From the NCBI GenBank assembly GCA_963737655.1, contig CAVTTN010000002.1, forward strand, positions 3,584,001-3,648,000: a stretch of DNA of 64,000 nucleotides, given 5' to 3'. The DNA is from an uncultured Planctomycetota bacterium. GTDB lineage: Bacteria > Planctomycetota > Planctomycetia > Isosphaerales > Isosphaeraceae. Below the pieces are notes generated by a model. That model searched no databases. It saw nothing but the letters and a program-made list of their open reading frames with translations, and had not been told where the DNA came from. Made by a program: the position numbers and the translations under genes. This document shows positions 1 through 64,000 of this stretch, in pieces (the first letter of the stretch is position 1; every line of letters starts with the position of its first letter).

Positions 1-339
1 CATACGGTGATCGTCGATGGCGAGGTCCGGTTCACCCGAGGGGGGATCGTCCATCGGCCGGGCGAGGCGGGATGACCCCGGCGCGTTGATTGCATCGTCG
101 AAACTTGACCGAATCCGGCCCTTCCCACGACTCGGGGATCGCGCAATCGGCACGATCGTCACCCTCGTTGCCTTCGCCCGAGGAATTCCCGAGGATTTCG
201 CGGATCGCCCCGGTGGCGCCGCTTGGAGGGCCGTGGCGAGTCTGCTATCGTAGTTCCATCGGGCCTCGAACCGGCCCCCATCGCACAGGACCGACCCCTC
301 TCGGATCGACGAGTCCTCTCGGCCCTCGGAGACCCCACC

Positions 340-1485
340 ATGAGACGACTCCTTCCCCGCTTCGCCGCGGCCTCGACGACGTTGCTCGCCGTCCTGATGC
401 CCGCCGCCGGGGCGAACTTCGGCCTCGGCGCCGTCGAGACGGTGTACCTGGCGCCGACCTCGTACTCCTACTCCCCGGTGGTCGCCACCTCCTACTCCTA
501 TTCGCCCGTGGTCACGACCTCGTACTCCTACTCGCCCGTGGTCTCCACGTCGTACGTGACCACGTCCGACGTGCTGGTGCCCACCGCCTACTCGACGGGC
601 TACTCCTACGTCCCCACCGCGTACTCGACGACGGCCTATGTGCCGTCCTACTCGGCGGTTCCGACGGCGGCCGTGGTCTATCCGGGCCTCTATCGCCGGG
701 GCCTCTTCGGTGGCCTCCGGCCGATCCGCCGGCCGGTGTACGAGACGGCCGCGACGTATTCGTACGAGGCGATGCCCACGACGGTCGCCTACCCGACGAC
801 GACCTCGCTCCGCCTGCCCTACGTGGCCACGGCCGCGACGGTGGCCACCGGGTTCTGCAACGAGTCTCCCGTGGCCTTCAACCCGCCGACGGGGCCAAGC
901 GACGGCGCCAGCCCGACGGGCAAGACGGTCGTCAGCTCGCCCAACACCACGAAGGGGACCGATCCGTCCTATAGCGGCCCCCGGCCCGAGACCAACAAGG
1001 CCGCCGGGGCGGTCGGCGAGATGAAGAAGGCGGACGAGGCCAAGCCGGCGGAGTCGAACGAGGGCATCGCCTCCCCTCCCGACGGCCCCGCCCCCGACGT
1101 CCGCGACCTGCCCCCTCCCGAGGACCCCAAGGAGAACCGCAAGGCGTTCCGCCCCAAGTTCACCGAGGTCAAGGCCCGCGAAGTCGCCTCGACGGCCAAC
1201 GTCCTCCGCGGCGAGGTCGTCTCCCAGGCCACCAGCAAGGGGCTGTCGAACGTCCAGGTCGTCTTCAGCGACGTCAAGGGGATCTTTGGCGATCGAAAGA
1301 AGACGACGGACAACACGGGAGCGTTCCAGGTCTACCTGCCGACGGGCGACTGGTCGATCTCGATCGTCGATACCGCGGCGATTGGAGGCCCGAAGGTCCT
1401 GAATGCCGGCCAGGTGACCTCGGCCAATGGGCAATACCTCGAAGAGGACGGCAAGCCGATCTTCGGGCTCCGCATTCACCAGTAG
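340..1485 (+). CDS. Secreted protein with Tyr/Ser/Thr/Val-rich repeats and a C-terminal carboxypeptidase-regulatory-like beta-sandwich
   Basis: ATG 340 gives signal-like MRRLLPRFAAAS...; TSYSYSPVV repeats; C-terminal LRGEVVS...TTDNTGAFQVYLPTGDWSI pattern. Confidence 0.7.
   Translation: MRRLLPRFAAASTTLLAVLMPAAGANFGLGAVETVYLAPTSYSYSPVVATSYSYSPVVTTSYSYSPVVSTSYVTTSDVLVPTAYSTGYSYVPTAYSTTAYVPSYSAVPTAAVVYPGLYRRGLFGGLRPIRRPVYETAATYSYEAMPTTVAYPTTTSLRLPYVATAATVATGFCNESPVAFNPPTGPSDGASPTGKTVVSSPNTTKGTDPSYSGPRPETNKAAGAVGEMKKADEAKPAESNEGIASPPDGPAPDVRDLPPPEDPKENRKAFRPKFTEVKAREVASTANVLRGEVVSQATSKGLSNVQVVFSDVKGIFGDRKKTTDNTGAFQVYLPTGDWSISIVDTAAIGGPKVLNAGQVTSANGQYLEEDGKPIFGLRIHQ
457..546 (+). repeat. Three tandem 30-nt in-frame repeats (TSYSYSPVVx)
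   Basis: acctcgtactcctactccccggtggtcgcc / acctcctactcctattcgcccgtggtcacg / acctcgtactcctactcgcccgtggtctcc. Confidence 0.9.
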
Positions 1486-1558
1486 GGTGCTTGAAATGCA
1501 CCATCAGGGGCGGGCGGCCCTTGTCCGCCCCGATCCTGGTGCATTTGATCAACCCCAC
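1482..1558. repeat. GTAG-type REP inverted doublet (REPIN-like), copy 1
   Basis: GTAGGGTGCTTGAAATGCACC at 1482-1502 and a degenerate inverted copy at 1538-1558. Confidence 0.7.
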
Positions 1559-1560
1559 AC

Positions 1561-2712
1561 ATGCTCGAAGATCGCCCCATCCGCGTCTGCTACGTCCTGA
1601 GCCATTTCCACCCTCGCCAGAGCGGCGCCGAGAGGCAGGCCCTGGCCCAGGGGATGGAATTGGTCCGCCGGGGGCATTCGGCCCGGGTGATCACGCGAGC
1701 GATCCCGGGCCTGCCTCGCGACGATGAAGTGGGCGGCGTCCTCATCCATCGCTGGGTCCGTGCCGTCGAGGCCGGCCCGCTGTTCGCGCTCTCCTTCGTC
1801 CTCGGGATAATCCGCGGCCTGATCCGGCTGCGCCCCCATTACGATTTGATCCACACGCATCAAGGGTTGTGGGAATCGGTGGCGACCGGGCTCGGCCGGG
1901 ACCTGTTCGGACGCGCCCCGATCCTCGTCCAGCCGGCCAGCTCCGGCTACTTCGGCGAGGCCGAGGAGATGGCCCGGACCAAGGGGTTCCCGGCCCTCCG
2001 GCGGCTCTCCCTCCGCAATCCCATGTTCGCGGCGATCTCGGCCGACATCGAACACCAGTGGCGGGCCCTGGGAGTTCCTCCCGAGAAGATGGTGAGGATG
2101 GCCAGCGGCGTGGATGCCGAGCGGTTCCGCCCCGGGCCGAGCCGGGTCGAGGACGACTTGCCCCCAGGCCCTCGGATCGTCTTCACCGGCCGGCTCCATC
2201 CTCAAAAAAATCTGGACCTCCTGCTGGATGCCTGGTCGGACGTTGCGCCGGAAGTCCCGGGGACGCTAGTGCTTGTGGGCGACGGTCCCGACCGCGAGGC
2301 GCTCGAATCGCAGGCCCGAGCCCGGGGGATCGCCGATCGGGTCGTCTTCGTCGGCCCGGTGCCCGACCCGGCCGAATACCTTCGCGCCGCGGACCTCTTC
2401 GCCCTTCCCAGCGTGGCCGAAGGGATGAGCAACTCCTTGCTGGAGGCGATGGCCACCGCCCTGCCCTGCCTCGCCTCGGACATCGGAGGCAATACCGACC
2501 TGATCACATCAGGAAGAACGGGGCTTCTGATCGCTCCGGGGGACCGCTCGGCCTGGGCCTCGGCCCTGAAAACCAGCCTGACCGATCTCGACGCTTCCCG
2601 GGCGATGGGCCGGGCAGCGCGATCCCGAATCGAGGCCGAATTCGCGTTGCCGGTCGTCGTCGATCGCTATCTAGCCCTCTATCGGCGGCTTTTGAATACG
2701 TCGGATGCATGA
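1561..2712 (+). CDS. Glycosyltransferase family 4 (GT-B)
   Basis: SGAERQ N-terminal motif, GRLHPQKN, EGMSNSLLEAMA signature. Confidence 0.92.
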   Translation: MLEDRPIRVCYVLSHFHPRQSGAERQALAQGMELVRRGHSARVITRAIPGLPRDDEVGGVLIHRWVRAVEAGPLFALSFVLGIIRGLIRLRPHYDLIHTHQGLWESVATGLGRDLFGRAPILVQPASSGYFGEAEEMARTKGFPALRRLSLRNPMFAAISADIEHQWRALGVPPEKMVRMASGVDAERFRPGPSRVEDDLPPGPRIVFTGRLHPQKNLDLLLDAWSDVAPEVPGTLVLVGDGPDREALESQARARGIADRVVFVGPVPDPAEYLRAADLFALPSVAEGMSNSLLEAMATALPCLASDIGGNTDLITSGRTGLLIAPGDRSAWASALKTSLTDLDASRAMGRAARSRIEAEFALPVVVDRYLALYRRLLNTSDA

Positions 2713-2781
2713 AATGCACCAACTTCCATCCCTTTTTCGATTCCCAAGCCAATCGAAGATGGTGCATTTCATGCACCCTAC
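2700..2781. repeat. GTAG-type REP inverted doublet (REPIN-like), copy 2
   Basis: GTCGGATGCATGAAATGCACC at 2700-2720; reverse-strand GTAGGGTGCATGAAATGCACC at 2761-2781. Confidence 0.75.
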
Positions 2782-2812
2782 GGGTGGTTCCAAAGCAAGA
2801 AATGCGCAGGGT

Positions 2813-2849
2813 GGATTCTGGAGAATCTTCGGGACGTTCTCCAGAATCC
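2813..2849. other. 13-bp inverted repeat (terminator or operator)
   Basis: ggattctggagaa...ttctccagaatcc upstream of the GntR gene. Confidence 0.45.
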
Positions 2850-2851
2850 GT

Positions 2852-2880
2852 TTGAAAATCGACCTCCAGGTCGTTAAGGT
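2852..2880 (+). promoter_or_regulatory. Putative sigma70 promoter
   Basis: TTGAAA-17 nt-TAAGGT in an AT-richer intergenic region. Confidence 0.4.
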
Positions 2881-2954
2881 AAGGTGTTAAGCCGACCCGC
2901 CAGTTGCCCGCCTGCCTCGAATCCCGCCCTCCCCCGATTCTCGGAGTCCCGCGA

Positions 2955-3698
2955 GTGTCCGTCGTGCCCTCGCCATTGCCTTTGGCCTGCGATCATGGCC
3001 TCCGTCGCGAGGCGGTGGTCAACGTCCTGGTCCGCGAGGTGGTCCAGGGCCGGATGAGGCCGGGGCAACATCTCGTCACGCGGTCCCTGGCCGATCGGTT
3101 CGGCGTCAGCCATACGCCGGTCCGCGAGGCGCTGGTGGCCCTGGCGGGGATCGGCCTGGTGGACCTGCTCCCCAATCGCGGGGCGATCGTCCGAAGGATG
3201 ACTCCGGGCGAGGTCCGCGAGATCTTGCAGGTCCGCCGGGCCCTGGAATGCGAGGCGGTCCGCGGGGCCGCCGGCCGGATGCCGAAAGACTCGCTGGACG
3301 GCCTCGCCACCGAGTTCCGATCGCTGATCGCCCGGGGGCCGTCGGCCGATTCCTCGACGATCGAGGCGGCGCAGGAGGCCGACAGCCGGCTCCACGACGC
3401 GATCGCGGCAAACTGCGGCAACGGCTTCCTCGCCAAGGAGTTGGGTCGCCTGAAGATGCTCTACCGGGCATTCCGGGACGCCTCCTGGGCCCGGGAAGTC
3501 CACCGCGACCGCCCGTCCAGGCTGGTCGAGGAAGCCGGCGAGCACCTGGCGATCGTCGAGGCCCTGCGATCGGGCGACCGGCGGGCGTCCTCGAAGGCGA
3601 TGTCGGCTCATATTCGGGCCGGAAACAAATACTGGTGTCGAGCGTTGCCCGACGACGGGCCGAAGATTGGCGATCACCGAGAGGGCCAGCCCCGATGA
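2955..3698 (+). CDS. GntR-family (FCD) transcriptional regulator
   Basis: wHTH LADRFGVSHTPVREAL; FCD-type DSRLHDAI and EHLAIVEAL; GTG 2955 after GGAG (alternative start 2904). Confidence 0.9.
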   Translation: MSVVPSPLPLACDHGLRREAVVNVLVREVVQGRMRPGQHLVTRSLADRFGVSHTPVREALVALAGIGLVDLLPNRGAIVRRMTPGEVREILQVRRALECEAVRGAAGRMPKDSLDGLATEFRSLIARGPSADSSTIEAAQEADSRLHDAIAANCGNGFLAKELGRLKMLYRAFRDASWAREVHRDRPSRLVEEAGEHLAIVEALRSGDRRASSKAMSAHIRAGNKYWCRALPDDGPKIGDHREGQPR

Positions 3699-6600
3699 TT
3701 CCGGAAACGATCCGAATTCGCGACCTCAAACGGCTCGTCGGGCTCGCGGCCCTGGCCCTGGTCCCGGGCTTGGCCCTCGCGGCCGACCCGCCGAAGAAGG
3801 TCGAGTACAACCGCGACGTCCGGCCCATCCTTTCGGAGAACTGCTTCGCCTGCCACGGCCCGGATAGCGCCTCGCGCAAGGCCGACCTCCGGCTCGACAA
3901 GCGCGAGGCCGCCCTGGAGAGCGAGGTCCTCGAGCCGGGCAAGCCGGACGAGTCCGAGCTGATCGCCCGGATCGATTCCGAGGCCGACGACCAGGTGATG
4001 CCGCCGCCGAAGACCAAGAAGACGCTCACGCCCCAGCAAAAAGACATCCTCCGCCGATGGATCGCCGAGGGGGCCGAATACCAGCCCCACTGGTCGCTGA
4101 TCGCCCCGAAGCGGCCCGAGCCGCCGGCCGTCGGCGACAACGGCTGGGTCAAGAATCCGATCGACCGCTTCGTGCTCGCCAGGCTCGAGGAAAAGGGCCT
4201 CCAGCCGGCCCCCGAGGCCAATCGCCGGACCCTCGCACGTCGCCTGAGCCTCGACCTGATCGGCCTCCCGCCGGCCCCGGCCGACGTCGAGGGGTTCGTC
4301 AACGACTCTTCGCCCGATTACTACGAAAAATACGTCGATAGGCTGCTCGCGTCCCCGCAGTGGGGCGAGCATCGCGCCCGCTACTGGCTCGACGCCGCGC
4401 GCTATGCCGACACTCACGGCATCCACTTCGACAATTATCGAGAGATGTGGTCGTACCGCGACTGGGTGATCAAGGCCCTCAACGCCAACCTGCCCTTCGA
4501 TCGGTTCGCGACCGAGCAGGTCGCCGGCGACCTCCTGCCCGACCGCACGCTCGACCAGCAGCTCGCCTCCGGGTTCAATCGCTGCAACATGACCACGAAC
4601 GAAGGCGGAGCCATCAACGAGGAATACCTCGTCCTGTACGCCCGGGACCGCACCGAGACGTTCTCGCAGGTCTTCCTCGGCCTGACCACCGGGTGCGCCG
4701 TCTGCCACGACCACAAGTTCGACCCGATCAGCCAGAAGGAGTTCTACGAACTCTCCGCCTTCTTCAACAACACCACGCAAGGGGCGATGGACGGGAACAT
4801 CGCGAACACACCGCCGACGGTGTTCGTCGCCTCGGACGCGGACCGTCCGCGATACGAGACGCTCGTGGGCGAGCTGGCCACGGCCCGCAAGGACCTGGAC
4901 GACCGCAAGGCCGCCGCCCGGCCCGAGTTCGACCGCTGGCTGGGCGCGACCTCGGCCGAAGCGTTCGCCAATCAGGTCCCGACCGACGGCCAGAAGCTCC
5001 GCGCCGGCCTGGACGACCGCGACGCCTCGACCCCGCCGAACCGGGGCGTCGGCGCGATCCTGGAACTCGCCGACTCGGGCGACTTCGAGAAGGACCAGGC
5101 GTTCTCCGTCGCTGCGTGGGTCCGGCCCGGCAATCCCGGGAAGGGGATGGCGATCGTCGCCCGGATGGACGACCAGCACGATTACCGGGGCTGGGACCTC
5201 TGGCTCGAAGACAACAAGGTCGGCACCCACATCATCAGCAAGTGGCCGGAGGACGCGCTCAAGACCGTCACCACGGAACCGCTGAAGGTGAATGAATGGT
5301 CTCACGTGCTGCTGACCTATGACGGCTCGGGCAAGGCCGCCGGGGTGAAGGTGTACGTCGACGGCGAATCGAGGCCGATGGCCGCCTCGGCCGACAAGCT
5401 CCAGAATACGATCCGGGCGAGCGTCCCGCTGAAGGTCGGCCAGAGGCACACCTCGGCGAAGCTGGAGGGGGTCCTCGTCCACGACGTCCGCGCCTTCGCC
5501 AAAAGCCTCTCGGCCGACGAGGCCGACCGCCTCGCCTCATTGACCCGCGCCGCCTATCTCGCCTCCAAGCCCGCCGACAGGAGGCCGGCCCCGGAGCTGG
5601 ATGCCCTGTTCGCCTGGTATCTCCGCTCGCAGGACGCCCCGTGGAAGGGGATCTCCGGCCGCCTGGCGAAGCTCCAGGAAGAAGAGGGCGGGATCAAGGC
5701 GCGAGGGACGGTCGGATATGTCATGCAGGAAAAAAATGAGGCCGCGATGGCCTATCTCCTGTTCCGGGGCGATTACGACAAGAGGCGCGACCCTCTGAAG
5801 GCCGGCACCCCCGACGCCCTCCCGCCGATGGCCGAGGACCTGCCGAAGAACCGGCTGGGCCTGGCGAAATGGCTCCTGAGTCCCGAGCACCCGCTCACGG
5901 CGAGAGTCACCGTCAACCGCTACTGGCAGGAGGTCTTCGGCACCGGCCTCGTCCGGACCACCGGCGATTTCGGGGTGACCGGCGATCTCCCGAGCCACCC
6001 CGAATTGCTCGACTGGCTGGCTGTCGAGTTCCGCGAATCCGGCTGGGACATCAAGCGATTCTACAAGATGATGGTCACCTCCGCGGCCTACCGCCAATCG
6101 GCGATCGCCAGCCCGGAGAAGCTCGAGAAGGACCCGCAAAACCGCTATCTCTCGCGAGGACCCAGGTTCCGGATGGACGCGGAGATGGTCCGGGATTACG
6201 CCCTGGCGGCCTCGGGCCTGCTGGTGGAGAAGCTCGGCGGCCCGAGCGTGAGGCCGTACCAGCCCGATGGCGTCTGGGAGGCCGTGGCGATGATCGGCTC
6301 GAACACCCGCGATTACAAGGCGGATTCGGGCGAGAAGCTCTATCGCCGGAGCCTCTACACGTTCTGGAAGAGGGCCGCGCCTCCCGCCTCGATGGACATC
6401 TTCAACGCCCCGGCCCGCGAGGTCTGCACCGTCCGCCGCGAGCGCACGAACACGCCGCTCCAGGCGCTCGTGACACTCAATGACACCCAGTTCGTCGAGG
6501 CCGCCAAGAAGCTGGCCGAGAAGACGCTCAAGGAAGGCGGCGACTCCGCGGAGTCCCGCGCCGCGTTCCTCGCCAATCGGCTCCTCGCCCGGCCGTTCGG

Positions 6601-6796
6601 GACCGAGGAGTGGAAGGTCGTCGAGGCGTCGCTCAAGGACCTCCTCGCGCATTACCAGGCGAACGCCGAGGACGCGAAGAAGCTCCTGGCCGTCGGCGAG
6701 GCGAAGGTGGACCCGTCGATCGACGCCCCGACCCTCGCGGCCTGGACCATGCTGGCCAACGAGCTGATGAACCTCGACGAAGCCATCAACAAGTGA
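3695..6796 (+). CDS. Planctomycete cytochrome c / DUF1549 / LamG / DUF1553 protein
   Basis: Signal peptide, CFACH and CAVCH heme motifs, WLDAARYADT, PSHPELLDWLA, TNTPLQAL; ATGA overlap with the gntR stop. Confidence 0.92.
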   Translation: MIPETIRIRDLKRLVGLAALALVPGLALAADPPKKVEYNRDVRPILSENCFACHGPDSASRKADLRLDKREAALESEVLEPGKPDESELIARIDSEADDQVMPPPKTKKTLTPQQKDILRRWIAEGAEYQPHWSLIAPKRPEPPAVGDNGWVKNPIDRFVLARLEEKGLQPAPEANRRTLARRLSLDLIGLPPAPADVEGFVNDSSPDYYEKYVDRLLASPQWGEHRARYWLDAARYADTHGIHFDNYREMWSYRDWVIKALNANLPFDRFATEQVAGDLLPDRTLDQQLASGFNRCNMTTNEGGAINEEYLVLYARDRTETFSQVFLGLTTGCAVCHDHKFDPISQKEFYELSAFFNNTTQGAMDGNIANTPPTVFVASDADRPRYETLVGELATARKDLDDRKAAARPEFDRWLGATSAEAFANQVPTDGQKLRAGLDDRDASTPPNRGVGAILELADSGDFEKDQAFSVAAWVRPGNPGKGMAIVARMDDQHDYRGWDLWLEDNKVGTHIISKWPEDALKTVTTEPLKVNEWSHVLLTYDGSGKAAGVKVYVDGESRPMAASADKLQNTIRASVPLKVGQRHTSAKLEGVLVHDVRAFAKSLSADEADRLASLTRAAYLASKPADRRPAPELDALFAWYLRSQDAPWKGISGRLAKLQEEEGGIKARGTVGYVMQEKNEAAMAYLLFRGDYDKRRDPLKAGTPDALPPMAEDLPKNRLGLAKWLLSPEHPLTARVTVNRYWQEVFGTGLVRTTGDFGVTGDLPSHPELLDWLAVEFRESGWDIKRFYKMMVTSAAYRQSAIASPEKLEKDPQNRYLSRGPRFRMDAEMVRDYALAASGLLVEKLGGPSVRPYQPDGVWEAVAMIGSNTRDYKADSGEKLYRRSLYTFWKRAAPPASMDIFNAPAREVCTVRRERTNTPLQALVTLNDTQFVEAAKKLAEKTLKEGGDSAESRAAFLANRLLARPFGTEEWKVVEASLKDLLAHYQANAEDAKKLLAVGEAKVDPSIDAPTLAAWTMLANELMNLDEAINK

Positions 6797-6846
6797 CGTC
6801 GGCCCCGGCCGGTCCTCCCGAACAGCGAATCCCGGAGACCACCTTC

Positions 6847-8301
6847 ATGAACATTTTTGACGAATATCGCAATCTCGAATCCCGTCGCCGGTTCCTGGGC
6901 AAGGGGGCCGGCGCGGTGGGCCTGGCGGCGCTGTCCTCGTTGTTCGACCGCGACAAGGTGATGGCCCGGGACGCCCAGGCGGTGCCCCCGGTCCTCAAGC
7001 AGTTCGCGCCGAAGGCCAAGCAGGTGATCTATCTGCACATGGTCGGCGGCCCCTCGCAACTGGACCTCTACGACTACAAGCCGACGATGGGCGAGTGGTT
7101 CGACAAGGACCTGCCCGACTCGGTGAGGATGGGCCAGCGTCTGACCACGATGACCTCGGGCCAGAAGCGGTTCCCGGTGGCCCCCTCGAAGTACAAATTC
7201 GCCCAGCACGGCCCGAGCGGGATGTGGATCAGCGAGTTGCTGCCCTTCACCGCGAAGATGGCCGATGACATGTGCTTCATCCGAAGCATGCACACCGAGG
7301 CGATCAATCACGAGCCGGCCATCAGCTACATGCAGACCGGCAACCAGATCACGGGCCGGCCGTGCCTGGGCTCGTGGGTCTCCTACGGCCTCGGGTCGAT
7401 GAACGAGAACCTGCCGACCTTCGTCGTCCTCGTGGCGAAGCCGTCCAACCAGGAGCAGGTCCAGGCGATCTCGGCGCGGCTCTGGTCGTCGGGCTACCTC
7501 TCGGGCGAGCACGCGGGCGTCTCCTTCCGCACCGGCGGCGATCCGATCCTTTATATCAACAACCCGCCCGGGGTGACGAAGGAGGTCCGCCGCCGGACCC
7601 TCGACGGCCTGAACGCCCTGAACGAGATGACGTATCAGAGCGTGGGCGACCCCGAGACCCACACGCGCATCCAGCAGTATGAGCTGGCCTTTCGCATGCA
7701 GTCGAGCGTGCCCGAGCTCGTGGACCTCGCCCGGGAGCCCGAGAGCGTCCATCAGCTCTACGGCCCCGACCTGAAGAAGCCCGGCAGCTTCGCCCACACC
7801 GCCTGGCTGGCCCGGAGGATGGTCGAGCGGGGCGTGCGGTTCATCCAGATCTATCACAACAACTGGGACCACCACGGCAACCTCGCCGGGCGGATGCCCG
7901 ACCAGTGCAAGGACGTGGACCAGCCCTGCTGGGGCCTCGTCCAGGACCTCAAGAGCCGCGGCCTCCTCGACGAGACCCTGGTGATCTGGGGCGGCGAGTT
8001 CGGCCGGACGATCTACTCGCAGGGCGGCCTCTCCAAGGACAATTACGGCCGGGACCACCACCCGCGATGCTTCACCATGTGGATGGCCGGCGGAGGCTCG
8101 AAGCCCGGCCAGGTCTACGGCGAGACCGACGACTTCTCCTACAACATCGTGAAGGACCCGGTCCACATCCGCGACTTCCACGCGACGGTGCTCCGGCTCC
8201 TCGGCTTCGATCACGAGCGGTTCACCTATCGCTATCAAGGGCTCGACCAGAAGCTCACGGGAGTGGAAAAGGCACGCGTCATCGATGCATTGATGGCCTG
8301 A
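6847..8301 (+). CDS. DUF1501 (sulfatase-like) protein with Tat-like leader
   Basis: SRRRFL leader, GGPSQLDLYDYKP, WDHH, GEFGRT, GRDHHP. Confidence 0.92.
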   Translation: MNIFDEYRNLESRRRFLGKGAGAVGLAALSSLFDRDKVMARDAQAVPPVLKQFAPKAKQVIYLHMVGGPSQLDLYDYKPTMGEWFDKDLPDSVRMGQRLTTMTSGQKRFPVAPSKYKFAQHGPSGMWISELLPFTAKMADDMCFIRSMHTEAINHEPAISYMQTGNQITGRPCLGSWVSYGLGSMNENLPTFVVLVAKPSNQEQVQAISARLWSSGYLSGEHAGVSFRTGGDPILYINNPPGVTKEVRRRTLDGLNALNEMTYQSVGDPETHTRIQQYELAFRMQSSVPELVDLAREPESVHQLYGPDLKKPGSFAHTAWLARRMVERGVRFIQIYHNNWDHHGNLAGRMPDQCKDVDQPCWGLVQDLKSRGLLDETLVIWGGEFGRTIYSQGGLSKDNYGRDHHPRCFTMWMAGGGSKPGQVYGETDDFSYNIVKDPVHIRDFHATVLRLLGFDHERFTYRYQGLDQKLTGVEKARVIDALMA

Positions 8302-8377
8302 TCGCCGATCCCGGGCGGTTTGCCCTCGCCCGCGTCGGCGGGCCGCCCGGGACGAATCCTAGCGAGGCGGGACGCCG

Positions 8378-9487
8378 ATGAGGCTGGACCGGATCGAACT
8401 CCGCCTCGTCGGCCTGCCCCTCGTCCGGCCGTTTCGGACGAGTTCCAGCATCAAGGACAGGATCTCTCACATCCTGATCCGCGTGATCGACGAGGACGGC
8501 GCCGAGGGCTGGGGCGAGTGTGCCAGCCCGGCCGATCCGTACTACTGTCCCGAAACCGTCGAGACCTGCTGGCACATCCTCGCGGATTTCCTGGGGCCTC
8601 TCGTCCTGGGCCGGGACTGGGCCTCGATCGATGAATTTGTGAAATTCTATGGATTGGTCAAGGGCAACAACTTCGCGAAGGCGGGGCTGGAGATGGCCTG
8701 CTGGGGCCTCCTCGCCGGTCGCGAGGGTCGGCCCCTGTCCGCGCTCCTCGGCGGGACTCGTTCGGAGGTGGCGTCGGGCGTGAGCCTGGGGATCGAGACG
8801 GACCCTGGCCGATTATTCGACTTGATCGATGGGTTCCTGGCCGAGGGGTATCGCCGGATCAAGCTGAAGATCGGGCCGGGACATGACGTCGAGCCGGTCC
8901 GCCGGGTCCGCGAGCGGTATCCCGACCTCCCCTTGCAGGTCGATGCGAATTCCGCCTATTCGCTGCGGGACGTGGAGACCCTTCGCCGCCTCGACGAATT
9001 CGGGCTGCTCCTGATCGAGCAGCCCCTTGGTCATGAGGACCTGTTCGATCACTCGCAGCTCCAACCGTTGCTGAAGACGCCGATTTGCCTCGACGAGAGC
9101 CTGCACTCGGCCGAGGACGCCCGGAAGGCTCTCGACCTCGGGGCGTGCCGGGTCGTGAACATCAAGGTCAGCCGAGTGGGCGGTCTTCTGGAGGCGAAGC
9201 GGATGCACGAGGTCTGCGAGTCGCGAGGGGTTCCGGTGTGGTGCGGCGGGATGCACGAGTTCGGCATCGGCCGGGCCGCGAACGTCGCCCTTTCCAGCCT
9301 GCCCGGGTTCCTCCTGCCCGGTGACATCTCCGGCTCGGACAAGTATTATCGCGAAGACCTCGTCGATCCGCCGATCCGAGCAAATCGCGGGCTCGTGGCC
9401 GTCCCGACGACGGCCGGCCTCGGCCACTCGCCGATCGTGGAGAGGATCGAGCGCGCCACGTCCCGCCGCCTGACCCTGGGGGGATGA
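8378..9487 (+). CDS. menC: o-succinylbenzoate synthase / N-succinylamino acid racemase (enolase superfamily)
   Basis: IKLKI, VDAN, IEQP, CLDES, NIKVSRVGG, GDISGS motifs. Confidence 0.85.
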   Translation: MRLDRIELRLVGLPLVRPFRTSSSIKDRISHILIRVIDEDGAEGWGECASPADPYYCPETVETCWHILADFLGPLVLGRDWASIDEFVKFYGLVKGNNFAKAGLEMACWGLLAGREGRPLSALLGGTRSEVASGVSLGIETDPGRLFDLIDGFLAEGYRRIKLKIGPGHDVEPVRRVRERYPDLPLQVDANSAYSLRDVETLRRLDEFGLLLIEQPLGHEDLFDHSQLQPLLKTPICLDESLHSAEDARKALDLGACRVVNIKVSRVGGLLEAKRMHEVCESRGVPVWCGGMHEFGIGRAANVALSSLPGFLLPGDISGSDKYYREDLVDPPIRANRGLVAVPTTAGLGHSPIVERIERATSRRLTLGG

Positions 9488-9491
9488 TGTC

Positions 9492-10606
9492 GTGATCGAT
9501 TCCTCAAGTCTCGATCTTCTCAAGACCCTGGTCGAGCACGAGACGCCCAGCGGGGACAAGCCCGCGCTCGACGCGATGGCCGCGTCTCTGGCCGAACGGT
9601 TCCGGGCCCTCGGCGGCGAGGCGTCGCGAATCGCCAATCCCCGGGGCGGCGACCATCTGCGGGTCGTTTTCGGTCCGACCGCCCCCGCCTCGGCCCCTCC
9701 GATCCTGGTCCTCGGCCATTTTGATACCGTCTGGCCATCCGGGACCGTGGTGAAACGTCCGTTCCGGGTCGAGTCGGATCGAGCAAGCGGGCCCGGCGTT
9801 TACGACATGAAGGCCGGGATCGTGATCCTTCTCGAGGCGCTCCGAATCGTGGGTCCTCGGATCTATGCCTCACTTCCAAGGAGCCTGGAAATACTCCTGA
9901 CCTCGGACGAGGAAATCGGCAGTCCCGAATCCCGCCGATGGATCGAGGCCGCCGCGCGATCCGCGGCGATCGTTCTCGTCCTGGAGCCTCCGTTGCCGGG
10001 CGGGGCGTTGAAAACCGCCCGCAAAGGGGTCGGTCGATTCACGGTCCGGGCGATCGGCAAGGAGGCCCACGCGGGCGTGGAGCCGGAGAAGGGGGTCAAC
10101 GCGATCGAGGAGATGGCCCATCAGATCCTCATGCTCCGAAACGTCGCGAACCCGGAGGAGGGGACGACGCTGAACGTCGGCGTGATCGCGGGAGGGACGA
10201 CCCCGAACGTCGTCCCGGGGCAGGCGACGGCCGAGGTGGACGTCCGGGCCTCGTTTCGGGGCGAGGCGGATCGGGTCGAAAAGGCGATCCGGGACCTCCG
10301 GCCCGCCCTCCCTGGCGTGCGCATCGAGGTCTCGGGCGGGTTCAATCGGCCGCCGATGGAGAGGACTCAGGCCATCGCCTCGCTCTTCGAGAAGGCCGCG
10401 GCCATTGCTGCCACGCTCGGGATGCCGCTAGCCGAAGGCTCGACCGGCGGGGGCTCCGACGGCAACTTCACCGCGGCCCTCGGCGTGCCGACGCTCGACG
10501 GCCTGGGTGCCGATGGCGGGGCGCTCACGCCGAACATGAGCATATCCTGCTGGATTCGATCCCGAGACGAACCGAACTTCTCGCCGCATTGCTCGTCCGA
10601 TTGTGA
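9492..10606 (+). CDS. M20 family metallopeptidase (frameshift near 10520)
   Basis: GHFDTV, GVYDMKAG, DEEIGS, GGGSDGN; the expected GAHAEHEHI C-terminus lies in another frame ending at 10606. Confidence 0.85.
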
Positions 10607-10702
10607 TGCTCCTTCTCGAAAATTTCGACATGCATAAATACAAGGACTGCAATACATCGATTCGGTTCCCTTGACCGGCCCTTCCGGAGCGCACCCATCG
10701 CC

Positions 10703-11476
10703 ATGATTGACGGTGTGACCATCCGACCGGCCGAGAGTCCGGCCGATTATCTGGCGGTGCAGCAGGCCCAGAGGCGGGCCTGGGGGATCGTCGAATCGTC
10801 GTATGTCGTGCCGATCGCCACGATGGTCGGTGCGCAACTCCACGGCGGCCTGGTCCTGGGCGCGTTCCGGCCCGATGGCGAGGCGCTGGGCCTTTCGTTT
10901 GCGTTCCTGGGTCGATCGGAGGGCCGGCTGTGCCTCTATTCGCAGCTCACCGGGGTCGTCCCGGAAGCCCAGGGGCTCGGGATCGGCGGTCGGATGAAGG
11001 CCGCCCAGCGGTCGTTCGCCCGCGATCAGGGAATCCCGATCGTCGCCTGGGCGTTCGACCCCTTCCGCCTCCGCAATGCGCGGTTCAATCTGGATCGCCT
11101 TGGCGTCACGGTGGCGCGATATCTTGTAAATATGTACGGGCCTCGGACGGATGCCCTGAACGCCGGGCGGCCGACGGATCGCCTGATCGCCGAATGGCCC
11201 GCGTCCAATCCTCCGCCTCGGAGAGACTTCCCGGTCCTCGACGATTGGCGGAGCCTTCCCAGGCCGATCCTCGGGGGGCGGCCGGTCGGCGGGTTTTCGT
11301 TCGACGTGCCGAGGATGGTCCTGGAGATGCCGGCCGAGGAGGCGGATGCCGAAGGATGGCGAGAGGCCGTGCGTTTCGCGTTTAGCTCGGCATTCGCACG
11401 GGGGCATCGTGCGGTGGGCATCGTGGGCGATGGCGCCCCGGGGTCGGGCTATCTGCTCGAAAAAAGGCCGGGCTGA
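10703..11476 (+). CDS. GNAT-family acyl(succinyl)transferase
   Basis: LYSQLTGVVPEAQGLGIG acyl-CoA motif, WAFDP...NARFNL, PTDRL. Confidence 0.85.
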   Translation: MIDGVTIRPAESPADYLAVQQAQRRAWGIVESSYVVPIATMVGAQLHGGLVLGAFRPDGEALGLSFAFLGRSEGRLCLYSQLTGVVPEAQGLGIGGRMKAAQRSFARDQGIPIVAWAFDPFRLRNARFNLDRLGVTVARYLVNMYGPRTDALNAGRPTDRLIAEWPASNPPPRRDFPVLDDWRSLPRPILGGRPVGGFSFDVPRMVLEMPAEEADAEGWREAVRFAFSSAFARGHRAVGIVGDGAPGSGYLLEKRPG

Positions 11477-13140
11477 TCAGCGTCGCCCGAAGCAGACGAT
11501 CCCGATATCGTCGGTTTGAGGGGCCCCGGCGGCGTGCTCTCGGACGGTCTGGAGGATCGTTCGGACGATGGCCTCGGCTCCCGGGCCGGCGTTCTGGATC
11601 GTCCGAAGGAATCGATCGTTGCGGAACCGGCGATCCTCGGGGTCCATGGCGTCGGGGACGCCGTCGGTGTGGAGGACGACGAAATCGCCCCGATGGAGGG
11701 TGGCCTCGACGGCCGTATAGGTGGCGTCGTCGATCACCGCCAGGGGGGGGCCGAATTCGTCCTCGCCGATCGCCTCGATCCGGCCATTGGCCCGGCGGAT
11801 CACGGGCGTCATGTGGCCCGCGTTGACCAGGCGGAGCGTGTGGGCCTGCGTGTCAAGCTCGATCAGGGCAAAAGTGATGAATCGCTCGGGGAACCGGGCG
11901 TCGCTGAGCTGTCGATTCAACTTTTGCATCGCGAGGACGGGGTCGGACTCGGTCAGAAGGCAGGTACGGACCTCGCTGGCGAGCTTCGCGACCATCAGCG
12001 CGGCGGGCATGCCCTTGCCGGCCACGTCGCCGATGGCGAGGGTCAGGAACCTGGGGATGGGGGCGGCGGTCCGTTCCGGGAAGTAGTCGTAGTAGTCGCC
12101 GCCGACCTTGTCGGCCGGCTCGTAGGCGTCGAAAAACTCGTAGCCCGGCACCTCCGGCCGATGTTCGGGGAGGAGGGCGAGCTGGACCGACCGGGCGTTC
12201 TGGAGGCTGGCCTCGATCACGGTCAATCGGACGAGGTCTTCGTGGAGACGGGAGTTCTCGACGGCCAGGCCAACCGGGCCGGCGATCGCGCCGAGGAGGT
12301 CGAGGTCTTCCTGGCTGAACCGGCTCATCTGGTCGCGGGTGTCGATCTGGATCATGCCGACCGGCCGGCGATCGGCGTCCATCAGGGGGCGCACATCATC
12401 GTGCGGATCTCGGCGCCGGAGATGCTCTCGCTGTCCTTGAACCGGGAGTCGCTGGAGAGGTTGGTGCTGAGGATCGCCTGGCCCTGCTCCATCACGTGAG
12501 AAAAGATGGTGTTGGAGAGGCTCCTCGGGCCGCCGTCGTCCTTGCGGGACCGCACGGCCAGGGGGACGAGCGGGGTCCCCGAGGGTCCCTTCATCAGGAC
12601 GAACCCGCGGTCGGCCTGGGGGAAGATCCGGAACAGGCTGATGAGCGTGCGGTCCAGGACGTCGCGAAGCTGCAACGACGCGCCGATGTCCCGGCTGATC
12701 TCCAGGACCGCCTGGAGCTTGTCCTCGGCCTTCATCTTCGGCCCGAAGACGCTCGAGCCGGCCATGGTGATCGAGCCGAGGATCTTGGACGAGGATTCGT
12801 CGTCGCTCTCCAGGGTGATCGGCGAGTTCAGCGGCCCCGGGGCGCGGAAGGCCAGGGTGAAGTCGCAAATCTTGATCCGGTCGCCGTCCAGGAGCCGACG
12901 GGGGGTCTTGTGAGGCAGGAGGACGCCGTTCACATAGGTCCGGTTCAGGCTCGAATCGTCCTCGATCAGGAAGCCCAGGGGGTCCGGGCGGATCTCGGCA
13001 TGGTGCTTCGAGACGCGGTAGTCCGACAGGACGACCTGGCACTCCTTGCCCCGGCCGAGGATCGTCTTCCCCCCGTCGAGGGAGAATTCCTGGCCGCCGA
13101 CGAGCTTCAGGCTCGGCTTCCGTTCCCCTTCGGAAGACAT
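11477..13140 (-). CDS. FHA-GAF-PP2C (SpoIIE) Ser/Thr phosphatase (frameshift near 12388)
   Basis: FHA GR...SKHHA...SLNRTYVNG; GAF region; VGGDYYD, GDVAGKG, HTDG, TDDI; split over two frames. Confidence 0.88.
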
Positions 13141-13336
13141 GGTCCGGCCTCCTCGACGCTGGCCCGGGACGGTCCCCCTCCGCGTTCCGCACGGAGGGCG
13201 GGCCGAACTCCATTGTGACGGCCGGGGCCGGTCCACCCAAGCGGTTTTTTCAACCTCGGGGCGGAAATCCGGTCTCGGACCTCCGGGACAGGAGCGCAGG
13301 TGGACGGAATCGAACGAATCCGACGGCCCGGAACGC

Positions 13337-14676
13337 TTAGATGAACTCCCGGATCGCCGATCCCTTATCGACCAGGCGAATCGGCTGGCCGTCGGGCGTC
13401 TCGAACTTCGTCGCGGGGTCGATCCCCAGGAGGGTATAGATCGTGGCGGCGAGGTCGGCCGGGGTGATCGGGCGCTCGACCGGGGAATCCCCTCGCGGGT
13501 CGGTCCGGCCCAGGACGAGCCCTCCGGGCGTCCCGGCACCGGCCACGATCACGCTGTTGGCCCGTCCGTGGTGGTCGCGGCCGGCGTTGGGATTGATCTT
13601 CGGCGTCCGGCCGAACTCCCCCATGCAGACCACCAGGGTCGAATCCAGCAATCCCCGCTCGGCCAGGTCGGCCAGGAGGACCGAGAGGCCCTGGTCGATC
13701 GGCGGGGCCAGGGTATTCTTGATGGTGGGGAAGTTCTGCTGGTGGGTATCCCAGCCGGCCGGACCGGCCCCCCGGTCATTGATCGTGACGAACGGAACGC
13801 CCCTCTCGACGAGCCTCCGGGCGAGGAGGCAGGCCTGGCCGACCGGGTTCCGGCCGAAGCGGTCGCGGACCTCCGCCGGCTCGGTCTCGATCCGGAACGC
13901 GGCCTGGGCCTCGCCCGAGGTCAGCAGGTCGTAGGCCTTGTCGATGAACTGGTCTCGGCTGGTCGTCAGGGGGGTCTCGCTCAGGTCGTGGGTGAAGCCG
14001 TCGAGCGAGCGGATCATCGACCGTCGGCGCCGAAGCCGTTCGAGGGTCAGGCGATCGGGCGGGGTGAGGTCCCGGACGCGGAACCCGGCGCCGTTGGGAT
14101 CACCGCCGACGGCGAACGGATCGTACGCCGGGGTCAGGTAGCCGCCGCCGGAGAAGGCCGGGGCCTCGGGCACCGCGACATACGGCGGGAGGACCGAATT
14201 GGCCCCGAAGCCGATCGCCTTGGCCACGGCGCTGCCGAAGCTCGGGTAGACCAGGGCCGGGCTGGGCCGATACCCGGTCTGGAGGTGGTGCGAGGCCCGG
14301 CCGTGGTCGGCCTCGGGCGAAGTCATGGACCGGATCAGGGCGAGTTGATGCATCGAGGCCGCCAGCCTCGGCAGGACCTCGGAGATCGTCACGCCCGGGA
14401 CGCTCGTGGCGATCGGCTTGAACTCGCCCCGGACGTCGGCGGGCGCCTCGGGCTTGGGGTCGAAGGTGTCGATGTGGACGGCCCGCCCTCCTGCCAGATC
14501 AGGATGCAGCTCTTGGCCCGAGGGGCGATTTTCAGGCCGGTGGAGGGGTCGGAGGCCAGGGAACGGCCCCGGAGGAGGTCGGCCAGGCCGAGCCCGAAGG
14601 CGCTCAGGGCACCGACCCGGAGGGCTTCCCGGCGGCTGGGTCCGCGGCACGGCCGATCGCTCATCGGGGGAGTCAT
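13337..14676 (-). CDS. DUF1501 protein (frameshift near 14480)
   Basis: SRREAL leader, GG(PS)HIDTFDPKP, WDTH, GEFGRTP, GRDHH. Confidence 0.88.
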
Positions 14677-14701
14677 GGCGAGGCTCCTTCGGGCTTCTGG
14701 G

Positions 14702-17262
14702 TCAGTGATTGAATGCGAACTCTCGGGAATTGAGCAGGGCCCAGAACAGGTCCTCGGCGGCGTCCCGGAACGAGGACGCGGACTTCAGCTCGGCCGACCA
14801 GTGCGAGAGCTCCTCGGACGTCGGCGGCCGGCAGAGGGCCTTCATGTACAGGAGTTCCACCAGGTCGCCCGGCTCGGGGTTCTCGACCAGGAGGTTCGAG
14901 AGGTAGCCGTTGAGGCCCGGTGACCTTGCTGTCGACCACGTCGCCGCCGATCAGCAGGAGGGCCTGGCGGAGGCTGAGCGACGGCGTGGCCGCCGGGGAG
15001 CAGGAGTTGGTCCTCGGACACCGGCCGAACGTGTCCAGCAGGACGCTCGGCACGCTCGGGTCGAAGACCTCGATCGCCTTCCTCTTGCCAAGCTGGCCGA
15101 AGCGAAGCTCGGAGCCGGTCACCGTGGCCAGGGCGTCGGCCATCTGGTGGGCCGTCAGCGGGCGGGGCAGGTGGTGCGAGAAGAAGCGGGTATCCCCGGC
15201 GTTCCCCGGCAAGGTCGCCGAGGAGAGGCCATACGCCTCGCTCGTCACGATCGTTCGGATCAGGTCGCGAACGTCGTACTTGTGCTCGACGAAGTGCCTG
15301 GCCAGCGCGTCGAGCAGCTCGGGGTGAACGGGTGGGTTCGCCGGGCTGAGGTCGTCGGCCGGCTCGGCCAGTCCTCGGCCCGAAGAACTGGGCCCAGGCC
15401 CAGTTGACCGTGGCGCGGGCGAAATACGGATTCTCGGGCCGGGTCATCCAGTCGGCCAGGGCCTTTCGCGGGTCTTCGTCCTTGGAAACCTTGACCGGAG
15501 AACCGTCCAGGAGCCTCATCTCGGCCGGCTTCTTGGTTCGGAGGTGCTCGACCGTGCCGTCGGGCAAGACGCCGATCTTCAATCGGCCCATCATCGCCCC
15601 GGCGGGCTGGTTGCGGTAGTTCCCCGAGGGCCCGACCTTGGCGAAGATCGCCGCCAGGCCGAAATAGTCGTCCTGGGTCCAGACATCAAACGGATGGTCA
15701 TGGCACTGGGCACAGCGGAGCCGGAGGCCGAGGAACCTCTGGGCCGTCTGCTCGGCGGCGACCTTCGGATCATACATGCCGTCGGCCGCGTAGTTCACCG
15801 GGCCGCCGGTCGCCTTGTCGTACGGGTCGCCCAGCGAGGTCAGGAGCTCGCGGACGACCTGGTCCCACGGCGTATTCTGCTCCAGGCGATGCTTCATCCA
15901 GACCTTGTAGGGGTCCGACCCGTTACCGAACCGGGCCTGGCTGATCTGGAGGAGGTCGCCGAGCTTGATCTCCCAGAACGAGACGAAATCGGCGCTCTTG
16001 AGGAGCTCCTCGACCTTCTTCTCCCTCTTATCGGGGTCTGTATCCTTGAGGAATTCGCGGACCTGCCAGGAATCGGGCTGCTGGGCGGTCAGGTCGAGCG
16101 TGACCCGGCGGAGCCAGGCGGCATCGTTGGCCGGAGGGCTGGGCGGCACCTTGAGCGATTCCAGCCTCTTGAACAGCTCGACGTCGATCACGTTCCGCCG
16201 GGGCAGCTTGGCGAAGTCGAACGCCAGGGCGGGGTTGATGATCGTGGCCAGGCGGGTGGCGACGACCTCCGAGCCGTACCGGACGATCAGATCCGCCTCG
16301 GCCCGACGGAGCAACCGCGCCGACCCTTCGGGCGAGACCTCGACGGCCGAGTCGTCGTTGACCTTGAACGAGGCGAGCCGGGTCACGTCGCGAGTCCGGC
16401 CGTCGGAGAACGTCGCCACGACCCGAAGTTGCCTCGGGCCAGGGGCATCGAGCCGGGAATCGGCCGGTTCGACCAAGAGCTTGGTCAGTTTCCTCGGCTC
16501 CAGGCCCTTCCTCTCCGGCGCGCCGTCGGCGATCCAGCGGAGGAGGACCCGGTGGGCGTCCGTCCCGGAGACGATTCGCTGGCCGCCTCCGTGGGGGGTC
16601 CGGCCCGTCGCCTTCCTCATCAGGAGGCTTTCCTCGGGGTCGAATCGGAGGAGCCGCCGCCCGCCGGCCTCCCGGACGATCGCCTGATAGTCCCCCTCGG
16701 GATCGTAGCCGAACAGCGAGAGGTGGAAGCCGTTCTGGCCGTCGGCCTTGCCGTGGCAGCCGCCGGTGTTGCAACCCGCTCGGGTCAGAAGCGGCACGAT
16801 ATCGGTCGCGAAATCCCAGGAACGCCCCGCGGCCGGCTCGGGCTGGACCTGGACTTCCGCCCGGATGACCTCGTCGCCGATCTTGCCTTCGATCGTGGCC
16901 TTCCCCGGGCCAATCGGCCGGAAATAGCCGTTGGAGACCGGAACCAGAATTCCCGGAGGCTCGACGGTCCAGGCCGCATCGCCCGTGACGTCGCGGACGC
17001 CTCCGCCGGGCCCCTTCCCTTCGACCAGAAGCTGCAAGCCGGGATCGCCCGGGTCCAGGCTGGCCGTCGCCGGGATCACGCGAAAGGCAGGCTCCTTCGG
17101 GCGTGCCGGCGCGGGCGGCGGCGGTTCCGGCCGTCGGGCAACCTCCGGCTTCGGCCCCGAAGCGGCGGGCTTGGGCGTCGCGGTCTTCGTCGCGCCGCCT
17201 CCGCAGCCCGCCAGGAATGCCAGGACTAGCGGCAGGCCGCCCTTCGCGATTCGCCGTCTCAT
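14702..17262 (-). CDS. Lipoprotein with Ig-like, DUF1549 and DUF1553 domains (frameshifts near 15380 and 14920)
   Basis: LAGC lipobox, CNTGGCH, CAQCHDHPF, FGRCPR, C-terminal LNSREFAFNH. Confidence 0.85.
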
Positions 17263-17408
17263 CGAACGCCCCTTCCGCGAGCCCAACGGCCCGGCACCGG
17301 CGACCCCGATCGACGTCCCTAATCCTAAAACACTAGGATTCCCGACGCAAGCGAATAATCCCCGACGGCGGACGATTTTTCGACGATTGTAGGGCCGCCG
17401 CCGCCTCC

Positions 17409-17453
17409 TTGACGGAGGCCGGAATCGGGGTAAGATTTCTGGAGAGACTGAAA
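17409..17453 (+). promoter_or_regulatory. Putative promoter with overlapping palindromic operator
   Basis: TTGACG-16 nt-TAAGAT followed by imperfect palindrome TTTCTGGAGAGACTGAAA. Confidence 0.45.
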
Positions 17454-17477
17454 GGACCGTTAGAGCGGAACAAACCC

Positions 17478-18026
17478 GTGGAACTGACGCACGCGGCCCA
17501 GAAATTCGTGCTGCACTGGGGCGAGATGGGGCAGGCCTGGGGGATCAACCGGACCATGGCGCAGGTCCACGCGCTCCTGTTCGTGGCGCCGGAGGCCCTG
17601 GACGCCGAGGAGATCAGCCGCCTTCTGGACGTGAGTCGGTCGAACGTCTCTACCAGTCTTCGCGAGCTGATCACCTGGGGCGTGGTCCGCCGGGTCCACA
17701 TCATCGGCGACCGCCGCGACCGTTTCGAGGCGCTCAAGGACGTCATGGAGACGTTCCGCGTGATCATGGCCGAGCGAAAACGCCGGGAGATGGACCCGAC
17801 CATCGCCCTCCTGGAACATTGCGTCCAGGAGGCCAGGGCCGGGGGCGCCACCGAGGATTACACCCGCGAACAGCTCGAGAAGATGCTGGAATTCGTCAGG
17901 ATGGTGACCGTCTGGTACAGCCAGATCGACCACCTGTCCACGCCCGCGCTCCAGAGGCTGTTTCGAGGGGGCGCGAAGCTCGCCAAGCTGTTCGGCCTGA
18001 CCGGTTCGCCCGAAACGGTGGCGTGA
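17478..18026 (+). CDS. GbsR/MarR-like wHTH transcriptional regulator
   Basis: FVLHWGEMGQAWGINRTMAQVHALL, SRSNVSTSLREL, GDRRDRF. Confidence 0.9.
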   Translation: MELTHAAQKFVLHWGEMGQAWGINRTMAQVHALLFVAPEALDAEEISRLLDVSRSNVSTSLRELITWGVVRRVHIIGDRRDRFEALKDVMETFRVIMAERKRREMDPTIALLEHCVQEARAGGATEDYTREQLEKMLEFVRMVTVWYSQIDHLSTPALQRLFRGGAKLAKLFGLTGSPETVA

Positions 18027-18040
18027 GGTCCGGCAGGGAT

Positions 18041-18082
18041 GTCCGTGTTTCGCGTCGCCCATCGACCACGCGAAACACGGAC
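18041..18082. terminator. 15-bp stem-loop between convergent genes
   Basis: gtccgtgtttcgcgt...acgcgaaacacggac. Confidence 0.55.
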
Positions 18083-18103
18083 GACCGCATGGGATCGGCC
18101 ATC

Positions 18104-20266
18104 CTAGAACGGCGCACGGCCACCGGCGCCCTTGGGGGCTGGGGCCTTCTTCTGGGCACCGCCGCCTTGCCCCTTCGGGGCCGCGCCCTCGGATTTCGAC
18201 TCCCCTCCGCCTCCCGAGGGTGCCCCGCCGGTGGGACGGGCGGTCAGATGGAATGAGCCGAAGAAATCGGTGGCGGTCTTCTCGCGCAACCAGGCCTTCG
18301 GGCCATAGAACGAAATCGTGTAGATGCGAGCATTCAGCTCGACCGTTCGAAGCAGGAGCCCGTTGGCGCCCTGGCCTCCCTGGCCGGCGACTTCGAACTC
18401 GATCTCGCGGCCATCCCGACCGTCGATCGTGATCGGCGTCTCCTTGACGACCTTCGAGCCCGGCACGGTGGCCAGGGCCCGGGTCCGCTCGCCGTCGAAG
18501 GCCTTGGGCCGTTCCTCGTCCGTCATCGCGATGGGATAGGTCCAGTACTCGGCGGAGAAGACGCCCTTGGTCGGATCGGTCAGGCGGTAGATCTTGATCT
18601 CGCTCGCTCCGTCGGCGGCCTTGGCGGTGGACTGGCCGGGCAGGCCCGGGAAGACGATCTGGAAGCCGGCCCCGAGCGGGGCGACCTCGGTGATCGCGCC
18701 TCCTCCGGCCGACGTCCCCCCGCCAATCTTCAGAGGGGGCGCCTTGGGCAGCGCCTTGGTCGCGTTCCTGTCGGCGTTGGCCTGGACGATGTGACGCTGA
18801 TAGGCGTCGTCGAAGCTGGCGAATTCATCGTCGTTGAGATAGCTATCGATCAGCGCCTTGGTGTCGCCGATCAGCCGCTGATAGGTCCCGGTCCGGATGG
18901 CCTTGCCCCGGTTCTTCGACTGCTCGCTGTTGAGCGACTCGTCCAGCCGGGTGACCCGGGACTCGAGGTCGGCCTTGGAGGGGAGGCGGCGGAACTCGTC
19001 CATGTACTGCTTGGCCTCGTCCCAGTTCTCTCCCTCGATCCTCGCCTTGATCTTCGACTCCAGGCGGCGGCGGATGGCGATCATGTCCACGATCTCGTCG
19101 CGGATCGCGTTGATCTCGCTCTCGATGGTGACCGTGGGCGACTTCAGATCCACGCCGATGGTCCGCTCCTCGACCTGGATGCCGGGCATCAGGGGGAATT
19201 CGGTCAGGGGTTCGATGTCGGCGGCGAGCAGGCGGGCCAGCAGGAGGCCCTCGCCGTAATTCGGCTCCAGGACGATCCGGCCCTCGCGGTCAGTCGCACC
19301 GGCCTCTCTCGGGCTGCCTCCGCTGACGGGCCGGGTGATCAGCTTGTAACCGGAGGCGGGGATGTGTTCCTTGTTCGCCCCGACGGTCACGAACCGGAGG
19401 CGGGTCGGGATCGAGGCCGGCTTCAGCCCGATGGCGACGGCCCGGAATCGTCCGATGATCTTCTTGGTGAAAGGCTCGGCCAGGGCCGTCGTGATGGAGC
19501 AGGTGGCGATGCCCCCCTCGATGCTCTCGGCCCGGCAGAACGTGTTGTTGATGATGTCGATTCGATTGATCGAGCCATCAGGCTTGTAGTAGATCCGCAT
19601 CGGGCGGAACATGGCACCGACGGGGGCGACCGCGCCGAGGGGATCGGCCGAGGGGATCATCGATCCCTGGACCTTGAGCTTGACCTCCTGGGACATCGCG
19701 TCGCCGATCTCGGCCACGGGGGCGAAGACGTCCAGGCAGAGGCGGAGCAGGGCCCGGGGGGCGTCGGCCGGCACTTTCGCCTCTCGGCGGCACAGCAGGC
19801 CGATTCGCTCGGTGGTGGCGTCGTACTCGCGGGCCGCGAAGCTCAGGCCGGCCCCATCGGGCTCGACGCGGATCATCCACGCCTTGTCGAACCCCTTGAC
19901 CAGCGGCAGGACGTCCTTCGGCTGGATCTCCTCCAGGTCCTTGGTCGCCAGCGGGCCTTCGCCCTCGGCGATTTCGAGCTGCCACGGGGCGCCGACGAAC
20001 CGGCCCACCATCACCTTCCAGCCGGCGATCATCGATTCGCGGCCCCGGGGATCGACCCGGGCCCGCGAATCGATCGACAGCCAGGCGCGGATCTTGTACG
20101 GCCGCAATTCGAACGGGACTTCGGCCGAGGCCGTCTCGCGGGGCGACGCCGGGGCGGCGGGCGCCGGAGGCGTCTGGGGAGGGGCGGGCTTGGTCGAATC
20201 GTCGGCCCCGGGCGCCGGCCCGAGCGCGGCGAAGGCCAGGACCGCCCCGAGCGTCAAGCTCACCAC
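18104..20266 (-). CDS. Secreted hypothetical protein with helical segment and C-terminal PsbP-like domain
   Basis: GTG overlapping the upstream stop, signal peptide, C-terminal GFQIVFPG...DGRDGREIEF...FFGSF. Confidence 0.7.
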   Translation of the reverse strand: MVSLTLGAVLAFAALGPAPGADDSTKPAPPQTPPAPAAPASPRETASAEVPFELRPYKIRAWLSIDSRARVDPRGRESMIAGWKVMVGRFVGAPWQLEIAEGEGPLATKDLEEIQPKDVLPLVKGFDKAWMIRVEPDGAGLSFAAREYDATTERIGLLCRREAKVPADAPRALLRLCLDVFAPVAEIGDAMSQEVKLKVQGSMIPSADPLGAVAPVGAMFRPMRIYYKPDGSINRIDIINNTFCRAESIEGGIATCSITTALAEPFTKKIIGRFRAVAIGLKPASIPTRLRFVTVGANKEHIPASGYKLITRPVSGGSPREAGATDREGRIVLEPNYGEGLLLARLLAADIEPLTEFPLMPGIQVEERTIGVDLKSPTVTIESEINAIRDEIVDMIAIRRRLESKIKARIEGENWDEAKQYMDEFRRLPSKADLESRVTRLDESLNSEQSKNRGKAIRTGTYQRLIGDTKALIDSYLNDDEFASFDDAYQRHIVQANADRNATKALPKAPPLKIGGGTSAGGGAITEVAPLGAGFQIVFPGLPGQSTAKAADGASEIKIYRLTDPTKGVFSAEYWTYPIAMTDEERPKAFDGERTRALATVPGSKVVKETPITIDGRDGREIEFEVAGQGGQGANGLLLRTVELNARIYTISFYGPKAWLREKTATDFFGSFHLTARPTGGAPSGGGGESKSEGAAPKGQGGGAQKKAPAPKGAGGRAPF

Positions 20267-22715
20267 GGGTCCTTGGCGAACCAGGCGTCGATTTGCCATT
20301 GGTCGATCCCTTGATAAAGGTGGTCCGCCGAGTCGCCGGGGCCTTTCAGGCGGGTCCGGTAGGCGTAATGGTCCTGGAGCTGCCAGAGGGGGATGATCGG
20401 CAGCTCGTCGCGGCATTCGCGGTCGATCTGCTTGACCAGCTCCCTCGCCGTGTTCAATTCCGGGGCGTGTTCCAGCTGCAAGAGGAGCTGCAAGATCCTC
20501 GGGCTGGAGATCGAGGCCAGGGCCTCGGTGTCGCTCGGGGCGTCGTAGCCGGGGCAGAGGATCGGGCCGACCTCGTGGAGGGGTTCGACGCAATGGTTGG
20601 CACGATACGCCAGGTCGAACCGCTTGCCGGAACGGAGCGCCTCCTCCAGCTCGGACTCCGGCCGCTCCACCAGGGCGATCTCGACCCCGCAATCGCGGAG
20701 CATCTCGGCCAGGCGGGGGGCGGCGACCTGGGCCTCGGGGATCGCCGGGTATTCCAGGGTGAGCTTGATCGGCCCGATCTTCATCTCGGTCTTGCCGGCG
20801 GCGATCAGCATCCGCGACAGGCCGAGGTCATACGGATACGGCTTCACGCCGGCGGCATTGGCGTAGCTGTCGGTGGCGAAGGGGCCGTCGGACGGGGTAT
20901 TGGCCTCGTCGGTCGCTCGGTGGAGGATGTTCTCCTCGAGGATCAGTCGGCGGTCGATCGCGTAGGCCAATCCTCGGCGGATCGAGCGGTTGCGGAGGAC
21001 GGGGTTCCGCCCGTCCAGGGCCAGGCAGTGGAGGCTCGGGTGGTTGTAGGTGCCGACCTTGATCTCGGCTTCCTGGCGGAGGGCCGGCACGCGGTCGGGC
21101 GCGACCCGCTCGACCATGGTGACCTCGCCGCGGACCAGGGCGCCGAGGGCCTCCGAGGCGTCCTTCATCCGCACTTCCTTGATCCGCTTGACCTTGGCCG
21201 TGGCGTTGGCCGGGGCGGAGTGATAGGCGGCCGAGTTCTCCGATTCCGAGACGGAGATGAACGGGCCATCGCCGACGGGCTGGCGCTTGCCGTCGGCGGA
21301 GGAGACGCGGCCGTCCCACGCGGCATGGGCCGGGCCCACCGGCTTGAGCAGCCAAGACTCCGGCCGAAGCACCGGGCGGGTCAGGCGGACGCTGACCTGT
21401 TGCTCGTCGGTGATCTCGACCCGGTCCAGAAGGTCCGCCCATCGCGCCGAGTAGCCGGGCGAGCGGGGTTGGGCTCGATCCGACAACGCCCGGACCACGT
21501 CGATCGCGCCGACGGGCCTCGTCCCGTCGGACCAGACGGGCCCTTGTCGGAGCTTGATGTCGAGTTTCTTGCCGATCTCGCTGGTCTCCAGCCCCGAGGC
21601 CAACTGGGCGAGGTTCTTGCCATGGACGGCGTCCTCACTCTCGTCGGCGAGGATGGGCAGGTACAGGAGCTTGGTGACGCGCGCGGCGGCCGGGGAGCGG
21701 ACCCAGGGCGCGGCGGGACGAGGCAGGTCGAGCACGGCCACGTCGAGCGTCGGCATCGCTTTGAATGCCTCGGCGTACTTCTCGGCGGCCCCCTCGAAGG
21801 TCGGCCAGACGCGTAGGGCCTCGGCCAGCTTCTCCACCCGCTCGTACCCGTCGCGCTTCATGGCGTCGTCCACCAGGTTCTTCGCCCTGGTGTTGAAGCG
21901 GTTCTTGACCTCGACGACGATGAGGTTCTTGGGCGAGATCGTCTCCAGCTCGTGGAGGATCTTCCGGGCGTAGCCGAATTGCCCCTTCTCGAAGGCGTCG
22001 TTGATCCGCCCGCTGTATGCCTGGGCGAGTTTGTCGGCCAGGCCGGGGTAATCGGGCTTGCGGGAGCTGAGCTCGCGGAGGAGGCGGACGCCCTTGTCCC
22101 GGTCCTGGTCCAGAAGGGCCCAGCGCCCTCCTCGAAGAGGAGCTTCTCGACCCGTTCCTCCAGGCCCTTCCACTTGATGTTCTGGTCCTTGACTCTCAGG
22201 AGGTGCTCGAAGGCCCGGCCGAACTCCTTCATGAGGATCAGGCGATCGACCTCGGCCAGGAGCAGGTCTTCGAAGTAGTCGACCTTCTTGATGCTGGTCT
22301 TCAGGATCTTGAAGTCGCGAAGGTCCCCCTCCGTGAGGTGGATGATCATGTCTTCGGGGATTTCTTCCTTCTTGCTGTCGCCCTTCTGCTTGCCGATCGT
22401 GGCCGTGTTGTCGCGCGGCCCGCTCGGCGTGGTGCCGACGGTCCTCTTGGCCTTGGCTTTGGTCGGGTCGTAGGGCGGCAGGGGTCGCTCGGGCCCGACC
22501 GGCTCGATGATCCAGACCGTGTTATCGATCAGGGTCAGGCGGTCGAACGGCTCGGCCTTCAGCAAGTCCGTCGGCATGGCGCCGGAGGCCGGCTTGGCGG
22601 TGACCGGGCCTTGCTGGCCCAGGCCCGGGCGGACCGCGAGGAGGCTCACGGCGAGGACGATCGCGGACCCGGCGAAGGCGGCGAGCGGCCGGGTCAGGCG
22701 CGGGAGGACTCTCAT
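20260..22715 (-). CDS. ABC transporter family-5 substrate-binding protein with TPR-like N-terminal extension (frameshift near 22122)
   Basis: WSDGTRPVGAIDVV, GDGPF, IRRGLAYAIDR, ELPIIPLW. Confidence 0.8.
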
Positions 22716-22791
22716 GGGAGCGTCTCGGGGTAGCGGGTTTCGACCGAGAGAGGGGACGAGGGGAATGCGGATCGAGCCGGCCCGGAGGGTG

Positions 22792-25700
22792 TCAGGGCTG
22801 GGCGACCTTCTCCCCCTTGGCATCGAGCACGCGATAGGTGCCGGGGGCGGTCGGGACGAGGAAGTCCGGGCCGTCGGTGTTCAGCCCGGCCGTGGGCTGG
22901 ATGCCCAGATCGACCCGGTCCATGCCCGAGCCGTCGGTCATCGATCGGCGCTGGAGGGCGCCGTCCCGGCTGAGGAACCAGAGCGCGTCGTCCTTGAGGA
23001 TCGGCGGGCCGAGCGGGGGCGGGTCGCGGAGGTCGACCGACCAGGAGCGTTGACCCTCGGGGCCGAACGACATGACCCCGCCGGCCGCGTCGATCAGGAC
23101 CACGCTGCCGCCCACGGGCGACGGTCCCAGGGCCCGGGGGGCGTCCAGGGGCCAGCTCCCGAGGGGGACGAGGTCCCGCCCCGAGTATGAGTGGACCTTG
23201 CCGTCGGCCGTCGCGATGATGATCGCCTGCTCGGTGGCCGCCGGGTCGGCGATGATCGCACTCCGTAGGTCCACGACCTCGCCGACGATCCCGAGCTTGA
23301 CCCGGGGTTCGGTGATCTTGGCCAGCCGGCGGAGCCGCCCGGTCTCGTCGGCGAGGATGACCGCGTCGTCGCTCAGGCGGATGGGGTCCTTCCACTTCGT
23401 CGGCTTTTCGCGGTCGAACGGCGGGACGTAGGGCTCGGCCTTGCTCTGCCCGGTCCGGGGATCGACGAGGTAGACGCGGCCGTCGAGGCCCGGGGCGAAG
23501 AGGTCCGTCCCCCAGAACAGGGGGGCGGCCCCCAGGGGCGCGGGCAGGTCCACGCGGCGGAAGTCGGCCGTGCCGCTGGTCTCGCGGACGAAGACGTGGT
23601 CCGCGTCGGGCGCGGGCACGACGACCGTGAGCCCGCCGGATTCCAGCCGGCGAATCGGCGTGGGGTCGAAGTAGAGGTAGCCGGGCTTCTCCAGGGGCAT
23701 CTGGACGAAACCGCCCTTGGTCAGGGTCTCCCGGGAAATGGTCAGGAACCGGCCGTCGGCCGACAGGCAGGAGAGGCCGCCGTCGGGCTGGGCCGTCGGG
23801 ACGAGCGGCCAGGCCGCGCCCAGGACGGTCTGCCAGACCACGGCGTCGGCCGCCCGGCGGGCCGAGAAGTTCACGCCCCAGACCGCCACGCCGGGCCGGT
23901 CGAGATAGCTCTGGGTGAGGACGCCGAGACGGTCGGCCGCCTGGATCGGCGCCAGGGCCGTCCCGGCCTTCTCGGCGGTCCAGGCCGGGGCGATCGTTCC
24001 CTGTTCCTGGTTCAGCTCGAACCGTCCGGCCCGGTACGACGCCAGCCAGAGTTCCCGCTCGGTCCGGCAGCGGAGGAAGGCCGGGCCGGAGGGTCGGGCA
24101 TCGGGCACCGTGGCGGCGATCAGGACGAGCGGCTTCTTCGCGTCGGAGCTGAGCGCGAAGGCGGTCAGCGACCCTCGGTCGGTCAGCGACCAGACGACCG
24201 AGCCTTGAGTGGCGGGGGGCTCCAGGTCCAACCCTGGATGGGTACGTCCTGGACCAGCCGGATCGTCGAGCCGAGGCCGCCAACGGGTGCCGGGGGCGCC
24301 GCGGCGCTCCCTTCCTCGGCGGCCGGGGGCTTGGGCGTGTCCAGGACGAACACCGACCATTTGCCGTCGAGCAGGGAGCTATTCTGGGGGACGATCAGGT
24401 AGCGATCGACCCGAACCGGCGCAGGGGATCGAGCCGGGGGAGTGGCCGAGGTATTGCACCGAGGTGCAGGCCATCGTCTCCCGCGAGATCACGAAGACCA
24501 CGTCGCGGTCGGCCGCGATGTAGAGGTGCTCGCCGGATTCGTCGGTGGCGGGCGTCCGGGCGGCCCCTCGGCCGAGGTTGACCGATCCCTTCAACGCGCC
24601 GGTGGAGAGTTCGATCAGGAGGAGCTTGCCGCTGGGCGTCAACTGGGCCACCTGGTTGCCCAGGACCAGCGGCGGGCTGTTGATCGGCTCGTTGGTGGCC
24701 TGCCTCCAGAGCATCTTGCCGGTCCGGCCGTCGTACCGGACGAGCTCGCCGTGGCGGGTGTCATACACGAGGCAGGTCGGTGGGGAGCCGGGCACCGACA
24801 CCGGGGGGAACGGGGCCGAGAGGCCGACTGGCAAGTGCCAGAGAGGCGCGCCGTTGGTCCCGTCCAGGGCGTAGGCCAGGCCCTGGGCCATCGCGTAGAC
24901 CACCGGGCCGTTGGGGGTCGGCGCGGCGGTGGGGTCCTTGCGGAAGACCAGGGACGTCGGCGGACCGAGCGGGTCGGGATGCGGCGAGGTCTCGGCGGGT
25001 CGGCCGCTGGGATCGAACTTCACGTTCTTCTGGATCAGTTCGTTCGCCTGGGTGAGCCGGCTGACGACGTCCTTGTCGGTCGCGAAGTCGCGGAAACGGC
25101 CGACCAGGGCGTCTCTCGTCGCGTAGATCGCGTCGGCGGAGCCGGCCTTGATCGCCGCGTCCATGTCGGCCAGGGCCTTGGTCCGGACCTCCGCCTTCTG
25201 GACCGAGGCGCGGGCCTCCGTGAGCTTCTGGGGCAGGAGCGATCGGCCCCGGAGTGCCAGGGCATTGTTCCCGGCCACCTTGTCGTGGAGGACGACGGCG
25301 GCCTCCATCTCGCTCATCATCGTCTTGGCGTCGTCCAGGGCGTAGCGATCGGCCGAAACCTTGGCCCGCTCGGCCAGGCCGACCGCCGTCTTCAGGACGA
25401 GCTCGGCGAGGTTGGCCGCGTCGGTCTCATACGCCTCCCCCTCGTTGCCGACCTTCTTGAGCATCTCCTTCTCGGCGGTCAGCGCGGCGGTCCAGTTCGG
25501 CGTGCCGGAGACGTGCTGTTCCACGTTGCACAGGGCCCGGCGGACCCTGGCCTTGCTCGCTCGGGCCTCGTGGGGGAAGGAGTCGAGGAACAGGTCGTAG
25601 TCGCGGAGGGCCGTCACCCAACTCTTGTTGGTGAAACTCTCGTTGGCCGTCATGTACATCCGGTCGGCCGTGGTCCGGCGGATCACGGTGAACAGGCTGA

Positions 25701-26283
25701 TCCCGATCGCGATGAGCGCGACCAGCGCCACGGCCAGCGCGAGGACCAGGGGCGAGCTGGCGATCTTCTCCTCGCCGGGCCTCTGGTCCTTGGCGAGCAG
25801 GACGTTGATGAACTTCTTGATCGGGCCGGGCGGCCTGGGCGGCAGGACCGGGGCGGTGGGCTTGCCCGTCGGCCCGCCGAGGGTGGCGGCCGAGGTCCCC
25901 TTGGCGGATGCCGCCGAGGGACGCCCCGCCGCCGCCTTCGCGGCCTTGGACTGGGCCTGCTCCCGGGTCTTGTCCGGGTCGGCCGGGCCGTCGTCGGCGT
26001 TGGCGAGGAAGATCCGGTACTGGCCGACCCGGATCTCGTCGCCGTCGCCGAAGCTGGCGGCCACGACCTTCTTGCCGTTGAGCACCAGGGCGTTGGCCTC
26101 GGGGAACGCCTCGGCCTTGAATTTCCCGCCCTTCCACCGCAGGCGGCCGTGGAACGGCAGGGCCTGCGGGTCGTCCACCACGACGTCGCACTTCGGGTCC
26201 GAGCCGAACAGGGCCGTGTGGTCCCGAGAGATCGTCACGTACTCGACTCGGCCTTGGCCGTCATGAACTTCTAGGGTCGCCAT
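22792..26283 (-). CDS. FHA + TM + TPR-like + PQQ/BamB-like beta-propeller protein (frameshifts near 24418 and 24215)
   Basis: N-terminal FHA-like domain, one TM helix, repeated ALDGTNGAPLW / YDGRTGKMLW propeller blades. Confidence 0.78.
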
Positions 26284-26397
26284 GCTCGGGAGGACGCTCT
26301 CGGGTGACGGGTCGTGGTGTGGGCTCTCTCGGTCGCGGACTTCGGGCGGAATGCGACGGGCTGCCGGCCGCTCCGAGAACGGCCGGCGGGGGACGGC

Positions 26398-27405
26398 CTA
26401 CCTCGACAGCATCTCCTGGCCGACGACGCTGAACGTGTAGCCGGAGCCGCTGGGGACGACGCGGAACTGGGTCCGGCGGATCTCGGCCGGCACCTTGCCC
26501 TTGTACTTGTATTCGAGCTGCGCGAGCTGCTCCTCGACGGCCGCCGGGTAGATCGTGAGGATCAGGTTGCCGACGTTCAGCCCGGCCTGCTTCAAAAGGG
26601 CGATGTCATTGGCCTTTCTCGCCCCGCCGGACCAGGTGAAGTACAGCCGCTTCTCCGCGTTGAACTTGCTGACCAGGACGACTCGCTTGATCGGGTCGCC
26701 GGTGAAGTTGGTCACGAGCGTCAGGGCGTTGCCGCCGGCCGGGACGGCGAGCTCGACGTTCAGGGCATCAAGCTGGCGGGCGTACTCGCCGGCCGCCTGG
26801 CCGGGCGGGTAGGTGATGACCCATCGGAGCTCGCGAGAGACGCCCGTCCCGCCACTCCCACTGCCTCGGCCGAGCATGGTGTTGCCGGTGGACGAGGAGG
26901 GAACGCCGCTGGACACCGCCGAGTTGCTGCGGACCGGCGAGGAGCTCGTCTCTGCGCCTTCGCCCAGGTCGGCGTCGGCCGATTCGGCCATGGCGTCGAT
27001 CGCCGCGGAGCTGGTGGCCTGGACGCTCGGCTCCTCGAAGTCGCTGGAATCCTCGAACGGCGTGGCGCTGGAGGCCGGGCCGGTTTGCGGGGCGCCGTTG
27101 CTGAGGTCGAGCTGGCCGGCGGCATCGTCTCCGCCTCCGCCTCCCAGGTCCTCGCCGTTGCCGTAGACCTCGACCAGCTCCACCTTGGCCGGCACCGGGG
27201 CGGCGTAGCCCTGATTCATGAAGTTGATCAGCCAGAGCCAGCCGACGATGAACGAGGCCCCGAGGACCAGCGACATCAGCATCGAAGTGATGCGATCGTA
27301 GGCCGATTCGCCGTGGATCAGCGGTTCCAGGCTGTTGACGGATTCGGCCGAGGGGCCGGCGGGCGTCTTGGGGGTCGCGTCGTCGGTGTCGTGGTTGAGG
27401 TCCAT
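26398..27405 (-). CDS. Membrane-anchored hypothetical protein with acidic/Gly-Ser linker
   Basis: One N-terminal TM, low-complexity linker, globular C-terminal domain. Confidence 0.7.
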   Translation of the reverse strand: MDLNHDTDDATPKTPAGPSAESVNSLEPLIHGESAYDRITSMLMSLVLGASFIVGWLWLINFMNQGYAAPVPAKVELVEVYGNGEDLGGGGGDDAAGQLDLSNGAPQTGPASSATPFEDSSDFEEPSVQATSSAAIDAMAESADADLGEGAETSSSPVRSNSAVSSGVPSSSTGNTMLGRGSGSGGTGVSRELRWVITYPPGQAAGEYARQLDALNVELAVPAGGNALTLVTNFTGDPIKRVVLVSKFNAEKRLYFTWSGGARKANDIALLKQAGLNVGNLILTIYPAAVEEQLAQLEYKYKGKVPAEIRRTQFRVVPSGSGYTFSVVGQEMLSR

Positions 27406-27439
27406 GTCACGGTCCTCCGGGGACGAACGGTCCGAACGT

Positions 27440-27463
27440 GTCTCGGTCTCGGTCTCGGTCTCG
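27440..27463. repeat. Hexanucleotide microsatellite (GTCTCG)x4
   Basis: Directly visible in the intergenic region. Confidence 0.8.
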
Positions 27464-27466
27464 ATA

Positions 27467-29152
27467 TCAGTTCTGGCCGGGGGTGGCCGCGGGGGCGGCG
27501 GGGGCCGCCGGGGTGCCGGGCTTTTCCAGGACGAGGTCGGGGGCGTCGAGGTCCGGCGGCTTGACCGTCTCGAACCACTGCTGCCACCGCTTGGCGGCGG
27601 CCAGGCGCTCGGCGGCGTTCGCCCCGGGGGCCGGTCCGAATCCTTCGAGCTTCCGGCTGAGCACTTCCAGGCCGACTCTAGCGGCGGTCACCACGCCGTC
27701 GTCCGAGTCCAGCAGCGCCTTGATGAGGACCGGCGCGGCGTCCAGGTCGGCCATCCGGCCCAGGCCCCACGCGGCGACGACTCGCTGGTCGCCGTTGGGC
27801 TCGGAGAGCATCTTGCGGAAGCGGTCCTTGTACGGCCGGAGGATCTTCGGGCCTTCCTTCTGGAACTTCTCTTCCAGGCCGGCGATGGCCGAGTCGGAGT
27901 TCTTGACGTCATTCAGGGCGGCGAGCATCCCGTCGATCGCGCCTCCCATCGGCTTGACCGAGACGCGGCCCCCGGGGCCGATCTGCACGTTCTCCAGGTT
28001 CGCGGGGAGCTTGCGGTTGCCGACCTGGGTGCCGGCGGCGAGCTTGCGGAGGTCGATCTTCTTGACCGAGATGGTCGTCGCCTTCACGCCGAAGAGGACG
28101 GCCCAGCAGGTGTTGGGCACCTGGTTATGCTGGGCGTTCCACGAGCCGTCGCCCCCCTGGTTGGAGAGGACGAACTGCATCCCCCGGCCGTACCAGTCCA
28201 TCGCCCCCATCACCTTGTCATTGCGGGAGAGGGCGACCATGCGCTCCATCCCGTAGAGGGCGTAGTACGGCGACTGACCCATGATCGGGTCCTTGCTGAT
28301 CTGGAACGACCGTTGGAGCCAGCCGATCCCGCGGTCGATCCCGCTATTGATCGAGGCGGCGGCGGTCTCGACCTTGTATCTCGAGACCAGGGGCTCGCCG
28401 TTGGTGTCCACCGGCGTCATCAGCGGGTTCATGAGGTCCTGGCCCTTGCGATGCTTGGCCAGGAGTCCTTGACAGAGGTAGAGGCTGCCGACGCCCGCGG
28501 CGCTCATGGAGATGGTCTCGGGCCACTGGGTCTCGTCCCGGTGGTAATTCCAGCTCCCGCCGGAGGTCTGGACGCTCAGGAACCAGCTCGCGGCGCGGTC
28601 CCACACGCGGGGAGGGATCAGGACGCCGGCGCCGTCGGCCTCCCAGAGCCCGAGCAGGGCGTACTGGCTCATCGAGGTGTCGCCGGCCGTCCGGTGCGAA
28701 TAATCCCAGCCGCCGTTGCCGAGCTGGCTGTTGATCAGGTAGTTAGCGACGGCCTCGATCTGCGGCTTGTAGCCGATGTAATCGATGTTCGCCAGGGCGA
28801 TCAGGGTGACGGCGGCCTCGTACTTGTTGGCGCCGTCCTTCATCTGAGGGGTGTACCGGTTGTCCTGGCCGAAGCACTCGCCGATCTTGGCGAGGCAGGC
28901 GACCAGGGCCGGGTCATTGACCGGGACTTCCGCCTTGTACAGGGTCAGGGCGGTGAAGGCGGCCTCGCCGGTCTCCATCTCGCCGATCTTCGACTTGAGA
29001 TAGTTCAGGCCGTTCTGCACCGTCGGCGACGACGAGGGCAGGGCGCCGGGGATCACGATGTGGCCCTTTTCCTGATACGGGGGCCCCGCCATCGCTTGAG
29101 ACCCGACGGCCAGGACGGCCGCCGTGGCGGCCAGGCTGAGGAAGCGTCTCAT
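27467..29152 (-). CDS. Secreted prenyltransferase/squalene-cyclase-repeat protein with C-terminal HEAT repeats
   Basis: QLGNGGWDY, QTSGGSWNY, QGGDGSW repeats; AAWGLG...LIKALLD HEAT-like segment. Confidence 0.82.
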   Translation of the reverse strand: MRRFLSLAATAAVLAVGSQAMAGPPYQEKGHIVIPGALPSSSPTVQNGLNYLKSKIGEMETGEAAFTALTLYKAEVPVNDPALVACLAKIGECFGQDNRYTPQMKDGANKYEAAVTLIALANIDYIGYKPQIEAVANYLINSQLGNGGWDYSHRTAGDTSMSQYALLGLWEADGAGVLIPPRVWDRAASWFLSVQTSGGSWNYHRDETQWPETISMSAAGVGSLYLCQGLLAKHRKGQDLMNPLMTPVDTNGEPLVSRYKVETAAASINSGIDRGIGWLQRSFQISKDPIMGQSPYYALYGMERMVALSRNDKVMGAMDWYGRGMQFVLSNQGGDGSWNAQHNQVPNTCWAVLFGVKATTISVKKIDLRKLAAGTQVGNRKLPANLENVQIGPGGRVSVKPMGGAIDGMLAALNDVKNSDSAIAGLEEKFQKEGPKILRPYKDRFRKMLSEPNGDQRVVAAWGLGRMADLDAAPVLIKALLDSDDGVVTAARVGLEVLSRKLEGFGPAPGANAAERLAAAKRWQQWFETVKPPDLDAPDLVLEKPGTPAAPAAPAATPGQN

Positions 29153-29272
29153 GGGTCGAAGACCTTCAAGAGGTGAGGGGGCGAACGCCCATCCGTCAAG
29201 AATTCTATCCGAGCGGTCTCCCCGACGCGAGAGCATGCAAGCGAGAAAGCGCGAATTCTCCGTCGAACGGGT

Positions 29273-30094
29273 TCACTTTCGGAGCGGACGGACCTCAAAC
29301 TTGCGGAAGACGATCTCCGCGCCCTCGGACTGGAGGAGGATCTTGCCCTCGGTCACGCTGGCCTTGGTGCCGACGTTCACGACCAGGCCGTTGACGAGGT
29401 TAGTGATCGAATCGCCGTCGCAGACGACCTCCATCCGGTTCCACTGGCCGACGGGATTCTCCACGTCATTCTTGCCGCGAAACCCGAGGACGTCCATCCA
29501 TTGCGGGTCCCGGCCCCACCAGTTGAACCGGCCAGAATCACGGGTCTGGGCCATCCCGCCTTTCTCGTAATAGGGCTGGCCGTCGGGCCCGGGGCGGACC
29601 TCGCAGGTCAGCTTCGGCCGGGTCCGGCCGCCGACCATCAGGAGGTCGCCGCAACCCCCCTCGATGATCTGGCACTCGATCGACTCGTACCAGCCGTTGC
29701 CGGCGGCGCCGTCGGCCCCGACTCCGTGGAGGAGGATGCCGGAATCGCGGGCGTTCTTCTCGCGAGGGGGCCAGGTCTTGCCGCCCCATCGCCACTCGAC
29801 GACGAGGTGATAGTCCCGGAAGTTGCCGCAGGTGGAGAGCCCGCCGAATTCCTCGCCGGAGAGGACGATCTGGCCGTCCCGGACGGCGATGACCCCCCGG
29901 GGATCGGCGTAGCCGTGGTCCCGAGTGAAGCGGTAGAAGCCCGTGAGGTCCTTGCCGTTGAAGGCGAAGATCGGCTCGCCCGAGGCGATCTTCGGGACGT
30001 CGCGGGCGAACGCGGGGACCTCGGGCCCGTCGGGAGGACGGGCGGGCGTCAGGGCGATCAGGACGACGAGCCAGGGGGGGACGCGGGTCGGCAT
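29273..30094 (-). CDS. DUF1080 (3-keto-disaccharide hydrolase-like) protein
   Basis: FNGKDLTG, RDSGIL, IECQI, GQWNRMEV, LQSEGAEI. Confidence 0.9.
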   Translation of the reverse strand: MPTRVPPWLVVLIALTPARPPDGPEVPAFARDVPKIASGEPIFAFNGKDLTGFYRFTRDHGYADPRGVIAVRDGQIVLSGEEFGGLSTCGNFRDYHLVVEWRWGGKTWPPREKNARDSGILLHGVGADGAAGNGWYESIECQIIEGGCGDLLMVGGRTRPKLTCEVRPGPDGQPYYEKGGMAQTRDSGRFNWWGRDPQWMDVLGFRGKNDVENPVGQWNRMEVVCDGDSITNLVNGLVVNVGTKASVTEGKILLQSEGAEIVFRKFEVRPLRK

Positions 30095-30137
30095 CGCGAG
30101 CGGCCTCGGGGCGGTCGGCTCCGCCCGGACGATCGGG

Positions 30138-30422
30138 TCAACGCCTCAAAATCTGGTAGTTCGCCCCTTGAGACTTGCAGAGTGCCTCGACCTTCGACAG
30201 GAGACCGTCCTCGGGACAGGCGATCGAGAGGACCATCCCCTGACCGCCCTCGATCCGGTCCGGAGGGGTGATCCCCAGTTGATTGTTGGGGATTCCCAAA
30301 GCCGTGAGGAACTGGATGGCCGAGTTCCCCTGGGCCGAGTTGGGGAAGAACGCGACCACTCGCGGCGAGGTGGGGGCGTCGGAGGGCTTGACCTTGCCGG
30401 GGCGGATCTGCGGGACTTCCAT
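30138..30422 (-). CDS. Small hypothetical protein
   Basis: 94-aa ORF with coding-like composition, co-oriented with neighbours. Confidence 0.65.
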   Translation of the reverse strand: MEVPQIRPGKVKPSDAPTSPRVVAFFPNSAQGNSAIQFLTALGIPNNQLGITPPDRIEGGQGMVLSIACPEDGLLSKVEALCKSQGANYQILRR

Positions 30423-30680
30423 CGGGGAGGCTCTCCGTCAAGTCGAGGACGCGGTCGGGTCCGCGCGTCTCCCCAGAGTGTGCCCGATCCGAGGCCGAGC
30501 CGCAATCCCGCAGGTTTCGCGAAATGCCTTCTGCCCGGCAGGGGGTGTCGCTCCCGAATCTGGAGTTTTTTCGGGTGCCCCCGGTTCTCGAACCGGGGGC
30601 ACCCCAGAAATTCCAGATTCCAGAGCTATACCCCCCGGCAGGACGGATCGAACCGGGGGCCTCTCGGCCTCCCTGACGCC

Positions 30681-32351
30681 TCAGAGTCGGGGAGAAACCG
30701 GCACCAACGCGGCCTGGAGGACTTCCTTCGTCCCCTCGTCCTGGACGAACGCGACGACCGAGAACATTTTCAAATCGACCGTGGGCTCGGGAAGCTTGCC
30801 CCCGGCATTGGCGGGATCGGCCAGATACGCCTGGATCCCCTTGCGGATCTCGGCGCGAGTCAGGGAAACATCCACCGAGCCGCGTCCTTCGCTCAGGGGC
30901 GTCCCGGCTGCGCCCCCCGGCATGGCGCGGACCACGCGGCGGTGGAGCCGGAGCCGGTTGTTGCCGACGTACCGCACCTCCTCCTCGACCACGGCGAGAC
31001 GGAGCCGGAGCTCGGAGCCGGAACCGGGCTCGGTGGCCCGGGCGGTGGCGACGATGTGGATGATGTCCGAGTCGAGGGTCGCCTTCAGGTCGATCGAGGC
31101 CCCGGCCTTGCTCTGGATCTCCGGCTCGACGGCCGCGCGGATCGCCTGGTAGCGGGTTTCCGAGAGGCCGAGAGGACCGCCGAGCCCGGGGACGATCCGG
31201 CCATCGACGAAGAGCGACGGGCAGCCCTCGAACTCGGGATAGAAGTCCTTGCGGGCGGCCGATTCGCGGCAGATCAAGGGGTCGGAGCCGAGCATCGGCG
31301 AGTGATATTGCAGGGCGATGACCTCGCCCGCCCCGTGGGACTTCAACAGGGCGTCGAACGCGGCCTCGGCGGCGACCGTCCCGCCTCCCTGGGTGCTCGT
31401 GAACAACTCGACGAGCGCCACACGGTCGGCGCCCGCGGCTTTCCGGCCGGAGGACGGCCTCGGCACGAACGGAGGCACGTTTTGCCGAGCGTAGTCGTCG
31501 AGTTCGGCGTCGAGTTGGTCGGCCTTCTCGCCCGCGGAATGGGCCAGATCGGTCTTGCCGGTCAGGCGAGCGGCCTCGGCCAGCCCTCGGGCCACGGTGG
31601 CACGGGTTTCGAGGGGGGCGTCGGCCGGCATGGCGGTTTCGGCGTCCTGGGCGATCTCCAGGGCCATCGCGGCGAACGCCCTCTGGCTGGAAAGCGCATG
31701 GACGACCCGGCCTCGGACTTCCGCCTCATACTCCGGGCCGAACGGCTTCGCGGTGCCGAGCCAGGCATCGGCCTTCGCACGAACCTCTTCCGGCTTCAGC
31801 CCCGCGCTCGTGGCATTCTTGAGGATCTCGCCGAACACCGAGTCGGCCGTCGGCTCGGCCCCGAGCTCGTCCTGGAGGGCCGACAGCTTCTCGACCCTCG
31901 TCCTCGGGGACGTCTGCTTCATGGCGGCCATGAAGCTGAGGATTCGCGAGCGATCGGTCGAGGCGCGGAGCTTCTTCTCGTCGGACCGTTCCATGACGGC
32001 CGGATAGAGGTTCCCCTGGAACCGGATCGATCCCCGGATCGCCCCGTCCTCGGCCATCCGGCCGCGGAAGGCGTCCTCCATCCCGTTCACGACCAGGGAG
32101 AGAGTCAGGACGTCGTCGGTGGCCGCCGCTCCGGCGACCCTGGGCGGGGTGGGGAAGAAGGGCGGGGCGTACTTAATTGAGGCGAAAAGGTTGGGCGGCT
32201 CGCCTTCGAGGTTGAGCAGGAGGAAATCGATCGACTGGAGGGGGGCCACGATGGTCAGCCTCCACGAGCCGGAGAACCCCGGCCCCTCCTCGGCCCGGGT
32301 CGGCCCGGCGATCGCGGCGAAGATCAAGCACGGCGCCCAGAGCATCCTCAT
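30681..32351 (-). CDS. Secreted protein with C-terminal thioredoxin-like and Ig-like domains
   Basis: Signal peptide; VALVELFT...IALQYH...GCPSLFVDG. Confidence 0.75.
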   Translation of the reverse strand: MRMLWAPCLIFAAIAGPTRAEEGPGFSGSWRLTIVAPLQSIDFLLLNLEGEPPNLFASIKYAPPFFPTPPRVAGAAATDDVLTLSLVVNGMEDAFRGRMAEDGAIRGSIRFQGNLYPAVMERSDEKKLRASTDRSRILSFMAAMKQTSPRTRVEKLSALQDELGAEPTADSVFGEILKNATSAGLKPEEVRAKADAWLGTAKPFGPEYEAEVRGRVVHALSSQRAFAAMALEIAQDAETAMPADAPLETRATVARGLAEAARLTGKTDLAHSAGEKADQLDAELDDYARQNVPPFVPRPSSGRKAAGADRVALVELFTSTQGGGTVAAEAAFDALLKSHGAGEVIALQYHSPMLGSDPLICRESAARKDFYPEFEGCPSLFVDGRIVPGLGGPLGLSETRYQAIRAAVEPEIQSKAGASIDLKATLDSDIIHIVATARATEPGSGSELRLRLAVVEEEVRYVGNNRLRLHRRVVRAMPGGAAGTPLSEGRGSVDVSLTRAEIRKGIQAYLADPANAGGKLPEPTVDLKMFSVVAFVQDEGTKEVLQAALVPVSPRL

Positions 32352-32589
32352 GCGAACCTCCCTGTTCGATCGAAATCGGGCGAGGCCGTCGCGCCCAGGG
32401 GCCCGCCCTCTCGCGCGGACACCATAATGCGAAACCGGAATTCGGGCAAGGAGAGCCGCTCGGGCACCCCGGGGTCGTTGGCTTCGGAGTTCGGTCGGAG
32501 CCGATCCCGTTCCCGGCTCGTGCCGACTCCGAAAGCCCCGCCTCGGCCCTCGACCCAACCGGACGCCTCGCCCCTCGGCCTTCCCGCGA

Positions 32590-33039
32590 TCACTTCGCCG
32601 GGGCGTCGGCCGAGGTGTGGTCGTGGACGATCTTCCACCCCTCGGGCTTCTTGCGGAGGATCACCGTGAACCGCCCTCCGGCCGTTTTTCCGCCGGAGAG
32701 GGCCAGCTCCCAGCGTCCCCGGGCGAATGCCGACTCGGGCCCCAGCGCCTCGATTTCCAGGTCGTTGAAAGCCAGGGTCCCCATCTCCTTGCCCTCGCCC
32801 TGATATCGCTTGCGGTAGCGGTCTCGCATCCCGTCCCAGCCGACCGTCTTCTCCCCCGACGATTGGAACACCAGTCCGGGCGATTTCCAGTAGCCCTCGC
32901 AGAAGCCGTCGAGGTCTTTCCGGTTCCAGTCGGCCACCTGGGCGTCGAGAAGCTTGCGGGCCGCCTCCTCGGGAGTCTCGGCAAGTGCCGGGAGGGCGGA
33001 CATCAGCAGAATTCCGACCGCGATGCCGAAGCGGATCAT
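32590..33039 (-). CDS. NTF2/SnoaL-like (DUF4440) secreted protein
   Basis: QVADWNRKDLDGF...GWKIVHDHTS. Confidence 0.88.
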   Translation of the reverse strand: MIRFGIAVGILLMSALPALAETPEEAARKLLDAQVADWNRKDLDGFCEGYWKSPGLVFQSSGEKTVGWDGMRDRYRKRYQGEGKEMGTLAFNDLEIEALGPESAFARGRWELALSGGKTAGGRFTVILRKKPEGWKIVHDHTSADAPAK

Positions 33040-33124
33040 GGCGAGGCCCTCGCAGAGGATGCCGGCGGGGTGAAGGGAACGGCCGGAGATGATACCATCG
33101 AAGCACCTCCGAGAGGCCGCCGCG

Positions 33125-33934
33125 ATGCCCATGGCCCCGCTCCTCCTGCTGATCTCCCTGGCCGACGGAATCGGCCGGCTGGACCATCCGGCGATCGCCG
33201 AGGCGTCGGGGATCGTCGCGAGTCGGCGATTTCCCGGCATCTTCTGGGTCCATAACGACTCGGGCAACCCTCCCGCGCTGTTCGCCGTGCGACGGGACGG
33301 CTCGCTCGTCCGGGAATACTCCGTCGAGGTTCCGAACGTCGATTGGGAGGACATCGCCGCCGACGACTCGGGTCATCTGTTCGTCGGCGACATCGGCAAC
33401 AACGGGGGCAAGCTGCCAATCCGCGCGATCTACCGATTCGACGAGCCCGACCCCTCGAAGGCGGCCGACGGCCCGTTGAAACCGTCGCTTTCCACGTTCT
33501 ATCGCTTCCCCAGAACCGGCCGGTTCGATGCCGAGGGGCTGTTCCTCGACGCCGGATCGGCCGTCGTCGTGGCCAAGACCTTCGACCAGAGGGACGCCGA
33601 GCTTTTCGCCGTCCCGATCGACCCGGCCGCCCCCCTGCTCCGCCCGGCCGAGCCGGAGCTCGTCGGCACACTGCCCGGATTCCGCGATCCGGCGACCGGG
33701 GCGGACCTCTCGCAAGACGGCTCCCGCCTGGCCGTCTGCTCGACTCGCGAGGTCCGGGTTTATCGACGAGACCCGGGCGGGCAATGGCTCCTGGAAGGCC
33801 GAGCCGACCTCCCCGGAGGGCAAATCGAGGCGGTTTGCTGGGAGGGATCGAACCTGATCCTGGCGGGCGAGGATCGGCGGGTCCATCTCGTCCCCGAATC
33901 CTCCTGGAAACCCGCGAAGGACGGCCGACCGTGA
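33125..33934 (+). CDS. Secreted beta-propeller hypothetical protein
   Basis: EASGI, WVHNDSG, DWEDIA, GDIGNN, DAEGL, EAVCW (alternative start 33089). Confidence 0.75.
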   Translation: MPMAPLLLLISLADGIGRLDHPAIAEASGIVASRRFPGIFWVHNDSGNPPALFAVRRDGSLVREYSVEVPNVDWEDIAADDSGHLFVGDIGNNGGKLPIRAIYRFDEPDPSKAADGPLKPSLSTFYRFPRTGRFDAEGLFLDAGSAVVVAKTFDQRDAELFAVPIDPAAPLLRPAEPELVGTLPGFRDPATGADLSQDGSRLAVCSTREVRVYRRDPGGQWLLEGRADLPGGQIEAVCWEGSNLILAGEDRRVHLVPESSWKPAKDGRP

Positions 33935-35070
33935 CGGCCGAGGACGTGGTGATCGTCGGCGGGGGGGTGATCGGGCTTTCGATCGCCTATGTGCTTGCGA
34001 AACAGGGCGTGAGGCCGACCGTCCTGGACCGGGGACCTCTGGGCAAGGAAGCCTCGTGGGCCGGGGCGGGGATCATCTCGCCGGGATCGGAACGGCCGAT
34101 CCGCCACCCGGCGGCGGCCTTGCGGACCCTCTCGGCCCGGCTCCATCTGGAGTGGCACGAGGCGTTGAAGGAAGAGACCGGCATCGATAACGGGTATCGG
34201 AAGTGCGGAGGTGTGGACGTTGCGCTCGACGCCTCCGAAGCCGCGCTCCTGCGCACCTCGGCGGCCCGATGGAAGCATGAGGGGATCGCGTTCGAAGTGC
34301 TCGCCCCGGCCGATATCCGTCAGGTGGAACCGGCCCTCGGGCCCCGGGTCGTTTCGGCCTGTTTCTTGCCGGACCGGGCCCAGATCCGCAACCCGAGGCA
34401 CGTCCGGGCGCTGGCCGAGGCGGTCCGATCTCGCGGAGGGACGCTCCGGCCGGGGCTGGCGGCCTCGGGATTCGTCGTCCGAGGGGGACGGGTCGAGGCG
34501 GTCGTCACTCGCGAAGGGGAAATCCCCTGTGGGTCGGTGGTCGTCGCGGCCGGGGCGTGGTCGGAGACGCTCCTGATGGGGCTGGGCCTGGACGTGCCCA
34601 CGCCCCCGGTCCGAGGCCAGATCGTCCTGCTTCGACCGGATCGGCCGATGCTCAGGAGGATCGTCGAGCACGGCAAGAAGTATCTCGTCCCTCGCGAGGA
34701 CGGCCGGATCCTGATCGGCTCGACCGAGGAACGCGCCGGTTTCGTCGCCGAGACCACGGAGGAGGGAGTCCAATCGTTGATTGCCGAGGCGATCGCTCTG
34801 TGTCCAGGGCTGGAAGGCGTCGAAATCGAGCGGGCGTGGGCCGGCCTACGACCCGGCAGCCGGGACACGCGACCCTATCTCGGCAAGGTGCCGGACCTGG
34901 ACAACCTGGTGGTCGCCACCGGCCACCAGAGATCGGGCTTGCAACTCTCGCCGGCCTCGGCGGAGGTCGTCGCCGATTTGCTGCTGGGGCGAATGCCGCG
35001 GATCGACCTGACGGGATACGAGGTCGTCCGCGACACCTCGCCGGACGACGGGGACGCCTTCCGCTCGTGA
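33931..35070 (+). CDS. thiO: Glycine oxidase / D-amino-acid oxidase family flavoprotein
   Basis: GGGVIG, ASWAGAGI, PVRGQI, WAGLRP, TGHQRSG. Confidence 0.85.
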   Translation: MTAEDVVIVGGGVIGLSIAYVLAKQGVRPTVLDRGPLGKEASWAGAGIISPGSERPIRHPAAALRTLSARLHLEWHEALKEETGIDNGYRKCGGVDVALDASEAALLRTSAARWKHEGIAFEVLAPADIRQVEPALGPRVVSACFLPDRAQIRNPRHVRALAEAVRSRGGTLRPGLAASGFVVRGGRVEAVVTREGEIPCGSVVVAAGAWSETLLMGLGLDVPTPPVRGQIVLLRPDRPMLRRIVEHGKKYLVPREDGRILIGSTEERAGFVAETTEEGVQSLIAEAIALCPGLEGVEIERAWAGLRPGSRDTRPYLGKVPDLDNLVVATGHQRSGLQLSPASAEVVADLLLGRMPRIDLTGYEVVRDTSPDDGDAFRS

Positions 35071-35228
35071 CCATCGGCCGGAGATCCTCGACGGAACCTC
35101 GCCCCGGAATCGGGTGTCCATCCGGCGAGTGGCCCCTGACGCGAAGGCGCCGGTTCTGGTGTAATACTGGACTGCCGGAGATTCGACGCCAGAGGCCCGC
35201 CCGACTCGTCCTGGGAGGCTCCGACGCG

Positions 35229-35825
35229 ATGACCGCTTCCGTCCTGGATCGGCCCGCACTGGTCCTGAACCGCAACTGGCAGCCGGTCAACGTGGCCACC
35301 GTGGCCCGGGCCTTGACGATGCTCTGGAACGAGTCGGCCCACGTCGTCGATCCGGACGACTACCGGCTCTACACCTGGGAAGACTGGTCCCGGATGCGCC
35401 CGAAGGACGGCGAGCCGTTCCTCCAGGCGCCGTCGTGGCGGCTGCGAGTCCCCGAGATCCTGACCCTCACGCGGTTCGATCGTCCTCGGGCCGAGTCCGT
35501 CACCTTCAGCCGCCGGAATCTCTTTCGGCGCGATCATCAGATGTGTCAGTACTGCGGGGCGAGGCCCGGGACGGCGGAATTGACCATCGACCACATCATC
35601 CCGAGGGCCCAGGGCGGCGCCACGACGTGGGAGAATTGCGCCCTGGCTTGCGTCCCGTGCAACGCGAGGAAGGCCAATCAGACGCCCGAGCAGGCCGGCA
35701 TGACCCTCAAGAAAAGACCCGTCCGACCGGCATGGAAGCCGCATTATGCCTCGGCGGGGATTCGCCTGGAGAGCTGGTCGCGAGTCCTCAGCGAGGCATA
35801 CTGGAACGTCACCCTGGAGGATTGA
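35229..35825 (+). CDS. HNH endonuclease (McrA-like)
   Basis: LVLNRNWQP, RDHQMCQYCG, TIDHIIPR, WENCALACVPCN. Confidence 0.92.
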   Translation: MTASVLDRPALVLNRNWQPVNVATVARALTMLWNESAHVVDPDDYRLYTWEDWSRMRPKDGEPFLQAPSWRLRVPEILTLTRFDRPRAESVTFSRRNLFRRDHQMCQYCGARPGTAELTIDHIIPRAQGGATTWENCALACVPCNARKANQTPEQAGMTLKKRPVRPAWKPHYASAGIRLESWSRVLSEAYWNVTLED

Positions 35826-35829
35826 ACGG

Positions 35830-36300
35830 ATGTCCGAACCCCTCCGAACCCCCGAAGCCGGCCTGGAGACCGACGACCGTTTTCCGTCGGGCCCCTGGGT
35901 CGGCTTCTTCCTCCAGCCCGTGGCCCCCGGTCGGCATAAAACCGAACTGATCCTCACGTTCCGGCAAGGCGTGATGACGGGCGAGGGCCGGGACCGCATC
36001 GGGGAATTCCTCGTCCGGGGGCGATATCAGGTCGAGGACGGCCGATGCTGGTGGACGAAGTCGTACATCGGCCAGCACTCGCTGCATTATCAAGGGTACA
36101 ATGAAGGCAAGGGGATCTGGGGCGTCTGGGAGATGGGCCCGAACTGGTCGGGAGGTTTCCACATCTGGCCCGAAGCCATGGGCGACCCCATGACGCCGAA
36201 GCTTGCCGCTCAGGCCGAGGTACCGGTCGAACCGGAACGCGAACCCGCGCCGGCCCCCGAGGTCCTGGAAGAGGTCGGCGTGGGCGCCGGGGCCTCGTGA
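35830..36300 (+). CDS. Hypothetical beta-barrel-like protein
   Basis: FPSGPWVGFF...GEGRD...KSYIGQH...GIWGVW...GFHIWP. Confidence 0.75.
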   Translation: MSEPLRTPEAGLETDDRFPSGPWVGFFLQPVAPGRHKTELILTFRQGVMTGEGRDRIGEFLVRGRYQVEDGRCWWTKSYIGQHSLHYQGYNEGKGIWGVWEMGPNWSGGFHIWPEAMGDPMTPKLAAQAEVPVEPEREPAPAPEVLEEVGVGAGAS

Positions 36301-36363
36301 GCGAATCAGGAATCCAGAGGCGTTCCTGGCAGGGCCAACTCTGACCTCCAGACAGACATCTTC

Positions 36364-37332
36364 ATGAAATATCTGATCACCGGAGGCGCCGGATTCATCG
36401 GCGGCCACCTGACCGAGCGGCTCCTGGCCGATGGCCATTCGGTCCTGGTCCTCGACGACCTGAGCACCGGCCGATTCGAGAATGTGGCCCATCTGGAAGG
36501 GCATCCCGGGTTCGAGCTCCGGGTCGCCTCGGTGACCGAACCGGAGATCGTGGAGCGATGCGTCGTCGAGTGCCGCGCGGTGTTCCACCTGGCCAGCGCG
36601 GTCGGGGTCCGCCTGGTCGTCGATGAGCCGGTCAAGACGATCGAGACCATCGTCAACGGCACTGACGTCGTCCTCCGCGCCTGCGCCCGCTATCGCCGGC
36701 CGATCCTGATTACCTCGACGAGCGAGGTCTACGGCAAGGGGGTCAAGATCCCCTTTGCCGAGGGGGACGATTGCGTGATCGGCCCGTCCACGACTCGCCG
36801 CTGGGGTTACGCCTGCGCGAAGCTGCTCGATGAGTTCCTCGCAATGGGCCACTGGACTGAAACCCGGCTCCCGGTGATCGTCGCGAGGCTCTTCAACACG
36901 GTCGGCCCCCGGCAGACCGGCCGTTACGGGATGGTGATCCCCCGGTTCGTGGCCCAGGGCCTCAAGGGCGAGCCGATCACGGTCTTCGGCGACGGTTCCC
37001 AGACCCGCTGCTTCGCCCACGTGGCCGACGTTTCCGCCGCCCTGGTCTCGCTGATGGCCGAACCCCGGGCGTTCGGAGGCGTGTTCAACATCGGGAACAA
37101 TGAAGAAGTCACCATTGGAGAGCTCGCCGAACGGGTCCGGGCCCTGACCGGCGGCAAGAGCCCGATCCGCCGAGTGCCATTCAGCGAGGCGTATACCGAG
37201 GGGTTCGAGGACATGCAGAGGCGAGTCCCCGATCTGAGGAAGATCGGCGCCTTGATCGGCTATCGGCCCACGAGGAACCTGGATCAGATCCTGGAAGACG
37301 TCCGGCGAGAGCAGGAGTCCGCCTCGCCGTGA
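36364..37332 (+). CDS. NAD-dependent nucleotide-sugar epimerase/dehydratase
   Basis: TGGAGFIG, STSEVYG, YACAK, RLFNTVGP. Confidence 0.93.
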   Translation: MKYLITGGAGFIGGHLTERLLADGHSVLVLDDLSTGRFENVAHLEGHPGFELRVASVTEPEIVERCVVECRAVFHLASAVGVRLVVDEPVKTIETIVNGTDVVLRACARYRRPILITSTSEVYGKGVKIPFAEGDDCVIGPSTTRRWGYACAKLLDEFLAMGHWTETRLPVIVARLFNTVGPRQTGRYGMVIPRFVAQGLKGEPITVFGDGSQTRCFAHVADVSAALVSLMAEPRAFGGVFNIGNNEEVTIGELAERVRALTGGKSPIRRVPFSEAYTEGFEDMQRRVPDLRKIGALIGYRPTRNLDQILEDVRREQESASP

Positions 37333-38057
37333 TCGCGAAGGGCCGTGACCGGCCTCCGCGATGGAGGGTCAGCTCGCCGATGGTCCCGATTCTCTTCGAA
37401 GACAACCACTGCCTCGCCCTGGACAAGCCTGCGGGCTTGCTCACTCAGGGAGACATCACGGGCGAGCCGTCGCTCGTGGACCTGGCCCGCGAGGATCTGC
37501 GGGTCCGTTATGCGAAGCCCGGAAACGTGTTCGTGGGGCTGGTCCACCGGCTCGATCGTCCGGTTTCAGGCGTGGTCCTGCTGGCGAAGACGAGCAAGGG
37601 CGCGTCTCGGCTCTCGGCCCAGTTCCGCGAGGGCACGGTCGAGAAAATCTATCTGGCGCTGGTGGAAGGCCGCCCGATCGATCCGGAGGGGGAGTGGATC
37701 GATGTCCTGAGGAAGGACGAGCGGAGGAACGTCGTCTCGGTGGTCGAGGACGACGAAGGGAAGAGGGCGGGCGTCTGCTATCGGGTCGTGGAAGTGAGTC
37801 GAGGCACGAGCCTGATCGAGCTCCGCCCAGGCTCAGGGCGGGGCCATCAGCTTCGAGTCCAGCTAGCGTCGAGGGGGTTTCCGATCGTCGGCGATCGGAA
37901 GTACGGGGCCCGCTCGGTCGTGACGGCCCGGGACGGCGGCCATCGGATCGCTCTTCATGCGCGATCGCTCACGTTCATCCACCCGTCTCGGAAGGAAGCG
38001 ATGACGGTGATTTCGCCGGAGCCGGCAGACTGGCCAGGGCCCGGCCTCCGAAGCTGA
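37329..38057 (+). CDS. RluA-family pseudouridine synthase
   Basis: DKPAGL, HRLDRPVSG, GRGHQLR, GDRKYG, LHA (alternative start 37380). Confidence 0.9.
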   Translation: MIAKGRDRPPRWRVSSPMVPILFEDNHCLALDKPAGLLTQGDITGEPSLVDLAREDLRVRYAKPGNVFVGLVHRLDRPVSGVVLLAKTSKGASRLSAQFREGTVEKIYLALVEGRPIDPEGEWIDVLRKDERRNVVSVVEDDEGKRAGVCYRVVEVSRGTSLIELRPGSGRGHQLRVQLASRGFPIVGDRKYGARSVVTARDGGHRIALHARSLTFIHPSRKEAMTVISPEPADWPGPGLRS

Positions 38058-39549
38058 TGGCCGAACGGCCGAGGTACGCGAGAGGAACGCCCAGGCCGGC
38101 AAGGACCAGCGTCGCGTATGGCTTCCACGCCGACGTATCGCGAGGAGGCGGGCCGACCGGGGGATTGGATCCAGGCGGCGCCGCTTCGGCCACCTTCTCG
38201 GCCGCGACGGGCACGATGGGCTCCGGCCTCGGGCGCCTCGGCCGACGGGGTCGGAACCGGCTTGGCCGCGGGGGCGTTCGTGGCGGCGAGCGAGCCCAGA
38301 TACGAGGTCGCCGCTTTCCAAGACGGCGAATCACCGGCGTTCAGGTCCTCCACCTGACGTTCTGCGGTCGTCCTCTCGGCTTTCTCGATCGTCACTTCGT
38401 GAACCAGCCACATCGCGGCGGGCCGTGAACCATCGCCGTCGAAGATGTAGATCGGCCGGGCCGATTCCTGGTTCAGCTCCGCGCCGAACCGCTTGACTCG
38501 GGCGGGGTCGATCTTCGAGGTCGAGCAACCGAGGGCGACGTAGCGAAGGCCGTGGTGGTCGATCTCCGCCAGCTCGGATTGCTGGACCTCCGAGGGGCGC
38601 GGAGGTCCAGGACGGTCTTGTAGCCCGACTGGACGAGCCAGGCCCAACCCCGGTCGGTGGGGAGGCTGCCGGCGGCGACCCCGGGCTCGATCACGACGAA
38701 GCGGCGGATGCCCGGGGCGAGACTGGCGATGGCCTCGGCCGGCTTCGGGGGAAGCTCGGCCGAGGCGCCCGTCTTGGAGGTCTCATTGTCCTTCTCCGGC
38801 GCCGGGGCCGGCGACGGAGCGGAGACCCCACCGGCCTCGGGGGAGGCCGGCGAGGTGGCCGGGCTGGGCGACGGGGCCGAGGCCGGCGGATCGCCGGCCG
38901 TCGACGACGCGGGAGGCGAGCCTTCGGGCGTCGCCTCGGCCGGGACCGTCAGCTTGAGCACGTCGGCCATCGCGTCGTCGGCGGAGGGGGCCACCCCCGA
39001 TCCGCCCCGACCCGAAGGCCGCGAGGCGACCTCGCGGCGGGATTCGCCGCGAGGACCGCTGATCTCGGCCTGATAGAACGCCTTGCTCGTCGCCGAGCGT
39101 GCCCCGAGGCCGCGGCCCGAGCCGCCATTGGCCGATCCGCCGGGAGTCGTGCCGGTGGCACCTCCCGAGGGGAGCGCGTCAATTTGCGGATCGGCGTCGG
39201 CCGGAGGGGCGGGGATGACCTGTCCCGGAGCGATCGGGCCCAGGGGAGCCCCTTCCATCGCGGGGACCCCGAGTCCGGCGTCGCAACCGTCGGCGGCGAC
39301 GATCGCCCGATCTCGATGGAACAATTTGCGGCCGAAGCCGCACTTGGCCAGGCCACAGCCGCCCGGCTTGCCGCAGCCTCCTCCGCAGGCGCCCAGGCCG
39401 AGGCCATTGCCCCCGCCAAGGCCGAGCGAGGCGCAGCCGTCGAAGGCCAGGGCCGCCAGGGAAAGCACCGCCAGCGCCCATCGCGGGGCGGCTCGGCGGG
39501 GGGCGGCCCTCCCCGGGCCTCTCGCCCGGATCGGTCGCGGAGTCTTCAT
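37975..39549 (-). CDS. Probable lipoprotein with degenerate PTP/DUF442-like domain and C-terminal TM (frameshifts near 38600 and 38228)
   Basis: FDGC lipobox-like, GYKTVLDLR, PIYIFDGDGSR, C-terminal hydrophobic segment. Confidence 0.65.
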
Positions 39550-39962
39550 GATCCAGTCCTCCTCGCTCGCGACAACCTCACGAGCCACGCGGATCGCGTG
39601 GACGGGGCCTGCCTCATCGATCCGGACCCGGCGGACCGGGTGCGATCGAGTCAACCGGCCCCGATCCCTCACCGGTGCCCCGGTCTCGGGGGATCGCTCG
39701 AATCCGCCGCCCCCGGCGCGGCGAGCTCCAGCCCAGACCGAAACGGTCTGGCCCGGCGGATCGCCGTCGAGGGGCATGGGGAGGCTCGTGGGTGTCTGGT
39801 TCAAGGTTGCCTTCACTTCCCCTGACCCTCCGGCCTCGTCTCGTCCGGTCTGGTCCCGCCGATCACCGAAGGGCTTCGGCGGGGGCGGTCCGGGCGGATG
39901 GGCGCGGCTCGGGAGGTCGCGTCAGGAGTCCCGTCGGTGAAACTTAGCCGACGATCGGCCGG

Positions 39963-39992
39963 TTGCAAAAAAACCGAAAGCCTTTCTAGAAT
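39963..39992 (+). promoter_or_regulatory. Putative sigma70 promoter
   Basis: TTGCAA-18 nt-TAGAAT in an AT-rich island upstream of 40065. Confidence 0.5.
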
Positions 39993-40064
39993 GTTTTTTC
40001 GGTCCAGACGGACAAGTCCGCCCGCGCATCCGACACGCCTTGCCCTGAAGGTACAGACGGACCC

Positions 40065-41408
40065 ATGAGCGAGCTTTCCGCCACCCCTCCGATGCGGAAC
40101 CGGAGGGGCTGGACCGCCTGGGGAATCGGTTTCGCGGTGGTCGTCCTGGCCGCAGCCGTCTTTGGTTTCCGGCTCGACGACGAGCCCCATTTCATGGACG
40201 AATCGGCGTATCTCTCCCAATCGTACTTCTTTGACATGTTCGCCTCGGGCCTCTCGAACGATCCCAGGTGGCTCGAGTACCCCGCCTACGACCTGCCGCC
40301 CCTGCCCAAGTATCTCGTGGGCGGGTCGCTACGGCTGCACGACATGCCTCGCCCGGGTCGGGCATCCATGATCGCCTGGTACCGGAACCCGAAAACCCGG
40401 GTCGGTTCGGCCGATCTGCTCCGGGCGGGCCGATGGCCCAGCGTCGTCCTGGGGGCGATTGGTTGCGGGGCGATTTTTGCGTTGGGGACGATGAGCGGCG
40501 GGACGAGGGTCGGCCTTCTCGCGGCCGTCCTCCTGATCGCGAATCCCCTCTACCGACTTCACGCCCGCCGGGCGATGTCGGACGTCCCGGCCGAGTGCCT
40601 GATCCTGGCCTCCCTGGCGGTCGGCATGGCCCTCTGGCGAGGCCTTTTGTCGGGCAAGGGCCGGATCTGGCCGATCCTGGCGGTCGCGAGCGGAGCGCTG
40701 GCAGGGTTAGCTGTTCTGGCGAAACTCAACGGCGGCCTCGGCCTCATGGTCCTCGCCTCATGGGCGGTCCTCGGGTTGGCGCGCCCCTTGCGAGAGAGAT
40801 GGACGGCCGCCCTCCTGTTTTCAGCCCTCGCGATCTCGGGCGTTGTGGCGCTCCTGACGTTCCTCTGCCTCAATCCGTTCGTGACGGCTCGTCCCTCAGC
40901 CCCCCTAGCGGGAGCGCCGGCGCCCGTCTCGGCCGTTCAGACGATCGGAACGAGGCTGGCGGAGGTCGTCACCCATCGATCTTCGCTCTCGCGTCACGCT
41001 CAGGAACAGTTCCCCGAGGATGCCCTGCCGACGGCCTTCGACAAGATCAAGGCGGTGGCCGTCCAGGGGTTCGGCCGGTTCGGGCCGCTGGGACCGGGAC
41101 ATTCGGACTCGACTCGGCGGTTCGAGCTTTCTCAGGATTGGGGCGCGATCGTCTGGCTGCCGCTTTTCCTCCTCGGGATGATCGCCGCGGCCCATCAGGG
41201 GCTGCGACAGGTCCGGGAAGGCCGGCCACCCACGGCCTGGGCAAGCCTCGATCAATCGCTCGTCGCCCTGATCACGGTCACGGCGTTCATTCCCCTGGCC
41301 TGGGACCGCTATTTCCTCTCGATCCAGGCGGGCTGCTGCCTGATGGGGGCGACCGCGTTGTCGGCGGGATGGGACGTGGTCGCGAAGGGGATGGGAGGCC
41401 GGCGATGA
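40065..41408 (+). CDS. GT-C/ArnT-PMT-like membrane glycosyltransferase
   Basis: DE motif after TM1 (FMDES), PPLPKY, many TMs, AKLNG, WDRY. Confidence 0.8.
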   Translation: MSELSATPPMRNRRGWTAWGIGFAVVVLAAAVFGFRLDDEPHFMDESAYLSQSYFFDMFASGLSNDPRWLEYPAYDLPPLPKYLVGGSLRLHDMPRPGRASMIAWYRNPKTRVGSADLLRAGRWPSVVLGAIGCGAIFALGTMSGGTRVGLLAAVLLIANPLYRLHARRAMSDVPAECLILASLAVGMALWRGLLSGKGRIWPILAVASGALAGLAVLAKLNGGLGLMVLASWAVLGLARPLRERWTAALLFSALAISGVVALLTFLCLNPFVTARPSAPLAGAPAPVSAVQTIGTRLAEVVTHRSSLSRHAQEQFPEDALPTAFDKIKAVAVQGFGRFGPLGPGHSDSTRRFELSQDWGAIVWLPLFLLGMIAAAHQGLRQVREGRPPTAWASLDQSLVALITVTAFIPLAWDRYFLSIQAGCCLMGATALSAGWDVVAKGMGGRR

Positions 41409-42934
41409 CGCGATTTCGCGGGCCGGCGGGCGTCTTCCTGATCCTCCTCGGGAGCAACGCCTTCTTCTGGCACTCCCGCGACTGGAACGTCTCCAGCCGC
41501 TTGATGCTGACGTATTCGATCGTCGATCGCGGCCAGGTCTCGATCAATGGCCTCGAAGACCACACCCGCGATCGCGCCCGGATCGGTCGAATTTACTATA
41601 GCGACAAGCCGCCAGGGTATTCCGTGTTGGCGGTCCCGGTCTACTGGCTCGCGAAAACGCTCCTGAGGCTTCCGGCCCACCCGCTCCACCGCCGCGGCCC
41701 GGAATTCACCCACTGGCCGAGCGATTACTGGATCACCCTGGGCACCTCCGGCTTGTTGACGAGCCTCACCGGCGCCCTGCTGGCCTCGATGGCCCGTCGT
41801 CTGGGGTGCGGGCCGAGGCGATCGGTGCTCGTGGGCCTCTCCTACGGCCTCTCGACCCCGGCCTGGGTTTACGGGACGCTCGCCTATGGTCATCCGGCAA
41901 CGGCCTTCGGACTGCTCTGGGCGTTCGATCTCGTGAATCAAGCAAGCGGAACGCGTCGGCCGGCGATCACATGCGGGCTGGCGGGGTTCTCGGCGTCGTG
42001 GGCCTCGATCGTGGAGCTTTCGGTCGGTCCCGTCGCCGCATTGATCGGCGGATACCTCCTCGTCCTGGTGATCGGTCGCCGGCTGCCGTCGCGGACGATC
42101 CTCACGTTTGGGGCTGCGGCGGCGCTCCCGGCGCTCGTCCTGGTCGGGTACAACCTGCTGGCGTTCGGATCTCCGTTGGACATGGGCTATTTTCACGAGG
42201 ACCTCGCCGATTTCCGAGGTGTCCATTCGCGGGCAAACCCCCTGGGCCTCCGGGGGATCGACTGGGGACGGGCCGCGGCCTTGCTGTGGGGCGAGCACCG
42301 AGGGTTGCTGTTCTACGCTCCCATCCTGGCGCTGGCCCCGTTCGGATGGATCGTCCTCTTCGCGAGAAGGTTCTGGGGCGTGGCGATCGTCTCGCTCCTG
42401 GCGGTCCTGGCGGTCCTGATGGTGAACCTGAGCTATCCCGAGTGGACCGGCGGCTTCTCGACCGGCCCTCGGCTGCTTCTCCCGGCGATCCCCTTCGCGA
42501 TGCTGGCGGTGGCCGGCTCGCTGGCGGTGGGAGGCCGATTCCTCACGGGCGTCGCGGCAATCCTGGCGGTCGTCGGCTGGGTGATCATCCTGATGTTCCA
42601 GGGATACGGGGGCCGGGTGGCTCCGGCGCCCGACGATCCGAGGATCGAGACCCCCTTTCGATACCCGCTCCGAGGGGTCGTCTGGCCAACCTGGCGCGGC
42701 GATCCCCTGCCGGCGGATCGAGAGGGCGGCCGATTCGATCGAACCCTCGCGAGTCCGGCGGTCTCGCGCTGGAAGTTGCGGGGCGCCTGGCAGGGCCTGG
42801 AGTTCGCCCCCCTGGTCGTTTTCCAGGCGATCGGCGTGATCGCGTTGCTGGTGATGCGTCCCGGACTGGACGCCGGGCCTCCGGACGCTTATCCTGAGAG
42901 AGGGCCAGTTTCGGGCCCGACCCTGACCGGGTAG
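41405..42934 (+). CDS. Polytopic membrane protein, GT-C-like
   Basis: YYSDKPPG, GLLFYAP, WTGGFSTGPRLL; ATGA overlap with the previous gene. Confidence 0.75.
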   Translation: MTRFRGPAGVFLILLGSNAFFWHSRDWNVSSRLMLTYSIVDRGQVSINGLEDHTRDRARIGRIYYSDKPPGYSVLAVPVYWLAKTLLRLPAHPLHRRGPEFTHWPSDYWITLGTSGLLTSLTGALLASMARRLGCGPRRSVLVGLSYGLSTPAWVYGTLAYGHPATAFGLLWAFDLVNQASGTRRPAITCGLAGFSASWASIVELSVGPVAALIGGYLLVLVIGRRLPSRTILTFGAAAALPALVLVGYNLLAFGSPLDMGYFHEDLADFRGVHSRANPLGLRGIDWGRAAALLWGEHRGLLFYAPILALAPFGWIVLFARRFWGVAIVSLLAVLAVLMVNLSYPEWTGGFSTGPRLLLPAIPFAMLAVAGSLAVGGRFLTGVAAILAVVGWVIILMFQGYGGRVAPAPDDPRIETPFRYPLRGVVWPTWRGDPLPADREGGRFDRTLASPAVSRWKLRGAWQGLEFAPLVVFQAIGVIALLVMRPGLDAGPPDAYPERGPVSGPTLTG

Positions 42935-43296
42935 CTCAGTCGGTAGAGCAACGGACTTCAATCGAGAGATCGAATCGGAGCCCCGGGCGGGAAGAACGCG
43001 AACCGCCCGGTGAGCATGCCGCAGTTTGCTGGGACACCCTGAGAGCCCCCGACACCACAACGTCGCCGGCAACGGCAAGCGTGAAGGTCTGAAAAGGCGG
43101 GGGATTGGGCAATCAGCAGGCAAGGGGACGGCGGATCGCCGCCCTCGGCCTCAGAGACTCGACGCGGCACGCCTGCGATGGCGATGGGAGAGTCCAGACT
43201 GCAACGCCCGGAATCGTTCGACGAATCCGGGAGGTCGGCGAGAGCCGATGCGGTAGGTTAATCCGTTGGTCCTGGGTTCGAGTCCCAGCCCGGTCA
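42925..43296 (+). tRNA. tRNA-Lys(UUU), intron-containing (exons 42925-42958 and 43258-43296)
   Basis: Spliced 73-nt cloverleaf: acceptor GACCGGG/CCCGGTC + A73, D arm, anticodon stem ACGGA/TCCGT with loop CTTTTAA, T arm CTGGG-TTCGAGT-CCCAG; CCA not encoded. Confidence 0.88.
42959..43257 (+). ncRNA. Group I intron (299 nt, IC-like) in the tRNA anticodon
   Basis: IGS GGAG 42977-42980; P2 ccgggcgg/ccgcccgg; P3 tgccgc/gcggca; P TTTGCTGGGA, Q AATCAGCAG, R TCAGAGACTC, S GATGGGAGAGTCC; terminal G. Confidence 0.92.
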
Positions 43297-43570
43297 CTGT
43301 CTCAACGACAAGCCGAATCACGACTTGCGGATACTCGCCCCCCGCCGGGGCGATGCGGCCCGAACGGTAGAAACCGCGTTGTGAGGCCGCTACCCGATCC
43401 GCATGGTCGGCCCCGAGATCGGGGTTCCGTCGCGATGAACTTCACCATCCGGGCCGATCTCCGACGAGGAGAAGGGCGATCCCGGACTCGACCCGGGATT
43501 TGCCGCGCCGCCTGAATCGGATCAGGTTTGAGGCTTACGATCATTCCGGACGAGGGCCGGAATTCCCGGA

Positions 43571-43978
43571 CTATTCCTTCGGCGCCTTCTTCTTGCGCCC
43601 CTTCGGCTCGCCCGTGCCGACGACCTGCGCGAGCATCGCCGCGAGCCGCTTCGCGGCGTCGCCCGTTCCCCGGGCGAGCTCTTCCATCTCGGCGAAGCTG
43701 AGCTGCGGGTCCGGGAAGGGGAGTCGGCCTTCGGCTTCCATGGCCGAGGTCTTCAGGACGTAGAGACGCGCCTCCAGGCGGACCTTCACGGAACATTTCT
43801 TCAGCAATTCCAGTTCGCGATAGAACGTTCTGAGTCCAATACCCAGGTCGGAGAGCAGGTCCTCTCGCGACTTCGGGCCTCGGCTGAGGATCACCACGAG
43901 GCGATGGAGCCTCGCCGCCCTCGCCAGGGTGATATGGACCGCCGGCCTCCTGCGGGCGCCTCCGCCGCTCCTCTTCAT
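43571..43978 (-). CDS. HTH-domain protein
   Basis: SREDLLSDLGIGLRTFYRELELL helix-turn-helix, LPFPDPQLS. Confidence 0.75.
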   Translation of the reverse strand: MKRSGGGARRRPAVHITLARAARLHRLVVILSRGPKSREDLLSDLGIGLRTFYRELELLKKCSVKVRLEARLYVLKTSAMEAEGRLPFPDPQLSFAEMEELARGTGDAAKRLAAMLAQVVGTGEPKGRKKKAPKE

Positions 43979-44297
43979 CGCCGTCGCTCCCTCGAACATC
44001 TCATGGGCGGCCGATCTCGGGGTCCTCTGGGGATTATCCACGATTGCATGGTTGCATGTCCAGGGAGGATCGTGCCGATTTTGGGGATTGTTTCAAGGAT
44101 GAGGGGCGTGAGGCCCGATGGAAAGGGGTGACTCTCCTGGGCGGGATGAGCCGCCGCGCCGTCGGAACGGAGCGGAGGCGCTGCCCGGGGGGAAGGCCCT
44201 GGTCCGGAACGGTCGCCTCCGGGCGGTCGGGACGGCCCAGGGGCCTGGTCGGGTCGCATTGCCTCGCGGGACGCCCCGCGCCCTGGGAGCCTGGTCC

Positions 44298-45969
44298 ATG
44301 TCGACGCGCCGCATCCACTCTCGGGCCCTGAGGCCCGCGCCCGAAGGCCTGGAGTCTCGTCGGCTGCTCTCCAAGACGATCACGGGGACGGACTACGACG
44401 GCGACACCTGGGCGTTGAAGCTGATCGGGCCGGGGGACCTCCGGGTCACGAAGGTGGCCGACTCCTCGGGCAACCCCCAGACCCTGGACTCCGCCTCGCC
44501 GATCGACACCATTACCGTCGCCGGGGCCGATCCGCTGGTCACCCGGATCGTCGGCCAGGTCAAGAAGGGCCCGAATGGCGATGGCAAGGTGTTCTTCGGT
44601 CACTTGACCGAGCTTGGTGGACGGTCCGAAGGGATCGCCGGCACCAACGGCATCTACGCCATCGACATGAAGGACTTCTGGCTCGGCCAGACCGACACGT
44701 CCACCACGGCCACCGAGCCCTCGATCTCGATCCCCGACGGCATCCAGACCCTTCGATTCGGCGGGGCGGACACCACGTTCACGCCCACCGGGGGGCTCCC
44801 TGAACACGAACGGCAAGGCCGACGCCTTCACGGTGAACCTCGGACTGCCCAAGACGATGGGCACGTCCATCGTCATCAACCAGTCGATCACGTCGGGACA
44901 GGCCGCCCAGTCCAGCGCCTCGTCCACCACGCCAACCCAGGACAGCGTGGTGTTCAACGTCGCCGGCCGCCTGAACACGTTCCAGGCCAACGCGATCCAG
45001 GGAGATACCGATTTCCCCTCCAGCGGGTTCCAGAACGGCGGGGGCACGCTGGTCGTCTCGCAGACGGACACCGCCACGGCGATCACCGGCCAGATCGGCT
45101 TCGTCCGGATCGGCGGCAACGCCACGAACTTCGCCACGCAGACCAACGACAAGATCAGCAACTTCTACATCGGCGGCGAGACGAACAACGTGGCCCTCCT
45201 CGCGCCCAACGGCTCGCGGGCCATCGAGTTCGGCAAGGGGATGGACACCGTCACCATCCTCACCCACTACATCGACAGCCTCCAGGCCAACCGCGGGGCG
45301 CTGAACTCGAACGTGACCGTCGATCGCAACGTCGGCCGGGTGACGATCGGCGGAGACGTCCAGAACACGCAATTCCTGGCCGGGTATCAGCAGGGGCTGG
45401 CGTCGATCTTCCAGACCCAGACGGCCCCCACCACCGCCCCCAACGCCCAGGACGGCGGGGCGATCGACAACGTCCTGATCGCCGGGAGTGTGACCAACTC
45501 GGTCTTCGCCGCGTCGGTCGACCCAGATCAGGGTACCTTCGGCACGGCGAACGACCTGGTCCTGCCCCACGGCCACATCGAGGCCAAGGTCGAAGGCACG
45601 ATCGACAACTCGGCCGCGACCAACACGGCCACGAACGACGCCTTCTTCGGCAAGCTGGTCAAGATCAACAAGGGCGCGGTCCTCCCGCCGAACGTGCCGG
45701 AGCTGCCGTTCAAGGGCGCGGGCGGGCCGCCGACCGGGCCGAGGATCGTCCCGGGCCTGATGCCGACTTATGGCAACGGCGCGAACCTGTTCCCGAGCGG
45801 CCAGCCCAGTGGAACCATCACCGGAGGTCCGTCGCCGGTCCGGCCGGTGGCCACGTCCGCGACGGCGTCGCCGACCAAGGGGCGAGGGGCGACGGTCGCC
45901 ATCGCCAGTGCGAAGCAACACACGAAGGCCACGCCGAAGGGGCCAGCCCACGCCAAGAAGAAGGCGTGA
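44298..45969 (+). CDS. Planctomycete exported protein with LEPRxLL-type leader and beta-rich body (frameshift near 44795)
   Basis: RPAPEGLESRRLLS leader; Gly/Asn/Thr-rich body continues in ORF 44833..45969. Confidence 0.78.
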
Positions 45970-46091
45970 GGCCCAGGCGCCCGGCCCGGGACCCCGACGT
46001 CCCGGGCGGCGAGGTCGAACGGTCATCGCGATCCGTTGCCTGGCCTTCGCCGAACCCGGAACCTTGACGGGGCCGCCGATCTGCCCCCCGT

Positions 46092-49164
<3,073 letters not shown>

Positions 49165-49326
49165 GGACCGCCCCCTCCTGGACCCACCTGGATCGTCCCG
49201 TCCGTCGGAAGGCCCAGCTTGATCGCCGCCGACGGCCTCTTCAAACCCTCCCCAACCCGCCTGGAGGAGGGCGCCCGGCGGGGCGTCGTCCGCGGGGGGC
49301 TGCCTGGAGATCCCGCGGCAGACCGA

Positions 49327-50835
49327 TTACCGGGCCGCCCGGATCGCTTTTTCAGCGATGTCGCGGCGATACCAGCCGCCGGCGAACCGGATGGCCCGGG
49401 CCGCCTCGTACGCCCGGGCCTGGGCCTCGGCCAGGGAGCCGCCCAGGGCCGTCACGTTCAGGACCCGGCCGCCGTCGGTGACGATCCGGCCGTCCCGACC
49501 GCCCAGGGGGTCGGCCCGGAATGCGGTCCCGGCGTGGAACACCTTCACGTCGGCCATCCGGTCGGCCTCGTCCAGGTTGTTGATGACTCGGCCTCGCTCG
49601 TAATGCCCCGGGTAGCCCTCGGCCGCCATCACGACGGTCACCGCCGGCCTCGGGTCCCATTCGAGGTTGATCCGATCGAGCCTCTCGTCGGCCACGGCTT
49701 CCAAAGCCTCGAAGAGGTCCGACTTCAGCCTCATCAGGATGCACTGGGTTTCCGGGTCGCCGAAGCGGACGTTGAATTCCAGGACTTTCGGCCCCTGGTT
49801 CGTCAGCATCAGGCCCGCATACAGCACGCCTCGGAACGACTTGCGGGCCCTCTTCAGCGCGTGGACGACCGGGACGAGGATCTCTCGCTCGACCTGCTCC
49901 ATCAGGTCGCCCGTCACGATCGGCGCGGGCGAATAGGCGCCCATTCCGCCGGTATTGGGCCCCTCGTCGTGGTCGAACGCGCGCTTGTGGTCCTGGCTGG
50001 ATTCGAGGGGGATGATCGTCCGGCCGTCGGTCAGGGCGAGAATGCTCGCCTCCTGGCCGTCGAGCCGCTCTTCCAGGATCATCCGGTCTCCGGCCTTGCC
50101 GAACTCGCGACGGACCATCACGCGGTCGATGGCGTCGAGCGCCTGGCGGAGGTTGTCGCAGACGAACACGCCCTTGCCGCCGGCCAGGCCGTCGGCCTTC
50201 AGGACCATGCCCAAAGGGCGTCCCAAAACGTGGTCCTTCGCCTCGGCGGCGTTGTCGAAATACCGCTTCTGGCCCCGCTCCTCGATCTCCACTTCCACGC
50301 CCGGCGAGAGCATCTCGTGGGGATCGAGGATGCGGTCGATCGCCTCGATCGTCTCCGCCGCGGTCCGGCACATCATCGTGTGGCGAATCGTCGATCGGCC
50401 TCGCGAGCGGACGGCCAGCGAGACCTCGCGAGACATCACGTAATGCTCGGCGTCGGGCGCCGAGCGGAAGATCCGGTAATCCGCCGTGGGGATGCCGGCC
50501 TGGCGCATCAGGTCCTTGGCGAAGACCTTGGAGCCTTCGAGCTCGGCGGCGTCCTTCCTCGGGCCGAAGACCTTGAGGCCCTCGCGGGCGAAGGCGTCGG
50601 CGATCCCGTTGACCAGAGGCTCCTCGGGTCCAACCACGGTCAGGCCGATGTCCTGCCTCTTGGCGAACTGGATCAGGGCGCGGAAGTCTCCGGGCTCGAT
50701 CGACACGTTCTGCGCATCGATGGCGGTCCCGGCGTTGCCCGGGGCGCAATAGACCGTCTTGACCCGTCGCGACTGCTTGAGCTTCCAGCAGAGGGCATGC
50801 TCGCGCCCCCCTCGTCCGATCACCAGAACGTTCAA
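49327..50835 (-). CDS. purD: Phosphoribosylamine-glycine ligase with a 70-aa internal duplication
   Basis: GGREHAL, LEGSK, KADGLAGGKG, QDHKR, NTGGMGAYS, EFNVRFGDPE. Confidence 0.96.
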   Translation of the reverse strand: MNVLVIGRGGREHALCWKLKQSRRVKTVYCAPGNAGTAIDAQNVSIEPGDFRALIQFAKRQDIGLTVVGPEEPLVNGIADAFAREGLKVFGPRKDAAELEGSKVFAKDLMRQAGIPTADYRIFRSAPDAEHYVMSREVSLAVRSRGRSTIRHTMMCRTAAETIEAIDRILDPHEMLSPGVEVEIEERGQKRYFDNAAEAKDHVLGRPLGMVLKADGLAGGKGVFVCDNLRQALDAIDRVMVRREFGKAGDRMILEERLDGQEASILALTDGRTIIPLESSQDHKRAFDHDEGPNTGGMGAYSPAPIVTGDLMEQVEREILVPVVHALKRARKSFRGVLYAGLMLTNQGPKVLEFNVRFGDPETQCILMRLKSDLFEALEAVADERLDRINLEWDPRPAVTVVMAAEGYPGHYERGRVINNLDEADRMADVKVFHAGTAFRADPLGGRDGRIVTDGGRVLNVTALGGSLAEAQARAYEAARAIRFAGGWYRRDIAEKAIRAAR

Positions 50836-51069
50836 CGCCCGAGCCTCCGACGAATCGACCGGACACGACCCCCCGCATCCTCGCAGGAACCCATTTTACG
50901 ACACCCGAGACGGCCGGCGACAGGCCAAACGGCCGAGGCCCGTCGATGTCCGGTCGCGAGCCGGGTAAGATGGATGGCCCGGGCCGCCGTCGTCGCGAAC
51001 TTTCTCGGAGACGTCGGTGTCTGCCCGGCCGATCCTCGGTCCTCCCGTTCCGTCCAAGAGGTCAGAGCC

Positions 51070-52071
51070 GTGAAGAGCGTTGCCGTGGTCGGGGCCAGTG
51101 GGGCCGTCGGGAGCCTGATGGGCCGATTGCTGGAGGAACGCGGATTCCCCGTCCGTTCGATCAGGTTCCTGGCCTCTTCGCGGAGCCTCGGCCAGTCCGT
51201 CACGTTCCGGGGCGAGCGGCATCCGATCGAGCCCCTCGAATCCGAGAGCTTCCGAGGGATCGACCTGGTCCTGTCCAGCGTCCCGGCGGCGGTCTCCCGC
51301 GAATTCAGCCCGAAGGCGGCGAGGGCCGGCGCGGTCGTGGTGGACAACTCCAGCGCCTTTCGGATGGACCCGGAGGTCCCGCTCGTCGTCCCGGAGGTCA
51401 ATCCGGGCGACATCGCGAAGCACCAGGGGATCATCGCCAACCCCAATTGCTCGACGATCCAGATGGTCGTGGCCCTCAAGCCCCTGCACGACGCCTTCCG
51501 GGTCCGCCGGGTGATCGTCAGCACCTATCAAGCGGTCTCCGGGGCCGGACAGACCGGGATGAGCGAGCTGAAGGCCCAGAGCAACGCCCTGGCCCGGGGC
51601 GAAACCCCACCGAAGCCCGCGAAGTTCGCCCACCCGATCGCCTTCAACCTCGTCCCTCAAATCGACGACTTCCTCCCCTCCGGCTACACCAAGGAGGAGA
51701 TGAAGATGGTGAACGAGACGAGGAAGATCATGGGCGACGACTCGATCGACGTCTGCCCGACCTGCGTGCGCGTCCCCGTGGTCAACTCGCACAGCGAATC
51801 GATCCTGGTCGAGACCGATCGGCCGATCTCGCCCCAGTCGGCCCGCGAGGTCTGGTCGAAGGCGCCCGGGCTGATCGTGGTGGACGACCCCTCGACTCGA
51901 AGTTACCCGCTCCCCCTCGATGCCGACGGCCGGGACGAGGTGTTCGTCGGCCGGATTCGAGGCGATCTGAGCCGCTCCAACGCCCTGCTCTTCTGGTGCG
52001 TGAGCGACAACCTCCGCAAGGGAGCGGCCACCAACGCGGTGCAGATCGCCGAGACGTGGGCCGGACTCTAG
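51070..52071 (+). CDS. asd: Aspartate-semialdehyde dehydrogenase
   Basis: VVGASGAVG, DNSSAFR, NPNCST, YQAVSGAG, SDNLRKGAA. Confidence 0.96.
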   Translation: MKSVAVVGASGAVGSLMGRLLEERGFPVRSIRFLASSRSLGQSVTFRGERHPIEPLESESFRGIDLVLSSVPAAVSREFSPKAARAGAVVVDNSSAFRMDPEVPLVVPEVNPGDIAKHQGIIANPNCSTIQMVVALKPLHDAFRVRRVIVSTYQAVSGAGQTGMSELKAQSNALARGETPPKPAKFAHPIAFNLVPQIDDFLPSGYTKEEMKMVNETRKIMGDDSIDVCPTCVRVPVVNSHSESILVETDRPISPQSAREVWSKAPGLIVVDDPSTRSYPLPLDADGRDEVFVGRIRGDLSRSNALLFWCVSDNLRKGAATNAVQIAETWAGL

Positions 52072-52110
52072 CCGAGACGCCGGAGGGTCACCGCGCGAGC
52101 ATGTCACTCC

Positions 52111-52887
52111 ATGGTTATGAGGAACCTCAAGCTCGTCATCGCCTATGACGGCACCGACTTCTTCGGCTGGCAACGACAGCCGGGCTTGCGGACCGTCGAG
52201 CAGGTGCTCGAAGAGGCCATCGAGCGGCTGACCGGCACCATGCCCCTCCTCAATGCGAGTGGACGGACCGACGCGGGCGTCCATGCGCTCGGCCAGGTCG
52301 TCCATTTCCACTCGGCGACCCAGTTGCCCCTGGCGACGATCCTCCGAGCCCTGAACGCGCTGACCCCGGCCGATGTCCGCGTGAACTCGGTGGAGGAGAT
52401 GCCCCAATCGTTCCATTGCACGCTCGACGCGAGGAGCAAGCGCTATCGTTATGTGATCGACAACGGCAAGGTTGCCGACCCGTTCCTGCTTCGCTACGCG
52501 TGGGCGATCCCTCATCGGCTGGACGACGAGGCGATGAACGCCTCGGCGCAGGCCCTTCGGGGCCGCCACGACTTCCGCAGCTTCGAGACGAACTGGCCCA
52601 ACCGGACGAGCAGCGTCCGCACGATCTTCGACATCGGCGTGAGGCGATCGGGCGATCGCGTGGAGCTGGAAGTCGAGGCCGACGGATTTTTGTACAACAT
52701 GGTCCGCGCGATCACGGGTACACTCGTCCTGATCGGCTCGGGCCGCCGGCCGGCAACTTTCGCCGCCGAGGCCCTGGCCGCCGAGGACCGCACCCGCGCC
52801 GGGCCGAATGCCCCTCCGCAGGGATTGTTCCTCGTCCGGGTCCGGTACGACCGCGACGATCCCCCGATCGGAGGCCCCTCGCGATGA
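52111..52887 (+). CDS. truA: tRNA pseudouridine(38-40) synthase
   Basis: YDGTDFFGWQ, SGRTDAGVHA, GFLYNMVR. Confidence 0.96.
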   Translation: MVMRNLKLVIAYDGTDFFGWQRQPGLRTVEQVLEEAIERLTGTMPLLNASGRTDAGVHALGQVVHFHSATQLPLATILRALNALTPADVRVNSVEEMPQSFHCTLDARSKRYRYVIDNGKVADPFLLRYAWAIPHRLDDEAMNASAQALRGRHDFRSFETNWPNRTSSVRTIFDIGVRRSGDRVELEVEADGFLYNMVRAITGTLVLIGSGRRPATFAAEALAAEDRTRAGPNAPPQGLFLVRVRYDRDDPPIGGPSR

Positions 52888-53870
52888 CGACTGCCCTGAT
52901 GGTCCTGACAACCCTGGTCCTCGGGCCCGTCGACGGCCCCTCCGCGCCCAGGACGAAGGAGGTCGCGGCGAAGGACGGTTCCTTCCGCGCGACATGGCCG
53001 GGCGAGCCGACCGAGGACTCCCGGACCGAGCGCGTGGGGACAACCAGCGTCGCGGTCAGTTTCGTCCATCTCGAACGCGGCGACGAGCATTTCAGCGTGC
53101 AAAGCCGAGACCTGTCGGCGAACGAAATGAAGGCGATCGACGCCGAAAAGACGCTCGACTCCTCGCTTGAGGCGTTCGCCTCGGGCAACGGGTACAAGAT
53201 CCTCGAACGCAGGAAGATCCAGGTGGATCAATCCCCGGCCCGCGAATTCCTCTTCGAAATCCCCGAGGGCAAGGGCCGGGGGCGGGCGAGGATGGTCCTC
53301 TCAGGCAAGAAGTTCTTCCAGGTCGTCGCGCTCGGCGGCAAGGCCGAGGAAGCCGGCCGGGCCCGGGCGTTCCTCGACTCATTCGCCCTCGGCGCGATCC
53401 CCGAAGCGTCCACGGCCTGGCGAGAATTCGCCTCCGTCCCCGGGCGGTTCCACGTCCTCTTGCCCGGGACGCCGACCCAGGTCGAGAAAACCATCGAGAC
53501 CGACGACGGCCCGACACCCGTGAGGATCGTCCAGGCGGCCGACGGGCCGATGACCTACGTCGTCACCGCGACCGACGCCGCCGAGGTCGCCGTGAAGCGC
53601 CCGAAGGTCCTGATCGACGGCACCCGCGACGTGATCTTGCAGAGGTCGCGGGCCAAGATGGTCCGGGAGAAGTCCGTCCCTCTCGGACGAGTCGCCGGCC
53701 GAGAGGTCCGCGCCGAGTTCCCCGTCGAGGACGATCCCAAGGGAGGCATCCTGACCTGCCGGATCTACCTCTCCGGCCGACGGGTGTATCAGGTCATGGC
53801 GATCGGGCCGAAGGACAAGCAGGACGCGGCCACCCTCGACAAGTTCTTCACCTCGTTCCGGCCGAGATGA
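52884..53870 (+). CDS. Secreted protein with two tandem PsbP-like domains
   Basis: Two similar units GSFRATWPGEP...FLDSF and GRFHVLLPGTP...FFTSF. Confidence 0.75.
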   Translation: MTTALMVLTTLVLGPVDGPSAPRTKEVAAKDGSFRATWPGEPTEDSRTERVGTTSVAVSFVHLERGDEHFSVQSRDLSANEMKAIDAEKTLDSSLEAFASGNGYKILERRKIQVDQSPAREFLFEIPEGKGRGRARMVLSGKKFFQVVALGGKAEEAGRARAFLDSFALGAIPEASTAWREFASVPGRFHVLLPGTPTQVEKTIETDDGPTPVRIVQAADGPMTYVVTATDAAEVAVKRPKVLIDGTRDVILQRSRAKMVREKSVPLGRVAGREVRAEFPVEDDPKGGILTCRIYLSGRRVYQVMAIGPKDKQDAATLDKFFTSFRPR

Positions 53871-53900
53871 CCCGATTCGCACCTTTTCCTTCGAGCATCG

Positions 53901-55064
53901 ATGAGGATCGTTCACGTCATCACTCGGTTGATCCTGGGAGGTGCTCAGGAGAACACGCTCCTCACCGTCGAAGGGCTCCATCATCGCCACGGCGACGACG
54001 TGACCCTGATCGCGGGACCGGCCGAAGGCCCCGAGGGAGACCTTTTCGACCGGGCCCGCCGCCAGGGGCTGAGGGTCGAGGTCATGCCCGAGCTCGTCCG
54101 GGCCATCCGCCCCGGGACCGACGTTCGCGCCTACCGCGAGTTGCGGCGGTCCATCCGCAGACTGAAGCCCGAGGTCGTCCACACGCACAGCTCGAAAGCG
54201 GGGATCGTCGGCCGGGTCGCCGCGTGGGATGAGCGCGTCCCGGCCGTCGTCCACACGATCCACGGTTTGCCGTTCGGGCCTTCGGAAACGCCTCTGAAGA
54301 ACCGTGTCTACATCGCCCTGGAACGCATGGCCGCGCGGCGTTGCCATGCGATCGTGAGCGTGTGCGACGCCATGACCGCGCAGGCGCTGGCGGCGAAGGT
54401 CGGCAAGCCCGAGCAATATCTCACCGTTTATAGCGGGATGGACGTCGATGCGTTCCTGAGTCCGGCGGAATCGCGCGAAGACGTCCGCCGCGAGCTCGGG
54501 CTTGAGCCTTCCGACGTCGCCTTCGCGACCGTCGCCCGGTTGTTCGAGCGAAAAGGCCACGACGACATCCTGGCGGCGGCCCCGGCCGTCCTCTCGATCA
54601 ATCCGAATGTCCGATTCGTGTTCATCGGAGACGGAATCTTGCGGGATCGATTGAAGGCCGAAGCCGAGCGTTCGGGGATCGGGCACGCGATCCGGTTCAC
54701 GGGCCTCGTCCCGCCCGACCGCATCCCGGGACTGTTGAACGCGGTCGATGCGGTCGTTCACCCCAGCCTCCGCGAAGGGCTGGCGAGGGTCTTGCCGCAA
54801 GCCTTACTCGTCGGGCGTCCCGTGATCAGCTACGACGTGGACGGGGCCCGCGAGGTCGTCCTCCCCGAGACCGGAATCCTGCTCAAGACGAAGGACTTCG
54901 ACGGCCTGAAGGCCGGAATCCTCAAGCTCGCCGCCGATCCCGCGCTCCGACGATCGATGGGCGAGGAGGGCCGGCGACGCTTCGCCCACCAGTTCCGCCA
55001 GGAGACGATGACCGATCAACTTCGATTGCTCTATGAGCGGCTTTTGAGCGCGGGGAGCGCTTGA
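53901..55064 (+). CDS. Glycosyltransferase family 4
   Basis: GGAQEN, HTHSSKAG, RKGH, EGLARV. Confidence 0.92.
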   Translation: MRIVHVITRLILGGAQENTLLTVEGLHHRHGDDVTLIAGPAEGPEGDLFDRARRQGLRVEVMPELVRAIRPGTDVRAYRELRRSIRRLKPEVVHTHSSKAGIVGRVAAWDERVPAVVHTIHGLPFGPSETPLKNRVYIALERMAARRCHAIVSVCDAMTAQALAAKVGKPEQYLTVYSGMDVDAFLSPAESREDVRRELGLEPSDVAFATVARLFERKGHDDILAAAPAVLSINPNVRFVFIGDGILRDRLKAEAERSGIGHAIRFTGLVPPDRIPGLLNAVDAVVHPSLREGLARVLPQALLVGRPVISYDVDGAREVVLPETGILLKTKDFDGLKAGILKLAADPALRRSMGEEGRRRFAHQFRQETMTDQLRLLYERLLSAGSA

Positions 55065-55081
55065 GACCGGTCTGGCCTCGG

Positions 55082-56089
55082 TCAACCCTCCGCCGCCGGA
55101 CCGCCCCTCTCGTCAAACAGGCGGCTGACGCTCTCCCGCTTGTGGATCGAGAGGATGGCTCGGGCGAACAGAGGGGCGACGCTCACGACCGTGCAGTTTT
55201 GCGGGAGAGGCTCGGCCCGGTAGCCGATCGTGTCCGTGAGGACCAGCTCCTTGATCGGGCTCTTCGCGATCTTCGAGGCCGATCCCTTCGAGAAGACGCC
55301 GTGGGAGACGCAGGCATAAATGTCCCGCGCGCCTCGCGACTTGCAGGCGTTGGCCATCTCGATCAGGGTGCCGCCGGAGATGGTGAAGTCGTCCACGATC
55401 AGGACGTTCTTGCCCTGGACCTCGCCGATCACCGAATAGATCTCGGCGCGTTCCTTGTGGTCCATCCTCATCTTGTTGCCGATCACGACCGGGGCGTTCA
55501 TCATCTCGGCAAATCGGTACGCCTGCTTGCCGAACCCGACGTCGGGGCTGGCGACGACGAGGTCGGGGATCTCCTTCTGGCGGAAATAGTCGCTGAGGAT
55601 CGGCATCGCGTAGAGGTGATCGACGGGGACCTTGAAGAACCCCTGGATCTGGGGCGCGTGGAGGTCCATCGTCAGCACGCGGTCGGCCCCGGCAGCCTCG
55701 ATGGCGTCGGCCACGACCCGGGCGCGGATCGACACGCGGGGCTCGTCCTTCTTGTCCCCCTTGGCGTAGGAGAAGAACGGGATCACCGCGGTGACCTGGC
55801 TGGCGCTGGCGCGCTTGAAGGCGTCGATCCAGAACAGGAGCTCGACGAGGTTGTCGTTCACCGGGTATTCGGTCCCCTGGATGATGTAGACGTCCCGGCC
55901 TCGGACGTTCTCCAGGATTCGGACGAAAATGTTCCCCTCGCTGAAGATGTGGGTCTCCGACTTCGCCAGGCTCGTGCCGATGTGGCCGCAGACCGCCTTG
56001 CCCAGCGTGCTGCTGGCCCGGCCGGCGAAGATCTTGAGCTCGCCGTAAGGGTCGGCTTGCTTCGAGGTGCAGACCAGCGAGTTGTCCAT
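55082..56089 (-). CDS. prs: Ribose-phosphate pyrophosphokinase
   Basis: FSEGNI, MDLHAPQIQGFF, SPDVG, IVDDFTISGGT. Confidence 0.94.
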   Translation of the reverse strand: MDNSLVCTSKQADPYGELKIFAGRASSTLGKAVCGHIGTSLAKSETHIFSEGNIFVRILENVRGRDVYIIQGTEYPVNDNLVELLFWIDAFKRASASQVTAVIPFFSYAKGDKKDEPRVSIRARVVADAIEAAGADRVLTMDLHAPQIQGFFKVPVDHLYAMPILSDYFRQKEIPDLVVASPDVGFGKQAYRFAEMMNAPVVIGNKMRMDHKERAEIYSVIGEVQGKNVLIVDDFTISGGTLIEMANACKSRGARDIYACVSHGVFSKGSASKIAKSPIKELVLTDTIGYRAEPLPQNCTVVSVAPLFARAILSIHKRESVSRLFDERGGPAAEG

Positions 56090-56338
56090 CGGTCTCGACC
56101 TCGCGACGCCCGGGAGGGATGGGGGTTCAGCCAATCTTAACAGTGGGCCCGGGTCGGGTACAGGCCGACGGTCCCCCTCGGGGCCTTCCGCCGCGGGCCG
56201 CATAGTCCGTGGTCGGCGGAGGCCCTCGACACCAAGGATTTGACTTTCCCACGAGAATATCGAGAATCATACAACTTTGACGGCCTGGGTCGACACGCCG
56301 ATCGGACGCGAGGGCCGGGGCCGCAAGGATCCAACCTC

Positions 56339-57310
56339 ATGAACTGGACCGAATTCACTCAGGTCCGCGACGACGCCCTGGCGGCCGACTCCTATTGGTC
56401 CCCGCTCTACGCCATCTTCGGGGAGCAGGGCGAGAACAACACCCGATTCCTCCTGGAGCGCGACAAGGCCCTGGAGGACCACAACCTGTTCCCCCTGACC
56501 GAGCTGGACTACGAAAGCTTATTCGGGGATTTCGCGATGGGCCGTGTCTCGGGCGACGGGATCTTCGTCTGCCTGATTCACAAGGGGCGCCACATGATCC
56601 GGACGGGAACGATGAACGCCTCGGGCCACCCCGCCCTGGCCGGAACGGCGCCGGTTTTCTGCGCGGGGGAGATCACCTCGACCGACTTCAAGTTCCAGAG
56701 CGGACACTACCGGCCCACGAAGCGTCACGTCTTCCTCTTCATGTGCAGATTCATCGACAATTCCTGCCAGAACCTCCTCGGGAACGCACGAGACGCGATG
56801 GTCCAGCAGATTGCCGCCATGCCCCTCACGGTCTGGCGAGATGAGAACAGCTCCTATTCGACCCGCTTCGGGGACGTGGGATTTCACGGTAACGCCGACC
56901 TGCATCCGCCGAGCACGCCGACGGTCAAGAGGATCGAGGCCGACCGCTCCGCCCGCGTCCCTCTTCCGGTCTTCGAGAGTCCCGAGCCGATCGTGCCGAC
57001 TCGCTCGCGGTCCAATGCCGTGAGTTCCGAGGGCGGCCTCGGCGTGCCGACGGTTGCGAAGGCCGCGCCGGCCAGCCCGCAGGTCTTCCAGGACTTCTCG
57101 AAGGTCGCGAAATGCCAGCGATGCTCCCAGAAGTTCGGTGTCTTCCGCAGTAAGTACACATGTGGGAAGTGCGGTCGGGCGATCTGCAAGGCGTGCCGAT
57201 TGCCGAAGAAAGCCGTCCGAGACCCGGCCGTCGCCTCCGCGTCCGTGGCCCAGCCGGGGAAGGCCGGCGCGGTCCGGATCTGCCTGGACTGTGGGCCCAA
57301 GGTCTGCTGA
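56339..57310 (+). CDS. Orphan protein: toxin-like SGHYRP domain + C-terminal FYVE-like zinc finger
   Basis: GHPALAG..VFCAGEI..QSGHYRP; CQRC..F..CGKCG..CKAC..RICLDC. Confidence 0.8.
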
Positions 57311-57453
57311 GTCCGAGGACCCGGAGGGGGGATCGACGATCCATCGGGTCCTCGTCCCTCGGGAACCTGTCCGGCTTCCCCGACGGCCCGGTTTGGATTA
57401 TCCTCAGTGGGCACAGTCCGCATCGCCCGCCCCGGACGGAGGTCTCCCCGACG

Positions 57454-58391
57454 ATGAAGATCATCCTGGCCAATCCCCGAGGCTTCTGCGCGGGGGTGAA
57501 CATGGCCATCGAGAGCCTGGAAAGGTCGCTGGATCTGTTCGGGGCGCCGTTGTTCGTCTATCACGAGATCGTCCACAACAAATACGTCGTCGAACGTTTC
57601 AAGAAGCGCGGGGTGGTCTTCGTCGAATCGCTCCAGGAAGTGCCGGAAGGCGCCCCCTGCTCTACAGCGCCCACGGCGTCTCCCCCCAGATCCGCGCCGA
57701 GGCCCGCGAACGCCGGCTCCGCGCGATCGACGCGACGTGCCCCCTGGTGACGAAGGTCCACCTCGAAGCGGTCAAGTACGCGAGCGAAGGATACACCATC
57801 GTCCTGATTGGACACGAAGGGCACGACGAGGTCATCGGCACGATGGGCGAGGCGCCGGACCGGATGATCCTGGTCGAGACGGCCGAGGACGTCGATCGCC
57901 TGGAGATCAATCCCGCAAAAATTGCCTACTTGACCCAGACCACCCTCAGCGTGGACGACGCGAACGTCGTGATCGACGCCCTACGCCGCAAGTTCCCCCA
58001 GATCGCCAATCCTCCCAAGGATGACATCTGCTACGCCACGCAGAACCGGCAAGAGGCGGTCCGCGACCTGGCGACCCGGGCCGACGTGGTCCTGGTTCTC
58101 GGCAGCCAGAATAGCTCCAACAGCAAGAGGCTGGCCGAGATCGCCGGGGCCCTGGGCCCTCATGCCCACCTGATCGACGGCGTCAGCGAGATCCGCCCGG
58201 AGTGGTTCGCCGGTGCGGAAACCGTTCTGATCACGGCCGGCGCCAGCGCCCCCGAAGACGTGGTCCTGGAGTGCGTCGAATACCTCGAACGCGAGTATGG
58301 CGCGACGGTCTCCGAGGAAACGATCCGCGAGGAGAACGTTCACTTCCCCCTGCCCCGGACGCTTCGCGAGCTTCTGCCGGTCCTGGGTTGA
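57454..58391 (+). CDS. ispH: 4-hydroxy-3-methylbut-2-enyl diphosphate reductase (frameshift near 57655)
   Basis: [36 protein letters not shown]. Confidence 0.94.
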
Positions 58392-58414
58392 GGTGAGCTG
58401 AGGTCCAGGACCGC

Positions 58415-59158
58415 TCAGGCGAATGGATCGCGTTCCTTCTTCTCCCGGTCGAGCTCGGTGAGCAGGGTGGAGCACTGGACGCAGGCATTGGCGCAGAGGA
58501 ACGTGACGGCGAACGAGGCGACGGTCTGGGCGAAGGTCGAGGCCAGGACGGCCTGGGCGAACAGGGCCCGGCGGCCCATCGGACCGCCCGCGTGCAGAAT
58601 CCCGAGGACCTGCAGCACGAAGAACAGCCAGAACGCCATGCCGAACCACGCCGAGAGTCGCGCGATCTTGCGGGCGGCGAGCAGGTCGTTCCGTCCGAGG
58701 TGAATGAGCAGCTCGGCGGCGAGGTCTCCGTAGAGGATCAGCTCGAAGAGATTCGTGAAGGGCGAGGCAAGCAGCCTGGCCGCGTCCACGTTCGCGTTCG
58801 GCGGGATCGTGCCGAGCCCGAGGATCTGCGAATGATCGACGCACCAGAAGGCCAGGTCCACCGAGTTCAGCAGGGCGAGCAAGACGGCCTTACGCCTCCA
58901 GAGCCGATCGTCGAATCGGCCGATCAGGAGGATCGAGCCGATCAGGCTGCCCCAGGTGATCGGGGCGCCGACGAGCCATTCCCACGCCGGCGAATCCAGG
59001 ACTTGCCGGATGTCTCGGCCGTCGTCGAACATGGCGAAGAGATGGCACAGGCTGTCCAGGGCCAGCAGCCCCAGGGACAGGGCGCCCAGGGCGAAGCTCG
59101 CCCGGCAGAGCCGATACCTCGGGCTCGGGTCGATCGGCGTCGTCCAATCGTCGGGCAT
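58415..59158 (-). CDS. Integral membrane protein of unknown function
   Basis: About six hydrophobic segments. Confidence 0.7.
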   Translation of the reverse strand: MPDDWTTPIDPSPRYRLCRASFALGALSLGLLALDSLCHLFAMFDDGRDIRQVLDSPAWEWLVGAPITWGSLIGSILLIGRFDDRLWRRKAVLLALLNSVDLAFWCVDHSQILGLGTIPPNANVDAARLLASPFTNLFELILYGDLAAELLIHLGRNDLLAARKIARLSAWFGMAFWLFFVLQVLGILHAGGPMGRRALFAQAVLASTFAQTVASFAVTFLCANACVQCSTLLTELDREKKERDPFA

Positions 59159-59270
59159 GTCCACCGCGATCCCTCCGGGGTCGTCCTCCTGGCAAGACGC
59201 CATTATACCCGTCTCGGGGCACATTCGACCAGGAACGAAACCGTCGGCGATCGAGACCGGGCGTCCCGGC

Positions 59271-59636
59271 TCACCGTTCTCGGGACCGGATGACCAGCGC
59301 AATCCGTCCCCAGGCGGCGCCTCTCGGGATGATGGCCGGAGCCAGGGTCAGGACCAACTCATTTCGGGCGATCCCGAGTTTTTCGATCGGGAAGTCCGCC
59401 CCGGATCGACCTTCAATCGGCAGATCCTGCCCGTTCAGGAGGATCCGGACGACCCCGGCGACCGCCTCGACGCGCAGGAAAAGTTCATCGTCGGCCGCGA
59501 TCGTCGGCCGATGGAAGGAACGAGAGAGGCGATCGGGGATCGGGCCGTCCCAGGTCTCGGGAAGGTCCACCTTGCGGAGGTCGTCGCCGAAGAGGCCAAG
59601 CCAGGCGCGTCGGAGCTGAATCGGATGCTCGGGCAC
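59271..59636 (-). CDS. Small protein resembling a glycoside hydrolase sugar-binding domain
   Basis: LSRSFHRPT...ILLNGQ...RNELVL...WGRIALVI. Confidence 0.65.
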   Translation of the reverse strand: MPEHPIQLRRAWLGLFGDDLRKVDLPETWDGPIPDRLSRSFHRPTIAADDELFLRVEAVAGVVRILLNGQDLPIEGRSGADFPIEKLGIARNELVLTLAPAIIPRGAAWGRIALVIRSRER

Positions 59637-59900
59637 GGGTTCGGGGCCTCGTTCGTGGGGTCCGGGATTGGTCTGGCCATGATCGGCGAGGGTGGCTATG
59701 ATCGCAAGGGATTGCCGAGGCCCGGGAGCTCACGGAAGGCTCGGGCCGGATCGAGCGACCCCCTCCTCGCCTGGCACCCCCAACCGGTCGGCCTTCCGAT
59801 TGTCCCCCCTGCTCCCGGCGATGTCGCCCGGGTCGGCGGTTTGCCGACATCCCCGGTCCCGCCTCGTCTCGGACCCCGACTTAACCGTCGCGGATCGCCC

Positions 59901-60919
59901 ATGAGTTACGGCCTGCCCCACCTCGATCCGAGGACCCAATCGCTGACCGGGGTTCAGATCCTGGCCACCGGGAGCGCCGTGCCCGAGCGGGTCGTCACCA
60001 ACGCCGACCTCCGCGAATCCCACGGGTTCGACCCGGACTGGATCGTCAACCGCACCGGCATCCACGAAAGGCGGTTCGCCCCGCCTCACGTGGCCACCAG
60101 CGACCTCTGCGCCAGGCGGCCTCGCGGTGCCTGAAGGCCGCCGGTTGCGAGCCGGGCGAGGTGGATCTGCTGATCATCGGCACGATGACGCCCGACATGG
60201 CGTTCCCTTCCACGGGTTGCCTGGTCCAGGACCGCCTGAAGCTGAACTGTCCGGCCTTCGACCTCCAGGCCGCCTGTGCCGGCTTCGTGTTCAGCCTGAT
60301 CACCGCCGCCCAGTTCATCGCGGCCGGGACGAGCAAGAGGGCCCTGGTCGTCGGCGGGGACTGCAACAGCCGGGTCATCAACCCGAACGATCCCAAGAGC
60401 TTCCCCCTGTTCGGCGACGGCGCCGGGGCGGTCCTGCTCGCTCCCGGGCGGGCCGATCAGGGGATGCTGGCCTACCAGTTCGGCTCCGACGGCTCGGGCG
60501 GAGACCTCCTGAATCGCCCCGCCTGCGGGAGCCGGATGCCCCCGACGGCCGAGGCGCTCGATCGCGGCCTCCATTACCTGACGATGGACGGCCGGGCGGT
60601 CTTCAAGTGGGCCGTCCGGGTGCTGACCGACTCGACCAACGACGTCCTGGTCCACGCCGGCAAGACCGTCGCCGATTGCCGATGGTTCGTCCCTCATCAG
60701 GCCAACATCCGGATCATCCATGCCGCCAGCGACGTCCTGGGCTTCCCTCGCGAGGCGGTCTTCAAGAACCTCGATCGCTACGGGAACACCTCGGGAGGGA
60801 CGATCCCGATCGCCCTGGACGAGATGAACCGGGATGGCCAGATCGCGCCGGGCGATCTCCTGCTCACGTCCGGCTTCGGCGCCGGATTGACCTGGGGCAC
60901 GGCCCTCTGGAAGTGGTGA
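59901..60919 (+). CDS. fabH: 3-oxoacyl-ACP synthase III (frameshift near 60113)
   Basis: RTGIHERR, AACAGF, LFGDGAGA, PHQAN, GNTS, GFGAG. Confidence 0.93.
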
Positions 60920-60928
60920 TCGCGCGGG

Positions 60929-61204
60929 TCACGCCCCCAGGCGCTTCTCGTCGCGCTCTCGTCGGGTGATTTCCAGGTCGAACCGGGTGAGCTCCAGCTC
61001 CAGGTGGAGCCGCTCGAGGGCCTCTCGCGCCACGAGGAGGGCCCGCCCTCGGAATCGGGCCTGGTCGATGGCGTCGGCCACGGCCGGTGCCAGCTCGTCC
61101 CGGATGTCGGGAGGAAGCGATTGCACCTGCGCCATCAAAGCCGAGAGCTCGGCCGGGGCCGATTCGACGGCTCCGGGCGCGGGCCGTTGGGATGCTGCGT
61201 ACAT
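60929..61204 (-). CDS. Small helical hypothetical protein
   Basis: ALERLHLELELTRFDLEITRRERD coiled-coil-like C-terminus. Confidence 0.7.
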   Translation of the reverse strand: MYAASQRPAPGAVESAPAELSALMAQVQSLPPDIRDELAPAVADAIDQARFRGRALLVAREALERLHLELELTRFDLEITRRERDEKRLGA

Positions 61205-61445
61205 GGTGAAGTCTCTCGGGTCGTCTTCAGGGAGTCTATCACGGATTCTCGCGAAGGTTTTTCGGTCGTCGGGTTTTTTTCGACTGGGCAAGGAGGGATG
61301 GCTCGGCGATCCCCATCCGACGGGCACAGCTCCTCGATCCGGCCGGTTCGGCGCGAGGGTCGTCGGGGATTGATCTTCTCGACTTGAGGGATCGCCGATA
61401 AATTGCCCGGCCCTTCCCCCGATCGAAGAGACGGAGGCACCCGCC

Positions 61446-64000
61446 ATGCCGCTCCCCGCCATTCGCCCGGTCCTGCTGGGCCTGGTGATCGCCGCCTCGG
61501 CCGTGGCCCAGGACGCCGACCGACCCTCGACGACCTTTCGCGAGGGATTCGAGGGGCCGAAACCCTCGTGGAGACGCGAGGAGACCGACGCGACGGTCAA
61601 GATCCTCGCCCACGAGCGGACCGCCCTCGCCAGCCATGAGGGGAAAAGCTCGGAGCGGTTCGAGTTCACCGCGGGGCCGGGCAGCGTCCTCTATTACAGC
61701 CTGAACGTCCCGAACGTGGCGATCGACGACGAGACCAGGGCGACCCTGTTCGTCCGGTCCAGTCGCTCGGGCATCCAGCTTTACGGACGGGTCGTCCTGC
61801 CCAGGGACCTCGACCCCGACACCGGCCGCCCGTCGTTCGTCCTGGTGGCCGGGACGAGCACCGCCACGGCCGACCGGTGGCAGAAGGTCGAACTCTCGAA
61901 CATGAGGGCCGCGCTGGAACGGGAAGTCCGCGTCCTGAGGATCGGATCGGGCCGGAAAGTGCCGATCGAGGGGGCGTACCTCGAACGCCTGGTCGTGAAC
62001 CTCTACAGCGGGGCCGGCGGGACCGAGGTCTTCCTCGATGACCTGAGCCTCAGCCCGGTCCCGGTCGACAAAGGCCCCGAAGTCGCCGAGGAAAAGCTCC
62101 CCGAGCTGCCGCCGACCCGCGACGGTCGGCCCGGCCGATCGCCCGACTCCGGCCGGGTCCAGCTCGTCCGCAATCAACTCCTGAAAGACGGTTACGACTG
62201 GGTGCCCACCATCATCCACGCCCCCGGGGCAGACCCGGCCATCCTCCGGCAGAACGGCTTCGACGTCCTGGCGCTGGACGCAGACGACCCTCCGGCCGTC
62301 GCCCAGGCGGCGATCAAGGCGGGCCTGATGCTCATGCCGACCTTGAACGCCGGCCCCGGGATCGATCCGGGAGTGGTGGTCGGGCAGGCGGCGACCTATC
62401 CCGAGAAAGATTACGTCGCCATGTGGAGCCTCGGCGACGACCTGGGGACGAACCGCGACCTCTCGGCCCGAAAAGTGGCCCTGGAGCGGCACCGGAGGAT
62501 CGTGGCGGGCCTCCACGACCTGCCGGCCGGGACCTCTCGCCTGGTGACCGGCACCGTCGGCGGCTTCGTCCCGCAATATGCCCTGGCCGGGCGGAGCCTG
62601 GACCTCTTGGGCGTGGAGGCGCCCGACCTGGCGACCGCCCGCGAGCCGATCGACACCTATCGATTCCTGGAGCAGAGGCGGAACCTGGCGATCCCCAAGA
62701 ACCCGCGAATCCCCATGCTGGCGTGGATCCCGGCCTCCGCCCCGCCGGCGATCGCCGAGAACGTCTGGGGGGCCGATCCGCCTCCGACCTGGGGTCAACC
62801 GGAGATCCTGCCCGAGCAAATCCGCATGTACACCTATACGGCGCTCGCCGCGGGATACCGCGCGATCGGCTTCCGTGGCGGGGAGGACCTCACGAGGCCC
62901 GAGGGCGAGCCGCGGCTGATCGAGATGGCCTTGCTGAACGCCGAGATCGACCTGGTGGAATCGGTCCTCGCCCGGGGGGCCGATACCATCCCCTTCGGCC
63001 CCGCGTTCCCGCCCGACCCGGAAATCCCGATGGTCTTCAACCCGCTGGGGACCAGCGGCGGCATCAGCTCGGCCGGCAAGAACACCAGCCAGCAGATGCC
63101 CACCTTGAAAGAAACGCCGGCTCACCCGTCGATCCGAGTGGCCAGCCTCCCCACCAGCGACAATCGCGGCCGGCTCCTCATGGTCATGGACCTCCCGTCG
63201 CAAGGGCAGTACGTCCCGGGCCAGATGGCGATCAATAACCTCAAGCTGATGGTCCAGGGGCTGGAGAGTTCCCAGGCGTTCGAGATCACCCCGGCCGGGC
63301 TGAACGTCCTGAAGAGGGATAGGACCACGGGCGGGATGCGGTTCACCCTGCCGGTCTTCAACGTCACGGCCCTGGTCCTCGTGACCACCGACCTGAGCGT
63401 GAAGGATCGCCTGGAGGCCGACATCGCCCGGATCGCCCCGATGGCCTGCGAGCTGGCGATCCGCCAGGCCCGGGCCTCGTTCGAGCTGACCCGGCAGATC
63501 AACGCCCGCCTGGTCCTCGACGGCCACAGCGTCCGGGACTCCGACGACCTCCTGGCGCAGGCCGACGAGGTGATCAAGGCGGCCGGCGACGCCAAGGACC
63601 GGATGGATTATCCCCTGGCCTGGTCCGAGGCGCAACGAGCCGGCCGGGCCCTCCGCCTGCTGCGTTGGAACCAGTTCATGCAGGGGTGGTTCCGCATCCT
63701 CACCACGACCCGACAACTCGGCAAGACGGCCAGCCCTCCGCCCCCGCCGATGATGCCCTACATCGTGGGCATCCCCCCCCTGACGTCCTGGCACACCCTC
63801 CCCCAGCACGATATCTGGGTCGATTGGGCCAAGGGGACCCAGGGGCCGTTCGGCCCGAACCTCATGCCGACCGGGGAGTTCGAGGTGGAATCGACCGAAC
63901 ACCTCGAATCGCTCGGCTGGAAGGACGTCAGCTATCAGACCGAGGGGGTCGAGGCCACGAAAATCGTCTACAAGGGCCAGGGTTTCGGCCCTCCCAACGC
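61446..64000 (+). CDS. Large secreted hypothetical protein (3'-truncated by the window edge)
   Basis: MPLPAIRPVLLGLVIAASAVAQD signal peptide; appears to stay open to the window end (absent from the ORF track, consistent with no stop). Confidence 0.8.
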   Translation, partial: MPLPAIRPVLLGLVIAASAVAQDADRPSTTFREGFEGPKPSWRREETDATVKILAHERTALASHEGKSSERFEFTAGPGSVLYYSLNVPNVAIDDETRATLFVRSSRSGIQLYGRVVLPRDLDPDTGRPSFVLVAGTSTATADRWQKVELSNMRAALEREVRVLRIGSGRKVPIEGAYLERLVVNLYSGAGGTEVFLDDLSLSPVPVDKGPEVAEEKLPELPPTRDGRPGRSPDSGRVQLVRNQLLKDGYDWVPTIIHAPGADPAILRQNGFDVLALDADDPPAVAQAAIKAGLMLMPTLNAGPGIDPGVVVGQAATYPEKDYVAMWSLGDDLGTNRDLSARKVALERHRRIVAGLHDLPAGTSRLVTGTVGGFVPQYALAGRSLDLLGVEAPDLATAREPIDTYRFLEQRRNLAIPKNPRIPMLAWIPASAPPAIAENVWGADPPPTWGQPEILPEQIRMYTYTALAAGYRAIGFRGGEDLTRPEGEPRLIEMALLNAEIDLVESVLARGADTIPFGPAFPPDPEIPMVFNPLGTSGGISSAGKNTSQQMPTLKETPAHPSIRVASLPTSDNRGRLLMVMDLPSQGQYVPGQMAINNLKLMVQGLESSQAFEITPAGLNVLKRDRTTGGMRFTLPVFNVTALVLVTTDLSVKDRLEADIARIAPMACELAIRQARASFELTRQINARLVLDGHSVRDSDDLLAQADEVIKAAGDAKDRMDYPLAWSEAQRAGRALRLLRWNQFMQGWFRILTTTRQLGKTASPPPPPMMPYIVGIPPLTSWHTLPQHDIWVDWAKGTQGPFGPNLMPTGEFEVESTEHLESLGWKDVSYQTEGVEATKIVYKGQGFGPPN

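Follow-up and report, generated by a model that had tools for sequence, protein, structure and literature searches.

A group I intron interrupts the anticodon of the only tRNA-Lys(UUU) gene found in an Isosphaeraceae genome and recurs throughout the family

The gene for tRNA-Lys(UUU) in an uncultured planctomycete of the family Isosphaeraceae is split between positions 34 and 35 of the tRNA by a group I intron of 299 nt (42959-43257). Coordinates refer to the window, that is, the whole 64,000-nucleotide stretch of contig CAVTTN010000002.1 that was analysed. The identification, made earlier in the preliminary description, is confirmed by ARAGORN on the spliced form, by the register of 23 homologs (22 from the family and the window copy) and by covariation. 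The reading that we favour, with a probability of roughly 0.9, is that the intron is a self-splicing ribozyme with an IB-type core, lodged between U34 and U35 of the sole tRNA-Lys(UUU) and needed for reading AAA, and that it was gained once, inherited vertically and precisely lost at least once. The features of the locus are as follows.

42925-42958, forward strand: 5' exon of tRNA-Lys(UUU), positions 1-34, ending in U34, which is U(-1) (ARAGORN on the spliced form; U(-1) in 23/23 homologs)
42959-43257, forward strand: group I intron, 299 nt, without ORF (homolog register and covariation; its ends coincide with the circle joint seen in relatives' RNA contigs)
42956-42980, forward strand: P1, exon CUU with the internal guide sequence (IGS) GAG at 42978-42980, U.G at the 5' splice site (U42958.G42978), variable P1 extension hairpin (pairs invariant in 23/23; +1 pair CG in 17, UG in 5, other in 1)
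42983-43010, forward strand: P2 hairpin with a conserved A-rich loop of 12 nt (84% paired; alignment of the stem base poor)
43017-43169, forward strand: P3, 43017-43022 with 43164-43169 (paired in 100% of cells; one pair changes on both sides)
43027-43118, forward strand: P4 (43027-43032/43113-43118), P5 and, at 43046-43103, a P5a/P5b extension that carries a GNRA loop and an A-rich bulge (43089-43095); P5c was not seen (8/8 P5a pairs change on both sides; 77-79% identity to phage introns, one of them annotated Intron_gpI)
43119-43150, forward strand: P6, P6a and P6b (P6 100% paired; 6/8 pairs of P6a/b change on both sides)
43154-43195, forward strand: P7 (43154-43160/43190-43195) with bulged A43155 and the putative guanosine-binding pair G43156-C43194, and P8 (43170-43183); no P7.1/P7.2 (last P7 pair CG in 12, AU in 10, UA in 1; 28 nt between the P7 strands)
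43198-43257, forward strand: P9 domain with P9.0 (43198-43202/43250-43254), a variable hairpin, a conserved GNRA hairpin (43235-43248) and omega-G 43257 (P9.0 pair UA in 10, GC in 8, AU in 1, CG in 1, other in 3; omega-G in 23/23)
43258-43296, forward strand: 3' exon of tRNA-Lys(UUU), positions 35-73, discriminator A73, CCA not encoded (ARAGORN; junction identical in the intronless orthologs L204-L211)

Excision of 42959-43257 yields a tRNA that ARAGORN calls as Lys(ttt) at 42925-43296, with a UUU anticodon and A73. The preliminary description gave this register alone; it holds, but an alternative was overlooked, since a shift by one base (33/34, intron 42958-43256) likewise leaves U and G at the intron ends and creates a tRNA-Asn(GUU) that ARAGORN accepts, and ARAGORN with introns enabled labels homolog L116 as Asn. 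The homologs decide for Lys. At 34/35, U(-1) and omega-G are present in 23/23, whereas the base preceding omega-G varies and U/G ends at 33/34 are found in just 10/23. The split gene has G1 and A73, in contrast to the U1/G73 of the genome's own intronless Asn(GUU), and the eight intronless orthologs (L204-L211), which have the same exons, are read as Lys(ttt), the same tRNA type. The circle junction in RNA contigs described below also fits 34/35 and not 33/34. On the terminal-base counts and the position of this junction the Asn(GUU) register was rejected, and an intron at 33/34 must be regarded as extremely improbable.

The group I motifs named in the preliminary description, namely P1, P3, P4, the R and S segments that pair as P7, P2, P8, a hairpin in the P9 domain (of GNRA type) and G43257, all lie at the places given there, and the extended P5 with an A-rich bulge is present as claimed. 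The same is true for the lack of a homing gene: no homing endonuclease ORF was found in the window intron, whose longest ATG-ORF has 26 codons, and the 23 homologs are 280-336 nt long. The U.G pair at the 5' splice site (23/23) is accompanied by a P3-P7 pseudoknot core with a bulged A and a G-C site, by P4-P6 and by omega-G; the pair G43156-C43194 is taken to be the guanosine-binding pair from established group I anatomy. In the 23-row alignment, 95.6% of the cells of a 77-pair fold are paired and 26 pairs show double-sided changes. None of 500 shuffles matched this pairing and slid controls paired at 32-41%, but the fold was drawn by hand on the window copy and the 23 rows are kin, which favours the fold over the controls, and the kinship inflates the shuffle test. 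P3, P4, P6 and P7 are 100% paired, with both-sided changes in P3 and P7. The informative changes are located in P3, the last P7 pair, P8, P5a, P6a/b and P9.0, while no change is seen in P4, in P5 or in most of P7, which therefore contribute nothing to covariation. Single-sequence folding of the window copy gave a z of only -2.44, and a promoter and terminator scan at the locus found nothing.

The Rfam group I model RF00028 did not match the window copy, either at E<=1 on 6 kb or at E<=10 on 421 nt. The preliminary description had treated such an outcome as evidence against the intron, yet the intron is real. Four of six homologs obtained scores (L163 70.1 bits, L033 44.6, L116 44.0 and L057 38.1), one of them (L163) above the cut-off of 50 bits, and a further locus, L250, scored 48.7 bits. 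The model also missed L045 (the Singulisphaera acidiphila locus) and L080, as well as the Lys introns of genomes G532, G533, G024 and G388. Since homologs score, and since the P4-P5 domain matches an annotated phage Intron_gpI (E 9e-8), the miss is best seen as a limit of sensitivity. ARAGORN with introns enabled on the whole genome produced 305 calls, most of them spurious.

The sequence comparisons point to an IB-type core. For family Lys introns the identities in P4/Q/R were 0.76/0.85/0.91 with Patescibacteria rRNA introns and 0.78/0.85/0.92 with cox1 introns, as against 0.47/0.62/0.71 with cyanobacterial Leu(UAA) introns and 0.62/0.73/0.83 with Ile2/Phe introns; this comparison left out loci that did not parse (8/17 Leu, 1/9 rRNA, 2/5 cox1), and one truncated row pulls the rRNA mean of segment B downwards. 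The insertion sites of the rRNA introns and the hosts of the cox1 introns are those that we presume from their flanks. A motif tree separated Ile2/Phe from all Lys rows (99/97), although it covers 49 columns, contains no Leu rows and includes one mis-picked Ile2 S motif. Subgroup IC3 is contradicted by the P5 extension and by a core that lies nearer to the rRNA/cox1 introns than to either Leu or Ile2 introns. Subgroup IA is contradicted as well: P7.1/P7.2 between P7 and P3 is reportedly an IA feature (as Michel and Westhof are said to have described), whereas here 28 nt separate the P7 strands, compared with 58-77 in the phage and Bacillus introns. IB core motifs together with the lack of P7.1/P7.2 and of P2.1 would place the intron in IB, probably near IB4, the rRNA introns compared having presumed sites. 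Introns at LSU/1931 are listed as IB4 in the available part of PMC6125680.

Three known groups of introns resemble the Lys intron in different parts. It has in common with the cyanobacterial Leu(UAA) intron the 34/35 site after CUU, a 3-bp P1 on the IGS GAG, a similar P2 base and P9.0, and the lack of an ORF; it differs in its Lys(UUU) host, its IB-type P4/P6, the P5a/b extension with A-rich bulge, a shorter P8, and a core identity of 0.47-0.71. IB-type rRNA introns and fungal cox1 introns are 0.76-0.92 identical to it in P4/Q/R/S and likewise have no P7.1/P7.2 and a short span from P7 to P7', while the present intron has a tRNA host, a Leu-like shell and no homing ORF (sites and hosts of the introns compared being presumed). 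The IA-like ribonucleotide-reductase introns of phages and Bacillus (for example Intron_gpI in OQ848593.1) match its P4-P5a/b at 77-79% over about 99 nt, but their P7 strands lie 58-77 nt apart and their R motif differs. IA-like introns with this P4-P5a/b domain were also seen at L035, L055 and L069 (Bacillus and kin), two of which lie in what we take, from its motif, to be a ribonucleotide-reductase-like frame.

How these parts came together bears on the origin. The preliminary description had linked the intron to the Leu(UAA) intron by reverse splicing into a look-alike anticodon arm. The likeness of site and shell (IGS GAGCC, J2/3 GUG, P9.0) stands: Leptolyngbya Leu(UAA) has the same 34/35 site and the same exon end, GAGCC is invariant in 23/23 homologs and also found in Leu introns, and GUG occurs at a fixed J2/3 offset in 9/9 Leu introns, 7/11 family Lys introns and 4/5 other Lys/Val/mRNA introns, but in none of the rRNA (0/7), cox1 (0/3) or Ile2/Phe (0/5) introns. 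The core does not follow, being nearer to 23S rRNA/cox1 introns (0.76-0.92 versus 0.47-0.71), so the Lys intron is not explained by the Leu intron simply having jumped through reverse splicing; in all three of P4, Q and R the identity to Leu is below that to rRNA introns, and Leu introns are without the P5 extension. Direct descent from a cyanobacterial IC3 Leu(UAA) intron is therefore unlikely. A mosaic, in which an IB-type core and P5 extension sit within a Leu(UAA)-type P1/P2/P9.0 shell, would account for the contrast between core and shell in the segment identities, for the CC after the IGS that is retained in L163 and L033 although their exons cannot pair with it, and for a P5 extension common to IA-like phage/Bacillus introns with inserts of P7.1/7.2 size. 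Yet the common shell amounts to about a dozen bases, some of which the exon dictates, the same picture could come from convergence or from an ancient shared ancestor at 34/35, and the motif tree is limited to 49 columns without Leu rows, so the mosaic can be put forward as a tentative possibility, somewhat short of even odds.

The intron is no isolated planctomycete oddity; it turned out to be family-wide and to belong to a class spread over several phyla, with kin in Patescibacteria, Chloroflexota and mRNA. A full-length homolog is present in 22/24 sampled Isosphaeraceae genomes, matches in other families being only exon-sized, and the intron/3' exon junction is found in 99/121 family genomes (43/47 of the good ones). 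Ten of the 121 show the intronless pattern. These are 7/8 genomes in genus g325, the genome G509, and a pair of intron carriers, in which one match is no tRNA and the other is a divergent Lys(ttt). One of the 99 junction-bearing genomes has an ARAGORN-valid intronless Lys(UUU), and 14/121 genomes match neither exact pattern. In an RpoB tree of 42 rows (a quick one-gene tree with SH-aLRT support only), g325 and G509 are nested among intron carriers, so that the intron looks ancestral and the intronless lineages look like losses. There appears to have been one clear precise loss and possibly a second, in G509, whose contig may be mis-binned.

A pattern scan of GTDB gave at least 117 loci with at least 33 full Lys introns among them; 25 of the full Lys introns listed are named, comprising 24 Planctomycetota records (Isosphaeraceae, including Singulisphaera acidiphila DSM 18658) and one Terriglobia MAG. 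The Isosphaeraceae-type Lys intron in the record named Terriglobia (L074) may reflect mis-binning or transfer. By BLAST of the core, one of 400 other genomes of the phylum (G388) had a Lys intron with a shorter P5 extension, a search that scored two candidates per genome and is therefore weak for absence. Kin of the intron also occur in Lys(UUU) of Patescibacteria. In the phylum to which a Magasanikbacteria MAG belongs, 401 genomes gave 15 matches, the best of them being the Lys intron of G562; L163 is a Lys intron in a low-GC metagenome contig. In a further pattern search, G531 had an intronless Lys-like match, the matches in G532 and G388 were not tRNA-like, and G533 and G562 had none. The same intron family with the P5 extension was also observed at 34/35 of a tRNA-Val(UAC) in a Chloroflexota MAG (L033, 384-733). 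No further case was found among 300 other Chloroflexota genomes (query genome only, 1/301). A close relative of this Val intron, at about 230-530 of metagenome contig L189, apparently interrupts a protein-coding frame. A plasmid search returned one P4-P5 match, the others being chance.

Evidence at the RNA level comes from relatives. With the L045 locus as query (intron 669..351, minus strand), four of 24 listed runs were examined. In run X4, one contig spans 356-669 and then continues at 351, and in run X1, position 647 is joined to 351 through 23 letters that equal an intron 5' end (the same letters begin the intron of L013). In both runs, which belong to two studies, omega-G directly precedes base +1 of the intron, and no G has been added at the joint. 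The joint is that of a full-length circle with its ends exactly at the predicted splice sites, observed in RNA contigs of relatives (about 95-99% alike; X4 depth 3.7) from libraries that hold long contigs and may include DNA. Contig depths were in the thousands inside the intron and 70-300 on long contigs through the exons, figures that are not a ranking of expression. According to the available part of PMC6274462, full-length circles can form when the 3' splice site is hydrolysed, without exon ligation; the circle would thus indicate catalysis at these ends, not splicing. The omega-G-to-+1 joint is common to the full-length circles of nuclear rRNA group I introns (PMC6274462, as far as available), the present case being a bacterial tRNA intron. 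In contrast, Anabaena circles carry an added G (same source, same part), and Azoarcus forms shortened L-3 circles (PMC13168695, available part).

No ligated-exon contig was present in the four runs examined. It may be asked, then, whether the ribozyme depends on a host protein, or is a poor splicer that mostly forms circles, which would leave little mature tRNA-Lys(UUU) and part of the AAA codons to be read by another route. In favour of this, circles were seen without ligated exons, P1 has just 3-4 bp with no clear P10, and AAA is rare. However, the exons are near-invariant over the family, and the lack of ligated exons is weakened by the fact that RNA-seq libraries usually lose mature tRNAs. 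Nor need the short P1 be a hindrance, as the Leu(UAA) intron reportedly splices with the same short P1 (Zaug is said to have shown this in 1993). We consider poor or protein-dependent splicing improbable.

Under the self-splicing reading, the pre-tRNA would fold P1 by placing exon CUU on the IGS GAG with U.G at the splice site, and free guanosine bound in P7 would cut 3' of U34. Omega-G43257, positioned by P9.0, would then occupy the guanosine site, and exon ligation would restore the loop CU-UUU-AA that is required for reading AAA, presumably all independently of protein. The most likely role of the P5a/b extension, A-rich bulge included, is to stabilise the fold. The full-length circles may be a side or follow-on reaction, and circularisation is a candidate route of spread between sites that end in CUU. 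A single gain at or before the family root, vertical inheritance without a homing gene and precise loss in at least one lineage would give the present distribution.

The need for splicing is suggested by the tRNA set of the genome (3 contigs, 87.7% complete). The preliminary description had called for a check for an intronless tRNA-Lys(UUU), and none was found in this 87.7% complete assembly, which carries one copy of the Lys(UUU) intron and an intronless Lys(CUU); AAA decoding should accordingly need splicing. AAA makes up about 10% of the 44424 Lys codons in 2302 long ORFs (4523 AAA versus 39901 AAG). As C34 of Lys(CUU) cannot read AAA by established wobble rules and AAA is used, the ribozyme should be essential. 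Most likely, the Isosphaeraceae, a soil-dwelling family, must excise the intron before they can read AAA codons.

Several other features of the tRNA genes were observed. The ARAGORN calls for the genome include no intact fMet, Val(GAC) or Ser(CGA) tRNA, which may reflect incompleteness. At G000:C2:6624238-6624310, adjoining the rpoB region and Trp, is a tRNA that was called as Ile(UAU) and whose loop is unusual (C37). A second group I intron (L031, G000:C2:3573885-3574147) lies about 10 kb before the window; it is IC3-like, scores 48.9 bits and sits at 36/37 of a CAU tRNA of Ile2 type, with orthologs in G532, G533 and G024 (58.6-70.1 bits). Another IC3-like intron (L246 in G562, 63.9 bits) is apparently located at 33/34 of tRNA-Phe(GAA). 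The 3' end of tRNA-Lys is duplicated 2.5-13 kb away at L216, L217, L218, L219 and L220, with tyrosine integrases (PF00589) between the copies in L216-L219. In the intron carriers (L216, L217, L218 and L220) the repeat begins within the intron and takes in 6 to about 25 nt of its tail; in intronless G509 (L219) it begins in the anticodon stem. Several 3' tRNA halves in the genome resemble island remnants. Facing the tRNA is a 156-aa ORF without Pfam match (window 43571-44041, reverse strand), homologs of which adjoin tRNA-Lys in 7/31 other loci tested, both intron-bearing and intronless.

As to earlier descriptions, four classical classes of bacterial tRNA introns, all IC3, were raised computationally from 4 to 21 by Williams 2020 (10.1101/2020.01.27.920355), whose text names Leu.3Ug, Arg.5Ug, fMet.2Ug and Ile2.5Ug (all IC3) and Leu.3Cg and gives no subgroup for the new classes. 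In the same naming (10.1101/2020.01.27.920355) the present intron would be Lys.3Ug, which keeps the U(-1)/omega-G rule. The odds are about even that Lys.3Ug is among the 17 new classes of Williams 2020, as RF00028 finds Lys copies of the Patescibacteria type and misses that of S. acidiphila. Inserts of 22-49 nt in tRNA-Lys(CTT) (PMC5733544, available part) also have a tRNA-Lys host, but Lys(CTT), and are too short for a ribozyme core, and hence are a different element. No tRNA-Lys(UUU) or Isosphaeraceae group I intron was named in the literature titles and abstract openings listed, a scope outside which most subscription papers fall, and the Lys(UUU) intron is unnamed in the available parts of PMC3984707, PMC8450103, PMC11835236, PMC13168695, PMC11270868, PMC11809585, PMC12641178 and PMC13578239. 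Within this scope we found no earlier description of the IB-type core, of family-wide fixation in the sole Lys(UUU) or of the natural full-length circles; the host class may already be catalogued. The broadest view is a speculative one, and doubtful as a whole: an undescribed tRNA-ribozyme lineage, largely missed by Rfam, with an IB core and P5a/b in a Leu(UAA)-type shell, which would reside in the sole AAA-reading tRNA of the family, form natural circles, have moved through them among CUU-ending 34/35 sites (Lys, Val) and mRNA across phyla, and have led island integrases to re-tune their attachment sites to the intron tail.

The intron accounts for the 'missing' tRNA-Lys(UUU) and the false Asn calls in these genomes, and supplies a ribozyme that is compact, rich in GC and apparently able to close into a circle from end to end. 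Full-length circles have so far been characterised mainly for introns of nuclear rRNA, and the Lys intron makes it possible to ask whether in bacteria they serve mobility. As a ribozyme outside IC3 that is fixed in the only tRNA-Lys(UUU) of a family some of whose members are in culture, it would be a test case for the adaptation of an rRNA-type intron to an anticodon loop, and for whether translation of AAA in the Isosphaeraceae is gated by self-splicing.

What the first reader, a model, noticed from the sequence alone, without database searches (positions are those of the whole stretch)
57086..57310. Eukaryote-type FYVE-like zinc finger in a bacterial orphan protein
Seen: FQD...[26 protein letters not shown]...VRICLDC, eight Cys with FYVE spacing. 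Established: FYVE domains (WxxD, R(R/K)HHCRxCG, RVC) bind PI3P on eukaryotic endosomes and are rare in bacteria. Here WxxD and the HH pair are altered (SKYTCG), so canonical PI3P binding is doubtful. Inference: a horizontally acquired membrane- or protein-targeting module. The gene sits alone between prs and ispH and has no signal peptide.
Basis: partly seen in the sequence, partly recalled or inferred. Interest (0 to 1): 0.75.

Follow-up and report, generated by a model that had tools for sequence, protein, structure and literature searches.

The report
Bacterial enzyme carrying a FYVE finger
This bacterial gene belongs to an undescribed family, scattered over several phyla, that joins an enzyme-like domain of unknown activity to the zinc finger eukaryotes use to find endosome membranes, so the family probably acts inside protist cells, and this copy has traded the specific lipid contacts for extra positive charge.

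Summary
The FYVE finger is real: Pfam 36.2 bits against a cut-off of 27.8, eight cysteines, and the top structural matches are FYVE domains (Z 8.9-9.5). The protein is not an orphan. Its unannotated N-terminal domain has 33 relatives, and 24 of them carry a FYVE finger. Every named host is a bacterium, across five phyla if this genome is counted. In a widened non-redundant set, 39 of 42 fingers keep WxxD and HHCR; this copy does not, but it is the most basic (+13, median +6). The N-domain has an invariant histidine and a conserved Ser-Gly-His loop, and resembles phosphohistidine phosphatase PHPT1 weakly (Z 5.6-6.0, no sequence match). Two relatives end in a CaaX-like prenylation box instead of FYVE. 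All 6 carrier genomes tested encode type VI secretion (background 23-61%), and some copies lie beside secretion genes. Best reading (0.55): a secreted, membrane-addressed effector family aimed at eukaryotes, here with altered targeting. Secretion, lipid binding and catalysis are not shown, and no reads were available to confirm the altered motif. I found no paper describing the family.

The parts
56240..56267 (+). Sigma-70-like promoter match (TTGACT, 16 nt, GAGAAT) in the prs / gene divergent spacer
   Evidence: 2 sites found in 55900-57600 against 0.1 +/- 0.3 in shuffles. A consensus match only.
56325..56329 (+). Shine-Dalgarno-like AAGGA, 9 nt before the ATG
   Evidence: Read from the sequence. 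Relatives start at the same M-N/T-W.
56339..57310 (+). Whole gene, 323 aa: N-terminal enzyme-like domain, low-complexity linker, FYVE-type finger
   Evidence: 32% identity end to end with P0008. GC3 0.86; codon adaptation at the 21st percentile of 471 long ORFs.
56339..56878 (+). N-terminal domain (residues 1-180), no library annotation; alpha/beta core weakly like PHPT1 (Janus/Ocnus fold)
   Evidence: No Pfam or NCBIfam match; no PHROGs match; PADLOC none for the whole protein. 33 relatives. Model pLDDT 83.8, pTM 0.81. PHPT1 Z 5.6 and 6.0.
56627..56629 (+). His97 of the G-H-P-x-L motif, candidate catalytic residue
   Evidence: Invariant in 33 of 33 sequences and 49 of 49. The catalytic role is inferred.
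56699..56707 (+). Ser121-Gly122-His123 loop before the long helix, candidate phosphate-binding loop
   Evidence: G122 invariant; S121, H123 and P126 at 90% or more in the alignment not selected on this motif. The role is inferred by analogy with the PHPT1 Ser94 loop.
56879..57085 (+). Pro/Ser-rich disordered linker; lacks the S/T-x-P-I/M/V-x-I/V motif common in relatives
   Evidence: pLDDT under 50 at residues 192-213 and 219-241. Motif in 26 of 45 linkers, not in this one.
57086..57310 (+). FYVE-type eight-Cys zinc finger with altered PI3P motifs and net charge +13
57146..57166 (+). R-S-K-Y-T-C-G in place of R(R/K)HHCR
   Evidence: His at both positions in 40 of 49 family sequences and Arg after the Cys in 39; Tyr, Thr and Gly here.
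55082..56089 (-). prs (ribose-phosphate pyrophosphokinase), neighbour only; name recalled from the sequence
   Evidence: In 2 same-genus genomes prs has a different upstream gene.
57454..58391 (+). ispH, neighbour only, with a one-base frameshift near 57652-57657; name recalled from the sequence
   Evidence: In 2 same-genus genomes ispH lies next to a pyrR-pyrB-pyrC-like set instead.

Best explanation
The gene is a divergent member of a bacterial family of two-part proteins made to act inside eukaryotic cells, most likely phagotrophic protists. Shown: a folded, conserved N-terminal domain with an invariant His; a disordered linker; a FYVE finger that is canonical in most relatives. Inferred step 1: the protein is delivered without a signal peptide, most likely by type VI secretion (type IVB in some hosts). 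Inferred step 2: in canonical members the FYVE finger docks on PI3P of phagosomes and early endosomes. Inferred step 3: the N-domain works as a His-dependent phosphohydrolase of the PHPT1 type on a membrane-side substrate (a phosphoprotein or phosphoinositide), disturbing phagosome maturation or signalling; this is the weakest step, about 0.35 on its own. In this copy the specific PI3P contacts are gone, while the zinc scaffold, a hydrophobic turret loop (V268-F269) and a strongly basic surface are kept or increased. It probably binds acidic membranes with relaxed or shifted lipid specificity.
For: Architecture: 24 of 33 relatives have Pfam FYVE over the cut-off, and 39 of 42 fingers in the 49-sequence set keep WxxD/N and HHCR. 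PI3P marks phagosomes and early endosomes (PMC7025538, passages); that bacteria generally lack PI3P is recalled knowledge. Two related members have no FYVE and end in Cys-Val-Ile-Leu/Phe (P0031, L020), the CaaX-type anchor that known effectors use. All named hosts are bacteria and the distribution is sporadic. TssC is over the cut-off in 6 of 6 carrier genomes tested, against 45 of 74 in this family and 68 of 301 in this phylum. This genome has two T6SS clusters and two vgrG. Secretion genes lie near 3 of 8 long loci: L019 (next ORF a Peptidase_M91 effector-type protein, tssE about 4.6 kb away), L036 (tssB 1.8 kb away) and L023 (inside a type IVB-like cluster). Other bacteria fuse FYVE to other domains: 12 FYVE-like hits in one Lentisphaerae genome, and a nucleotidyltransferase-like domain with two FYVE fingers in G251. 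PHPT1 is the only chain with Z 5 or more among 48,161 (Z 5.6, rmsd 3.4, 85 of 113 residues; next 3.6). The finger has charge +13, the highest of 40.
Against: No secretion, lipid binding, expression or activity is shown. In this genome the gene is about 370 kb from the nearest T6SS cluster and has no adjacent vgrG, PAAR, chaperone or immunity gene that I could see. T6SS is common in this family (61%), and I have no background for the other hosts' phyla. 5 of 8 long loci have no type VI or type IV genes nearby. The type IVB matches in L023 are all below their cut-offs and could be conjugative. The PHPT1 match is under Z 8, where common arrangements occur; Foldseek ranks it 22nd (E 0.61); and there is no sequence-level support. 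This copy departs from the family at the conserved Asp (D in 46 of 49, Ile here, with an Asp two residues earlier), lacks the linker motif, and its finger is less like the family than members are to one another (30% against 43%), which also fits decay. Only 7 of 30 clusters looked up carry an organism name.
Confidence: 0.55

Rival explanations
1. The family is an effector family as above, but this copy is a decaying remnant under relaxed selection and no longer targets anything.
For: Long branch in the N-domain tree (1.25). WxxD, HH and the following Arg are changed, the linker motif is missing, and the conserved Asp is displaced. Not found in 120 other genomes of the family with a single-protein query.
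Against: The frame is intact from end to end; all eight Cys, RIC, His97 and Ser-Gly-His are kept. It has promoter and ribosome-binding matches and ordinary codon use. It has gained basic charge. Several canonical members have branches as long (1.18-1.30).
Confidence: 0.17
2. The protein works inside the bacterium or against other bacteria. The finger, first taken from a eukaryote, now binds bacterial acidic lipids, nucleic acid or a partner protein, and the N-domain acts as a His phosphatase on bacterial signalling proteins or as an antibacterial toxin.
For: Phosphohistidine is central to bacterial two-component signalling (established knowledge). This copy has lost the PI3P signature and is very basic. 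No secretion genes are adjacent, and the gene has its own promoter-like site.
Against: 39 of 42 family fingers keep residues specific for PI3P. CaaX-like ends need a eukaryotic prenyltransferase. No shared small downstream gene, as an immunity gene would be, was evident in the locus listings (by eye). No PADLOC match in 7 of 7 proteins.
Confidence: 0.2
3. The finger is an unrelated bacterial zinc ribbon or RING-like domain, the gene is eukaryotic contamination, or the altered motif is a sequencing error.
For: The assembly has one-base indels (ispH; one tssC split in two frames), and no reads could be listed.
Against: FYVE wins clearly by sequence and by fold. The gene lies in a 7.6 Mb contig among bacterial genes, with host-like codon use. 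Relatives lie in complete or multi-megabase bacterial contigs. The motif differs by substitutions in several separate codons with no frame change.
Confidence: 0.04

Closest known systems
Canonical eukaryotic FYVE domains (EEA1 1joc, endofin/ZFYVE16 3t7l, RUFY1 2yw8, Hrs 1dvp, Vps27 1vfy; Pfam PF01363)
   Same: Eight-Cys spacing, fold (Z 7.9-9.5 for the first four), hydrophobic turret loop, R(V/I)C, basic surface.
   Different: Bacterial host. WxxD and HHCR are altered in this copy. There is a family-specific insertion before RIC; a profile of 39 relatives, built without this protein, scores it 47.7 bits against 36-40 for Pfam.
Variant FYVE fingers (ZFYVE19 1wfk, protrudin/ZFYVE27 1x4u, Arabidopsis class V with WxxG and HNCY)
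   Same: FYVE fold with the PI3P signature changed; 1wfk is the second-best sequence match. PMC3017826 (passages) argues that such variants may bind other phosphoinositides.
   Different: No sign of shared descent: this variant sits among canonical bacterial relatives.
Human phosphohistidine phosphatase PHPT1/PHP14 (Janus/Ocnus family, PF05005; PDB 2nmm)
   Same: Best and only Z>=5 fold match for the N-domain (Z 5.6-6.0, rmsd 3.3-3.4, 85-86 residues). The chain order of candidate residues agrees: His at the start of the first core helix, often Arg on the next strand, Ser in the loop before the long helix, against His53, Arg78 and Ser94 (PMC4817053, passages).
   Different: 10-11% identity, no Pfam Ocnus match, extra N- and C-terminal helices, a second conserved His and a conserved Asp. 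The residue pairing is my reading of topology, not a printed alignment.
PI3P-anchored bacterial effectors (Legionella LtpM, SetA, RavD, RavZ, RidL, SidP) and CaaX-anchored effectors (AnkB, LegG1, LpdA, Salmonella SifA)
   Same: Enzyme plus membrane address, no signal peptide, PI3P or prenyl targeting.
   Different: Those effectors use bacterial helical lipid-binding folds. PMC7025538 says no eukaryotic PI-binding domain was identified in L. pneumophila effectors, and PMC13435680 says they show little resemblance to eukaryotic modules (passages). Here a true FYVE finger is used, in free-living bacteria.
Myotubularins MTMR3/4 (phosphatase plus FYVE; recalled, not looked up)
   Same: A phosphatase-type domain tethered by a C-terminal FYVE finger.
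   Different: Cys-based PTP fold, eukaryotic, unrelated catalytic domain. An analogy only.

Membership tests
FYVE domain (PF01363), fold level | Eight Cys in FYVE spacing | tested here: met
   Cys 259, 262, 275, 278, 283, 286, 315, 318
FYVE domain (PF01363), fold level | Score above the Pfam gathering cut-off and better than other finger families | tested here: met
   36.2 against 27.8 bits; FYVE_2 16-20 bits; RING, B-box, AN1 and C1 at 13 or less
FYVE domain (PF01363), fold level | Predicted structure matches solved FYVE domains | tested here: met
   Top six VIA rows and top twelve Foldseek rows are FYVE domains
Canonical PI3P-binding FYVE | N-terminal WxxD | tested here: not met
   F-Q-D-F at 250-253; 39 of 49 family sequences have the Trp
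Canonical PI3P-binding FYVE | Central R(R/K)HHCR | tested here: not met
   R-S-K-Y-T-C-G at 270-276
Canonical PI3P-binding FYVE | C-terminal R(V/I)C | tested here: met
   R313-I314-C315
Canonical PI3P-binding FYVE | Zn-dependent, specific binding to PI3P | not testable with these tools
   Needs liposome or localisation assays
New bacterial His-domain/FYVE family (this report) | N-domain with G-H-P-x-L, C-A-G and S-G-H-[YF]-x-P | tested here: met
   end-to-end alignment with P0008, E 2e-38
PHPT1 / Janus-Ocnus phosphohistidine phosphatases | Sequence match to Pfam Ocnus PF05005 | tested here: not met
   No match in this genome at E 10, in 15 family N-domains, or by profile against PDB sequences
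PHPT1 / Janus-Ocnus phosphohistidine phosphatases | Shared fold | tested here: inconclusive
   Z 5.6 and 6.0, well above the next rows (3.6, 4.1) but under 8; Foldseek E 0.61, probability 0.41
PHPT1 / Janus-Ocnus phosphohistidine phosphatases | Catalytic His, Ser, Arg and Lys superposed | not testable with these tools
   No residue-level superposition is returned. The chain order agrees for His and Ser; the Arg-like position is R in 22 of 49 and E here
Type VI secretion cargo effector | Host encodes a T6SS | tested here: met
   tssA, B, C, E, F, G, H and vgrG over the cut-off; hcp-like gene below it
Type VI secretion cargo effector | Linkage to vgrG, PAAR, hcp, chaperone or T6SS cluster, or a known delivery domain | tested here: inconclusive
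   Not in this genome (370 kb away; no Pfam delivery domain). T6SS genes lie within 5 kb in L019 and L036
Type VI secretion cargo effector | T6SS-dependent export | not testable with these tools
   Needs a secretome or translocation assay
Known anti-phage defence proteins | Match to a PADLOC model | tested here: not met
   0 of 7 family proteins at E 0.01

The most novel reading that the evidence does not exclude
Free-living bacteria of several phyla have captured the eukaryotic FYVE finger as a plug-in address for a polymorphic set of injected enzymes. The set includes this His domain and, in other genomes, nucleotidyltransferase-like, papain-like, hydrolase-like and JAB-like domains. They use it to disarm the phagosomes of protist predators. 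The His domain is a bacterial branch of the PHPT1 fold that works as a membrane-tethered phosphatase, with a linker motif that docks on a host complex, and this copy is a natural retargeted version.
Probability: 0.3. Interest if true: 0.85.

Novelty: new variant of a known kind. Interest (0 to 1): 0.68.

Why it matters
Known bacterial effectors reach PI3P membranes through their own helical folds, and the reviews read here say the eukaryotic lipid-binding domains were not found among Legionella effectors. A conserved family with true FYVE fingers in environmental bacteria would be a second, mimicry-based route. It would point to overlooked anti-predator weapons in groups not thought of as intracellular. 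It gives a simple handle (FYVE in a bacterial genome) for finding such proteins, and an unannotated His domain that may be a bacterial relative of PHPT1. This copy, set beside canonical relatives, is a natural experiment in how a FYVE finger changes its ligand.

Tried and rejected
A word-index protein search with the whole protein found only itself, which is why the gene looks like an orphan; the exhaustive search with the N-domain found the family. Rows dropped as spurious: P0030, P0032 and P0037 of the 37 hits (repeat proteins); L024 of 7 genome loci and L037 of 13 metagenome loci. P0005 was left out of alignment A1 because its tail looks frameshifted. No relatives were found in viral contigs, plasmids or phages; PHROGs gave one weak hit in 16 members and PADLOC none. 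A search for longer fusions (362-2000 aa) gave only two Lentisphaerae paralogues (weak evidence). ESM Atlas: unnamed clusters and a DUF8093 cluster (21% of members) at 0.91-0.92 for this N-domain, not followed up; nothing at 0.9 for a relative. Foldseek gave no E<=0.001 match for the N-domain in PDB or viral structures. Other delivery routes: hrcV over the cut-off in 0 of 5 carrier genomes; the baseplate marker I used for extracellular contractile injection systems in 1 of 5. No flanking repeats or terminator. The terminal K-V-C is not a CaaX box. No sequencing run was listed, so nothing is known about expression. Earlier scan findings: none on this protein or family. Ten literature searches listed no paper on a bacterial FYVE family. 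FYVE, Janus and phosphohistidine do not occur in the main text of PMC11696984 or in the first 300,000 characters of PMC3482391; supplements were not read. Burroughs et al. 2011 on prokaryotic binuclear treble clefs is not held and may mention bacterial FYVE fingers. The link between the linker motif and mTORC1 docking motifs is recalled; the review read (passages) gives no consensus to test it. No tree with eukaryotic FYVE domains was built, so the donor is unknown.

Full report
Observation. The finding is the last 74 codons of an ORF at 56339-57310 (+), 323 aa, with a Shine-Dalgarno-like site and a sigma-70-like promoter match upstream. GC3 is 0.86 overall and 0.84 in the finger, and codon adaptation is at the 21st percentile of 471 long ORFs. 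So it is a real gene and not a recent arrival. Pfam FYVE scores 36.2 bits against a cut-off of 27.8, and RING, B-box, AN1 and C1 stay at 13 or less. The AlphaFold model matches endofin, EEA1 and RUFY1 FYVE domains at Z 9.5, 9.3 and 8.9, rmsd 1.9-2.3; Foldseek's first twelve rows are FYVE domains, though none reaches E 0.001. Of the three PI3P motifs defined in PMC3017826 (passages), WxxD and R(R/K)HHCR are altered and R(V/I)C is kept.

Not an orphan. A word-index search found only the protein itself. An exhaustive search with residues 1-186 gave 37 hits: the protein, 33 true relatives and 3 spurious repeat proteins. 24 of the 33 carry Pfam FYVE over the cut-off. Further searches added members. 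In a set of 49 sequences below 70% identity, drawn from 77 candidates, 42 have a Cys-rich tail and 39 keep both WxxD/N and HHCR. A profile of those 39 fingers, built without this protein, scores it 47.7 bits, above Pfam's 36-40, and covers the family's insertion before RIC. In an N-domain tree it falls in a subclade (support 0.87) with three canonical members and two with other tails (FastTree, midpoint root). The simplest history is inheritance of the whole two-domain gene from other bacteria, followed by change of the finger in place.

Who has it. Named hosts are Terracidiphilus, Pseudomonas sp. LFM046, Metapseudomonas lalkuanensis, Paraburkholderia jirisanensis, Sorangium, Thermohalobaculum, Facilibium, two Thiotrichales and a Lentisphaerae MAG. 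All are bacteria, several on complete or multi-megabase contigs, but only 7 of 30 clusters looked up had an organism name. None was found in viral contigs, plasmids or phages. Near this genome it is rare: 1 of 121 genomes of the family by single-protein query and 1 of 401 of the phylum by profile. FYVE over the cut-off occurs in 1 of 121 and 3 of 401. The gene sits at a synteny break between prs and ispH.

The N-terminal domain. It has no Pfam, NCBIfam or PHROGs match, and the whole protein has none in PADLOC. In the 33-sequence alignment, which was not selected on a motif, G96, H97, L100, A109, G110 and G122 are invariant, and an Asp, C108, S121, H123 and P126 are at 90% or more. The counts for S121-H123 are inflated because candidates were filtered on that motif. 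Folded alone (pLDDT 83.8, pTM 0.81), its only match at Z 5 or more among 48,161 chains is human phosphohistidine phosphatase PHPT1: Z 5.6, rmsd 3.4, 85 of 113 residues, next row 3.6; Z 6.0 on a second look. PHPT1's site comprises Lys21, His53, Ala54, Arg78, Ser94 and Ala96 (PMC4817053, passages). The family's His at the start of a short helix, frequent Arg on the next strand (22 of 49; Glu here) and Ser in the loop before the long helix follow the same order. That pairing is my reading of topology. Against it: Z is under 8, Foldseek ranks PHPT1 22nd, and no sequence method finds Ocnus. I take the domain as a His-dependent enzyme, with PHPT1-like phosphohydrolase chemistry the best guess (about 0.35).

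Signs of a eukaryotic target. PI3P marks phagosomes and early endosomes (PMC7025538, passages), and keeping its signature in 39 of 42 bacterial fingers is hard to explain without a eukaryotic membrane. Two sister members (P0031, L020; one event) lack the finger and end in a CaaX-like box, an anchor used by known effectors. 26 of 45 linkers carry an S/T-x-P-I/M/V-x-I/V motif against 1.4 in 1000 shuffles; I chose the pattern by eye from the same data, and kin are not independent. Other bacteria join FYVE to different domains, which suggests a reusable address.

Delivery. There is no signal peptide or transmembrane stretch by hydropathy. TssC is over the cut-off in 6 of 6 carrier genomes tested and in the 3 other genomes of this phylum with a FYVE or FYVE-like fusion that I checked, against 45 of 74 in the family and 68 of 301 in the phylum. 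I have no background for the other hosts' lineages, so this is suggestive only. HrcV passes in 0 of 5 and a baseplate marker of extracellular injection systems in 1 of 5. This genome has two T6SS clusters and two vgrG, the nearest cluster 370 kb away. Of 8 long loci, 3 lie near secretion genes (L019, L036, L023). The L023 matches are below cut-off and may be conjugative.

This copy. It is divergent in every eukaryote-facing feature: no WxxD, no HH, no following Arg, no linker motif. Its finger is 30% identical to the others, against 43% among them; the N-domain is 32% against 38%. Yet all eight Cys, RIC and the hydrophobic turret residues stay, and the finger's net charge of +13 is the highest of 40 (median +6). 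PMC3017826 notes that electrostatics and the turret loop add to membrane binding and that motif variants may accept other lipids. Retargeting to acidic membranes fits better than decay, but decay is not excluded. The assembly has indel errors and no reads were listed; the motif changes are substitutions in several codons, so error is unlikely.

Mechanism and odds. Shown: architecture, fold, family, distribution, motif loss. Inferred: export, PI3P docking in canonical members, phosphohydrolase action at the phagosome or endosome, shifted lipid preference here. Odds: eukaryote-directed effector with altered targeting 0.55; role within or between bacteria 0.2; decaying copy 0.17; artefact 0.04.

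What is known. It works like the PI3P-anchored effectors of Legionella but is not a member of any of them. PMC7025538 states that no eukaryotic PI-binding domain was identified in L. pneumophila effectors, and PMC13435680 finds helical bacterial folds instead (passages). It is a FYVE domain by fold and score, but not a canonical PI3P-binding one. It is not filed under Ocnus/PHPT1, because the sequence test failed. Databases label some relatives automatically as FYVE zinc finger proteins. Ten literature searches (listings only, apart from passages of the papers named here and of PMC4999995 and PMC6325617, and term checks in PMC11696984 and PMC3482391) showed no description of the family. The library lacks most subscription papers, including Burroughs et al. 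2011, and no supplements were read.

Verdict. Observation confirmed; interpretation partly supported. New variant of a known kind: an undescribed, cross-phylum bacterial family of enzyme-plus-FYVE proteins, seen here through an atypical member. Interest 0.68.

Noticed in passing
window 57652-57657: ispH has a one-base frameshift in a C run relative to two same-genus genomes. A tssC at G000:C2:4013.6 kb is also split between two frames. Probably assembly indels.
   Followed up: partly
L004:1465-2442 (-), genome G078, same family: 325-aa protein with a JAB/MPN-like H-x-H...S-x-x-D motif (by eye, no Pfam support) and a weak C-terminal FYVE-like finger (19.7 bits). The genome has T6SS.
   Followed up: partly
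L054:193-1902 (+), genome G251, same phylum: 570-aa protein with a DUF294 nucleotidyltransferase-like domain and two tandem FYVE fingers, on a 31-33% GC contig; binning was not checked.
   Followed up: partly
L057, L064-L072 (Lentisphaerae genome G524): 12 FYVE-like hits, 8 over the cut-off. Two are tandem members of this family. The others are fused to domains with no Pfam match that by eye look papain-like (N-C-x-E, H-x-F-L, D-P-W) or His-rich hydrolase-like: a possible effector arsenal.
   Followed up: partly
L061:1498-2790 (-), Facilibium: 431-aa protein with FYVE-like fingers at both ends around a G-x-S-x-G hydrolase-like core (core judged by eye).
   Followed up: partly
L023:3128-11300 (Facilibium): A FYVE-less family member lies between dotL-like and dotB-like genes in a type IVB-like cluster; all component matches are below their cut-offs.
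   Followed up: partly
P0015, P0034: Two relatives in the same subclade as this protein have a different Cys-rich tail. P0015 has a C4-H-C3 pattern like a PHD finger (by eye; no Pfam match).
   Followed up: no
family linkers, e.g. L032:7849-8889: Repeated S/T-x-P-I/M/V-x-I/V motif in 26 of 45 linkers against 1.4 in shuffles. The pattern was chosen by eye from the same set. It resembles eukaryotic docking motifs (recalled).
   Followed up: partly
window 56089-57454: The gene sits at a synteny break: in two same-genus genomes prs and ispH each have other neighbours.
   Followed up: yes
L022:10464-13745 and 14176-16234: Two long ORFs without Pfam or NCBIfam match just downstream of the Lentisphaerae pair, one with a Ser/Asn-rich N-terminus; possibly further effectors.
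   Followed up: no
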